Positions 1 to 64,000 of a stretch of DNA of 64,000 nucleotides are shown one piece after another (the stretch's first letter is position 1; every line of letters begins with the position of its first letter). The notes under the pieces are model-generated. The model was not told the origin of the DNA, ran no database searches, and saw only the letters and a program-made list of their open reading frames with translations. A program made the position numbers and the translations under genes. The DNA is from Klebsormidium nitens (taxonomy: Eukaryota > Plantae > Klebsormidiophyceae): positions 112,461 to 176,460 of the forward strand of contig DF237088.1 in assembly GCA_000708835.1 (NCBI GenBank), given 5' to 3'.

Positions 1-203
1 TTGAAACGGGCTACATCATCATCTCAGATTTCAGCCGGCCCAACCGGTTCGCTGAACAACGCTTTGGGCAGGCTTTGGAACCGCACTTGAGGAGCAAAGG
101 GTAGTCAGACATTCGTCGTCAGTGCAAGTATGACAATCTTCGGGCCGCTCGAAGATACATCACGCCGAGACTTCGTGATGATTTCCAAAAGACGGTGGCT
201 TAC

Positions 204-2390
204 CATTTTGCTGGCACAGTGAAGAGCCCGAAAATGCTGTACAGCAGGAAAACAGCGTCAAAGCGAATGCACTCTTTTGCTGTCTCATGGAAGTCAGATT
301 CGAGGAAATAAAGAGGCGACCATGCCCAGTCGTTCGACGTGACCAGATGGCCGCAAGGCTTGAACATGAAGTGAACCTGAGGCCCTGCGATAAGAGATAA
401 AATGTGGCCTCACAGCAAGAACGTGATCGCTGAGGCGTTCCTGAACAGTGGTGACAGATCGTCACTTTTGAGAACAACCACTGCTAGTGATGCTCAAGGC
501 TGTGAACTTCGCTCTTCACATCTTCAAATCCCGCCAGTCCCCAAGCACCGTCCATAAACTCGTGAACCAACTTACGCTCGCACTGTCAAAAAATTTCTCA
601 TCTGTAATCTGCGACTTGGTTGATGGTCCTCACCTCCTGCTCTGCACCCCGCTCATGTTCGTCTCCACGACAATCATAGCAAACAGAATCCCGGAAAAGC
701 CCACAGAGCACTGATACACGAGGTCCGGGAACTTGATGGCGGCGGCATATGCCGCCCCCGTGTGGAGTATTGCGTTGGTCACGGCAAACAGGAGGACGGC
801 ATATGCATAGCGCACGGAGCCCAGGATGCGCTCGAGGCCCGCGCCCATCGGGACGAAGGAGAGCATGTTGAAGGCGATGTGAAGGAGGCCGGAGTGGATA
901 AGAATGGAGGAGAAGGGGCGGTAGACTGCAGAAGGGGGGGGAGAGAAAAGGGTGTGACTGGGCAGATTGGATACGATAGAAATGGGAAAAATGGGTGGAC
1001 GAGAAGGGGTAATTGGATAAACATGGAGGAAGAGAAAACGTGTGAGTTTGAGAATTGGGGAAGTGGTTTGAAGGTAACTGGCAATGAACGGCGAGGAGTC
1101 ACAAATCAGCCTGAGTGGAAAGAACGACATGTCTCTGAAAAGGAGAGGAGGGGCAGCGGACTTAGGAGATATAAGAAAAAGCAGGGTCGGAAAAAGGAGA
1201 AGCAAACCAGGGGAGGAGCGTAGTGCGGGACTGAGGGTAGAGAATGAAAGGAAGATGATTTTAAAAAGGGGAAACTTGACAGTAGACGTGGGCATAGGGC
1301 GTGACTAGAAAGTTGGTGAGGAGATTGGTAGTAGATGACAAGGAGTTGCAGAGTCAGGGTGATTGGAAAAACTGAGAGGCTTTTAGGACAGCGAAGAAGG
1401 GGCAACACACTGCGAATCTGTAATCGAAGGACGAGTGGGAGAAAGAGAAGCTAACGACATTGTACTGTGAATTGGAGGGGGAAAAGGGGTGATGGGGAGT
1501 GAGAGAAGATCGTCCAGGCTTGGGCCGACAAAGAGATGAAGAAAAGGGAGTAGATGGGCCCTTGCGTGAGTAGCATCTGCTTTGGCATCTCTTTGGTGTT
1601 GGACAATCACTGACCACAACAAGGTCTTTCCAACCGACGCACATAACTCTGCATGCTTCACACCCCCCCAACAATGTTCTCGGCAACTGAGTCAGGTTCA
1701 AGCGACAACTTCCGGCCCTTCAATCAAAAGATCTTCAAATCTGGAAACAAGGTTAGCAACACTCTGCACGACCAGGGGGCATAAGTTCCTGAAGCTTCGT
1801 ACTTGCGGAAGCCTACAACACAAGAAATATACCCATGTGTCCCCGCCACTTATGTATTTCTGGGCGGCAATTTCGACTTGTCTTTCTTCGTATCCGCGTC
1901 AACTGTAGTACTCATAAAGTGAGAGCACGTCGTTTTTAACAACTACTGCCAGCTCGTGGGTTGAGTTACCTGGGATTGCTCACCTTCCCACTGCTCCACC
2001 ACATAGAAAGGCGCCATGCACAGGTCCTTGTAATCATCAAACCCAGTAAGAATACCAACCACGTAACTGGCTACGCAAGTGATGAGGATGCAGCAGGTGA
2101 TGATCGGCTGGGACGAGAGCCATGATGTGACTCGCGTAGTCAGGCTCGCCTACAAAATCAAAGTGGGGCAAATCCAATCAAGTAGAATAGCACAGTTGAA
2201 TAATGCACTTTCCAATGGGCGGGGACTCGTTCTTGTCACTGGAGTCCACAATGTCAAGTGCCTGCAGTGAAGCTTTTCATGTCCGGTGCAGCTTCTCCTA
2301 AAGCGTGCACCTTTGCTTGTGGCATCAGCGAAGAAAGAATAGGGCCAAGTGTCGAAGGGCACTCACCTCCTGTACCACGTTAGCCGGCAT
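204..2390 (-). CDS. RBL15: Rhomboid-like protein, RBL15 type (3' part runs off the left edge of the window)
   Basis: Exons 2390-2367 (MPANVVQE|gtgagt), 2149-1984 (ASLTTRVTSWLSSQPIITCC...FYVVEQWE), 925-634 (VYRPFSSILIHSGLLHIAFNMLSFVPMGAGLERILGS...SVGFSGILFAMIVVETNMSGVQSR) and 236-204 (SIFGLFTVPAKW). All joins are in frame with GT-AG ends. Rhomboid HxxFN and GxSG motifs are present and the sequence is colinear with plant RBL15 as recalled. Confidence 0.9.
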
Positions 2391-3192
2391 CTTTCTCGGG
2401 TTTCAAAGCGACATGAAAGTGTAACAAAAGGCTCAAATTATGCAATTCAAAGTTGTTCCCTCAATCTGCTGCTTGCTGGCTTGCTTCCTGTCGTTGAATG
2501 CGCATACGCATCCCCCTTCATCCGCTTCAACACTTCAATTTAGATAGGTACGCCTCAAACTCAAAAGATAGAGTGCCTGCCAGTGCTGGTGCCAGCTGCC
2601 CGCGGGTGCATCATGACATTCATGAATGCTTCCTGAACGCCATCACCCTGCGCTGCGGAACGTTGGTGGTGGGTTACCCATAACAGTGTAGAAACTTATT
2701 GACGATGCCCTGCCGTTTGCTTCGTCGCGTCGTGCCGCGAAATGAGCGGCCGGCCAAGTCGGCAGTTTAGTGAGAGGCAACAGCTCTTGCCGCCTTCTAC
2801 CGTTTCAGAAAACAGAGCTTTGCCAGTCGGCAAAATTCCGGTTTGGTTCTGGGGTTAACGTGGGTCGATGCAGACACGGACTTTCGTGCCTGGGGAGAAG
2901 CTGCTCACTAGCTTTGCCTCCGGAGATGCTGAACACTCCTCAATTCAACATGATGCTCTCAGCTTGATTGAAAGCTGATTGCCAGGAATGGGAGCGCCAT
3001 TGAGCAGCATTTCGATTGGCACGTCGACATTCTCCAGCTGACATCTTTGCTTTTTCTCAGCTTTGCAGAGCTACCCTTGACTCACCGCTTCTACTACTAG
3101 GATTGCGGGCGAGATCCGTAGAGACCAGAAGAGCCACAGATTAATGTGCAGTCAAATATCTTAGGAGGCCAGCCTTTGGTCCGAAACTGCTG

Positions 3193-3867
3193 ATGAAGAT
3201 GTCAATAGCAGGCTGTTGTACCACCCCTCATGTACATCACGTCCCAGTCTTTGAAAATGGGATACTTTTTGTGAAAAACAAATACTGCCACTCTGCACCA
3301 GCCTCCTGTAGCCCAACTTTGCGAACACGAGAAAACTGGTCAGAGGATGGCCGGGTAGCTTTTAGCCTTTGTAATCAGGTAGCGCATGTGGGGATCAGGC
3401 AGGCGGGGCACCGGAAATGCAGACGGAGGAGGCCAGCTTTCCCAGGGGCTCACGAGGGGTACTGCTCTAACCGAAACTACAAGGCCTCCAGGGTCTGTGC
3501 TGCGTCCAGGGACCCTGCAAAAGATTTCAGTCTGCGTGATGACTTTGACCAGAGCTGGGAAGGGGATAGGGTGGTCACTCCACCAAAGAGCCAGTACGAC
3601 GCCGCAGCTGAAGAAGTGGTTGAACGGACATGGGATATCTGGGACCAGCTGCCTTTCGACATCAATCAGCTGCCGTTTGACCTGAAAGGCTTCTTTGATC
3701 CATCCCCTGACAACCTGCTGGCTGTTGTGTTCACGAGCATTTTGGCTTTCATCCTTTTGCAACTGGCCTGGCAGTTTGTAGTGATCCTTGTGTCGGTGGC
3801 GTTCTATTCGATCAAGTACGCAGTTCTGGGGCTCATATTAGCTGTCATCATAGTTTACACTATCTGA
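3193..3867 (+). CDS. Unknown membrane protein, probably plastid-targeted (intronless 224-aa ORF)
   Basis: N-terminal half is basic and Ser/Ala/Arg-rich like a transit peptide (...SRVCAAS). It is followed by an acidic middle and a long hydrophobic C-terminus (LLAVVFTSILAFILLQLAWQFVVILVSVAFYSIKYAVLGLILAVIIVYTI), probably 2 TM helices. The start codon is uncertain. Confidence 0.7.
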   Translation: MKMSIAGCCTTPHVHHVPVFENGILFVKNKYCHSAPASCSPTLRTRENWSEDGRVAFSLCNQVAHVGIRQAGHRKCRRRRPAFPGAHEGYCSNRNYKASRVCAASRDPAKDFSLRDDFDQSWEGDRVVTPPKSQYDAAAEEVVERTWDIWDQLPFDINQLPFDLKGFFDPSPDNLLAVVFTSILAFILLQLAWQFVVILVSVAFYSIKYAVLGLILAVIIVYTI

Positions 3868-5325
3868 TTGCTCCTTAAAAGTAGGCAATGAGGGCGGGAT
3901 GAGAATAAGGTCTTGCTGACCTTTGTGGGTTGTGTCACCCACTGCCTTGCAAATTCATACGACAATGATGAAAAGGATGCCCATATTCAGCGGCACTTTC
4001 CTGTCCGGTTGTGCTGCCCGTTCACAACTACTCAGTCGTCCCAGCTTATTCGTCGGAGCTTACCTGAATACGTAGATGAGGATCCTTCTTTCAGCGGTTG
4101 AAGTACTTTCATGACTTGATCCTCATGATGTGTTCCAGAAAACCGAGTCATTTTTGCACACCGTTCGGGATCCTTGACTTTTACGACTGAACCTTCAAAG
4201 GAGACTGCTAGCTAAAGAATCACTCACATTGTGCGCCTGTGTTGTCAGCTCGAATCGTATTCATTGCAGACCAACTTAGACGAATCTAGAGTACGCCGGA
4301 CGTATGTGGCTGGCAGACTTCTCAATGTAGGATCGCATCATTGAGGCAGTGACCATGTTTACTCAAAAGAATTTGTGAATGCACATGAGATACATTCGAG
4401 ATCTTCTGAAGAACCTTGCACAACTGTAGAACTAGGTATATGGAGGTGGTGGCCGTGTATAAAGGCAGATCAGATTCAGCAATGACACCGTGCTAATCGA
4501 CTTAAGCTTCATTCTGGTTTTACGTCGGGTTAGCATGATCTGTGCATTAGCTATAGTCAATTATATATGATATAGCTACTTCAGCTGCACATGCGTACCA
4601 AGACTCATGCACCATCGTGGCGCGGCGCCGAGCATGCAGCTATATTATTCAATTTTAGTATGGATTAAGCACGTATATCGTAACTTAAAGCGTTCAAGGC
4701 CAACTTTGCGGCTCCATGATTAGTTAAAGTAAACGTCACACACTGCATCGGAATAGCTTGTAGTCGCTGCATGAGCGCGGAATCATGGCCGGTCTAGAGT
4801 TGCCGCACGTGGCTTGCATTGAAAGCAGATCGCTGCCTAGACAGATCTATCCGAACTTGACTTTGTAACGGATGCTTCAAGCGTTCAGTGATTAGCTGAA
4901 GCAAGAGAGGCATGCGCAGGTGATGATTCTCTTAAACCACCGCGTTTGCACGCCCGACTTTTAACAATTGCATGAACAATGCACATCAGTCCAGAAAATC
5001 GAACGTCCCAATGTGCCCTGCAAGTCGTGGCCACAATGAAACGACAGCAGCATGCCTCTTCGATCAAAAGTGTGTGCAACGCAACAGTAAAGCACATGGT
5101 CCTCTTGTATGGTTTCAAGGACTTGATGTCGGCTTGCACTCCAAACTGCTAAGTCAAGTGGCCACTTGATACCTCTTACTACTGCAAACAACTTGCCTTT
5201 CCAACCTCGCAACCAAAGGCCAAAAGCCCCAGCCGTACCTTTGTGATTGCACAACTTCCGATTACCTCGCAACACGCATCTGTGCACAACCCGAACTTCG
5301 CTTCCCCACGGATGCTGCAACACCA

Positions 5326-8300
5326 CTAGGTGTTCTTCTCCAACAGTGCCAAGGCGGGGGTCAAGTAGTTGTTGGACTTGTCCGGAAGGTGAGCCACCTG
5401 CAGGCGGAGTTCGGGAGAAACTTAGAACACACACAGAACTTGGCACCGGTAGGCCCAGAATGCGCTCGTCAGTACGTAGTCGTCTCTAAGCTCCATCCAG
5501 AAGGTTGCCTCGGCGAGTGAGTTCTCCCAGGAGGCTGATGAGCAGTATTGTCACAAGAACAGAACGGCTCTCTAACTGCGAACTCACAAAACCCGTCAGC
5601 CGTACCATCGCAACCTGAACTTGCGATCTCGCCCGTCAGCTTCCAAAATTACCCGCTGCAGGGGAACGCGTTTAAGCTTTCAACACGAGTACCGAGTCCC
5701 GCTGCCACCCGGATAGAGTTAACCCTGAAAGCCGACCGACTTTCAGAAAAAGACGTGATGCCCGACTCAGCCCTGCTATTGTCCGTTCTGACGTTTTCTC
5801 CTCAAGACACCGATTGGCAAGATTCAGAACCGTAGGAGGAACCCCGGCGGCCTGTGCTTACCAGCTCGTAGAGGCCCTGCCCTTGCTCCGAGGTGTACTC
5901 GTAGCAGACCTGCGCACACGTCATACACAAAATCAGTGGCCACGCAAAGATTGGGGTCTCCCGTGTCCGAATTGTTCTTCTTGTCAATGAACAAGCAGGA
6001 CAACCGCTGAGGATCCAGTTCAACTTTGATATGGAGCGGTTTGATGGGGATTAAGATGGGGATTAAGATGGGGATTAAGCTAGGCAGAGTACGAGACAGG
6101 TTCATTTTCAGACGCCTATAATGCCCAGCCTAAGATGCAAAATATACGAAAGAGGCCATTGCAAGCTGTGGGTGAGGGTCGGTTTCCTTCTTCGCCGGGT
6201 TTGCCGAGGCGTGAGAAGCGAGGCTGGTGTTGGAGGTAAAGCCGCTCACCTCGAAACTCTTGTTTCTGGCGGTACCGTCGTGAAGGGCCTTGACGCACAC
6301 GTCGGCCACGTCAGCGCAGCTGATGCTCTGCACAGCCAACCCAGTTGCAAGTAAGATGCGAGGTCTAAAACCCTTTACAAATTATGATCCAAAAACTGCC
6401 GGCCACGTCCAGAGTCTGAGGCAAACGTAGAGAGCCGTCACAGTTCTGGCAATGCTGCTCCCGATCAGCCAATGTTGACTGTGGGGACCAAAGCTCTAAC
6501 GCAACTCAGTTCTGGAATAGTTTGAAACGGCAGCTGGCGAGCGTCTTACCTGCGTTATCCTGTTCCCCTGGTCGAAAACGAGGGCGCGAGAACCCCCCGG
6601 CTCCTCCTGCAATCAGTTTTAGTCAGACTCGGGATCAGAGTCCGTTGGAGAAGCCAATCGTAGCTTTGAGTCATCGATGATTCCGTCAGTTCTTGTACTG
6701 GTGGCTTTTTCCTCACAACCATTGGCAGGGCGTAGGTTTGAGAGTTACAATTTGATTGCGACTTAGGCAAGCTCGCAGAGTGAGCCGCTATCAACTTTGC
6801 CGCAGCGGCGGAACAACGAATCCAGTGCTGGTCAATGTCGAACGTGGTATCGCAAGGGGCTTTCCCAAGAGGAAGCTCAAACCAGCTAGCAATGAGGCTG
6901 TGCCAGAAACAGAGCAGAATTTTAGCCCAACTCACCAGTAGGGGGCCCGGCCGCACGATAGTGTACCCGAGGCCCGAGTTCCGAAGGCTCTGCTCCCCAG
7001 CCTGCAGAACAAAAGCAGAGAAGCCCGCTCAGGCAACGAGGCAATAACCGGGAACAGCACTTTCGATCGGTATGCTTATGAGTGGCAACCAGGGTTCACC
7101 CGATCATTCGAAGGCGTTCATGCTCTCAAGACCAAGAACCAGCTTTGATACACATCGGACGGCCGTTTGACTTGGCAGACAAAACGTTCAAAGGTGGGAC
7201 AGCTTGGGCTCAGGGAGGGCGTGGGTGCTGAGCGCTTCAACTCTTGTTTCAGGTTTTGGTACTTGTGACGGGGCACTCTGGTTGTTTACTGGAATGGCTC
7301 CTATGAGAGTTGCGAGTTTGTCAAGCTATGTTCGCCATCAATAGCACTGCGTGGGAATGCCCAGCTTTTAGCAAAATCCTGCAGCCAAACGCCCGGTTGC
7401 GTGGCAGACATTGACAAGCCGCGCGCACAGGCAATCAGGCACGTAAGTGCAAGTCAAGGTCTGGCGCGTTTTCAATGCGCTCCAGGAAACTTACGAGCTT
7501 CGCCCTGAGTACTTTCTCCCGGTCCTCTTCCTCCACTCCTGCGCCTGTGCACGACACCAAGATGAAATCTGGCTCCTCCCCAGCCTGCGGCAGACAAAGA
7601 TTGTGAGTCGGAAGCGGGCAGGTCTGAAACATTGTCAAAGCAAGCCGAAGACTTGCACTGTCATTTAAGCTCACGCACTGCTTGTGTTATACATGCTACC
7701 TGTTACTAGATTCTCGGCCAAGCGAAAGTCGGCCTTCGCAAGGAACGCTGCTCGGAGATGAAGCGAAATGTGCCAAGCAACCTCCTTCTCTCAAATTCTT
7801 TACCACGACCAGCAGCCCCCAGCGTTTACTGCGCAACTGGGATTCGCACGCTTCCTCTATCCTCAAGGCAGCGAATGTTTCGGCGGCTTCTCGTTCTCTA
7901 CCGCACCCCTTAACGGCGACTTCCAACGAAGATTCCAAGCGTGCGCTCACCGGCAGTGCTTTGATGAAGTCCACCTCGAGCTTGAACCGGTTGCTCCCGA
8001 GATCCGTCTCCGTTGCGCCTGGCACAAACTCCGGGCCCTCGCTGCTCGTGTCGATCTCCGCAATCGCCTGCATGGGGTCTACCCGCCCCGCCATGACCTT
8101 CTTCTTCTTCTGAGCAGGCGCGCCAGCCAACATCATAGGGGCCCTCTGCAGGAGATAACGAGCGTCCTGGTCGGTTGAGCGACTGAAGCGGTTCCTCAAA
8201 CCAACGGAATGCAATCTTCAGTCGTTTATAAGTTTCGTTTCGTTCGCAGAGTCCCTGCTGGGCTTGTTTGTTGAACTGGAAACCTGGCGGTCAAGAAGTC

Positions 8301-11300
8301 ATTGCAAGGAATAGTCAACCTTCAGAGGCAAGTTTGGAAGCGAATGAGTGCTCGTGATTTCGGAGACAAGCCACAGTATGGAGGGCAACGAAATTCCTCA
8401 GGCCCTAACCCCCCAGAGCTCTGCAAAGAAGCATAAGTCCAAGTGGAAGTTACAAAGGAGGCGACATCCAAGCAACTGATGGTGGTGCTTATCACATCTT
8501 CTGGGGGGGTGCCTAAGAAGACCGGAGCTCACCACTTTCTTCGGCTCAAACCGGATGGACATTCTTTTGACCTGGGCCGGGTCTAGCGGGGGCTGGTCGG
8601 GGCTTCCTGGCCGGAAGTCAGAGAAAGGCAAGCGGACCTGCAGCACAACGGGCGATTAGACAGCGCGTATCAGCAGTATGTGCGAGGAGGGATAGAGTCC
8701 GAGAAGGCCAAATCGGCGCGAAACTTGGGCTTCGAGCCCTGGTCATACGGTCAAGAATTGGAACTCTACCTCTGTGTTCCTTCAAGCCCTTTGTAACAAC
8801 TCGAAATGCGCAATTTTTCGTCTGTAGCTGGAAGAGACAAACCCCATGTGCACATTCATGTGTCAGCACAACCAATCTTCTTGAAGACGGCAGTCAGATC
8901 GTGCACGCAGAAAGCATGGGTTCCGGCGCTGCACTTACCCTGGCATAGCCCACTCTAGTGGGGAACTTGTACGTGTACTCCATGGGCGGCCCCCCTTCCC
9001 ATTTCTCCATTTCGAGGACGAATGTGTACGGCTTGCCGTCACCACACACGCGGATGAGCAGGCCCTCGAACCTGCGAAACCACACAGGATCATATCTCCG
9101 CATAGATAGCCTACGAATGAGCTTCCAAATGCTAGCACAATCAATCATGCTGACGTCGAAAGAACGACATGCTGGAAACACATCGAGCTGCAGGCAGTAA
9201 CAATCCCCGAATGGTGTGCCGAAAGGCTTTCGCCTTGAGCGAATCATCTGATTGATTTCACAAACCCAGTCGCCTGGGCGAAGAGTAAAATATAATGTTT
9301 TCTGACTGACAATATAGAAGATGAAGACCCGAGAGAGTGTCTGGGAGCGCGGCTATCGAGGTCTGCCCAGGCAAGTTCAGCGCACAGCTCGTTCTGCTGT
9401 CTCACCGTGACAAAGAGACACCCTCCGGCAGCTTGAGCTCAGTCGTCATCTCAACAAAGCCCCCCCTAGTGTACACGTAACCTGCAAAGAGGTAGGTGAG
9501 CTCACACGAGTCCGCTAGACAAGCACGGAACGCTTGAAGTTAATCATGCACGAGAATTTGGGTGTGTCCAGCGCGCCAAACCATGAAGGACATCCGGCAT
9601 TGTCGAAGAACCCTTTCACATGCAAAGAGAGTGCTCTCACGGTCAAAGGACAAGCAAACACGCAGCTCCCTTGAGAGGATTTCCTGGATGCGCACCTTGA
9701 AAGAGCCCCATGCTCCTTTCGCCCTCCCTTTCCGTCAACTCAAGTTCCGCGTCCATTCCCCCGTCGTACAGCTTGCCTAGAATGTCCTCATCCTCCACCC
9801 CGTCCCTAAGATCCCACTCATCCAGCGTCGACTCCTTCGAGAATCTCGCAAGAGTCACCTTGCTCCGTGCTGATTTGCCGGCCCGCTTCTGGGCCAACCG
9901 GTGGTTATAGTCCTGGAAAGAGGATCAGGGACATAGCTGGCTCAGATTCCTGTTGTTGCAATGAGTAACCCCTCTTTTAATCCACACCACCAGTTCAAAG
10001 GCCAGGGCTTTCGCAACAGATTGTATCTAAGCCCTGCTTCAAAAGGAGACATGACGAGCTTTTGCTTCCGGATGAGCTCTGGGTACAGTCTTAGTCATGG
10101 CACAGTGTTGCAAACTATAGTGGACATGTACAAAGGGGCAGACCTTCACAGTTGTGGAAATAACCTGAGTAACCCAATGACCACCTTCTCGACTTTCCCA
10201 CATTAGCCATCTTCAAGCACCCATTGAAGTGGACAGCTCTCAAAACACAGTCCCTTTCTTATTTTAACTTATGAAAGCGGACGTTGTCCACCAGAAATAC
10301 AAGTGGTGCTCCTTGCAAGAGTGGTAAAAGGCCAGTGGACCACCACACAGGATCCCGGGCGCAAGATACTCATGAAAGGAAGTATGCTTCACATGTTGGT
10401 GTTGAAGATGCGGAAAATTGCTGCTTCCAGGTACCTACCAGGAATGCCTTGGCCAGATTTGCCACCCCCTGCTGCTCCACCCGCGTCAGGTCCCCACTCA
10501 GCATCGACGTGGCGCGTGTGCAACAAATGATCTTGTTCACGCCCTCCACTGCTTTCGAAAGGGTAGTTGGATCCCCAATATCCCCCACCACGTGCTGCAC
10601 CACTGTCGGCAGTTTTTCTAGCGTCGCTTCGTCGCTGCTCCGCACCAGAGCCTGCAGCATGACGATATGCAGCTGGTCGAAAGTAATTCCAGCATGTGCC
10701 ATGCGATTGAAGGGTGATTGCATCTCTGCTCAAAAAGTGCGCAGCAATTTCCAATCAGCGGGGGGTGCGAGCATCGGTGATATTAACGGCACAAACTTCT
10801 CAGCACCTTCAGGATGGGCGCTAGTGGTGGCAGTTGGGAGTATGGCCCTGCATAAAGGAGTCGTTAGTTGGCGATATGTTCGAACTTCTGAGGCTTCTCA
10901 CTTGATATTCTGAACTGCCTTGGAAGGCAGCTGGTTGGGTGTGGACCACAGATAGCGCCGGTAGCTGTGCCAAGATGCGGAATGTGGCTAAAACAGTCAC
11001 CACAATCTGACAGTGAATTCCTTTCCATCTCACCTTGACTGTGTACCCTCTCAGCAGCAGCTTCCGGACAAGAATGCGGCCCACTCGTCCAGTGGCCCCA
11101 GCAACCAACACGGTGGTGAATGCAGCATCAGGAATGGTAAACTCGCACATGGGGCCTCCAATCTGTAGCACACATTGGGGTCACAGATGAGCATACTTAC
11201 TGACGCTTCTGGTCCACCATGCACTGCCGCCAGTGACAGCTTTTAGAAGCTATCAGCGAATGTTCCAAAATGTCAATATTAGAAAATGGCAATAAGGAGA

Positions 11301-12044
11301 CCCTTTCTTGAAAAGCAGTCATTTCACTTGCACACATTGCTCAGTAGGTTCGCCGACAATCAACATGAGGCTGTGACCTCATGGAGGATGTGCTTGAAGG
11401 GTTTAGTCCACCATGCGTTGCAAGTCTTGAGGAAAGCTTAAGTTCAAGGGGTTCAGGTGAACCAATCGAAGGCGGGCTGCATTGAAATGGAGCACACCGC
11501 CATACAGGCTGCACAAAGCTACACAATCCACAAGTATAGCACAACTCTTCTTAGAAGCATTTTCCGAAAGAGGAGCATCGCTCAGCCGGCCACTAACCAG
11601 AACTGTATCGACGTCAGAAGGGGAGGACCTCGTCAGCTGCCCAAGATCTGTCAGCCTCTTCCAGACATCATTGAAAAATTCTCGACTTCTCCGCCCCAAG
11701 CTGACGGGGTTGATGTCAGAAAGCGTGAGCTGAGCGTCCTCCTCTGTTGGTTTCGCTCTCTCCTGAACAACCTTTTCTTCCTCCTTTTCCTTGACTGCAG
11801 TGTCTGCCCCATTCTGCTCCCCGCTAGCCCGGACGCCCGGCGCCGGTTTTCGTCTCTCACTTAAACGCTGAGGAACCCCCAAATGCCTACTAGGAAACGT
11901 ATGGTTCCTAAGCGAGTTTGCAGTACCCGGTTTCCTAGAGTCAACCGCAAAAGCGTTGCATTGTGAGCACCGCCGCCCCTCCAATGTGAGCTGATGAGAC
12001 CAGCTCGCTGCAGGCCGCACCTTTGCTGCACTGTTGAGGGCCAT
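5326..12044 (-). CDS. HCF173: HCF173, an atypical SDR/NAD(P)-binding + CIA30 domain psbA translation factor (about 13 exons)
   Basis: Exons include MALNSAAK...FNDVWKRLTDLGQL, IGGPMCEF...VLVAGATGRVGRILVRKLLLRGYTVK, ALVR...VGDIGDPTTLSKAV, DYNHRLAQKRAGKS...YDGGMDA, YVYTRGGFVE, FEGLLIRVCGDGKPY, VRLPFSDFRP, DFILVSCTGAG, AGEQSLRNSGLGYTIVRPGPL, EEPGGSRALVFDQGNRITQ, SISCADVADVCVKALHD, VCYEY...LYEL and VAHLPDKSNNYLTPALALLEKNT* (TAG at 5326-5328). Confidence 0.96.
6043..6078. repeat. Perfect tandem repeat (GATGGGGATTAA)x3 in an HCF173 intron
   Basis: Three identical 12-bp units read directly at 6043, 6055 and 6067. Confidence 0.95.
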
Positions 12045-13034
12045 TCCCGCAACCTGTACACCACTTCCTCTACTGCATTGACTAGCTATGACGAACAAAG
12101 AAACCCGGGCGGTCACTTTACAAAGAAAGACGCCATGCCCGCCGCTGCATCCCTGCTCAACCCACTGCAAATGCGGCCCAAATGCGGCCTGTGCTCTGGC
12201 TGGGCCGGAGCACAGCTGCAGCCTGCAGGGGCAACTTGCACGGGAGAGCTACCGTAGGCAGGTGGCAGTTGCAGAATGCCGCTGAGTTTACCCATGCCAT
12301 CCTAGTGCGCTGCTTTGAGCCGTCCGATGGGACACTTTGAACTTGCGGCGTGCAGGATCGCCCTGTGCTTGTCCCCACATACGGCTGGTGTAGGGCACTT
12401 TCGAAGTGCGCAATGCGTTTAGGCGTACTTTTTGGGGACAGCGCGACACTGGCACCTGAACAGGAGCAGTTTCTGGTCTGGCTAGTTGCCACGTCGTCAA
12501 AGTCTTGCAACTAGAGCTGAGCCGCTTCGGAGCATGATCGGTAATAGGTAACGGTAAATGCAGCGACATTTTGTACTATTACTAATGTCAGTGTTGTTTC
12601 TCGACTTTGGACGAGCAGGCTCGCTCTAGTTTCATTTCGACCCCCTGAAATGGCGGGCTGCTGCATTCGATGATCATGCACATTGCTGCAGGGCAGGCTG
12701 TAGGGCGTCTTTCTTGAACTTCGCGTTCAATGAATGCGCCACCATTGCGCTCGCGTACAATGCTCCAAAACGTGTTCAGGCAGCTTCACCAAACCCGCCA
12801 GACTTTTTGTTCATTGTGACCACCATGTCAAAGGCAGGTTTTTACCCGTTGCTGGGAACCTGGGCATGGTGACATTTGTCCACTATCCAAAAAGCAGATG
12901 GTGTGCAGATAAAGGGTGGGCGTCAGCTCGCTGATTGTAGAATGCTTGAGATGACTTCTCGAGTGAACCTGTTGAAGTCCTGTACAATGCATGCACGGTC
13001 GTTTTTGAAGAAGAGCGGAAGTCACAACCACAAG

Positions 13035-16000
13035 ATGCCTGGGCGCTCCCGGCTGCTTGCAACCATCCTCCTTCTGGGGGCTTTCATCTTCCTTCTCGCT
13101 AGGACATTCTCCTGGCAGAGGTTCGCTTTTGGAGCTAGTGCGGAGTCAAATTACCTGTCTGGCCTGTGCTCTGAGTTCCTGAATTGGGCTCCAGGTAGTG
13201 AGTTCCTCCCCCGAGCTCAGAGACTTTCTCTGAGTGGGTATCCAGCATCATCATTCCACAACATAGTTCTGGGAATTGTGTCAAGTGCGGACGCGTGGCC
13301 GGTCGTCAAGGGCACTGCGCTGCTGTGGTGGAGGCCAAATGTGACGAGGGGCTTTGTACTGTTGGAGGAAGGGGAGGCGGCCCTGCAATTGAAACAGCAC
13401 CAGGGAGAGGAGGAGTTGATAGAGCAGAGACGTTGGTGGGAAAGAGTTCGAGAGGAAAGAGAGCAGGCAGAGGAGCAGACACGGTCAAGATTGCCAGGTG
13501 ATTTCAGCATAGAAGGGGGTGGCAGCAATGAAACTATAGGCATAGATAGTACTCCGGCCAAAGAGATAGACCTGTTCAGTTTGACGAACAGCAGCCTTGC
13601 AGAAGGTTATGGTCAGGAGCCAGTTATCCAGGTTCGAGGGCCCAACAGTCCATCTGCAGACGCGCAGATGGATGCATTGACAAGTGCATTTCTAACACTA
13701 GCAGCACAGGAGTTGGCCGAGGTTCATTGGTTCGTGATGCTTGGAGACGACGCAGTTCTTGATGTTGAAAATCTGGCTGGAGTACTCAACAGGTGAGGCG
13801 TCAGCTCAATGACAAATTTCAGCATCTTTTGGAGAATACATGGAATATTTGCCATCATATTCTTATGATTCTTATCATGGAAGGTCGGTGCTCGGTATCC
13901 TGCGGTGTAAGTTGGAAAACTGAAGCTGATAGACTTGCATGAGTGTTGTCTGAGTTGTTTTCAACCACTAGAGAAGACCTTCCGTCTATTTACCACCTCT
14001 TAAAAGCAATATTTTAGCGCTTCCCGTGTGCATCTCCCTCTCTGCATCACCCATCATGTACGCATATTCGCGACAAACTGCAAAACATCCTTCAACTTTG
14101 CTTTCTTGTATCAGGTATGACCCGGCGGAACCGCGTTTGATTGGATATGACGCCTTCAGTGGCACTGCCGGACGCAGAAGCCCCTCAAATAAACCGATGT
14201 CGGGCCCCGCTTTTGCCATTAGCCTGGCCCTGGCCCGGGAGCTGATGCTGGTTCTTCCAGCCTGTTTAGAGCGGCAGACACAGCACGCCCGCAGCGACCA
14301 AAAGCTGTACGCGTGCACGGCAGGTAAGAAAAGCAAGCAATCGGTCGCGCTGAAGGAGTAAGCTTTGGTCTTGGAACGTGGAACGGTTCCGACATCAGAC
14401 TTTGGGAAAAAGAAGTCGCTCTGTATGTGGAACTTGAACAGACAAAGGTCTGACACTCTTTTTCTGGTCCTGAGATTCGAAATTTGTTCAACCTTGTAAC
14501 CGGAGTGGATACGAGATGCACTTTATCCTTTGCCCTCCTACCACTTACAGTCCACATCATGTAGAATAACGAACAGTATGCAGTCCTCCACTTCGATGCC
14601 TAGAGCCTTCTTCGGAAGTCGATTTGGATAGTACCTAAACACCCAAACACCAGACGATGATAGGGTCGAAGGTTCTTTCCAACAACCTGATGCATAGGCT
14701 CGAACGACTGGCCTTGTCGATGGTGAGAGATCGGAATCTAGCACGCTCAAATTTGATCAGTGGCCATACTGTGCTGCGAGCTGACTGACACCTTTTTGAA
14801 TGTGTTGTGCAGAGCTTGGGGTACCGTTGATTTTCGAGCCCGGCTTCCATGCTGATGAAGAGATGACCCCTCCCCTCGAAAGACATGCCCCCGCTCCATT
14901 CGTTGGATTGACGCTCGCGCATGACTCCTTCCGAGACCGCCTATCAGGTAAGTGACCGACGCCCCGTTGGATGGTGCGCATCCACCGACCAATACGTTTC
15001 AGATCCTAAAACGTGCTCGCGCATTCCATTCACTTCGCATAACGGTCGTAGTTGTAAAAATTCCATTGAGTTGGTTTTGGCGAGGGTGAAATCCATTCAA
15101 ACGATCCTTATGAGGCAGAAGGGATGATCGGCTCTGTCAACTGACTTTTGATTCAGAAAATCAATTTGATGTTACGAGCAAGATGTCTGTCACTTCGAGA
15201 AAGACGTTTCGTTTTGAGAAGTCATCAAAAAAGTACGTTGAGGACTCCTTGTGGCCTGCAAGTTGTCATACCCGAATCTTCGAGAGTATGTTCCACTTCG
15301 AGAATCCGCAGTCAGGATGATTGCGCTAGCCGTTCAGTTTCTGTCACGACGTGCGACTCTGCGGAGACCGCCAAAAACCATCTGGGAGTGCTCACCTTAA
15401 CTTCGACCATGCATCTTTTCGCTCTTCAGGCGACAATCGGACGGTCGCCCTGCAGCCGATGGTCCGGTACATGCGGGAGGATCCGGCTGGGTTCCTCCAG
15501 CACGCGGTGTGTGTCGACCGGGACCTGGACCTTATGCTGTCCGTCTCCTGGGGGCGCTCCGTGAGGCTGTACCCGGGGGTGGACGGCGTGGAGGAGCTCC
15601 TCGGTCCAAACGGTGAGCTCGATGGTCATTCTTTCTGGGGCCGGACGTTTGGGACTGATATCATCTGTCCGACCCAATACATCTTTCCTACATAGAGAGA
15701 TTGTTCTGAAGAGTCCGCGGAGCTGCTATCAGTAGTATGGACAGATGAGAAAGTCAAGGCCGGCGAAACGTGCCTTCTTTGTCACGTCTCCGATCTTGAA
15801 GCGGCAGAGACACCAGGCGGTTCGAGCCAATGTTTTTCTCACCGTGTCTTCACTCTGTGCCACTTTCATATCCGCCCTCGCTAGGTCGATGCCAGTTCCG
15901 AGGCACGTCCTGAATCACGTGTTTCATTGTCGGAATAGCCTTTGTCGTTACAGTCGAGGCTTTCCATTCAGCGTTTCCAATTTTCCCTCCGCGCATCTGT

Positions 16001-16500
16001 TTTGTGTCTTAGCAATCATTGAAGCTCTTTCTTGGATTCCACGCGACCTGAAATTCGTTCCTACAACTGAGGAAGATGTATGTAACCCGTACTTTCGTCT
16101 CGCAGGCCCGGCGAGTCAAACGGAAGCAGGGGAAGCTGACCCGTGCAGAGCGCCTGCACTGCTAGCGGCAGAGGACGTCAAGCGGCTGAAGGGGAGCGGG
16201 AACACGCTCCGCTTCGAGAGCCTGTATATGCGCAGTCAATTGGGTGGCGAAAAAGCGGACCGGTCTAAGTGCAAATCACTGCATGCGAAAATCCAGTCCG
16301 TCAGAATCATACGGAAAGCAGAGATGTTTGCATCCGGTAGCATGTACGCGGGACCGGGTGCCGGTCCGCACCTTAGGAGACAGTGCTGTCGGTATGCTTT
16401 CACGGATGGTTCGCGAACAATCCTGAACGTTGGTTTGAGTGCCTGCCTAGCGGGGCAGACTCTCACGCAAGAGCCCGATCGTTGGGCAAGCCCTCTGTAA
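13035..16500 (+). CDS. DUF604 / fringe-related (GT31-like) glycosyltransferase, type II membrane protein
   Basis: Exons approx. 13035-13792 (signal anchor RLLATILLLGAFIFLL; IVLGIVSS; LWWRPNVTRGFVLLE; WFVMLGDDAVLDVENLAGVLNR), 14116-14322 (YDPAEPRLIG...FAISLALAREL...CLER...SDQKLYAC), 14811-14949 (ELGVPLIFEPGFH), from 15431 (FLQHAVCVDRD...SVSWG) and 16106-16500 (DPC...RRQCCR...VGLSAC). The donor of the fourth exon was not resolved. Confidence 0.85.
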
Positions 16501-17567
16501 CATTGGTGGAATCTGATCACTCGGCACTGCGATAGCCCTTCGACTGTGGGGCACCGTTAGATGGACGCAGGTAACGTTGCGATGGTATTGGCTCATGGAA
16601 TGTGATAGCACCTTGTTCTCGACAATAGGGTGTACTTGCCTGTGAGCGCAGGAAGGAGCAGCAACATCGAGATCTGTATAGAACGCAGCTAGACTAAGCA
16701 GTTCTCTGTAGTAAGCGACAGCTTCGATCGGATGAAGGATCTGATATGGCTGCAACAAGAGTGTAATGCAACAGTAGCAAGTAGTGTTCAAGGCTTGCTC
16801 GACAAGTCCCTATCTTGGAATAAGCAAGTCTCTTGGATCTTGACAGCACCAAAGACAGCCAAGAGCCTACGTCGCTCTCAGTGATCCTGGAGGCAGGCCC
16901 GAGTCAAAAGCGATTGCAGCCTAGTCTGGTAGTTCAATAATGGTGAAGGTACCTGACTGTTTGCAGGGGCCTGCTTGAGACAATCTAATCGTGCAATGCA
17001 TGGACCTGACTCAGTGATCGTCCGACGAGTCGAACCTTTACGATTCCTGTCGATTCAAAGTTCCAGAGTAGCTGTAGCTACCGAGTAAGGCTCTTCCTGA
17101 CCCCACGCGTATGTGACTGCACGGAGTGCCACAAATGCCCCATGATTGCATGCATGTGCATATATGCTTCAGTACACATTGACACTTGGGTTCTGTATAT
17201 ACTGCGCCATCATTGCATGGCAGGGGCGACTTGAATTGTTACTCAACATACATCATGAAAATCATTGCATTAATTCAAATTTGAAAGTTGCATCGCCACG
17301 CGCATGTCTGGTACGTATGCCATGACTGCATACAGACTCTATATAGTATCATTACCACGTACGTACTGCGCAGCTAGTGACAAACTGCACATCTGCGTAC
17401 ATGCAGGCCGGTATACTACTACTGAGTAGCTACGAAGTAAATGAATCGTGAACCGTGTCATTTACCTGATACGGCTGAGCTTGAGAACCTTTCACGCACG
17501 ACGCACATACTCAGCTACCTGAGTTTCCTCATGGATAACTGATTGATCAACAAAGTGCACAAGTATC

Positions 17568-20146
17568 TCATACTTTCTTTGCCCGCCAATGCAAAGCAAA
17601 GTCCTCATCTTCGTCATCGCTCCCTGAACTAAGCTCTTCTTCCTCGAGCTTTCCATTTGCTTGCTGTACAGCAGCCGCTGCCGCAGCTTTCTCCCTTGCT
17701 TTGGCTTCCTTTTGTCGCTTAAGGTCCTGTATATGCTGCAGAAATGATCTGCAGAAGCAGGGCGCCAGTTCAACCCACAGAAACGGATTCGCTGACCGTT
17801 CTCAAACTCAGGACGATACACGTACAGGCATATCAGACCCGATCAACAAAGGAAGTGAAATGCTCCCATTGAAAATGAACCAGAGTCCGTCGATAGCACG
17901 TGCAACAAGGACGAGCGTGCTCTAAGCCAGGTCATGTCGAAAGCTGATCATCATTCTGAACAACCGTCTATGAGCAGACCAGCCAGTGGCGGATTGAGTG
18001 CCTGGCCCATCGCGGTATCTCAAGAACCAAGTCGGAATGCATCTTAGCATCCCATTAAGTCCGCATGACAGCTTCATTTCAGCAAGGACTTTCAGGACAA
18101 GCTTGGCCTAGTCTTGGAAAGGAGTACGACTTGCCACACCGACTGCATGCTCACTCACCTTTGCTCAATAACCTCCCTTTCCTCCCTCTCGTCTGCAGCT
18201 TCGGCCTGTACGGGAAAGGGCAGTCTTGATTTCGTCTATCGAAATGGCGCTAATCGAAAAATGACGGGTCGATCTCAAGGGATGCATTCCCCGTTCCAAG
18301 ACATCTTAGCATGATAAGGGGACAGTGCTGTAAGGCTTCGACAAAGCGCCCCCCATCAAACAGCGTAGCTTGGCTTTCAGAAACGAAAAGGTGCTTCTCA
18401 TAGAGTCCCGACGCTCAAGTTTCAAACCTCTACATATAGACTACCTTTTTGGCAGGAAAGACTAGCCTTCTTGCGAGAAAGACTACCGCTTCCCTCCCTT
18501 TTTTAAATCACTTGTCATAAGTCCCGCTTTTAAGACTTATTATCTTGCTTTTGAACTGGGAGCCGGTGGTACCAGTCACTGTTTTTGGAAAACGTGTGGT
18601 ATCGCCAACGCTCACCTCCTCTTCTTCCTGTCTCACGTCCACCTCTGCTATGTTGACTTGCACCGACTTCTGAAACTCTTTCCACTCCTCACTGCGAAAC
18701 AGAAAAGTAGACTGATTTTGAGAGACGCGAGACAGGTCTCGTTCGGCTCAACGGAATAAAATGACAGCTTTCAAGCAGACAATCCAGATCGTTCAGAAGC
18801 GATCTCCGTCCTTGCGTCACATGTCAAACAAGCGCAACCACCACGAGCACTCTCTGCGGCAAAACAAACATCGAACCTTTGTCCCTCTGCAAGCCAAGAC
18901 ATTATCATGGTCCACTGCAGGAGAAAGGCTGGGCCAGTGGCTCACTTGATGTCGAGCTTCGGAGCTTCTTCCCCCCGCGCTTTGTGGTCCTTCTCCTTGT
19001 CGTCAAAGAAGCCCTTGGGTAAAACGCCTTTCTGTCCCGGATCTTTCTTCTGCTGGTCAACGGTTCGGGTTTGTGTTGAGTCTATGCGCCTGGCTCCAGG
19101 TTCTGCCCCATTTGAAGCTGAAGGCCCCGCTTTGCCGCCATCACCGTCAAAAAACCCAGGGGGAACAGCATTGGGGGTGGTACTGGGCTCCGCTGGCCGT
19201 CTAGTACTGTTGGAGGCTTTGGCAGGTGGAGCAGGCTTCTCAGAGGCCCCTGCAAACGGCAAATAAGTCTGACCTGGTTCAAGAAGCAGGCCACATACTC
19301 GGTACAGAGATTAAAGTACATGGCGCCTCAAGGGTATTGCAACTTAACCAACGATGATAGAGACACTAATGCCGCCCTGAGCCTGGATTATTATGCCTAT
19401 TTGGCTTTGGGTGGACCAACTCAGGAAGCCTCTCTGATGGATTCTACACCAATGCGCATTTTAGAATTCCAAGAGTCCAACTATCTTACCACCTTTTGAC
19501 AGCTTGCTTTTGGGGGTGTCAAAGAAGTCCGACGGCAAATCAGACGCCTTGCGCGCGCTTCCAGGCTGCGGCGTTGCGGCTGGTGCAGTCTGGGCTTGTT
19601 TGGAGGCTGCCTTGCTCTTCAGCCTGGCCACCGTCTGCATCGAGGCCCTCAACGTGTCACACCCAAATACGGACATGATGAATGGAATGATCAGCATCTT
19701 CCAAAGTTTGATATCGCGACTTTAGCACCTGGTCAACTGCTGAGGGGGTGAACGGGAATCCCAGAGCGCCAGATTTAAATTGATATAGACTTACCTCTTT
19801 ATGCTGCCTGGACACCAAGTGCGTATTCCAAGCAACCTCGGACTTGACCACTGTGTTGCACAGTTTGCACACAATCTGACCAAGGTCGTTGTACCTGCAT
19901 CACGGATGCGCCAGGTCAGCTTACAACTCTTTCAGCTTCTGAAGTTCGATTCCTTGTTTTCTCAACTTCTTGCAATGCATGAGGGAGAACAAACTCTTAC
20001 ACTTCCGTGAGAAACTACATTGATCAATCAACACAAAATAAGGTTCCCGAAATTCCCTCTCACCTGACAAGGGGGTGGTCGAGCCGCTGTTTCCGCTCTG
20101 CAGCTGTCCCTTTCATCAGCAGACGCAGGGCCTCTTTCCGATCCAT
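17568..20146 (-). CDS. ZNF830: Zinc finger protein 830 (CCDC16)-like splicing-associated protein, 7 exons
   Basis: MDRKEALRLLMK...LDHPLVR|YNDLGQIVCKLCNTVVKSEVAWNTHLVSRQHKE (C2H2/matrin-type finger). Repeated LPxxFFD motifs, EEWKEFQKSV, and an acidic C-terminus DDEDEDFALHWRAKKV*. Confidence 0.9.
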
Positions 20147-20424
20147 ACTGAAGAAACTCTGACACAACTTCCGTCCAGGAGCGAGTTTCAACAGCTGGCG
20201 CCAGCACCAGTCAAGCGTGCCTCCAAGTCCTCTTCCCAGCACACTCCTGAAAGCCAGAGAGACAGTCTCATCCAGCGCAACGCCAGCTGCCGCCTTTCCA
20301 AACTGCTCATGCAAGAAAGTTTTTGGCTCTGCTCTTTCCTCGGGCTCTGAGACTGCGCTGCGGGACCCCCTTGGAATACGGTATCAGATAATACCTGGCG
20401 GTAATCCGTCGAAACACAATTTCA

Positions 20425-20533
20425 AGCTTCTACCCAGCTTCTACCCGGAGCTTCTACCTACTTATTGCGAGAAGCTCAGATGCATTTTCTTCCAATCTGC
20501 AACCATTGCAAAACGTAGCCGGCTGCTTCTACC
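20425..20533. repeat. Clustered AGCTTCTACC repeats in the ZNF830/VPS53 divergent intergenic region
   Basis: Copies at 20425, 20436 and 20449, plus GCTTCTACC at 20525. Confidence 0.8.
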
Positions 20534-20885
20534 AGCCGCTTCTTGATAACAACATGTGGCCAAGATGTAACCATATCAAGCATATAACTACTGTCGTATA
20601 AAAGACATTGTTGCGAGATTTTCTCAGTAAGTTCTGCCAATTTGAGGTTAATAAAAGGAAGTGCTAGGTATTGAGTCTGCAGATTAGGGTTCAGCACGGC
20701 GCCATTCATTGGAAACAATCCGACTCCGAGGCCAATTGTCTAGCTCTAGCTAGCTTGGAGGCGCTGTAGCCTGTGGATAATGTATCCTGAGGCTAGGGCA
20801 AGCGATTGCCTCAGAGCACTACGTCAGGCCCAAGCAGCTTCTTAACTCTGAGGTGACTATGCTGCCCATCTGATAGACAACAAAG

Positions 20886-23800
20886 ATGGCGGGTGAAGTG
20901 CTATCGCCAAGCGCCACGCCCACGGCGAAAGCAAGCAGCGAGGGGGTTGCTGCTGATGGACAGCTCGCCACGAGGAAGGAGCTCTCTGTGGCCGTGTTTG
21001 ATCGACCAGATTTCAATACCATCGACTTCATCAATCAGATCTTCCCCAATGGTAACTTTCTAGCAATCAGTGCGTTGAGGGCTGATTGGCAAGCCACCAC
21101 CAATGCTGGATGACATCCATCAGTCTCTCTTTGGATGCGAAAGCTAGGTTGCTTGTAGGACTACAACATAACCCCAATTCCCTGGTGCCTGATTGCTGTT
21201 TGGCATAAGCAGTTTTCAAAGAAACCTGGGTTTCTCGTGATCTAGAGCCCTTGTAACGAAAGCCTTTAAAGAACCGCTCGCTTTGTGGTCTCCGCGGTTA
21301 TTAGCTTGGTGCGGGTGTCTGTGCATCAACCAACCCCAACCTGTTTCTTTGCAGAAGCGTCGCTTGTGGCTGTTGACCCCCTCATTCACAAGCTCCGCTT
21401 CAAGATTCGCCGCGTGGATGCAGAAATCCTGGCTGCTGTCCGCCAGCAGGTGTGGAACACCTTGAAACCCTCTCACCACATTCAACGGAACTCCTTATCA
21501 TTCTTGACCAGGTTGGAGCAATTGCCCCCACTTGGTTCATGACTACTGCTCTTGAGTGCAAGGCCAGGGGCGTTGGGCTGTGGCAAGATTCGAGGATGGT
21601 TGGGTAGTGCTGACTAACTTACCGTCCATTCTGCTTTGCTTGCAGAGCTCGTCAGGATCAAAAGCGAAAGAGGATCTTGCAAGCGCAATGACCGCTATTC
21701 AGGTGCGTCTCATTTCTTCCAGTCCCCTGTCAAAGTACATTTTGGGTCTATCATACCTGGACACGGCGACGGCTGGCATCGTGGAAGTTGATTCTGGCAA
21801 CAGGGATTCTTTGCCCCACATGCACTTCTTTGAACCTCGTGGTGTCAAACTGCTGTGGTACCGATAATCTTTGAGCTCTTCGCAGGAGCTGTACACTAAA
21901 GTGCGGGAGATCAAAGCGAAGGCGGAACAGAGTGAGGTGATGGTACAAGAGATCTGCCGCGACATCAAGAAGCTCGACTACGCAAAGAAACACATCACCA
22001 CCACCATTACTGCGCTCCACCGACTCTCCATGCTGGGTAAGGTTCTTGAACCAACTGTCGACTTCATCAAAGGCTGCAGGTTCTTCCGAGACAATCTTTT
22101 CATCACATAAGAATCATGCACGTGCCTGATTGAGTTCGCGGTTGACATCTGTTGAAAGCCATGTTCCCAGATGAATGCATTCTTCGTCTTGTGCAGTCTC
22201 TGCGGTGGATCAATTGCAGTACATGGCGGCAAAGAGGCAGTACAAAGATGCTGCGGGGCAACTCGAGGTAGGCCTAAAGCCCTGCGGCATGTTGGCTAAT
22301 AACTCTCAAGTTTTCAATTCGAAGAAACTCTGGAAGCTCTTCATCGAAACAACTGCAATTGAATCTATGAGAGCTCTACTTTTAAAGCCATGTAGGTCAA
22401 GGAGAAGTCAGACAAGACTGTCGACCTACAACGTGATGCACACCTTCTGGGCAAACTCAAGCGGGGTATACTGGCTGTTCTCATTCTTGATCTCGTCCGC
22501 CTCTTTCGTTATCCAGGCCGTGAACCAGCTCGTGAGCCACTTCCAGGCCTACCAAGAGATCCCCAAGATCTCGGAGCTGCGCTCCAAGTTTGACAACGTG
22601 AAGCAGACCCTCAAGTCCCACATCTTCTCCGACTTCTCCAGGTGCGCCACGAGTTTTGGGACGCTCTGTTGGCCACTCTCGAAGTGCTTCGAAGTCTTCA
22701 AGTCTGACACTATCGCAGAGCTTCGATCCGGTTTTCGATCGGATATGTCCACATTTTGTTGCATTTCCGGGAGTTCGACGGGCTTGGGACCTTGCTGAAA
22801 GCTTTGAATACCACCGAGTTCTTCCTAATGTACGCCGTTCTGACTCGATCTCGGACTTTGGAGCACATCTTGCGGCTCTTCATGCTAACATCACGCCGGA
22901 CGAGTTCTTCAGCTTCGATGACTTGCCATCGTCCTATGCGGCTCTAAATTTCGGTGCATAACCCCCCCCCTTTTGCCCCAGTTTGAACACGACGAACCTG
23001 AAGGAGAACCCGCAGCTGCAGCAGCAGCTGGCGGACTCGTGCCTGGTGGTCGACGCACTGGACGCTGCAGTGAAAGAAGAGCTCATCCAGAACATCTGCA
23101 GCAAGGAGTTGAACGCATACCAGCAGATCTTCCAAGGGACGGGTATGGATACGTTGACGAAAACCTGGCCGCTTTGCTCCGAAATTAGGGTCTTCTGTCG
23201 TACGTACCGCTTTTTAATGTCGACGACCTCACATTGCTTGCAACAATTTTCTAATTTGACTGCTTCGCGGGTTTTTTCAACCCTCAGATATTGCTTCGGC
23301 TTCTCTTGCCCATGAATGAACCGAAGCTTTCTGACCGCACCTTCGTATGCCGCTCCGCTGTTAGGCCGTACAGGCTAGGGCCCTAGGAGAATCTTGGTGA
23401 AGTCGCCAAGCACCGTTGTGACGTCACGAAGCGCCTTCCTGAGCCGAACTAAGATCTGCGAGCCGTCCCTTTCTTTGATTCTCGACACCAATTTCGAGAT
23501 TTTGCCTCACCCCTCCCGCCCTTGTTTCCCTGCAGTGGAGGTGGCGAAACTAGAGAAGGCGGAGCGGCGGTACGCGTGGATCAAGCGCGAGCTGCGCGCC
23601 AAGGAGGACGTGTGGGCCATCTTCCCGCACTCGTGGCGCGTGCCCTACCTGCTCTGCATGCAGTTCTGCAAGGTCACCAGGTGAGCCGGCGAGAAGGCAC
23701 GGTGTCTGCAAACTTTGCAAACGGGACTGGATGCTCTGAGTTACAACAAATCGGAGCCCTCACTATCCAAGAAAAGCACTTCTTAATCTGTACAACTCTC

Positions 23801-26800
23801 ACTCTTGTTCCTCAACGGCCGGCTGACGGTTGTCAAGTCGACTCGACTTTTTCCAAGGCCTAATCGCTTTGACAGGCCTTGATTCTTAGGTTTGCAACTG
23901 TGCGACCGAAAGCCTCTTCCTGTTCCCCTTGGAATCTCTTCCAAGCTAGGACCATCCTCTGAGGCTGCGGCTGACGACGGTCTTCTTTTTGTGGCTGCAG
24001 GGCGCAGCTGATGGAGATTTTGGACATGCAGAAGGACAAGTCGGACGTTGGCACGCTCCTGCAGGCGCTGCAGCGAACGCTCGAGTTCGAGGAGGAGCTG
24101 GCGGAGCGCTTCGGGGGCACCGGTGCCGGGAAGGTCGACGAAGGTCAGCGATCGAATTTAAGCATGCCCGCTGTCTACCCCAAAAATGGGGCGTGGACGC
24201 TGCTTGTGTACTGGTCGATCGGTCTGCCGACTCAACGACCTTCATGAGATTTGTCTCCTGGCTTTCCGCTGTCCTCGTTGTTTTCATAGTTTCCAACCTC
24301 CCGCTATGGCGTCCATGAAGAAAGGAAGTCTCTCCACAAGTGCCAGAGGCTAGAGGTCGATCGGCATGCTTGCAGTCGGCAGCAGTTGAAGCAGGTGAAG
24401 CGCAGTCCTCATACGGGTTCACCTCTGCTGATCAGATGCTCAAGCAATGCACATCGGTTCGATCGCACTTTGAGGATATTACCCGCTCTTAGCGAGACTT
24501 GCATGTTACCTGCTTTTAGCGAAATTTAGCATGTCCGTGTTTTCGGAGCAGAGGGTGGCGGTACGGACGAGGAGGGCGACGAGGACGACGGCTCGAACGC
24601 GGCGCAGAAGGTGAAGGGCAAGTACCGGAAGCAAAACGAACCAGGGGAGGGCGAAGAAGGAGAGCGGACGTTGGCGCACGTAGTGAGCGGACTCATCGAT
24701 GGCTCTACCGCGTTGTTTTCAGTCGTTGTTTGCACCTTGGGTCGTCCTTGCGTTCCCGGCTCACCAGTGACACGCTGTCCGAATCCTCAAGTAAAAATGG
24801 ATCGAAAGGTTTGTGTAAAGTAAAGAAACAGCTCTGTCGGCCGCAACCGTCTCTTACAAGAACAGAACAACAAGCGCAAGCGCCTGGTCAGGATTTTCGA
24901 GCTTCTTCCGCCTTGCACCGCAACACCTAAAGGATCCCCTTTCGCTCCTCTGCTTGAACTTGCGCCAGCAGCATTGCTACTCTGTGCTGGACCCGATTCC
25001 AATTTCAATCAGCGGCGGCAAACGCCCCTCTTCTCATGTCTCTTCTATTCAGGATTTGTGAGCAATTAGTAAGAGGAAGCTCCTGATTTGGCACTGAAAG
25101 CATAAGCCTCGATATAACCTGCTCCGTGCTTGTACCCAGCTTAATACCAGGGTAACTCTACCCGTTCCAGCTGGCGAGCTTAGGGTTTCGAACGGTTACT
25201 ACTCAGGTGCTGAAGCTTGATGTTTTCCTTCCCCAGGCAGGCCTGCCGTTCAGTTTCCGGGGCACCATCTCGTCGTGCTTCGAGCCGTACATGGGCGTCT
25301 ACGTGTCGCTCGAGGAGACGACGCTGCTAGAGCTGGTGGACAAGCAGATTGCGGACGAGACGTGGGAGGCGGAGCCGGGCAGCCAGTCCAAGATCCTGCC
25401 CAGCAGCGCGCAAGTCTTCCTGCACATCAAGAAGAGCCTCAAGCGCTGCACCGCGCTCACGCGCAGCCAGACGCTCTTCAACCTGTTCAAGGTAAGGGCC
25501 GCCCTGTGGAGTTGATTGGTTTTCGATGCAAGTACCGCGAGGCGTGCGATGGCGGGGCGGTACGAGGAGGGGCGTTCTCGTGCCTAGTCTCACTGTACAG
25601 TCTTTAAGCAGTAGGAGTGGCTGCTTCACGCGACTGAGTATCTGGTATGAAGTGGCTTGGTTTACAGAGGCCCCAGGGTTTGGTCTCACTCTGGAGTTCG
25701 GATACACAGTAAGTAGAAGAATACCTGATGAGAGCCCTCCGGCACAAGCGATAGGGAAAGCGATTGCCCAAACGAGCCGCCAGAGCCGCGGTCGATGCTC
25801 AGCTTATTAGCTCGCGCATTTTACTCCGTGGAAGATGAGTGTACCAAGAATTGTCTCTTCTTCCTTGTGCTCCATCTGCTACTGACCCCTGCGCGCCCTG
25901 GCATTCTCCGTATGCAGACGTTCCAGAAAGTGTTGAAAGCCTACGCCACAAAGCTGGGGAACCGGCTGCCAAAGACGTCCGGCAGCCTCATGGCAGCGGC
26001 CACGGGGACGGACTGGCAAGTCAAGGTGGGCCACGTGGCGAACTCCCCGCCACTCAGTACACAAAACTTCGAAAGTCGGCCTGCAGAAAGTGCTTGCATG
26101 TGCCGAATTACCTCTCCGTCTCATTCGGCCGGCAACGTCAATGACTTGCTGCCAGTTTGTCTTGGTTGGACTAGAGCCTACCGCACTTCGTGGTTTTTGA
26201 AGGTGACAGTAGTCTCGTTTAGCCAGCTGGAATTTTTGAGAGTGCGAGCGAGCGGCACGGGCTGAGCTGGCGTGTTCTGCGATGCGCAGGTGACGGAGAA
26301 GGACGAGCGGGTGGTGTGCTACATCATCAACACGGGGGAGTACTGCAGCGAGACGGTGAGCCGCAAGCTTCGTTTTTTGAGAGCCGCAAGCTTTGTTTTT
26401 TTGAGAGCCGCAAGCTTCGTTTTATGAGAGCCGCAAGCTTCATTTTATCGGAGCCGCAGCTGGAGCTAGCGGAAGTTGTGAGCCATCGCAGCGACATGCT
26501 ATTTTTCGGACAGTTCCCTGCAGAAGCGTTGCTATAGTTTCCACACTGGAGTCGTGTTGGGTTCGACACGATTTTTATTCGTGTTGGGATTCCCTTCAAC
26601 GCGGTTTGATTCAAGCGCTTTTGCAACCAGTGGCCTCGCGCCCTGCAAGCCCAGGTAACACAAAGTATGTTACTGAAGACTTTTGCATGTTTCCTTCTCC
26701 TGCCGACATCCACTACTTCTAACCCGCCCTTCCCACCATTCCTCGTATTCCCGGCGTTCTGTCGAGGTCGGTATCTTCCCCAACCCGCCTCCTCCTTCGT

Positions 26801-29626
26801 TCAAGGAGGACCTTTCTGTCGAAGTCGATTACTTCTAACCAGCCTCCTCCCCGCGCTTTCGGCCTTCTCGCGAAGTGGTTTCTTTTCCAACCCGCCTCCT
26901 CCCTCGTTTCTCGGCTTCTTGTGAGCTTTGGTTACCGTTAACCCGCTTCTCTGCCAATTTTCCGGCGCAGGCGGGCCAGCTGGCGGAGAGCGTGGCCAAG
27001 GTGGTGGACGCGCAGTTCGTGGAGCAGGTGGACGTGGGCGACGTGCAGGACGAGTTCTCGGGGGTCATCACCCGGGCGCTGTCCATTTTGGTGCTGGGCA
27101 TGGAGACGCGCCTCGACCAGGAGCTGGCCGCCATGACCAAGATCGCCTGGGGCACCGTCGAGGCCGTCGGGGACCAGTCCGAGTGAGTGCGCAAAAGGGT
27201 CCGGTGTGTTCTACTCTGTTTCGTTCGGGGGTGGAAGATATGGGGATAGGGAGGACTCGTCTCGCATGTGCCAACGACTTCTCTGGCAGCGGTCTATCGC
27301 CACTTGTTGGCTTTGGCTCTCGTGATCTTTTCCTGCTGCGGGTGATTGTCGATGTTTTGAGGATTCATTCTGCGGGTTCCTTGACAGTAGCTTCCGTGAG
27401 GCTTTCATATGGGCGTCAAGTCCCATGTTTGTTCATGTTCTGTTAAAATACAGACGACGCATTTCTAGTACATTGCTGGTGTAAGCAGACTCGTAGGACT
27501 GCCAGCTGCAATCTTCGCAATGTCACAGGATTGTGGTCGATTGGGCAAAGTGGTCCTGACCCTAAGGAGCGTGTTTGCTCTTCCTTTCGCAGGTACGTGA
27601 ACGGCATCAGCAGCGTGTTGTCCACCAGCGTGCCCGTCATCTCGGGCCTCCTCTCCTCGCTCTACTTCCAGTACTTCATGGACAAGGTGGGCAGCCCGTG
27701 CTGACCTCAGAAGGTCACTGCTAGCACCATAGGAGTCACAAACCCTTGATTACTGCATTGAGGCTCTTGTATTTTGCGAGTAAGAGTCCGTACAGGACAT
27801 CTCGCATTTCTGGTCTTTAAATGTATTACTGGCAATATTTGGTAATTCGCATCTTTTCCAAATGATCAGGCCGCTGAGCCGGAGTGAAGAAGCCAGTTCA
27901 TTGCTGCGAGATTGCGTTCTCAAACCTCACAAACACAATCAAACATCGCATTCTTGCGGTTGTCGGTTGAGGGATAGAGATACCGCTACTCATACCGCTA
28001 CTCGAACTCGCTGCAGCTCGCCGCTTCCTTCGCCCCTCGCTTCTACGTCAACATCTTCAAGTGCAAGCGGATCTCTGAGATGGGCGCACAGCAGGTAAGC
28101 CACCTACACCTCCGGTCCCATGGCGCTCTTGTTTCCAGAAGGATCTTTGAATCGCTTCCAGCTTGGCCGCCTGGTCCTGTGTTCATCCGGCAGCCGCTTT
28201 GCAGAACGCTGGGCAAACCGCGAGGCTTTTCACCAGGTCGAAACAGGGTGTTGCCACTTGCTGCTTTTTCAAACTGTCCGGGTGTGAAAAGTCATCGAAG
28301 CACAGAAGATCCACTGTGTTCTGTGCAGATGCTGCTGGACACCCACGCCGTCAAGACCCTGCTCCTGGAGGTCCCCCAGCTAGGAGGCCAGGTGAGCCAG
28401 GCCACCATAGTCGACGCCGCTAACACTTTTTGAGACCCTGTTAGCACTCGGTTTGAAACTTGAGGAAGTCGCCACAGTCATGCGCGTCAAGTATGTGCTG
28501 GGCAACGATGAGGACGTTGTTCCGAAGAGCCCGGATTCTTTGTGCCCGGGACAACCGTGCTTGCTGAAGGACTTATCGTTTCTCTGCTCAGATTCCTCAA
28601 TGTCAGAACGATGGGATCCAAGACGTCCATAGCGTTGTCAAAGTCATCGACGCTGGTTCACCAATTGCGCTCGTCCACCCACAAGAGCGCGGGAGCACCC
28701 CTGCTGACTGGCCGCGCTGGCCCCGTGCGTGCAGTCGTCGGTCCCCGCGAGCTACAGCAAGTACGTCACCCGCGAGCTGGGCCGCGCGGAGGCGCTGCTG
28801 AAGGTCATTCTGGCGCCCGTGGAGGCCGTGGCGGACACGTTCCGGGCGCTGCTCGCGGACGGTTCCGCGTCCGACTTCCAAAAGGTTCTCGACCTAAAGG
28901 TATGGATTGAGGCTAGAATTGCCGCCGAGCTGGTTCCGAAAGTTGCTCGAGGACACAAGAGAGCGGTTGCGTTGAGCCAGAACGGTTGAGTGGTTGGGCT
29001 GGCGCAGATGCCTGAGGAGTAAAGGCAGCTGCCGGTTTGGCTGCATCGTTCCACCATCGAAGGAATTTTGCTTTCGTCCTGTCTGAAGACACTCTTTGCG
29101 TACAGCAGTTGCTTCTTATTGACAGTTCGGGTCACTTTTCTATATGGGCCAACGAAACGGATTCAAATCGGGCTTCTCGGGAGCGGATTGTCTTGCACGT
29201 CCTCGTTTGGGACTGAGCACCTTCGTCATGGCATCCAGCACGCCGTAGCAAATCGTGACTTCTTCACTGCAGGGTCTCAAGAAGAACGAGCAGCAGCCGC
29301 TGCTAGACCAGTTCAACCGCCGCGTTGGGTCCTCCTCTCCCGCTCCGTCTACTGCTACTGCACCCCCCAGTCAGTCGTCGCCCCTGGTTCCGACGTCATC
29401 AGGGGCAGCTGCTTTTGCCCAGTCTGCCCGGCCCGCCATGGAGAAGGCAGCCGCCATCGGGCGGGGCGCAATGGCGCAATCTGCCGCTGCAGCTGCAGCC
29501 GCCGTGTCGAGCAATAGCCTCAAGCGCATCTTCGCGCTTGCGGATGCGGCCAAGGACAGCACCGGGAAAAAGGAGGGGACCTTTAGAAACCTGTTTAACA
29601 AACAGCCTCAACCTGGGATGAAGTGA
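20886..29626 (+). CDS. VPS53: GARP/EARP complex subunit VPS53 (HIT1), multi-exon
   Basis: [151 protein letters not shown], and ...FRNLFNKQPQPGMK*. Confidence 0.97.
26358..26459. repeat. Intronic tandem repeat, about 23-25 bp unit GAGAGCCGCAAGCTTYRTTTTWT, four copies plus one partial
   Basis: GAGCCGCAAGCTT recurs four times separated by T-runs, starting at the VPS53 donor gtgagc. A fifth partial copy GGAGCCGCAG follows. Confidence 0.9.
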
Positions 29627-31104
29627 CCGAAGCGTCCCAAGGTGCGAAGTCGAAGCCACCCGCCAGTCTCACGGAGGAGTCCATCGCGCTCATATTCTCA
29701 CCATCACCACCTTCACTATGGCAAGCCAATCATCAATAGCGTCGCTTGTCGCTTGACTCTGCTCAAAGATAATGTGATGGGCCAATTGCATGGCTAATCT
29801 GTCCGTTCACCAGACGGTCGATGAAAATCTTACAGGCTTAGGTCTAAGTGGACTTGACCCGACGTTGCCACATGTTATAAATCGCCGACTTGCAAGAATG
29901 TACGTGTCGCTTATGTGAGTCATGCATTCACTATACCTTCGATCTGAGGTTTAGTACATGTCAATTAAGCAGTTGTTGACCGGGTCCCAATTTGATTCCT
30001 AAATATATGGCCACATGCAAAAGTTCATGATCCCACGTCTAACCAAGGATGCATGTGTACGTCATGCGCCAGGCGTCGCGATCGTACATTCACAGCTATA
30101 CACGAGGGTTCATATACATAGTACAAGTTGATTGTTCGTTTGTGCATGAGGTGTCGGATAGGTTTCGTTAATTTGTCGCATGTGGCGTGGCATGCCACCC
30201 TGTACATAACAATCAGATGGCACATGGTCCGCAGTCTCAATCTTGATCTTGCGCGCATGTCATAGGCATCCGCAACCAGGCTTTGTTAAATAACGACGGC
30301 AGTTCACTTCAACATCGAATGCCTGCTGGATTTCACTGCATTGATGCGAAGCAGGCGAAATAGCAAATATCAATCATGAGTGCATCTGACTCTGCATGAG
30401 CTGCTTTGCAACATGCAATTACTATCATCAAAAATTAGTCAACCATGTATATGTGAGAATTCTGCCTAAGGACTTGGCATCAAACCAATACTATCTATCA
30501 GTTTGCAATCAAGATCATCTCAGTGATGCAAGGAAAACGAAGCTGAAAGAGGCATAGCACTTTGTCAATTGCTGATAGAGTTGAAAAAGGCAGTGCAACA
30601 AAACAAGAAGGTGGATGTAATTAGATTGAATACTATTGTACCGCAACCAAATAAGAAAGGCGTTCTTGGATCTACTGCTCAGCGAACAAATGCAAGACTG
30701 TCAACAGCCCACCAGATTAGAACAAGTCAAGCTCGACACAGGACACTTCATCATCTAATGGAGTTTGGCTCTACTAGGCAAGCCAGGCAACTACAATGCT
30801 GTTTCTGCAAGATCCTTCAATGGTGAGTCTTGAAGTGAACTCTTCTAATAACTTATGAAAACCAAGTCTCCTAACTCAACGGGGACAGCCGCTAATGCCA
30901 CACCATAAGTTGGGCCTCTTGTACAAGAGAGATTAGAATAATTCCACAAGGCAACTACTTTTCCAAAACTGACCGCACCCATTTGATTGAAGCGTTTCAT
31001 CAGCTCCTTTGCTCCTTTGCATATTTCATACTGGATCGGTATGGTCAGGAAACTTGATGGAGAGCCCCCACATTGTGTCCAAAAAGATACAGCTTGAGGA
31101 TCTC

Positions 31105-31539
31105 TCAAGAGTCAATTCCAAGGGCGTACCTCCCATCTTCTTCCTTTGAGACAGTGTGCAAGACCAGGTCCGACAGGTCGTGGCCCCAAATCCCATACTG
31201 ACCTTCTGTTGTGTCCCTGTTCATCATGCCTGGGACATGACCCGCGACCTCTGGGCTCGTCCTGTCTTCCTCGGTGTAGATCCGCTGGTACAATGCTGAA
31301 ATGGCGTGCGCTAGCGCAGCCCGCGTGAAGTGTTGTGCACCGTCAAAGGGCTTGACCTCAAATTCAAACTCATCTTTCAGCGGGTAATCTGCAATTACAC
31401 GGATGCTGCTCTCATTGATCACCACTTCCTCAGCATCTCTCAGGTTGGCTATGTCATTGGTGGGGTCTGCCAAGGAAATGTAAGGAGAAGTTTCATCAGG
31501 CTCATTAGGACGGACCACTTGAAATTTGATATCCGCCAT
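31105..31539 (-). CDS. Intronless 144-aa orphan protein with a DYPL...FTR...Y..IY.EE...NR..T.G.YGIWGHD..DL.L...GIDS signature (prokaryote/giant-virus-like family)
   Basis: First true ATG is at 31539 (MADIKFQ...). The ORF track begins at an upstream TTG. The protein looks like a compact globular domain with no low complexity and a strongly conserved-looking YGIWGHDLSDLVL motif. Confidence 0.8.
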   Translation of the reverse strand: MADIKFQVVRPNEPDETSPYISLADPTNDIANLRDAEEVVINESSIRVIADYPLKDEFEFEVKPFDGAQHFTRAALAHAISALYQRIYTEEDRTSPEVAGHVPGMMNRDTTEGQYGIWGHDLSDLVLHTVSKEEDGRYALGIDS

Positions 31540-32256
31540 CTTAACTACCGTAGGTAATTTAAAAGCCAAGACCTTGCAATTACTTACTGGCCTACACCAA
31601 CTGAGAAGCTTGAAGCAAACTTGACGAGATTTGAATGAAGTATCTACAGTCTTCTAAGTTTTGTTTGCAAGGACTTCTTCATTTTATCAGCCATCTTTCA
31701 GAGACTGAGGGCACCAGTGGCAGGAGTAATAGAACGCTGGAGCCTGGCCTAGCACAAGAGATCACATACGTAGTTTAGGCTGACCCTGGATTGACCAGCT
31801 GGGCGTTTAGCAGTTCGGTGCATGACCTTCTGCTGACGGCACGAAGAACGGCTTTACCTGCTTCCACAGCCAGGCAGGAAAAGCCAGCCTTTCTAATGGG
31901 TATTAACCCTCACAACTTCAAGAGCCGGTTCCTCGTCTAAAGCAGTCTTTTGTGAGAAATTTATCGCACCGATTGCGAAAAAGCTCCACTGCGGGTGTGG
32001 TCGCTTGAAGGTAGGTAATACAGGGTTTGTTCCTGGCACGAGATCTGCAAGGCTGCTCTGTGAGCAGTGCTGTGCTTTGTGGGTATGCTGTGTGCGGTAT
32101 GCTGACATTTAGGTCAGTAGGTAGAAGTTTCAGAACCCCTTCTGAACAGCTTTAGAGGGCCATAGGTGGTGACGGGAATGGGCGCGGACTCGACTTTTAA
32201 CTGCCACCGCTCACAAGCTAGCACCAGCGAGCCTTTTTGGTAACGGTCGACCATCG

Positions 32257-34841
32257 ATGGCTGCCCGCCATCTCCTCGGCGTCCTTCGGTCGCTGACGGC
32301 AAATCCTGGGGAGCATCTGTCTCATGCTGCTGCGGCCCGAGCATATGCTTCTTCTGCTCTGCTGCGCACCAGCCCCGCCTCCGCCTTTCTAGGCATCCAG
32401 TCTGCCTGGGATCGAGCGTTCAGCACGGACAATGCGTCGAGCAGTGCGCAAGGGTTGGGAGCAAGAGAACGGCGGAGAGCCAAAGAACGTTCTCGCACAG
32501 CTGTCCAGCCAGGAGGGGTCAAAGAGCGCGTCCCTTTTGAGCTGCAAGAGGGCGGCGGCAAAGGCGATCAGGACCTGGACCTTCAGGAACCGACGGGGAT
32601 CTTTCACATCTACGACCGCGAGGAGCCGAATGAGAAGGACGAGGACGATCCAGGGGTGCCGTGGGGAACGATCTCGCTGACGGGGCCGCCGCCGGACTAC
32701 CTGTCGCCCAGTCTGAGCACCAAATCGAAGAATGCAATCTATGCAGCGTACAAGGAGGACCCGAGCGAGAAGACGGTGGCCAAGCTGGCGGCCGACTATA
32801 AGATCCTGAAGCAGCGTGTGCAAGTAAGAGAATGAATCCCGTGCCTGTTCGAATACGAGCTCCTGTGCTGTCATGGCATTCCACAGGCTAGCCGAACCAG
32901 CCCCGAATGCTGACACCTCGCTAGTGGTTCCTCGCTTGTGCTTTCCAGACAAACAGCAGCTTCTCTGTGATTCTCCGAAGGAGCCCCAAATGCTTCTGCG
33001 AGCCCCAAATGCTTCTGCCTAGATGGTGGCTGCACCGCCACGGGTTTGGTCATTCAATGTGCTATTCCAAAGGTGCCACTCTTTGTCTGAGCATTCCTGG
33101 AAACACAGTACCTCTAGTCGATCTGCAGTTCATCAGCAGATTAGCCGCCCCATCAATTTGACACTCCCTATTGCTGTTTCTGTGTCAAAAGTATCTCGGG
33201 TTTTGCTGCTTTCATAAGGCACTCTTCGACTTTGCCAAGCTTGGGCCAGAATGACTTTAGAACACCATTTGGGCGTTCTCTGATTGGTATGGCGACCTTC
33301 TTGGATTAGTACGGCTACCTCAGAGAGACAAAAAGCGTTCTCTACGTTGCAGGCCATTCTTTTCTTGAAGGAACGGGAGGAGGTTTGGGAGAAGGAGGTC
33401 CTGGAGAAGCAGGACGATGAAACCAAGGAGATGTTCAAGGAGATGGATGAAGTGTTTGACTCGTAAGCCACCAATCAACTGTGTCAGCTTCTTGGGATTT
33501 TATTGGGAAGAAGTTGGTAGTGTTGTGGCCATGGTCATGGCCTGGTTAAAGGAAGCGTAGTATCGTCATATGAGAACCATAAGGCTGCCCTGCTTTTGCA
33601 CAGTAAGTACTTTTGTGTGTCTTGACTAATGAAAGAGTGATTTTTCGTAGCAGACCTTTGAAATGCAAGGTACATGCGAATTGAGAATTGCTATTGTTGT
33701 CTGAAAGATCAGCTTGATAAGATACTTCTCTTCTCCCTTATGAATTGTGCACCTTTCTGAGTGCTTTCGTGCACTAGGAGCAGCTGGGGCAGCGCCTTAG
33801 GGGCATCTGGGCGTAAAGTCTTGCTGTTATCGGTTCGCTTGTATTGTCGTCATGGCCAAGAATTAGAAGGTTGGCAAGAAGTGGGGTTCCTGCATGACCG
33901 ATTGCCTTAAGTGTCCGTCCGGTTTGAATACGTTCTCGAAGTTAGTTGTCAAAGTCGGCTCTGATTGTGGACAAGACATGATTGACCTTCGAACAGTCAC
34001 AGAAGAACGAACTCGGGCTTTGCTTCATCGTTTCAAAGGATGGCTCGAAGAGCTAACGCCCAACACGACACTCCGCTGCAGGGAGGCGTCGGAACGAGGC
34101 GGAGGTGAGCGGTTGTGGCTGCCGATGGCCACTCGGATGAAACCAAAACTGGTGGTCGAGAACGACGAGTACGAAGCGGACGCCGTCGTATCGACCAGCG
34201 GCATGTCGTGGGATAAGGCCTCGGAGCGCTACGAGGGGATCGAGTACCTGGAGTTTCTGGAGCGCCTGCAATTCAACCGGAGACTGGTGAGCGACGCCGC
34301 ACTTTTTGACTTTGCACGTCTGTTGCCTGGTTCTTGGAAAGTGAGCAGAACATTCACTTCGGAACTTGCAGGGTGCTTCTTGACTGTGCTCTTGTACATG
34401 ACGCTCTAGTAAGTATGGTGTGCCCTTTGTCGAACGGATCGGGAAGAGGTATCTGATGGGGCTGTCTCGGAAGCCCACTACCGAAGAGCTCGGAATCCGT
34501 TGAATCGAGGGTATCCAAGTGTACCTATGTCGAGCCCCTTACGGCGACGACACAGAAGCTGAACTCCGCTGTTTCCAACTCGGGTGGTTCCCTGATCTCA
34601 TCTCTTACGGCTCTGTTCTCTCTTACAGGGCGAAGTCAAAGCAAAAGCAGAGGACCGGAAGCGACCGGATGAGGGGTGGACGTTTCTGATTGAGGAGCTA
34701 GGCAAAGAAGGGAAGAGAGGAAAGGGCGGGGGAAAGCGCTTCGTCGCAAAAGCGGATGGGACCCGCAGGCCGCTGAACGACCTAGAGAAGCTGATGATGA
34801 AGAGGGAGACGCCCAAACGACGGAAGTTTGACTTCTTGTGA
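32257..34841 (+). CDS. GCD1: GAMETE CELL DEFECTIVE 1 / mitoribosomal mS45 (Bot1p-like domain)
   Basis: Exons 32257-32823 (mitochondrial presequence; KNAIYAAYKEDP..TVAKLAADYKILKQRVQ), 33352-33462 (AILFLKERE), 34082-34287 (EYLEFLERLQFNRR) and 34629-34841 (GEVK...GWTFLIEELGKEGKRGKGGGKRF...DGTRRPLNDLEK...RETPKRRK). Confidence 0.88.
32981..33018. repeat. Tandem 19-bp duplication GAGCCCCAAATGCTTCTGC x2 in GCD1 intron 1
   Basis: Units read directly at 32981 and 33000. Confidence 0.9.
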
Positions 34842-36016
34842 GGGTTGTGAGGCTGACCTGGACGAACGGGACTGGGTTTGATCGTTACAATTAGTCTCCG
34901 ATTAGTCTGCCAGTGCCACGTTCATCACTTTCATTGCAGTTCCGTACCTCGAAGGTGCAATTGTTGCGGAACTCATTCCGCAAGTTCTCACCCGCTGTGG
35001 GCTGGATTGAAGGTCGATTGGCCTGGACGCCACACAACGCGCATTGAGCAGTACAATGCGAATGTATTGCTGTGGCCAATATTAGGAAAACAGTGAAGCT
35101 GCGTTGTTCAGAGTACTAATTGCTGGCTTAACTTAACACTGTGACATGCAGAGTCTGACGCCGTCATTCGGGGCACGGCGCCCACAGATGACGTCTTACT
35201 ACAGATGTGCGGATAATCGATGCAAATGTCCAACGTTTGCGTGCTCATGCGTTTGCTTGAGCCGGTTGCAATCGGCAAAGGGTGCAGTGCATGCGAACAT
35301 GCATGGAGCAAAGATCGCCGTGGCCGCCAGTGACTCAGAGCTGCGGGTGTGCACACAATCCTCGCTACATACTTTGCGCCATATCAACCACCGCACCATT
35401 GACGTGCAATCGCAGTGACAGCATACACCACTCAATCCAAGATTTGCTCGATCTCTTGCAATGCATGTCCACGGTTTGGTCCAGCAAACTCGTGGACGTC
35501 ATCAACTTGCATGTAGAGGGCCTGTGGACGCCGTGGCAATCAGCTCTTGCCAACCGAGACGGTACGCCCGCATAAGCCCATCCGCTTACATTATTTCGAG
35601 GAGACTTGTGAAGAATCGACAACCATTGCATGACAGGTGCGGTCTATACGCGATGCCCAAAACACCACTTGTCGCACCCTCCGCCTGCATCTGACGGGCA
35701 TCTAACCTTTACACCGACTCGGTGCATGCGTGACGATCTTGTTTGTGCTGCACTGTTGCACATAAATGATTAAGAACATACGAACCTGGACGAGATCGGC
35801 CAAGATGGCGCATACCCTTTCGTGCCTTGATGCCTTGCAGCTTATCGGCCATTTTCTCTCATCTAGCTGCACCCTTTGCTGATGAACGGTGGTGCAAAAC
35901 CGTATGTGCGACAGCAAAACAGTACCAGTGATTGTTGCTTACAAACTCTGATCGACTCACAAAGAGAGTGTACCACGTCGCACCTTTCAGAACTGCCATG
36001 AGTACGCTGTCAAAGC

Positions 36017-39000
36017 CTAATTTCCCGAATAGGAGCACTGCCTCCGGTGTCCAGAAGCCCAATCCTTAACCTGCAGGATTTGGAGGAGACAGATTCGTGC
36101 ACGCTTCTCCCCAATGGGCGTCCATAAACGGCAAGTAAGGCTCTACGGAGTTTGGACCCAAGAGATAGAAACACGTGCTTCATCGCGCTTGCCGCAAGGC
36201 ACTTGGTGAGTTTGATACGTGATGCGGAGTTTGGTGCGTGCTCACCTGACACTTTTTGGAGCAGTAGCGAGCCGATCCACACCTGCCGCATTTGTGGAAA
36301 GTATTCTTGCTCTCTTCGACGACTTTGCCCTCGCATCCCTGCAGACGAACAGTCACGGAGTTTGGCAAGAGATACGGATACAATAAGAGCAGCGCATACT
36401 GTGTGCACAAATGCAGATTCCTGGACAGGTCTGGCAGACGCTTAGAGAAGTCCGGTTCGCCGCCTCAACCATACCGGCTCAAGGAAAGGCCGTAAAAAAG
36501 TTGAAAGGGGCGTCGTTTCGAGGCCCCTCTCTTGAACGTAGGTATTCATAATCCGTTCGTAGCAGTGCGGGGGCAGACCACCTGTACGCATGTACGCAAC
36601 TGGACGGTGTCGCGTTGTTCCGCGTAAAGGCAGATGAGAAGACCCGCTCTTCGCGGCTCACCGGATTGCTGCACGCCTTCAGACGAAACCCGCGCGCCAA
36701 TTCCTTCCAAAGCCTGCCAACCGCTGCCTCCAGCTGGACCCACGTGTCCCTGGCCGCTTCGGACGGCGCCACTCTCCGCAAAGCGCGCAGGACCCGCAAC
36801 ACGTCCGCGCAGGCGGCCGCGGCCCCCGCGCGCGCGGCCTCCAGCAGCGTGTCCTTGCGCAGCGCCGCCGAGGTCTCCGGCAGGCTGTCCAAGGCGTCCA
36901 GAACGGTGGCGAGCAGCTCCATTAGGTTGTTGTGCGCGACCTTCAGCTCGCAAATCATGTCTAACGACGCGGCCGCGTCGCTCGCGCGAGAGCGCGGCGG
37001 ATCCGAGTCGTCCACGCGCCGCGGCCCGAAGACGGCCGTGAGGCTGCCGGGCACCAGGCGCAGGGAGTGCACGACGACTTCGATCTGCGGCAGCACCGCG
37101 CACTGGACCACCACCCGGTTGCGGCAGCACGCGTGCAGGACGGATAGGATCGCCGACGTGACCCCGAAGAAGCTCGTCTCGGAACGCACCGCGTGGCGCA
37201 AGTGCTCCAGCGCAAGGCGGCTGAGCAAGCGGTGCCCCTTGTTGAACACCCCGCTCACGTTCACACATGGCCCGGCTGTCGTAGCCGCCGGCGTCAGGGG
37301 GATCCCCCTCGCTGCTCGGCCGCCACAGGTACTCCTCTGCATCAACGTCTGTGCGCTCTGCAGCTCCCTGCCAGGGGCCCCTGTCGCCGAACAGGAGCGC
37401 AAAGGTCTTGAGATTGCTCAGCGTCACCCAGCCGATGGATGACGTGGCCGTGAAAGGAAACAGCTTGATGGCGGAGATGGCCAGATCGACGTAGAGGATC
37501 TGCATCCGCTCCAGGAGCTCCCGCCGGCGTGCAATCTCCATATGCGACAGCAGGCCTAGCACGTGGTTCATCGCTTCTTCCACCAGGGATCCCCCGCGCG
37601 AAAGCAGGTCCTCGCACCACTGTAGAAGCCGCACGCCTGTGGTGAGAAACAGCTCGCGCGAAGACCGCTCCTTCTCGTCCAGCTCGGGGAGCACGGCCAC
37701 GAGAAGGTTGACCCCGCCTAAGATGACCGCAGCCTCCTTGTGCTCTCTTTGTGTCGCCGCTCTTGCCGCCTGAATGTCGCTCACTTCAGAAACAGTCAGC
37801 GCGAGGATCTTGAAAACGTTGTCTACGAGCCCCTCGGCCACAAGCGCCTCCGCGCTCGCACGCGCGCACCCTTCCAATCTCTCTGCACCTGTTTGGAGGA
37901 GGGACCCCGCCTGCTTCCACTTCTTCCTCTGGACGAGCGCAATCGCCTCATGAAAGTCTACCCTGTTGGCGGCGCCTGGCGAGCTCCTTTTGCGTGAAAG
38001 GAGCTCGCGAGAAAGGAGCTCCGCCTTCTCGCCCTTCTCGAGACTCAGTTCTTCCAGAGCACTGTGCAAGAAGGCGACCCTGTCGCCTAAGCGTGCCAAG
38101 ATATGGGGGCGCACAATTGCGTGAGAGTTCAGATATGGGACCATCTTCTGGTTCACCACCCGAGTGAAGAGCTCCAGCCTCATCTGGATCCCCGGAAGCT
38201 CTTTCAGGCCTCGCTCGACAATGATGCAAAGAAGGCGGCCGCCGATGTCGAGTAGAGTCTCGAGTGTAAACGGACCGAAGTCGGGAGGCATTGCCTCCCG
38301 GAGAAGGCTGTCCCAGGTCTGGTCGACGAAGGAGAACAGATCGGCGATCCACACCCCGGTCGCCGCCCCCGCAGCGTTTTGCAGGATGGAGTCCGGGAAA
38401 GCGTGCAGAGCGAAGACGATTTGCTGGATGCTGAAGGCAACGCTCGAGAGCTGGCGGAAGCCTGAGACACGGGCCACTCCAGCTCCCACTTCCGGCGGAA
38501 GATTGCGAGGAACTGGCGGAACAGGTCCGGGATTCGCGCGGAATCCCGGAAGTGCGGGCTGGCCTTGAGCAGGTTACATGTGAGGAAGGCGAAGTTGAAC
38601 TCAATGTTCCGGGCGGAGTCTTGCTCGTTGGGAGGGCATGGCGTCAACGCAATCAGACGGTTGACGAAGCGGCAGAGGCAGGGCACAATCTCGGAGCGGC
38701 CCAGCTGTAGAGCAACGAAAGGCTTGTCAGATTCTCGCCACAAATTGGACATTGATAGTACGAGGAAAAACGACGTCGTAGAAAAGCTTGCAAGGAAAAC
38801 ATAGTGGTGCAACCCGTTTGATTGCTACAAGTCTGTAACAACCGGCGTCTTGCCGGTTCTCATCTATCACCCTCGAGAATACACTTCTGAGCTTCGCATC
38901 GCCGTTACGAACACGTGCTCCTTAAAGCTAAGAGCCGTGAACTTGGTAATAAGAACCTGTGAAACAAAGCGAGGCATGTCATTTGGAGAATTCAGAAACA

Positions 39001-39902
39001 AGATATGGAGCATTACATGCTCGGAAAATTCATCAACGCTGCTGAGCTTTGAAATGCACCGCAGGTGAGCCTCCAATCGGTGATTGCTCCTTGCTTCGTC
39101 CAAACGATCCAACAGGGCCTTTACAAAAGTTTCATTCTTTAGAAGGTGGGTGACCTGTAAACAAGGAAAACCGGGGTGTCGGCAGTGCAACAAATCTACC
39201 GCGTTTCACGTGATTGATACGACCATGATCGTACATCAAACCTTAAAGCTTCATACTGGATGCAAATCGTAGAGGACAAAGAAGCCTGCAAGCCCGCAAA
39301 ATAAAACTATGATCAAAACTGACAAAACCCTAGCATGAAGAATATGATGACGGGCGTTTTCTGGAGGACAAAGAGGCCTGCGACTCGTATCACCTCGAAA
39401 TGCTGGATGAAAGAACACGAGCAGTCACATGAATATCAATGGTGCTTTCCGCTCCAACTTACTGCTTTGAACTCCGTTGAGGGTTTGACTTTCATCTGGT
39501 TCTGCTCCTTTTCTGAGATCACACTCAGGGAGCCAAGCGTGTCAGCGACGCGAGTGAAGTCTTCCAGGGCCTTAGAAGCATCCTTTGAAAGGGTGTCTTC
39601 AATCTGCTTCACCAGGCCAGCCACAGCCTGCACACGAAGCAACCAACACAAAGTTTGCTCCTACGAACTAGAAGCAATATTATTATGCTACCCGGATCCT
39701 TGGGCTAAACAACATGATCAGAAGGTGGTGTTTGATGATCGGCTGCACAACCGAGAACTCTCTCACATGTCTCAATCCTTCTTCAATTTCATTTACGCAG
39801 ATTTATGGACGTCATGAAGCTTCAAGCACACTTTCTCAAGCAGCGGAAGCGGGCCGTAAAATGAATTCTGTATGCATGGCTTACCTTCCTTTTCTTCGAC
39901 AT
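36017..39902 (-). pseudogene. Large helical protein with C-terminal MYND zinc finger, copy A (two frameshifts)
   Basis: Micro-exon MSKKRK (39902-39885), AVAGLVKQIED...EFKA, VTHLLKNETFV..., large exon 38704-36662, and MYND exons 36338-36246 (GCEG...CGRCGSARYCSKKCQ) and 36070-36017 (VKDWASGHRRQC). Relative to copy B it has a 1-nt deletion at about 38470 and a 1-nt insertion at about 37264. Confidence 0.75.
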
Positions 39903-40970
39903 TCTGGCGGCGAATCCTTCTGACGCTCCTGCTGCTGTGGCCTTGATTCTCTAGTGCCGCTTCCGTCTTGCATATGCAAAAAGGAGCGCCTCGCTACAAC
40001 CCTGAAAAGCCGGTGGACAGGGACTTGGACGTGATCTTGACTGCGACCCTGGAGGCTGGAGGCTGCTGAGGACCGCAACTAGGAGCCTCCAAAAGCGTCC
40101 GTAGAGGTTTCGAAAGACTTCAGGACCCTGCTTGGTTGACAATCGATCGATCCAGTTGACGGTACAAGTGGGAAGCAAAAGCTAGCCTTGATGAGTCGAC
40201 GTGACGATTCGACGTGACGATGCATCCTTCTCACGGCTACAGTAGTCGAAGCCTACGGCACAGACGCTCGCTTCTTCGCTTTCTTTGACTACCATGATTG
40301 CGCTGTCGTCGTCACGTCATGTCAATCGACTTTGTAATCTTACTTTGTGCTCCGCATCTTCCTCCTCGAGTAGACCGATCTTACAGCTTCTCCCGATCAA
40401 CCTGCCAAATTTAGTGTCATCTAATCTACACTAATTTCACTCTATCTCAGACTGACTAAGTTAGTATGAAATCTCCACTAAAACTAGCAGGTTGCTCGGA
40501 AGAAGCTGTACTAATATCACGAGAAGAGACTGGAACGATGACCTTGGATTCCTGACCGTCGAGACCAAGCTGCAGAGGATTTCCAGATTAAACCAGTCCT
40601 TTTGGCACACCTTGACTGATATTAGCATACGTGCCACGTCTTCAGATTGGATACTCAAAAGATCCACGTTTGCATCAGATGCCACAATGTGACGTGACAA
40701 GCCCAAAGGCCCGAGCAACTCTTAATTTGACTCGAGACTTTGAAAGGTATACCATGTCTTTCCAATGCATTTTGACCTCTTCGTCTGGAAAGTAGCGGGA
40801 GGCGCTTCTTTCTCCAGTTTCAGGACTTCTTGAAAGATGTGTTCAGCCGCAACAAGAAGATAGCGTAGGAGCAGATTAAGAGACGGGAGCGACGTTTGCA
40901 GAGCGGATCGGAGCTCTTCACAGATAAGGCTACGGCAGCAGGCCGAGCCGCAGGAGAATCTACCGCCAAA

Positions 40971-43900
40971 ATGGCTAAGAAAACGAAGGTGAGCTATGGA
41001 TACCGTAATTTTCTTACAGCTCGAAGATTCTGGCGCTTAAGGTTCAGTCTATTCTTGAATCTTCGTGATATACATCCATGTCTTTGCAAGCAAAGGTTGG
41101 GGAGTTCTTTTGATATGATGTGACCCGGGACATCAAGTTTGAGGTCTGCCTGCACTTCTCAGCCGGTGTTCACACGAAACTGGGGCACTATACCACATCT
41201 CCCGCGCTTATCTCGTGTCTTGTTTGATCCGTGTGCAGCGCGCTGTGGCTGACTTGGTGAATCATATTGAAGATATTTTCGAAAGGAATGCTCTAGAGGG
41301 CCAAGAGGAGTTCAGCGGCATCGTTGACAAGCTTGGGTCATATCCAAGTGCCATCTCAGAGGAGGAGCAGAACCAATTGAAAATCAAGCCCTCAAAGGAG
41401 TTCAAAGCAGTAAGTTGAAGCAGAAGTGAGAACCTTGAAATTCTGCATGTGACCGCTTGTGACCCTTCATTGAGCACTTAAGATAAAGACGAGTGATACC
41501 ATCTATTTATCGGCCAAGTCACGTTGCCTATCCTTCTTGCATGTTCGGTCCTTGTCAACCTTGAGCAGGTTCTCATTATTGCGCGTTTGTATTCTCTGGT
41601 GTCTGATCCAGAAGAATCGATTGCTTTACAATCAGCCCTTTTGACACTCTTTTGCGTACCTGTACAGATCACCCGTTTGCTGAAGACAGAAACATTTGTA
41701 GAAGCCCTGTTGGGTAACCTGGACAACGCCACCAGCAACCACCAGCTGGAGGCTCACCTGCGGTGTGTTACGAAGCTTAGCAGCGTTTTCAACTTTGCAG
41801 AGCAGGTAATGCTTCAAATCCTACTCTGTAGGATCTATTCCTATGCATGTCTGCGTAGAACCTCCAGATCACCACTCCAAAACTCCTCGACTTGGAAAGA
41901 AGATTCGCGCAAGCGGCAACGCGAAGCTCAGGACTCGAGTCTCTCTTTCTATGAAGACACATTTTCAAGGGTCACGGACCGCAACCCGCAAGAGGCCTTA
42001 CGTTAACAGAGGTATTCGTAAACAAGATGCACCACCAGAAAAGACTCGTCAGAAGCTCTTCGACGAACGTTCCCTGAGCCCTGCTGGCAGTCATACCCGG
42101 GTCCAGGGACGAACTCTGATTTGCCTGTCGTCGGTCTACAGCTAGGCCGCTCCGAGAGTGCGCCCTGCCTTCTGCGGTTGGCCGACCGACTGATCGCGCA
42201 GACGCCATGCCCTCCCGAAGAGCAAGAGTCCGCCCGAAACGTCGAGTTTTACTTCGCCTTCGTCACGAGTAACCTGCTCAAGGCCAGCCTGGACTTCCGC
42301 GAGTCCGGGTGCATCCCGGACCTCGTCCACCAGTTTCAAGCAGTTTTCCGCCGGAAGTGGGAATTGGAGTGGCCCGGTGTCACAGGCGTCCACCAGCTCT
42401 CGAGCGTCGCCTTCAGCATCCAGCAAGTCGTGTTCGCTCTGCAAGCATTCGCGGAGTCCGTTCTGCAAAGCGTGGCGCAGGCGGTGACCGGGGAGTGGAT
42501 CGCCGACCTGTTTTGCTTCATTGACCAGACGTGGGACAGACTTCTCCGCGAAGCAATGCCGCCAGACGTCGGTCCCGTCACGCTCGAGACTCTGGTTGAC
42601 AGCTGCGGGCGGCTGCTTGTTGTCCTTGTCGACGGAGACTTCAAGGAACTTCCAGGGGTCCAAACGAGGCTGGAGCACTTTGCTCGTGTGGTGAACCTGA
42701 AGCTGATTCCTCGTTTGAAATCAGACATAGTCGTCAGCCCCCATATCCTGCCACGCGTGGGCCATAGAGTCGCATTCTTGCTCGGTGCTTTGAAAAGCCT
42801 TTCTCTCGAGAAGGGCGACGAAACGGAGGGGGAAAGAAGCTCGCCAGGCGCTGGCAACACGGTGGACTTTTCTGAGGCGATCGCGCTTGTCCAAAGTGGA
42901 AATTGGCAACAGGCGGGATCCCTCCTCAATTCCACCGCAAGAAGGTTGGAAGAGCATGGCACGCGCGCACGAGCGGAGGCGCTGGTGGCCAAAGGCTTCG
43001 TGGAAAGCGTTTTCAAGATTTTGGCGCTGGCTTTGCCCGAAGAGAGCGTCGATCGAACGGCCATCGCGGCGACAGAAGGACGGTCCCAGAAGTCTGCGTT
43101 CATCTTAGGCGGGGTCAACCTTCTTGTGGCCGTGCTTCCAGAGCTGGACGAGACGAAACCGTCTTCGCGAAAGCTGTTCCTCACGACAGGGGTGCGGCTT
43201 CTGCAGTGGTGCGAGGACCTGCTTTCGCGCGAGGGATCCCTGGACGAAGACGCGATGAACCGCGTGCTGGGCCTGCTGACGCAAATGGAGATCGCACGTC
43301 GGCGGGAGCTCTCGGAGCGGATGCAGATCCTGTACGTCGATCTGGCCATCTCCGCGATCAAGCTGTATCCCTTCACGGCCACGTCGCACATCGGCTGGGC
43401 GACGCTAAAGAACCTCAAAACCTTCACGCTCAAGTTCGGCGAGAGAAGCCCAGGGCGGGGAGCTGCAGAGCGCACCGACGTCAATGCAGAGGAGTACCTG
43501 TGGCGGCCGAGCAGCGAGGAGGATCCCTCCGACGCCGGCGCCTACAACAGCCGGGCTATGTGGAACATGAGCGGGGTGTTCAACAAGGAGCGCCGCCTGC
43601 TGAGCCGCCTCGCGCTGGAGCACTTGCGCCACGCGGTGCGTTCCGAGACGAGCTTCTTCGGCGTCGCGGCGGCGATTCTGTCCGTCCTGCACGCGTGCTG
43701 CCGCGACCGGCTGGTGGTCCAGTGCGCGGTACTGCCGCGCATCGAAACTATCGTGCACTCCCTCCACCTGGTGCACGGCAGCCTCGTGGCCGTCTTTGGG
43801 CCGCTCTGCGCGGACGACCCGCCTCGGGAGCCCGGGCGCGACGAGGCCGCGACGTTGGATATGATGTGCGAGTTGGAGGTTGCGCATGATGACCTGACGG

Positions 43901-44762
43901 AACTGATCGCCACGATCTTGGACGCCTTGAAAAACCTGCCGGGACCAATGGTTATCGTGCGCGATGGCACGCTGCTGGAGGCCGCGTGCGCGGGGGCCGC
44001 GGCCGCGTGCGCGGGGGTGCTGCGGGACCTGCGCGCTTTGCAGAGAGTCGCGCCGTTCGAAGCGGCCGAGGAGACATGGGTCCAGCTGGAGGGCGCTCAA
44101 ATTTGGTCTGGAGGTGTGCCATAATTCGGTGAGCAGGTCAGAGCGTCTGCTGATTTGTCCTTAGGCGGACCAGCGCGACAGGACACTGATGCGTTTGCGA
44201 GATTCTTAAATTTACACAAGTTCCTGCAAATGAAGACGTTCGGCTTCTGAATTGAGGGGTCAAAGGCAACATCTCAACCACCGGGGAAAGGTCTGGTTTC
44301 AAGTTGTATGTAAACCTTCCCTTGAGCGCCCCTGATGTATTTCGCGAAGCGGACAGTCGGTTTTGAGCGGTGCAACCGTACATAGAGATTGCACCTGCCG
44401 CATTTGCATCTCCTGCCCAACGGCGGGAAACTTTTCTCTGCAGAGATGCATGGGCAAGATCGTCGAAGAAAGCAAGAATACATTCAGCAAATGCGGCAAG
44501 TGTGGTCTGGCTCGCTACTGCTCGAAAGAGTGTCAGGTGAGCACGTCCCTGCAAAACATCAGGCTTTTGATATGTGATGAGAAACTGAACAGACTCGAAC
44601 AAGCCCGGTTCCCAATCGCGCATCGTGAAAACGGGTTTGCCCTTTGAAGACGCCTGATCATGACGAAGAACTATGCTAACTGACCTTGGTTGTGTATTGA
44701 CTCTGCAGGTCCTGGATTGGGCTTCTGGGCATCGGGGGCAATGCTCCGGTCGGACCAATTAG
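40971..44762 (+). pseudogene. MYND-finger paralog, copy B (29-nt deletion truncates the protein before the MYND finger; may still make a truncated product)
   Basis: Micro-exon MAKKTK at 40971, exon structure matching copy A, large exon 42142-44128, and MYND exons 44444-44536 (93 nt, same as A) and 44709-44762 (54 nt, same as A). The frameshift gives TAA at 44122-44124. Confidence 0.7.
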
Positions 44763-45664
44763 TAGTTTACAGCGTACTTACGACGACACCAAGGGGACAT
44801 GAAAGTGGCCGTACACTGTTCTAGAGGAATTGGATTGCTTCTAGAGTCTCATCAATGTGCGGCGACTTTGGGCGCATGCATGGCGCTTCACCGTGCCTGT
44901 TCTCTTTTTGGCCGGCTTTGCATTCCGTAACGCTTTCTCTGCGACTCGGAAATAGATTGGATGTACGTAGGCTCTTTCTGAACGCAGCTGCTCGTAATGT
45001 GTGTACGTGGGCTCTGCAGCGGCAAGCCCTTGCCAGAGCAATCTGGCAGGGCTGGCCGCCACACATAAACGGGCTGGATTATAGCTTTACACTGCATGAC
45101 AATTAAACAATTCAGTGACAGCGGATATTAATAGTGCTAAATGAAACTGTATCTCGATGAGTGTGTCTGTACGTATTTTGGCGCAATTTGCTTCAATACA
45201 ATGATACGTTTCGACTCGCTTCGCACATGGTATTGGCGTGATCACATGATGGTGCGTAGTAATGTTATTCGACACTGTGTCCTGCGTACTCATATACGCA
45301 CGTAAAGTGACATCAATTCTTGCAATAAGTTCAGAAGTTTAATTATCCTCACATGCGCATATGCATGGCGCGGAGCGATCTGCACTGGGTGACTTGACTT
45401 CATGGACTCAGATTGGCGGCCCGGGCAGGCCCCGAACCTGCCTGCCATGTGTATGTCATCCTTCTGGCCGGGCGGCTTGAAAATGCGGCAAGATGACAAC
45501 TCCATCCTTCTCACCTTAAACACGGCGTGTGACTCGGACGGTATTTTGGATGGCTCAGTGGCGATGCTTGAGTAGCGAGACTTACAGTCAAGTGTTTGAA
45601 CCGCCACGGATGTAAGTATTAGCAAAAAGTCCAACGACCAGTATCACGATGCTTATGCGCACAA

Positions 45665-48600
45665 TCATTTTTCGACTTTCAGCTGCTCGTCGAGCTCGGT
45701 AAATTTTCGGTAGAAAGCTTTGAAGTGCCGGTAACAAATATCTACGTCCTTCGTGCCGCACATCTCTCGCACACTGTGCATCGACAACTGGGGCATGCCA
45801 ACATCGATCGTCCTGATGCCTACCCCCGAGGACAGGATGGGCCCGATCGTCGAACCGCAGCCCATGTCGTTCCGAACTACGAAATCTTGCGTCGGGATGC
45901 CTTCTCTCTTTGCAAGTTCCCGGAAAAGGAACGCCGTCACCGCGGTGGTCGCATACCGCTGAAGGGAAAAGACATCAGGCGTTAAGAACTGACCCGTCAG
46001 CGGATACTTTTCAAGGCCTTGAATGAGCTTCTAGCATAACTTGCCGTGACTGGGCTGCCACACCAGCCCGTTCCGTTCTTATGAAAGAAGTCTGTTACTT
46101 CAGATACTGCGGCTGACGGCTGAGCCTTGTAATCCCGCTTTTGTACCACAGCTGATCCTACGACATCCTTCCCTCCCAACAAGGATGCCAAAGCTTTCCC
46201 CATTTTAAAAACGCAGAAAGAGGCCCTGTAACCGCTTCTTACACAAGCGCTGAGCTCACCTGGTTGGCGTTGTGCTTGATGACGAGGCCCTCGTGCATTT
46301 TGGGCTGGTGGTGCTCCTCGTGGCGCTCCGGGTAGTTGGGGTGCAGCGCGTGCGCCATGTCCGCGGACACCAGGAAGCTCCGCCGGATCGCGCGCCACTC
46401 CACGCCCTCCGCGCGCTCGCTGCCCGCCAGCAGCGTCGCCACGCGCTTCATGGCCTGGAACATCGTCGGGCTGCCCGCGCCCTGCGCGCTGTCGGACCCC
46501 ACCTGGGCGGGATGGAGAGTGCGGGTTAATGAATAGGGAGCACAGGTGCTTGCGAAAGCCACACTACATAGAACTCTCAGCTCCTGATCTGACACTTGAA
46601 AGGCACAGAGAACCGCGCTTGCCAATGTGAGGGGTGGCAGTCCGGGAGCTTTAAAGGCAGGCCAGGAGCTTCTTGGCGACACAACAATCGCCGAAGCCAT
46701 CTTTTTGGAAAATCTCTCAAATTGTACTACCCATCCAGCTCGCAACGGTCACCTGCAGTACAACTGCCAAGGTTTGAAGAAACCGCCTCAAAGACGGAAT
46801 CTTTCTCGCGGCTCACCTCCTCATTGTCGAAGAGCGCCACCATCTGCACGCTCTTCTCCTGCGCGAGCCACTCGCCATCGGCCACGGTGTCGATCAACGC
46901 GCGGAGCGCGCAGTACGATGAGGCCAGGTTGTCCAGCCGGCCTGCGAGAACAGCAAGGCATCGCGCATCAGCATCACTTTGAGAACACGCTCTGCAGGCG
47001 GCCTCTAAACCAACATTCTAAGTATGAGTACCAATGAGGGAAGCCATCCCGCTCTCACGCACTCCTGGAGCCCAGACTGCCAGTCTTGTAACCGCTCCTC
47101 GACACGTGGCACGAGCTGAGGCATCTCAAGTGCGCCCCAGGGCTCCAAAACATAAAAGCAACGACTCGAAGGCCTCACCGGAGTAGATGAACTCCTTCCT
47201 GGCTCCAGCAATGACGCTGGGCTGCGTGTCGCACACGTGCAGGTCGAAGTCCGCGATCTCTTCCGGGTCCACCTTCAGCTCGTCCGCCAAGATCTGTGTG
47301 TTGCGATAAGTGGTCACTTCCATATCTCGAAAAGGAAACATGCCGTTCGACTTTACTGCTTGACTGTACGAGGTCACCATGCGCTGCTTTTTGCAGCTGG
47401 TGACTCTAAGGTGTCGGCTAAGCCAGGGAAATCCTAAAAGCAGGCCACCTTCGAGTTTCAGATCGAAAGTAAGCAGGAGGCGCTGAAATGCCATTGACTC
47501 GTGAAATAAACCACAAAGAAGCTACTTCCTATAAGAAGATATGCCCGCTTTCGATCTCGCTGCCCCCTCAGAACCCACATACTTCGAGACTAAGCAAAAC
47601 CAAATGCTGAGGCTATTTAGCTGACCAGCAACGAAGAGACCGAGACAAGAGTTGTTCTAACGCAATTTCTTTCGCATCCCACCTGCAGCAGCAGCGGGTG
47701 GTGCGCGTTCTTCTTCCCTCCGTCGTCCTTCTTCCCGCCCGCTTCGTCCTTCTTCCCATCGACCTCAGCCTTGATGGCGGTGGCCAGCACGGGCGCGAGG
47801 TGCGTCTCCAAGTTGGGCTTGAACCCCTCCGTGTTCACGTTGCGGTCCAGGTGGATCGCCAGCGTCGGGATGCGCATGATCGGGCGCGACACCTGAACCA
47901 GCTCGTGCGAGAGGCGGCCGTCCTTGCGCCGCAGCAGGACACGGCCAGCCACGCTGCAGCAAAGAAACAGTTTAAGAGAGGGGGGAGGAAAACGAGGGAC
48001 CAAGAAGCAATAAAGCAAGGATGATCGTTGTGTTTCGGCCCTGTGAAATTTGTTGGGAGTGTGGTCGACCGGACCAGAGAGGCCGCAAAATTAAAGAGCC
48101 TTCAACTCAGTTGACACTGGCATATGCAGCGACTGGCAAGAAGAGGGTAAACAGCCTTTGCAGGCCTCTAAACTAATCTGTTTTGAGAAAGAGAATTAGG
48201 CTGGTCCATTAGGATGGTGATTTCTTCATCAGCAGGTTTGAACTAAGGTGGTCTTCAGCCCCAAATTTTGTAGGCAAGAGAAAACCTTCATTAAGGTGCA
48301 CAACAAAAGGAACGATCCAATGCACCAGGGTCAAAGTTCTGAGAGCAATTAGTATTGCCAACAAAGGATCCTTACAGATGCCGTTGAGCGGACCAAGTGC
48401 AAGGACAAGAACAAACCAGGTTATCAATCTAACCTAGTTTCCAACAAAGTCCAATCTGACCACCCTCTATCCTTGAGAGCAGCAGAAACTGCCTACAAAG
48501 TCTGAGCTTGACACCATCACTTGCCTGAGGTCACGATCGAACCAGGTGTACCAGAGGCCCCCTCCATACGTTTGCACCCCCACGTTGAGGAACCCGTGCT

Positions 48601-49924
48601 TGGAGGACAGGGACACCGGCTTCAACTTGGGGCAAGGACTGCACGAGAAACGCACGGCATGTAAGTCGACTGGTTGGCAACTGCCGACGTGCTGTGACAA
48701 GTGAATCCAGTCAGCCATCACAGCCGGTGGTGGCGGAGGGGGCATTGGAGTTCCTGGATGGAGAGGTGGACTGAGTGTCCCTCGCCTATAGCACAATGCT
48801 TATGCCAAGGAAGGCTAGGGATTCACTCAGAACACAAGTGGCGGAAGCCTTGCCATGAACGTAAAAGAAAATTTTGACAAAAGGAGATTGCTTTTTTTCA
48901 AAATTGAGTCCAAAACCAGTACGTCTTGCATATGTAAACAAGGCTGAAGACGGGCGTGCAGGTTGCACCACCGCTTTTGAAGTCACCCAACAATCAGAAA
49001 TGCAGACACAGGCTTACCTGTCCGTGTGAGCTGCAATGATGTTGAAGCCATTCCCAGCTTTGTAGGCTCCTCCTACGGTGAATGCGATGACAGCAGATGC
49101 GTTGCGCGTGAAGAAGTATTTGCCCCCAGGCTTGACAACCCACTCAGCTTCTTCTGACAACTGGGGACAAGGAGGCAGACAGCGAGAAAGACCCAGATCA
49201 GTGTTGAAGCAAGATACATGTCCTCAGTACCCTGATGCCTGTTCCTCCAAAGTGCAAGCCTGCTTGTTCCTTTACTGGAACCGGATTCACATACATATTG
49301 GTCTGCACCACTGGTGCCAGAGCAGGTGGTGTGAAGGCGCCAATTTCAATCAATCTGCACGTCAGAAGAACCTCAACCTTGGCTGGTGCAAGCAATTGCC
49401 AGCAATTATACCACCACACGCTTGATGGGGCCCATCCTCACCTGCTCGAAGCCTGCCTTCACAAGCATCTCCTTGCTGACCGCTGTGGCATGGAATGATG
49501 TCCAGGATGCATTCAAATAATCCACCAAATCCTGCGCTATGTCACCCTTTGCACCATCGGAGCCAGTTGGTTCCCCCATCGCTCCTGCCTGCATCCGAAA
49601 ATTATATCTCCTTCTCTGTCCAGCAGACACCGCTACTTTTTCTAGTTGCCCTAGCTGGCCTAGACGTGATGATGACAGGTCCAACGGCCTGCAGCTATGT
49701 CTTATCCCCAACTTATCTGTTCGTCTCTTTCCTTCTTTCCTGAGATTCTCAATCGAAGGATTGACAAGGACGGGGCAGAAGAGAGGGGGTGGAAGCGCAG
49801 AGCGCTGCACCTGTTGGGGATTGACAAGAGCACCCCTGGAATTGCTTGGACGCACAGCGAGGAAAGAGTTCAGGGTCTGACAGCATGTCAAGGTTGCCCT
49901 CGGGAAGCGCTGGCTTACCTGCAT
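45665..49924 (-). CDS. DNPEP: Aspartyl aminopeptidase (M18 family, DNPEP/DAP) with N-terminal transit-peptide-like extension
   Basis: [126 protein letters not shown]. All M18 metal-ligand motifs are present. Confidence 0.97.
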
Positions 49925-50378
49925 TGCCACGAGTCAGGAGCTGAAGTCCTGACAGTCTACGTGTACGTAAAACTAGGTATATTGCCACTGAACAGAGAGA
50001 AGAATTCGGGCACGAAGAAGAGAATTGCTCAATTACATTGACAGCAAATTGCAATGCAATGTTGAGCTCTTGTAGTACTGTACTAGTACTACCAACTACC
50101 GTAGTACTAGTATAGCGCGAGAAAGCTGAAATGCTTCAACTTTTCCTTCGATGTTGATTGGTTGATATTTGCCACGTCAGTTCCTCTTCAAATACTTTCG
50201 CGAACTGTGAGCCTCCAGATTTGCCTGCTAAGAATGCTGTTGCTGGCAGCATTGCCCGATCTGCCTGCCCTAGGGTCGACCACGAATGTCCCTTTACAGT
50301 TTACTATTAGATTCACCATCAGGAAGGCAGACGAGCAAAAGCCTCAGGAGGAGGGCGGCATTTCCTTGGTCCGTAGGT

Positions 50379-53300
50379 ATGGCTCTCACTGGGGCAGCCA
50401 TGGAGGACGGAGCTCTCCCGATGCTCATTGCTCCGCCCGCCCTCTCGACTGCCCCGCTGGAGGTGCCCCATCGCCTGCTGATGGGCCCCGGCCCTTCCAA
50501 CGTGCCGGCCAGAGTGCTGGCGGCCGCGGGCCTACCGCTTTTGGGACACATGCACCCGCAGGTGAGACCCCTGAATACCTTCTCAAAATCTGACGACTTC
50601 ATGCACCGCGTTGGTCAGATCTATTGCGGTGCGTATTTGGTGCTATTTACTGGCTGTCTTGGGCCCAATGCAACGGCCAGGTGACTGGCCCCTGAAATGT
50701 GCACTTTCTATGCACCACATTGGTCAGATCTGTTCGAAGGAGTGTTTGACACTGTTTGCTGCGGGTTTGGGCTCTGCAGGCCAGGGGTGGTGCCACCTTG
50801 GACCACTTCTGAGCAGCAATGCCGCCAGCAAAGGCTCTCTTTCCTGCTCTTCTGAAACTCTGCCCAGGCATACATTTGCAAGATCTAGGCTCCTGATTGA
50901 CTCCTTTTCTTGAGAGACAAGTATGCATGGTGCGAACGAGTATTTGCTCACTTGCCGGTTCCGGGAAGTCAACCCACTTAAGGGAGCCGGTGTGGTAGCG
51001 CCAGTTCGCTAGCTGTTAGGCAGATGTGGCCTCGATCTGCGTGCCAAGTATTTGAAATGCCACCACTGAGATTGAAGGCTACATGTGAAGGCTACATTAG
51101 ACAGCTTTTTCTTTCCTCAAGCAACTTGCAACCGACTTGCAAAGTTGAGGACTTGGTTGTTGGTAAGTGTTGGCCACGCCTGCGATGGTTGCTAGTTGTC
51201 GAGCTCTGACTGTTCCTGTCCAGCACTCCGTAGCCAGTTTGCAAGCGAACGGTCCTCTTTCTCCCGGTTCTAGTTCCTCAGCCAGCTGTCATGGAGAGGC
51301 AGCTAGTGCCAGTGGTCCCATCACTTGGCAGATTCCACATTCACTGCCTGCTCCATAACAATCAGTTGTTCCATACTCAAGAAGTGCTTGTTGTCGTCTC
51401 ATACGCCCAACACATGTATTTGCTCATTCACAAGGTGCACAACGCCCCTTAAAGCGATCAGCTACTGGATATAATCTTCAACTCCCTCTCTTGGAGAAGT
51501 CTCTTTGAAGTCAAGGGAAGCACTCAGGGTTTTCGCCTACCTTTCAGTTCTGAATATCTTCATTCCATCTCCGGCAGTACCTCAAGATCATGGACGAGTG
51601 CCAGGCCTGGCTGCGCTACGCCTTCCAGACGACCAACGAGCTCACGCTCGCAGTCAGCGGCTCAGGCCACGCCGCAATGGAGGCCGGCATCGCCAACCTC
51701 GTGGAAGCGGGGGACCCCGTTCTAGTTGCCGAGAACGGGCTCTGGGGGGAGCGCGTGTCCGACATTGCGGACCGCTATGGGGCGGAAGTGAAGACGACGA
51801 AGGTGGCGGGGGGGGAGGTATTCACACTGGGGCAGATTGAGGAGGAGCTGCGCAGGCACCGGCCGAAGCTGCTGTTCCTGTGCCACGGGGACTCGTCGAC
51901 AGGGGCGCTGCAGCCCTTGGTGGGCATGGGGGAGCTGTGCCACAAGTACGGGTGAGTATCAAGGGCCAAGCGGCTTAAGTTACAGAGAGTGGTATCGCAG
52001 GTTCAGTTATATTCCAGGGTTAGCGTCGACTTGGATTGAGGACAACTGTAGCATGGGGCTGGATAATGTTGGGAAAGGCAGTGAGCATTGTACATGCTCA
52101 GCCGCAATCATGCGCGTGCGAGCTGCAGTCCTTCTCTGCAGAAGTGGGCTCCTAGCTCGGGGTGCAATCATGAGCGATGCGAGCGAGTATCTACCTTCCA
52201 GAACTGCTGCCTCCGAAAACACCCACTACTTTGGTCCGATCGTGTGGTTTGGATAAACTGCGTTTTCTGATGGCTCCGCCGGCATCTCTGCAGGTGTCTG
52301 CTCTTTGTCGACTGCATCACCACGATCGGGGGGGTGCCCGTCTTCATCGACAAGTAAGGCGTTTGAAAACTACGCGTGATCAGTGTCTGGAGCCTGCTTG
52401 GTAAAAGAATTTCGAGAACGATTGAACGCTCTTCCTGTGAAGGTGCAATCGCCGACGGCGTGCTATCACCATGTCGATGTTGTATTCAGTAGAACCACGA
52501 GTCAGATGGTTTAGCAACTCTGTTTTGGTTCCAATGGATGCCTCACAGTCTCTCTGCACAGTTGGTCCTTTTCCCCAGATCGCAGGGAAAAATCAGTATC
52601 AATAACCGGCCTTCTTACGTGACACAGACTGCCGAGTTCTTTCCCAATAATTTCCCTGACCAGCCGCAAATACTCATCGGCTCTGACACTTCTTACCTTT
52701 CCAGATGGGGCATCGACGTTGCATACACTGGCGCACAAAAGGTGTTGAACGTGCCCCCTGGTGCGAGCCCCATCACGTTCAGCCCGCGGGCTGTCCAGAG
52801 GATTGCATCGCGGCACTCCAAAGTCGGGAGCTTCTACTTGGACATGACCCTAGTGGGCCGCTACTGGGGTGTAGGGGGCCCGCGGATCTACCATCACACG
52901 GGGCTGGTAAGAACGCCGACAGAAGGTCGGACTGCTGACTTCGCTTGAGGAGGCGTCTGAATTTATCTGCCGTCGCTGCTGAGACACACAAAACAAAGAT
53001 TCCAGAAGGCCTGCGTGCAGGGCAGTTCTTTCGTGCTGCTTGATTGGAAGCTCCTCCTCACAGGTTGTTTCCCTTTGAACTCGTTTCCAAGTTCGGAGCT
53101 GGCAGCCTTGGCCACCGCGCCTCCTTGTGCAAGTTCCTGCTACACAAGACCGACCTCAACTTTATCCTCGGCACTTCACTCCGTGACCTCTGAAACTTCT
53201 TTCAGGTCACGCTGCTTGTCTGACGTCACCCTCTTGTTTCCCGCCCCGTCCCCAGATCAGCAACGTGTACGTGTTGCGGGAGGGCCTCGCCCTGTTGGCT

Positions 53301-54155
53301 GAGGAGGGCTTGGAGGCGGCCTGGGCGCGGCACCGCCAGAGCGTCGACACGTTGCACGCGGGGCTGGAGCGCATGGGCCTGCAGCTCTTCGTTAAAGAAA
53401 AGGCCCACCGACTGCCCACCGTGAGTGCTGCCGGCCGAACTCGAACTTACCGTTTCTTCGCTTTGCGGCTGAATGTTCAACTGCTATTGAAGGATGGAAG
53501 GTAAGCAGGGACTGTGACAGAATCATGGACTCAGTGAGATGACTCCAAACTATGGTCCGAGTTGCCAGGCCGCGATTAATAGCGTTGCTTGCTGGTGTCG
53601 CGAGCGGCTTGGTGCGACCTCCCAAGGAAGGTGGCTCATGTACAAGTTTCTTCTTAGCGCCATTTTGGCAAAAGGCTTCGTTCGCTTTATTGCCATGCTG
53701 TCCGAGGGGCTCTGATATCCTTCTGTCGACGCCGTTAGGGGGACTTCAGCCTCGACGCGAAATGCTTGTGTCTCTTCCATCAATCTGGCCAGGAGTTACA
53801 GCAGTGAGGCGGTCTCCTTATTTACTCGCAGTCCGTTTCTCAACGTCCGACTTCTGTCACACTTTCACGTCCACGTCCGCATGTCCTGAGCGTCAAAGCT
53901 TGACTTCAGTCGCATTGGCTGTGCCAGGTGTCGACGGTCTGCGTGCCGGCCGGGGTCAAGTGGGACGCCGTTTCCAAGTTTATCATGGAGAAATACTCGA
54001 TGGAGATTGCGGGCGGGCTAGGCCCGACGGCCGGCAAGGTGTGGCGGATCGGCCTCATGGGGGCCAACGCCAATCCCGCCAACGTCACACTCGTCCTGGC
54101 CGCCATGGAGGACGCATTGCGCCACGTGGGCTTCCTGAGACGGTCTGCGTTGTGA
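50379..54155 (+). CDS. AGXT: Alanine:glyoxylate / serine:pyruvate aminotransferase, class V PLP enzyme, AGXT-type
   Basis: [11 protein letters not shown]...[62 protein letters not shown] (PLP lysine), [45 protein letters not shown]-terminus ...RRSAL*. Confidence 0.93.
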
Positions 54156-55482
54156 GACTTGCGGATGTACCAAAAGTCTATAAAGGATGGACTATTGTCC
54201 ACGGTTTTAGATAGCGATGGGAAATGTGAGCCCCTCAGCAGGTGCTCGTAAAAGTCATTGGTTGTGGGCAGCACGTATTGATTTGGGACGCCGTATTGGC
54301 GTCCCTGAGTTGGCCGAAATGAAAGGTCCAGGGCGACAGGAAGCGGCCCTGGATGGGTCTGAGCTTGTCGGATTTGATCGTTTTGTGTAAGGAACAAACC
54401 TTAGTTTAGGCGTATTTGAGACGCCTTCATTCTGCGGATGGAGGCGACTGCCAGCCAGACGGTCAGTAGAAAAATGAGTGACCCACGGACCATTAGCCCG
54501 GCACTGATTGAAAACAAGTCAACGCCAACCATGAAAACCATTTGTGACACTGATTGCAGTTATGAAAATGACTTGGTGAAAATAATATGTCGTTAGGTAG
54601 CTTCAATATTTCTTATAAGCAGCAAGGTGATATGCATTACGATTAATGCAAGTGCGCCGCATTTATACCATATAGATCCATTCTGGCCCCATTGACCACA
54701 TCCTGCAGTACATGGGCTGCAGGCTGGCTCGTGAAATGTTTGACTGCATGCATGAAATGCAACATCGATCCACTAAGTTCCAAATGGCGGTTCGGCGGCT
54801 CCGGGTTCGACATGCCAGTCCAGTATGTATACTGGAGTGAATGATTGTGGGCGGCTGGACTGTGGTAACTCCAATATGTCGGGGTCGAAGATAGAGCTAG
54901 GACGGTGGCTGATTGCCGGGCTCTGGCCTCCGGCGCGCCGCCTGCAGCATTTGCTCCATAGCATCTTGTGGCAACGGTCGCGATACTGCTGGCGCAGGCG
55001 CCTCAGCACGCCCGCAGTTATATGTATACATTGCCGTGTTCATGAGTGTTTCGAGTTCAAATATGTCCACATAGAGCTTCCATATGCGTCGCTTACTCCG
55101 AGCCCTGCTTCGCCTGCATCAATCGTAATGCATTGATTGCCGCAAGTCACCGGTCCGTGTACAATACAGATCTTCAAAACCATTCCTTCGACTTCAGGTC
55201 ATAGAAGAGCAGCTTGTCTAGACCAGTTGCTCTCAACTTGGCTTGAAATCTGAAACTGGCAGAGGTAATGGCTTTGCCTCTTAGCCAATTTTGATACAAA
55301 TCTTCTGTACATCATATTACACTTACAGATTCCCACCTCACCTTGCTGAAATGACTTTCCACGAAAGGGCAGGCCGCTGCCCCACATGCTAACAAGGTGG
55401 ATGGCAAAGCTCTTGAATTAACCTTGTTGCATCCCCGCAAGCTCTATCGGGAACCGCAGCCCCTCTCTCCATGCTCGTCCCG

Positions 55483-57054
55483 CTAGCTGGCCGGCGCCGA
55501 GATGCTGTCAAGCCGGCGCGCGGCCACCGTGAACCAAAAAAGCAGCGTTGCTTTCATGGCCATCACCCGCACCTGCTGCAGCGTGAGCGTGCCGCTGCAC
55601 TGCACCGCACGCTGACCCCCCTCGATCCTCGTCTTTGCAACACTGACCTCGCTTGACGGGCCCCCTACGCTGGCCAGCGGTGCGTCCGCGGTGCTTACCA
55701 GGGGACAGGATAGATGCTCCAGGGGATGGGCTAGGCACTGAAGTGCACAATTCTCGATGGTGAGGCGGCCGCCCTTGTGTAAGAGACAGCTGCCCAGTTC
55801 AGCCCGGACGGTCAGGTTGGCGAGGCGGCTGTTGGCATGGAAGATGAGCGCGCTATCGCTGCCACGAGTGCAGGAGAGGACGGTGTCGTCCTGGGAGCGG
55901 CCGCCGCCCACCTGGCAGGAACGAAGAGTCCTGGTTGGAATATTGCCAAGCCAGAGAAGAGGGTCAAAAGTTAAGTGGCGATTTGATGACGGAAACGCAA
56001 GTTACTAAAAGTAGAACATAAGTATCAATGCTTCGAAGGACAAGGGGGTGACTGGACTGACATAGATACTGGTAGATGACTTGGTATTACTCACCCGTCG
56101 GCAGGCCCTCGCACCTGGGGACCATACAAAAAAGTCGCTTGATGGGCCGACGGGCAAGATGCGTGCGTCAAATCAATAAGAACGGACCTCCGCCCAATCA
56201 GTCGCGTTTTGGCCCGATCTAAGACATATGGATTTCCTACTTAACAGGACAGGCATTTTATGGGCTAAGTCGTCGATGAGATACTTGACCACCGCAGAAT
56301 GTCCCCAACAGTAAGGTTAGGCCACAATATCCAAGTCCAAACAGTGCGCGAGACTTACCAGGCACAGGGGTTTGCTGATCCTCAGGTTGGACGCCCGATG
56401 TTTCTGCCCTGGGGCAATCTCGATAGTATCACCCGGTCTTGCTGCCGCCACTGCTGCATCCAACGTCCCAAAGACGGCAAGGTCGTTCTCTGATGGCTGT
56501 AGTTGTGGCCCCACCCTTAGCCACATGCGGGGATCGCTGGCCAAACCATGCCACCGCTTACATACCCTGGTGGCGGCGAAACGGTCTGCAGGGGCACAAT
56601 GAAACAGTCAGTGGCTGTGCCCAAACCATTATGGGCTCGAATATGTTTCCTCGTATCAGCAGACAGACTGTAGCACCGTAAAGATCTAGAAGGAGTCAGC
56701 TACATCTTGAAGCTTACCAGAGAACTACAGGCACTGTGCTATCATCTCCACGGCCCTCAAATGCCACACCCATGTCACCTAATGTTGAAGTGCGCCCGCC
56801 TGCCGACGTCATAGTGGGAAAAAGAGGCATCAGCAACAGCAGAACGAGAGCAACACAAACTGCCCGGTTGAGTATACTCAACCAGCTGCCAAACGCTCAC
56901 CGGGCATAGGTGATAGGAACGCAAAGATCTTGAGGAGGCAACCATCATCGAGGGCGTCGATCAGCGTCTGCGGCTGTGTTGCCCAGCAATCAGATGCAAC
57001 AAAATCACATCTAGCTCGTTTGACACTCACGGGGGCACCTGCCTCCCCGCCCAT
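55483..57054 (-). CDS. SKIP5: F-box protein SKIP5-like (F-box + beta-helix)
   Basis: LDDGCLLKIFAFLSPMP|DRFAATRVCKRW..LASDPRMWLRV, AAVAAARPGDTI, NLRISKPLCL|VGGG, RGSDSAL, LANLTVRAELGSCLLHKGGRLTI, PLEHLSCPLVSTA, TRIEGG, LQQVRV...FWF. The start codon at 57054 is a best guess. Confidence 0.92.
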
Positions 57055-57623
57055 CACCACCAATGCTTTGAGGAGAAAGTAGGTCTCAGGTATGGCCTGA
57101 TGCCCCTCTATCTCTTCCACTGTCAGACTAGCAATGGCATGAAGCGACAGCTCCACCGACGACCGAGTGCCCAGGAGTGGAATTCACCTGATTATCATTG
57201 TGCGCGCAGCATCCATTGGCATGGGTCTAGTGACCGATTGGGGGTGCCAATCTACTCAAATCTGAGCCCCCCCGCCGTGGAGGGGAACGATCGTGCACAG
57301 GCCTTGTCCGGGCGATGCCGACATATAAAAGGTTATAAAGTACGTAGATCTACTCAAAGGTACGATGTCAACAAGGCCTCTCTGAGAAGCAGGACCTGGG
57401 GCCTGCAAACCAAGTGCATGCCGCCCTGCCCAGCAAATGCCAAACGCAGACCACACCTGTCGTAGCTTGTAAGTTGTATCATCGCAATTTGCATGGTTTT
57501 CAGGAGAGGAGACTCTCCTCTCCTGTGAGCTGTGCATTCTACACTGTACTATGAAACAGAGGCTAGAGCACAACAGGGCGTCCTTCGAACCGCTTTGAAT
57601 GCTTTGACTGAAGGGAAGTTGCA

Positions 57624-60600
57624 ATGGGGGGCAGTGATCCTCTTCTTCAGCATCTGCTGCAGCAGCAGGCAGCGCTTCCTCGCCGCCCCAGCCCTGCTGA
57701 GCTCCAAGCCGCACGCCAAGGCATTGCAGCAATTGACCAGAGACTGGCCACCAACCTGGAGGAGCTGCTGGCGCAGCTGCCCCCTGATGGCATTGACTCT
57801 ACCAACTTCAAGAAGCTTCAGGTGATTTACTGGATTTTACAGCGGAACGACAACAGAGTTTCTTGCACTTAGTTGCGGTTTATCCTAGCTCTGACATCCG
57901 TCCACCTGTGACAGAGGGTCTGAGTTGGACGTCACAATCAGGTCAATTGCTTTGGCTTTATTTAGCTCCAAGGGATGATTGTTTGCAGCATTGGAAAAGT
58001 GACTTTGCTGCCCCTTCGCTAATCTGTGTGCCTGTATGCACGTTCCTTTTGGTGGATCGTAGGCTGACATTGCATGCAGTGTTCTTGGGGTTGACATGCT
58101 CAGTCTTCTTAAAATGGGCGTTGTTCACTGTTGGGGATCCCCCTGGCATTACGGGCTTAATGACGTTCCCTCATGCCATTCCCTCTTCCCCTGTATCAGT
58201 CCGTGCGAATTGATGCCCTTCTTGAGACCCCTCGATACTGGATTGGGGCCTCTTTGGAATGTACTGAAAGATGCCCCTTGCATGCAGGCTCTGAAGGAGG
58301 ACTCCGCTCGCAAGACCGCCGACGCAGAGCGTGCGCCTCTGCAGGAGGTTCTCGACCTTGATGCGCAGCACCAGCACTACCAGCGCCTCATCGCCCAGGA
58401 AGAGGAGGCTCTGGTCAGCCAAACCCGTGCAAAGCCCGGGGCTAACCAGCCTGAGCCCTCCGGCAGTCAGAGTTTGGCCAATCAGGAGGAGGCGCGGACC
58501 ACCAAGCTGCTGCAGGCGATTCAGAGGGCGCAGGAGAAGAGCTCGAAGAGTCTGGACTTGAGCGAGGGCTTCCAGGGCTCCCTGACGTGGCTGCCGGAAT
58601 CGCTGGGGCACTTGACGGAGCTTACAGAGTTGGACATATCGGGGCAGCAGCTGCAGGTGAGGGGAAAGCTAATTGCACTGAGGAGAGGGGTTCCGGGTCG
58701 CTCCTTTCCATGTTTGCACAGGCTGATTGTCGAGAAGCCAGAAGTCTGCGTTCCTACGAACGTTGTTGAAACTCTTTGTTCGCAGCATCTGCCTCTTGAG
58801 ACCATCCGCTTTTAGCCTTTTCCTGCCACAAGAAGAGGTTTGCAATGAGGACGATATCTGGCTGGGCTACCTTCCCTCAGAACTTTGTTTGGACCGTTTT
58901 CCGAGAGCTTTGTGAGGTGGATAGCGGGTCTTATATTTAACAATATGGGGAATCTCTGTGGCCCCTCCCTGCAGACAATTCCGGAAGCGTTGGCCGGCCT
59001 GTCCGGGTTGCGTAGCCTGAACCTGCGGTCCAACAAGCTGCGTGCGCTGCCCGACTCCGTGGGGCTGCTGACAAGCCTCACTTCCCTGGACGTGTCAAGC
59101 AACGACCTACACGACTTGCCCTCCACATTGGGCCGGTGCAGGCAAGTCTCCGTTCTGCTTCTGCTAAAGAGTGACCCGCGAGCTGCATCTGCCCCCGAAA
59201 TATCACATTATTGGTTCTCCAAACCAGATTAACAGCTCAACTTCTTAACTCCCTTGATTTCTCAGTAGACGGTAGAGTTAGATTGCCGTACAGACCGCAT
59301 TCTGTCGCAGATCTTTCATTCAAAATTGTGGTTCATAAATCGTTGGTGACATTGTCCATTCCGTAGTTCTCAGCCGGGACGAGGACTGGTTATTTTCGTC
59401 TCCGACTCCTTCGGCAGCAATCATCTCGTGGGAGAAAGTTTGTCTGATAGGCGCGCTTGACTGCACAAAGGGCCTCAAGGCTTCGTCCCTCTGTTTGCAG
59501 CTCCCTTGAGGTGCTCCTTCTCGACTTCAACCAGCTGCCGGCCCTCCCCGAGGCCCTCTTCCACGACCTCCCGAACCTGCGCCGGCTGTCGGCCCACCTG
59601 AACAAGCTGCGCTCACTGCCGGCCTCCATCGGACGGCTCTCTTCGCTCGAGGAGTTGGACGTGCACTTCAACCAGCTGCAACACATCCCGGACGAGATCG
59701 GCGCTTGCCGCAGGCTACGCGTTCTGAACCTGAGCTCCAACTTCGCTTCGCTCGAGCGCGTGCCTGACGAGATTGGGAGTTTGGTGGTTCTGGAGACGCT
59801 GGACCTGAGCAACAACCAGCTGGACACGCTGCCGCTCTCCTTCGGCAGGTAAGGACTTTTGACGTCTGGATTCTGTCAAGTTGGCGGCAAAGTTCGCGGA
59901 GCTTCGCCTATTTTCATTGGTGCGTCGGAGGCCACACTGAAGTCATGGAAGGAAAGCATAGGCTTCGGTTGGCCAACGTGGACATATGCCGTGGTCATGC
60001 CCAGGCGGACGGCCTCGGTCAACGTGAGGAAAAGCCGTGGAGCTACAAGGCTCTCAGTTGGCCACTCGGAGTCTATGTTCTCTCAGCATCATGTCAGACA
60101 CAGCTAGTGTGGCGTCCCCGCACACGAAAGTTTGTCTGGTTCCTTTCTAGTAAAGTCCTTTCTGCCTCCTAGCTTATCTCTGCGGGTTCTTGCGAGCAGC
60201 TTCAGAAATGAATGTCCGTTGTCATTGGTTTGTACAAACGGCCAGGTTGGCAGGATTGTGCATAAACTGGCTATCCGGGATTTGTACAAGCTCTCAGTTC
60301 CGTCGTTCGTCCTTCCCTGCCCCTTGGCAGGCTGCGCAAGCTTCGAACGCTGCTGCTGGAGGGTAACCCGCTGAAGGACCCCCCCAGCCCGATCGTCACC
60401 AAGGGCGCGCAAGCAGTGGTCGAGTACCTGGCGCTACAGCAGCGATTAGCAGAATCTGCGGAGCAGGGGGGTGCCGCTTTTGGATGGTTCAACGGCTGGC
60501 TGGGAGGGGTGGCTGGGTTAGGGCTGGTGGAATGGCTCCAAGGTTTGTTGGGGGGGGTCAACCGGATGCTGACCACTTCAACGGGGGCCTGGCTGCTGGG

Positions 60601-60667
60601 GTGGACTCAGACCCCCGGCCCGAGAAGGATCCAGGAGCCGGAGGGGAGACCGCTGGAAGAGTTGTGA
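57624..60667 (+). CDS. PIRL: Plant intracellular Ras-group-related LRR protein (PIRL)
   Basis: N-terminal coiled region (PRRPSPAELQAARQGIAAID...LDLDAQHQHYQRLIAQEEEAL), about 10 LRRs (LxxLxLxxNxLxxLPxxIG) over exons at 58288-58656, 58972-59141 and 59501-59848, then the GNPL motif (LLLEGNPLKDPPSPIVTKGAQAVVEYL) in the last exon 60329-60667. An extra upstream exon is possible. Confidence 0.9.
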
Positions 60668-62353
60668 GGGGCCCGGAGAGGGCGGATGTGTCTGAGAGAA
60701 ATCGTTACATAAGCATAAGTGGTCTGAAGGAGCTAGCGGGTGTGTGGCACTTTGCAAAACGTATCAAAAGTCACAAATGTTGTATCATACTAGAAGCGGG
60801 TCGTTCTGGATGTACATTATTACTAGTGGTCTTGATACACTGCTTGGCTATCAAACTTGTACAGCTTTTCTCGAGTCTTTTGTCGTTCAATTGCAAACTA
60901 GAGGCCTCATGACCCTTTGTTCGTTACACTAGGCGCACTCTTTTGGGCAAGTTGCATGGCCGCGTCACAAGAAGAGAGCGTTAAACATACAATTGAGAGG
61001 TTGTCGCATGATATTGCTGGAATGGGCACACGTGACATTGGTACCAGCAGGAGGACTCGATGTCAAAATGCATGGTCTTGGATTGTTAATGTTTGCAAAC
61101 ATCTCAGAACATTGACTTTACAAGTGGACAACTAGGTAAACCTTCCATTATCTACACGGGACTTTGCATGCCACGGTCGATCCAATACTTATCTGTGCAA
61201 CATCTCAGCCGGCTTGATGGCATATATCTATCGGCTCATAAGACATGCCACCTTAATTTGTCATGCAAATAGCTGCTGTCAATGCAATCGGTTGGCAGGT
61301 CCTGTATATATAGAAAATGATTGCGCTCCCCTTCGCGAGTTATTTCGCAATTCCATGCACATGTGGTCATGCGGTCATCTGCTAGCAATCTCTTTGCTCA
61401 TGAATCGACGTACACATGCACTGGCACTGTTGTTATCCCGAGCATAGGTATGCGATTACTGTACACAACAACTGATGTCATGGTGCTGCCAGATGGTAGC
61501 AAGATGCAGGGGCGATGCCATGCAGACTCAAAACAACATCAGAAAGTACTCTGCTACTCAGCACTGCAGCCGGGTAAGCTGCACATTCTCCAATGCGTCC
61601 CACAGTTTTGCATTCTCGCAGTCAAGGATTTCATGCAACTCTTCATCTGCCGGACTTGCACCACCATGAGAGGGCATCTTGTACCTTTGCATACTTGCCG
61701 CAGTTGGTTTGACTTGCTGCATTTTGGTGCCCAAATACTGGCACGCGAAAATTGAGTTTGCCTGGTGCTTATAGTCAAGAGGGGGCAACACTTCCTCTTG
61801 CATGAGCGAGCATGCTTGCAGCCGCAGAACCAAAGCAACTTCCCTCATAAAGATAGCAGAATCAAAGTACACGGACAATCAGCACAAAAAGCTGTAATCT
61901 CCTTCCCAATTATCAGTAAACCAAGCAGCATGCCTTGATATCCTCTAACAACCTAGGACATTTAGCTTCCAGTATAAGGTTGCCGGCTCAGCCCAGGCAG
62001 CTGCACATGCCATTATCTGAAGCTTGCCAAAGATCGACCACCTCAAATCGCAGACTCCAGCAGGCTGCTGTGTCCAAAATCAGGAGCCAAGGAAAAAGGC
62101 TACGGGCTTGCTAACTCAACCTGCTTGAATTGAGCAAAGACTCAGTCAGGTTGACAATCAAGAGCCTGGACACACTGAAGTTGAGTGTTCTTCTAACATC
62201 AGGTGGGGGCTTCAATTGTTGTTGACACAAGTAGCCCTCTAGCAAGGGATGGCCCAGCCACCTTTTCTATGAACGCAGAGGCAAGATTCGAGATCAAGTG
62301 GCCTTGACAAGCAGCACGAGCGGATCATAGTAGACATGTTGAGAACCTTGAGA

Positions 62354-62427
62354 AATGCAGGATGATGTTGACAACTCGCTCACTAATAGGAATGCAAGAT
62401 GGTATTGACAACTCGCTCACTCATAGT
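62354..62427. repeat. Imperfect tandem 37-bp duplication (core TTGACAACTCGCTCACT)
   Basis: aatgcaggatgatgttgacaactcgctcactaatagg followed by aatgcaagatggtattgacaactcgctcactcatagt. Confidence 0.85.
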
Positions 62428-62664
62428 AATTGGCAAGTCGTTCTGTAGCTGCATTCAAAAAATTACCGGTCTGTCTGCACTAGCATGCTGATCGTCCTAG
62501 ATTACATCTATACAGTGTTTGGCGACTCAAGTCCCCTCTACCTCTTATTTTTACCCTCTTCTTCAGTGGGTTTACGTTACCTGGATAAGAATGCTCAACA
62601 CGCCCCTGCCTTCCTCTGACCCCAGTGCAATCCGTCCCAACTCCCCACCTACTTTCTTGTCCAC

Positions 62665-63447
62665 TCATGCAGAGATCACCGTTGATGCTGTATTGATCTG
62701 TAATGGCATCACGCTGGAGTGCTGCTTCAACCCGTCTAGTATCATGGCCTCCCTGGCCGCCTGCAGGCCCCTGGGCCTGAGCCCTTTCTCTACCTGTTTC
62801 GTCTCTATCCAGTCCCTAAGGTGCAGCTCCCCAGGCCAGTGTTCTGGGATAGGCACTACTCCAACTAGCTCGGACGGCAACAACCGCTTTCCGTGCTGGT
62901 CACGGGGGAGCACAAGGAGGCCTCCATTTGGACTACCAGCGTTGGCCTCAGGCATTTGACTTCGCTGCTGCCCCCTGTACTCATTGCCTTGATTCTTTCC
63001 CGCCCGGACCATGAAAGCATTCTCCCTAGCTGCCAAAGCAGTGGAATGGCCAGTCACCGCTGCATTCCGCATCTTTCGCTCTGTTGCACCCCTCCATTCG
63101 TGACCCTCCTGTGCAAACGACATCCCTGAGAGCACTGACTCCGATTGGCTACTTCTGAGTGAGCACGCGGCTGCTTGATCTCCCTCTACCTGGGTGACAG
63201 TGGTGCTGCCAGTCCCAGACCCTGTCTCCCCCTCGTCACTGTCACTTTCAGGTTTCACTCTCTTTGCTGCTGGCTCCGGGCTCAACTCCAAGCAGAAGCT
63301 CTTGCGCCTCCCCGTCCCTCCTTCCTCCATTGGACTCCCCAGGGGAGAGCTGCATTCTTGCACCCCCTCGCTAGCATTATCATTGCCAGAGGCTCCCCAG
63401 CATTCCTCATTCCCCCAACGCACCTCCTGCTCCTCTGAATGTGTCAT
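62665..63447 (-). CDS. BIC (Blue-light Inhibitor of Cryptochromes)-like protein, intronless, about 260 aa
   Basis: Disordered Ser/Glu/Gly-rich N-terminus with an NLS-like PAAKRVK. The C-terminal LVGVVPIPEHWPGELHLRDWIETKQVEKGLRPRGLQAAREAMILD aligns without gaps to the BIC cryptochrome-interacting domain as recalled. First ATG at 63447. Confidence 0.72.
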   Translation of the reverse strand: MTHSEEQEVRWGNEECWGASGNDNASEGVQECSSPLGSPMEEGGTGRRKSFCLELSPEPAAKRVKPESDSDEGETGSGTGSTTVTQVEGDQAAACSLRSSQSESVLSGMSFAQEGHEWRGATERKMRNAAVTGHSTALAARENAFMVRAGKNQGNEYRGQQRSQMPEANAGSPNGGLLVLPRDQHGKRLLPSELVGVVPIPEHWPGELHLRDWIETKQVEKGLRPRGLQAAREAMILDGLKQHSSVMPLQINTASTVISA

Positions 63448-63901
63448 CGCGTCCACATTTGCTGTGCAAGCGACCTGACTACGCACAAGGAGCTGGACTA
63501 CTAGTGCCAATGCAGGTCAGGAACCACCCCAGACAGCCAATGCAGAGCGGCAGGCGCCCTCTTTGCATGCAGTCGATGCCAACGAGATGACTGGCTGATA
63601 GTGGAACTCCTGTGTGCAGTCTTCTCCAGTCTTCTGTGGCCGCTCAATCAGTCCTGAGTGACTCGTCTGCAGATCTGCAGTCACCGTCTCTCTCTGCTGA
63701 ACCAGGAATTTGGAAGACGGCCAATTTTGAACCAGGCAGGTCAGGACGTGGCACATTTTGGACTCCCGGAAACGCTCTGATCACGGAAAAATCTGAACCA
63801 GAGGTTTGCGATTTCGGAGCACCAAATCTTTTGCTGAAAAGTGATTGGCTAAACTTGATTTTCTGAGGTAATGTTTGCGTCACTGGAAGATTTGGGTGGT
63901 T

Positions 63902-63941
63902 ATGCTCGGTCCTATAGCGGTTCGTCCCCTCGTCCGCGAAG
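63902..63941 (+). other. Possible first exon of a further plus-strand gene at the window edge
   Basis: ATG at 63902, open for 13 codons (MLGPIAVRPLVRE), then a consensus donor AAG|GTAAGT. There is no other support. Confidence 0.3.
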
Positions 63942-64000
63942 GTAAGTACCGCAACTAGGAGAGGCGAGATTTGAAGTGAGGAGAGCCTAGAGGGCCAACA

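Follow-up and report, generated by a model that had tools for sequence, protein, structure and literature searches.

A short reading frame without introns, lying among intron-rich genes of the streptophyte alga Klebsormidium nitens, raises the question of whether it is a genuine host gene, how it reached the alga and what its product does. The window analysed here, a stretch of 64,000 nucleotides of contig DF237088.1 (assembly GCA_000708835.1), had been given an initial annotation that read the frame as a candidate for a horizontally acquired, domesticated orphan gene. We conclude that the frame is a genuine, expressed and selectively kept nuclear gene of K. nitens. The features of the locus are collected in Table 1.

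Table 1. Features at the locus, in positions of the window
Feature	Position	Strand	Basis
Unspliced transcript of about 1.15 kb (5′ UTR about 31540–31731, 3′ UTR about 30557–31104)	30557–31731	−	RNA contigs
Complete intronless CDS, 144 amino acids plus stop (MADIKF...LGIDS)	31105–31539	−	ORF reading; full-length alignment with homologues; collinear RNA contigs with 0 differences
Upstream ORF of 16 codons within the 5′ UTR, MADKMKKSLQTKLRRL then stop	31644–31694	−	Sequence reading; falls inside the transcript
Codons Y84–E91, one face of the long helix with Y84, Y88 and E91	31267–31290	−	Conservation in 257 sequences; model helix 73–94
Codons N107–L127, conserved loop NR..T.G.YGIWGH.L.DL.L with R108, G113, H120 and D124	31159–31221	−	Conservation in 257 sequences
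Intron of deposited model KFL_001390260, unsupported	30334–31202	−	P0001 compared with the ORF; RNA contigs unspliced across the supposed donor
Divergent promoter gap of about 260 bp between the transcript and the plus-strand neighbour	31732–31993		Contigs X9 and X15 without coverage there
Exon 1 of the divergently oriented neighbour, with its ORF starting at 32257; before intron 32825–33353	31994–32824	+	Spliced RNA contigs

A transcribed host gene with a faulty deposited model

The frame runs from ATG to stop through 144 uninterrupted codons and contains every motif that had been read from it, namely IADYPL, FTRAALAHAISALYQRIYTEED, NRDTTEGQYGIWGHDLSDLVL and the terminal GIDS. Its description as a compact intronless CDS among intron-rich genes holds, as the neighbours are split by introns and the flanking Peptidase_M18 and Vps53 genes have many exons each. 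The GC3 of the frame is 0.58, compared with 0.68–0.99 in host exons nearby. The encoded protein is cytosolic, consists of a single domain and has no signal peptide.

Host expression, as had been suggested, is borne out by RNA-derived contigs from five studies, among which the transcript is abundant. The stretch is present in 20 runs of these studies; the RNA status of the runs is an automated guess, but the neighbour's intron has been removed from their contigs by splicing. The contigs over the ORF (X9, 30562–31731; X15, 30610–31710; X1 and X4, starting at 30557 and 30597) are reported with zero joints. Those of the divergent neighbour start at 31994–31999, depart from the genome at 32824 and resume with the sequence of 33354. 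With the ORF transcript ending at about 31710–31731, the two genes indeed lie head to head, and contigs from two runs link the ORF region with the spliced first exon of the neighbour. The naming of this neighbour as GCD1 found no backing in a Pfam scan of three of its single exon ORFs, which gave zero matches. Of the proposed 5′-UTR intron only the strings stand: donor CAG/GTAAAG at 31857 and acceptor TAG/ at 31545 exist, but zero RNA contigs splice there; two contigs enter 165–190 nt from the CDS side and then end, and two others traverse the segment unspliced.

The deposited model KFL_001390260 is wrong. It comprises 122 amino acids, from which the C-terminal conserved part has been spliced out; P0001 departs from the 144-residue ORF past residue 112, and its final 10 residues map to 30307–30333, farther downstream than any RNA contig reaches. 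In the alignment the lost part is the most conserved region of the family, and the model needs correction.

An orthologue with 72% identity occupies a collinear locus in a second Klebsormidium-like alga (contig L095, 54 kb), in which the flanking exons are 70–98% identical to those of K. nitens. No block of viral genes surrounds the ORF, the flanks being intron-split host genes collinear with those of the second alga. The flanks of the closest relatives, L006–L009, when compared with the window, showed no similarity beyond the CDS. For the close pair L095 and L006, a dN/dS of 0.19 indicates purifying selection, and for the distant pair K. nitens and L095 dN is 0.18 and dS is saturated. Transcription, the collinear orthologue and purifying selection therefore support calling the gene domesticated.

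Neither a silent nor a misassembled gene was found: RNA contigs cover the ORF, its neighbour is linked by splicing, and the locus is collinear in the second alga. That the ORF is a contaminant, a misassembly or a chance non-coding frame has a single point in its favour, the absence of annotation in family libraries. It is refuted by the splice-linked contigs, the 20 runs, the gene at the same place in the second alga, hundreds of homologues and a structural model with a pLDDT of 93, and we give it practically no weight.

A nameless family with two halves

Judged by sequence similarity, the ORF belongs to a large family that has no name in the libraries; its members occur in bacteria and phages as well as in giant viruses and a small, scattered set of eukaryotes. 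E values to relatives go down to 2e-63, and a profile search recovered 1,982 clusters at 50% identity with E ≤ 1e-3 and 1,202 with E ≤ 1e-10. The family signature, consisting of DYPL, GFTR..L...I...Y..IY.EE, NR..T.G.YGIWGH.L.DL.L and a chain that ends in [DE]S, is complete in the ORF. The gene is thus no orphan, and the earlier statement that such proteins occur in Bacteroidetes and large DNA viruses was confirmed by the searches. Scans of the protein and its relatives against Pfam, NCBIfam, PHROGs and PADLOC gave nothing above cut-off, the closest match being ACT_PSP_2 with a sub-threshold 14.3 bits against a cut-off of 24 bits.

Eukaryote names were looked for among 120 listed of the 187 matches and among the 150 best representatives. 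The other eukaryotic members named there are those of Tribonema minus (with one intron and a MYND fusion) and Yarrowia sp. C11, one EukProt transcript and one MMETSP transcript from protists. Among these listed matches and representatives, from searches with length and word limits, no plant or green alga is named beyond K. nitens, which agrees with the earlier statement that no land-plant counterpart is known; broad orthologues across plants were not seen among them.

The family has two halves, one of bacterial secreted proteins and lipoproteins and one of signal-less proteins from giant viruses and from a small number of eukaryotes unrelated to one another, and the algal copy belongs to the signal-less half. 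The bacterial members, from 84 loci in Bacteroidota, Myxococcota, Acidobacteriota and Paenibacillus, carry secretion or lipoprotein signals. Operon-based guesses at their function, such as a toxin-immunity pair, were dropped because the neighbourhoods of 80 bacterial loci hold zero conserved partner genes; the commonest neighbour occurs at 12 loci of one lineage. Tailed phage contigs also carry members, one of them within a replication module. Giant-virus-like members lie on dense contigs with many Ank, MYND, F-box and ORFan genes; as most members come from unlabelled metagenome contigs, the giant-virus label derives from a few such contexts and from taxon labels in BFVD and the ESM Atlas. The domain also forms part of larger proteins of giant viruses and of other eukaryotes, in which it is fused to RING, UBA, MYND, TPR, SAP or cold-shock domains; there it invariably makes up the very C-terminus and is probably the recognition or effector end of the protein.

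The importance of the family lies in its roughly 2,000 clusters at 50% identity, nameless and ranging from bacteria to eukaryotes, with a confidently predicted fold unlike any PDB entry. The alga can be cultured and stands at the base of the land-plant lineage; its small, soluble, single-domain member and that of Yarrowia offer a practical route to the role of the domain.

Origin of the algal copy

Horizontal acquisition, as proposed in the initial annotation, is plausible. In mixture-model trees the bacterial members are split from all others (96/98 and 100/99), as they were in an earlier better-model tree (SH-aLRT 98), and the alga is not nested in the bacterial clade. The Klebsormidium clade (97/94) lies in the polytomy formed by the non-bacterial half, without a resolved sister. 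Nesting among NCLDV was likewise not found, the alga standing outside the giant-virus-like clade (99/95) of the sampled sequences; sisterhood to that clade is allowed (p-AU 0.28), as is monophyly of all known eukaryote copies (p-AU 0.24). Since the alga falls in neither the bacterial nor the sampled giant-virus-like clade and both of the latter arrangements are allowed, a transfer with any particular donor or direction is plausible at most.

A direct transfer from a soil bacterium, either of the Bacteroidota or of the lipoprotein group represented by L011 and P0005, with later loss of the signal peptide in Klebsormidium, is in our judgement very unlikely. Klebsormidium dwells in soil alongside such bacteria, the lipoprotein group (P0005–P0015/L011) is 45–48% identical to the algal protein over its full length, and one FastTree run adjoined this group to the Klebsormidium clade (support 90). 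This placement was, however, overturned by the mixture-model trees, which set all bacterial forms apart, and by the AU test: forcing the bacterial group as sister to the alga costs 44.9 lnL (p-AU 0.037, a marginal rejection). The alga moreover shares with the other signal-less forms a shorter helix-to-NR loop (..PGHVPGM.NR) and C-terminal hairpin. Descent from an ancient eukaryotic gene that was lost in nearly every lineage, taken up by giant viruses from their hosts and retained by Klebsormidium is possible, since monophyly of the eukaryote copies is allowed. It is consistent with the occurrence of these copies in three supergroups (Klebsormidium, Tribonema and Yarrowia), with the intron and the MYND fusion of the Tribonema copy, and with the syntenic host genes that flank the Klebsormidium copy. 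Against it stand the extreme patchiness, with few eukaryote names among the 120 of 187 matches and the 150 best representatives, the much commoner giant-virus-like members, and an ORF that lacks introns in an intron-rich genome and has a GC3 below that of its neighbours. We consider such vertical descent unlikely, though a real contender.

We prefer, at about an even chance for the explanation as a whole, a gene kept by the host that came from a pool shared by eukaryotes and giant viruses and whose product functions through a pocket formed by a helix and a loop. The gene would have entered the Klebsormidium lineage from this common pool and not directly from bacteria, before K. nitens split from the alga of contig L095, and would since have remained in a single place next to a divergent promoter. 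Phycodnaviridae-like NCLDV core genes have been reported in the K. nitens genome and in transcriptomes of other Klebsormidiophyceae (PMC5294986). The present gene is a candidate addition to the genes that have passed between streptophyte algae and giant viruses.

Putative pocket, predicted fold and known systems

Two segments carry the strongest conservation among the 257 aligned sequences. On the helix, Y84 is found in 254, Y88 in 256 and E91 in all 257; in the loop that follows, the counts are 253 for R108, 255 for G113, 253 for I117, 255 for H120, 247 for D124 and 256 for L125. The conserved cluster G-H-D-x2-D-L noted earlier thus stands in part, as H120 and D124 are near-invariant, but D121 is variable (185/257). 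The set of invariant Glu, His, Tyr, Arg and Asp residues suggests a catalytic or ligand pocket, in which Y84, Y88 and E91 on the helix face would come together with N107, R108, H120 and D124, and which may catalyse a reaction or bind a metal or small ligand. D51...E60-x-K62 was also considered as a PD-(D/E)xK motif, a reading that fails since neither E60 nor K62 is conserved.

AlphaFold predicts the structure with high confidence (pLDDT 93.2, pTM 0.89). PDB searches by sequence, with the single sequence and with a profile, gave zero matches, and searches by fold gave a best E value of 0.44 with Foldseek and Z ≤ 3.8 in a wide VIA-align search and a second look; a search of the ESM Atlas limited to named clusters also gave zero matches. 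It is possible, although we lean against it, that the domain is not an enzyme but an adaptor, binding proteins in the manner of a beta-grasp or nucleic acids in that of a B3-like pseudobarrel, with conserved residues that serve the structure. Residues 42–144 weakly resemble the beta-grasp topology of Par3-NTD and PB1/ubiquitin-like folds (Z 3.8 and 3.3, the best over 66 residues), and the whole chain weakly aligns with B3 DNA-binding domains (Z 2.5–2.7; TM 0.41/0.55 for the TF-B3 row of the Atlas); the fusion partners (RING, UBA, MYND, TPR, SAP and cold-shock) and the phage copy in a replication module also point to such a role. Every one of these Z values, however, is below the level common for unrelated folds, and neither likeness is accompanied by a sequence signal. 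Invariant charged and polar residues such as E91, H120 and R108 would be odd in a pure scaffold, and secreted bacterial lipoproteins fit ubiquitin or chromatin roles poorly. A bolder combination, which we regard as quite improbable, is a family with a fold and a catalytic or metal-binding site that are both novel, which moved repeatedly among bacteria, phages, giant viruses and eukaryotes, and of which Klebsormidium would keep a virus-derived copy as a host factor; a ubiquitin-linked or antiviral role is hinted at by the relatives fused to RING, UBA and MYND domains.

The closest known counterparts of the algal protein are giant-virus proteins with the same predicted fold, namely Pithovirus LCPAC401 A0A481ZAI3 (the best BFVD match, with a Foldseek E value of 2.9e-12, TM 0.80 and 32% identity), Klosneuvirus KNV1 A0A1V0SI02 and A0A1V0SHT7, and Moumouvirus goulette M1PHD0. 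Like the algal protein they are signal-less, single-domain and about 140–160 amino acids long; they differ in that the Klebsormidium clade lies outside the sampled giant-virus-like clade. Further named BFVD matches come from Satyrvirus, Marseillevirus and Iridovirus LCIVAC01. The C-terminal part of the Iridovirus protein A0A481YQD2, called 'E3 ubiquitin-protein ligase LAP' (Foldseek E 3.3e-7), and that of a Nucleocytoviricota RING cluster of the ESM Atlas (TM 0.76) have the same fold, but both carry an N-terminal RING finger, to which the name refers and which the alga lacks. Bacterial secreted or lipoprotein homologues, such as those from Chryseobacterium caseinilyticum ('Lipoprotein'), Terrimonas, Paenibacillus and Kofleriaceae, share the motifs and invariant residues (Atlas TM 0.80–0.85). 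They differ in that they start with a signal or lipobox, have a helix-to-NR loop longer by 3–4 residues and a longer C-terminal hairpin, and fall in a separate clade (100/99). DUF6699 (PF20415) of Basidiomycota is moderately alike in predicted structure (TM 0.59 over 123 residues, rmsd 4.1) and has zero sequence matches in 28 family members even at E ≤ 10; the literature offered nothing useful on it, and papers did not mention the K. nitens locus tag. A further parallel, set beside the family by description, is that of the SUKH-type bacterial immunity domains, which eukaryotes and DNA viruses have reportedly recruited (Zhang, Iyer and Aravind, 2011). In contrast to these, the bacterial members of the present family are secreted and have neither a toxin nor another conserved neighbour; the two resemble each other in their spread over bacteria, phages, large DNA viruses and scattered eukaryotes, and in their fusions to domains of the ubiquitin system.

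Gene model and transcription

A reading-frame scan gave a single uninterrupted frame of 144 codons from ATG to TGA, which contains all of the motifs quoted in the initial annotation. A longer, TTG-initiated frame of 154 aa is not needed, because the homologues align from the ATG. The G+C content is 0.52 for the ORF and 0.53 for the window. A word-based protein search retrieved the deposited model KFL_001390260 (‘hypothetical protein’ [Klebsormidium nitens], 122 aa, 176-kb scaffold), which matches residues 1–112 of the ORF at 100%. This model departs from the frame past ...NRDTTE at GAAG|GTCAGT, with 31203 as the last exon base, and its final ten residues are encoded at 30307–30333, past the 3′ end of the ORF transcript. 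Within the family, conservation peaks in the segment that it splices away (QYGIWGHDLSDLVLHTV...LGIDS), which makes the uninterrupted ORF the correct reading and the deposited model mis-spliced; the model's intron is contradicted by unspliced RNA contigs and by homology.

Twenty public runs, from one organism and five studies, hold the ORF stretch. Their contigs depart from the genome at 32824 and resume with sequence located at 33354, so that the 529-nt intron of the plus-strand neighbour is spliced out and the runs are transcript assemblies; the RNA nature of the 20 runs, only guessed by the tool, is taken from this splicing. ORF transcript contigs from two runs (30562–31731 and 30610–31710) are collinear with the genome, with 0 differences and no joints. 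The ORF mRNA is thus an unspliced molecule of ~1.15 kb, with a 5′UTR of ~170–190 nt and a 3′UTR of ~500–550 nt. A 5′-UTR intron had been proposed from 31857 to 31545; the splice-like strings are present, but the transcript contigs do not use them. A minor spliced form may exist, as contigs can mask rare isoforms. The 5′UTR also holds a short upstream ORF (MADKMKKSLQTKLRRL), the start of which is similar to the MADIK of the main ORF.

Contigs from two further runs start at 30557 or 30597, cross both ORF and intergenic gap and reach the first exon of the neighbour. Independent data therefore join the ORF physically to a spliced host gene, and contamination as its source is excluded. The divergent transcripts begin ~260–285 bp apart (31731 vs 31994). 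The neighbour has a transit-peptide-like N-terminus, and its earlier naming as ‘GCD1’ could not be confirmed, because three of its exon ORFs gave no Pfam match.

Features of the window discussed in the text
Feature	Position	Strand	Remarks
ORF, ATG to TGA, 144 codons	31539–31105	−	reading-frame scan
Upstream ORF, 16 codons	31694–31644	−	in 5′UTR of the ORF; from sequence
Intron-bearing span of KFL_001390260	30307–31203	−	contradicted by RNA contigs and homology
Divergent neighbour	31994–34865	+	first exon to 32824; intron 32825–33353 confirmed; conserved in L095
Long intronless ORF, 647 aa	36546–38489	−	within ~10.8-kb K. nitens segment
Long intronless ORF, 667 aa	42121–44124	+	within ~10.8-kb K. 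nitens segment

Retention in the Klebsormidium lineage

Protein P0182, which shares a 90% cluster with the best match, is 72% identical to the window protein and is encoded on L095, a 54-kb metagenome contig with intron-split genes. By tblastx, L095 is collinear with window 22.2–49.5 kb: Vps53 exons, ORF, divergent neighbour and Peptidase_M18 exons follow one another as in K. nitens, with exon identities of 70–98%. A second Klebsormidium-like alga therefore holds an orthologue at the same locus. Between the K. nitens and L095 ORFs, dN is 0.18 with synonymous sites saturated; the close copies on L095 and contig L006 give a dN/dS of 0.19. The more distant relatives P0003 and P0042 (59–63% identity) form a clade with the Klebsormidium copies (support 97/94), and their short contigs have no flank similarity to the window.

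Nearby, window 34900–45700 spans ~10.8 kb in K. nitens vs ~1.3 kb in the collinear L095. Its two long ORFs lie in opposite orientation, are 69% identical over ~400 aa, have a G+C of ~0.62 and lack a Pfam match. The segment has the look of a lineage-specific inverted gene pair or of a mobile insertion.

Family range and origin

No curated model for the protein was found in Pfam, NCBIfam, PHROGs or PADLOC, and the family as such appears undescribed. A profile built from nine signal-less members and searched against representatives of 50%-identity clusters retrieved 1,982 of these at E≤1e-3 and 1,202 at E≤1e-10. Scanning a single genome for each species gave 84 bacterial loci, in Bacteroidota (Chitinophagaceae, Flavobacteriales, Sphingobacteriales, Cyclobacteriaceae), Paenibacillus, Myxococcota (Kofleriaceae, Haliangiales) and Acidobacteriota. 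The bacterial members have 175–255 aa and an N-terminal signal peptide, frequently with a lipobox (one is labelled ‘Lipoprotein’ in UniRef), and no gene neighbour is conserved beyond single lineages. Two IMG/VR phage contigs carry the family gene together with genes for DnaB helicase, family A polymerase, 3′-5′ exonuclease, VapE-like primase and small terminase, and Caudovirales members are present in BFVD.

Four signal-less relatives lie on densely packed giant-virus-context contigs, one of 428 kb, which encode ankyrin, MYND, F-box, NUDIX, histone deacetylase, DUF5832 and many ORFans. In the 16 kb read of the giant-virus-like L001 (the 428-kb ERZ25039484 contig_66208), GMC oxidoreductase, ankyrin, MYND, DHH and 2OG-Fe(II) oxygenase genes surround the family member. 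Eukaryote members comprise Tribonema minus KAG5177279.1 (743-kb contig, one intron within the domain, MYND finger in front), Yarrowia sp. C11 CJU90_1081 (4.7-Mb contig), one EukProt and one MMETSP transcript. The Tribonema intron, of ~280 nt, falls in the conserved helix (L096 6001–6884), and EukProt transcript P0206 is near-identical. Neither land plants nor other green algae were among the matches listed, in searches limited by length and word. The 50%-identical relative P0205 adjoins a small intronless U-box protein gene (L097 28–606 and 851–1420; 2.2-kb contig of the highly fragmented GCA_040384025.1).

A quick FastTree of 257 sequences had the Klebsormidium clade adjoining a group of bacterial lipoproteins, a position overturned by trees under a site-heterogeneous model. 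In the latter, one branch (SH-aLRT 98 with 128 rows; 96/98 with 57 rows; 100/99 with 52 rows) separates every bacterial secreted form from a second side, which comprises the Klebsormidium clade, Tribonema, Yarrowia, the MMETSP transcript and the sequences of giant-virus-like type. Forcing the alga beside the most similar bacterial group changed the log-likelihood by -44.9 units (p-AU 0.037). The alga and the signal-less forms also share a shorter helix-to-NR loop (..PGHVPGM.NR vs ..IP...R.GL.NR) and a shorter C-terminal hairpin. From these sequence comparisons, a direct bacterial origin of the alga's copy is disfavoured. The non-bacterial half is a polytomy, and resolution is limited because the alignment has only ~150 columns. 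The four proteins with giant-virus context group in a clade of their own (99/95) with the alga outside; neither the alga as their sister (p-AU 0.28) nor a single clade of the known eukaryote copies (p-AU 0.24) was rejected. The patchy distribution is most economically explained by exchange within a eukaryote/giant-virus pool, donor and direction left aside. The lower GC3 of the ORF (0.58 vs 0.68–0.99 in neighbours), its lack of an intron and the Phycodnaviridae-like core genes published for the K. nitens genome and other Klebsormidiophyceae transcriptomes (PMC5294986) are consistent with, but are not proof of, a foreign origin. The initial annotation, largely right as an observation and half right in its interpretation, had described a candidate horizontally acquired, domesticated orphan: the gene is well kept, expressed and part of a family shared with viruses and bacteria, but it is not an orphan, and its horizontal acquisition is no more than plausible.

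Conserved residues, putative function and predicted fold

Counted over 257 sequences, P53 and E91 are conserved in all, Y88 in 256, H120 and G113 in 255, Y84 in 254, R108 in 253, D124 in 247, N107 in 229 and D121 in 185. Y84, Y88 and E91 share one helix face (spacing i, i+4, i+7), the rest being placed on the following loop, and the chain always terminates directly after a conserved [DE]S. In the most favoured reading, these residues may possibly form one pocket that catalyses a reaction or binds a metal or small ligand; in bacteria it would serve outside the cytoplasm, in eukaryotes and their viruses in the cytosol. Longer proteins carry the domain at the C-terminus without exception, behind UBA, MYND, RING plus TPR, SAP, Stc1 or cold-shock domains. 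A purely adaptor role seems rather unlikely, and a role of some other kind about equally so.

AlphaFold2, run with a 35-sequence alignment, gave a model with pLDDT 93.2 and pTM 0.89, with six short strands (residues 3–62), a long helix (73–94), a 30-residue loop and a final hairpin (126–143). Foldseek returned no solved-structure match (best E 0.44). In an exhaustive VIA-align search, the best score (Z 3.8, PB1/ubiquitin-like, residues 42–144) and those of B3 pseudobarrels (Z 2.5–2.7) were under the usual unrelated-fold level. The model is in agreement with related predictions from the ESM Atlas, with TM 0.80–0.85 for bacterial clusters and 0.76 for a RING-finger cluster of Nucleocytoviricota. 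The Basidiomycota domain DUF6699 shows moderate structural similarity (TM 0.59) with no sequence signal. Foldseek matches in BFVD include proteins of Iridovirus LCIVAC01, Klosneuvirus KNV1, Satyrvirus, Moumouvirus goulette and Marseillevirus LCMAC101, as well as a Pithovirus LCPAC401 protein that resembles the algal protein with E 2.9e-12, TM 0.80 and 32% identity.
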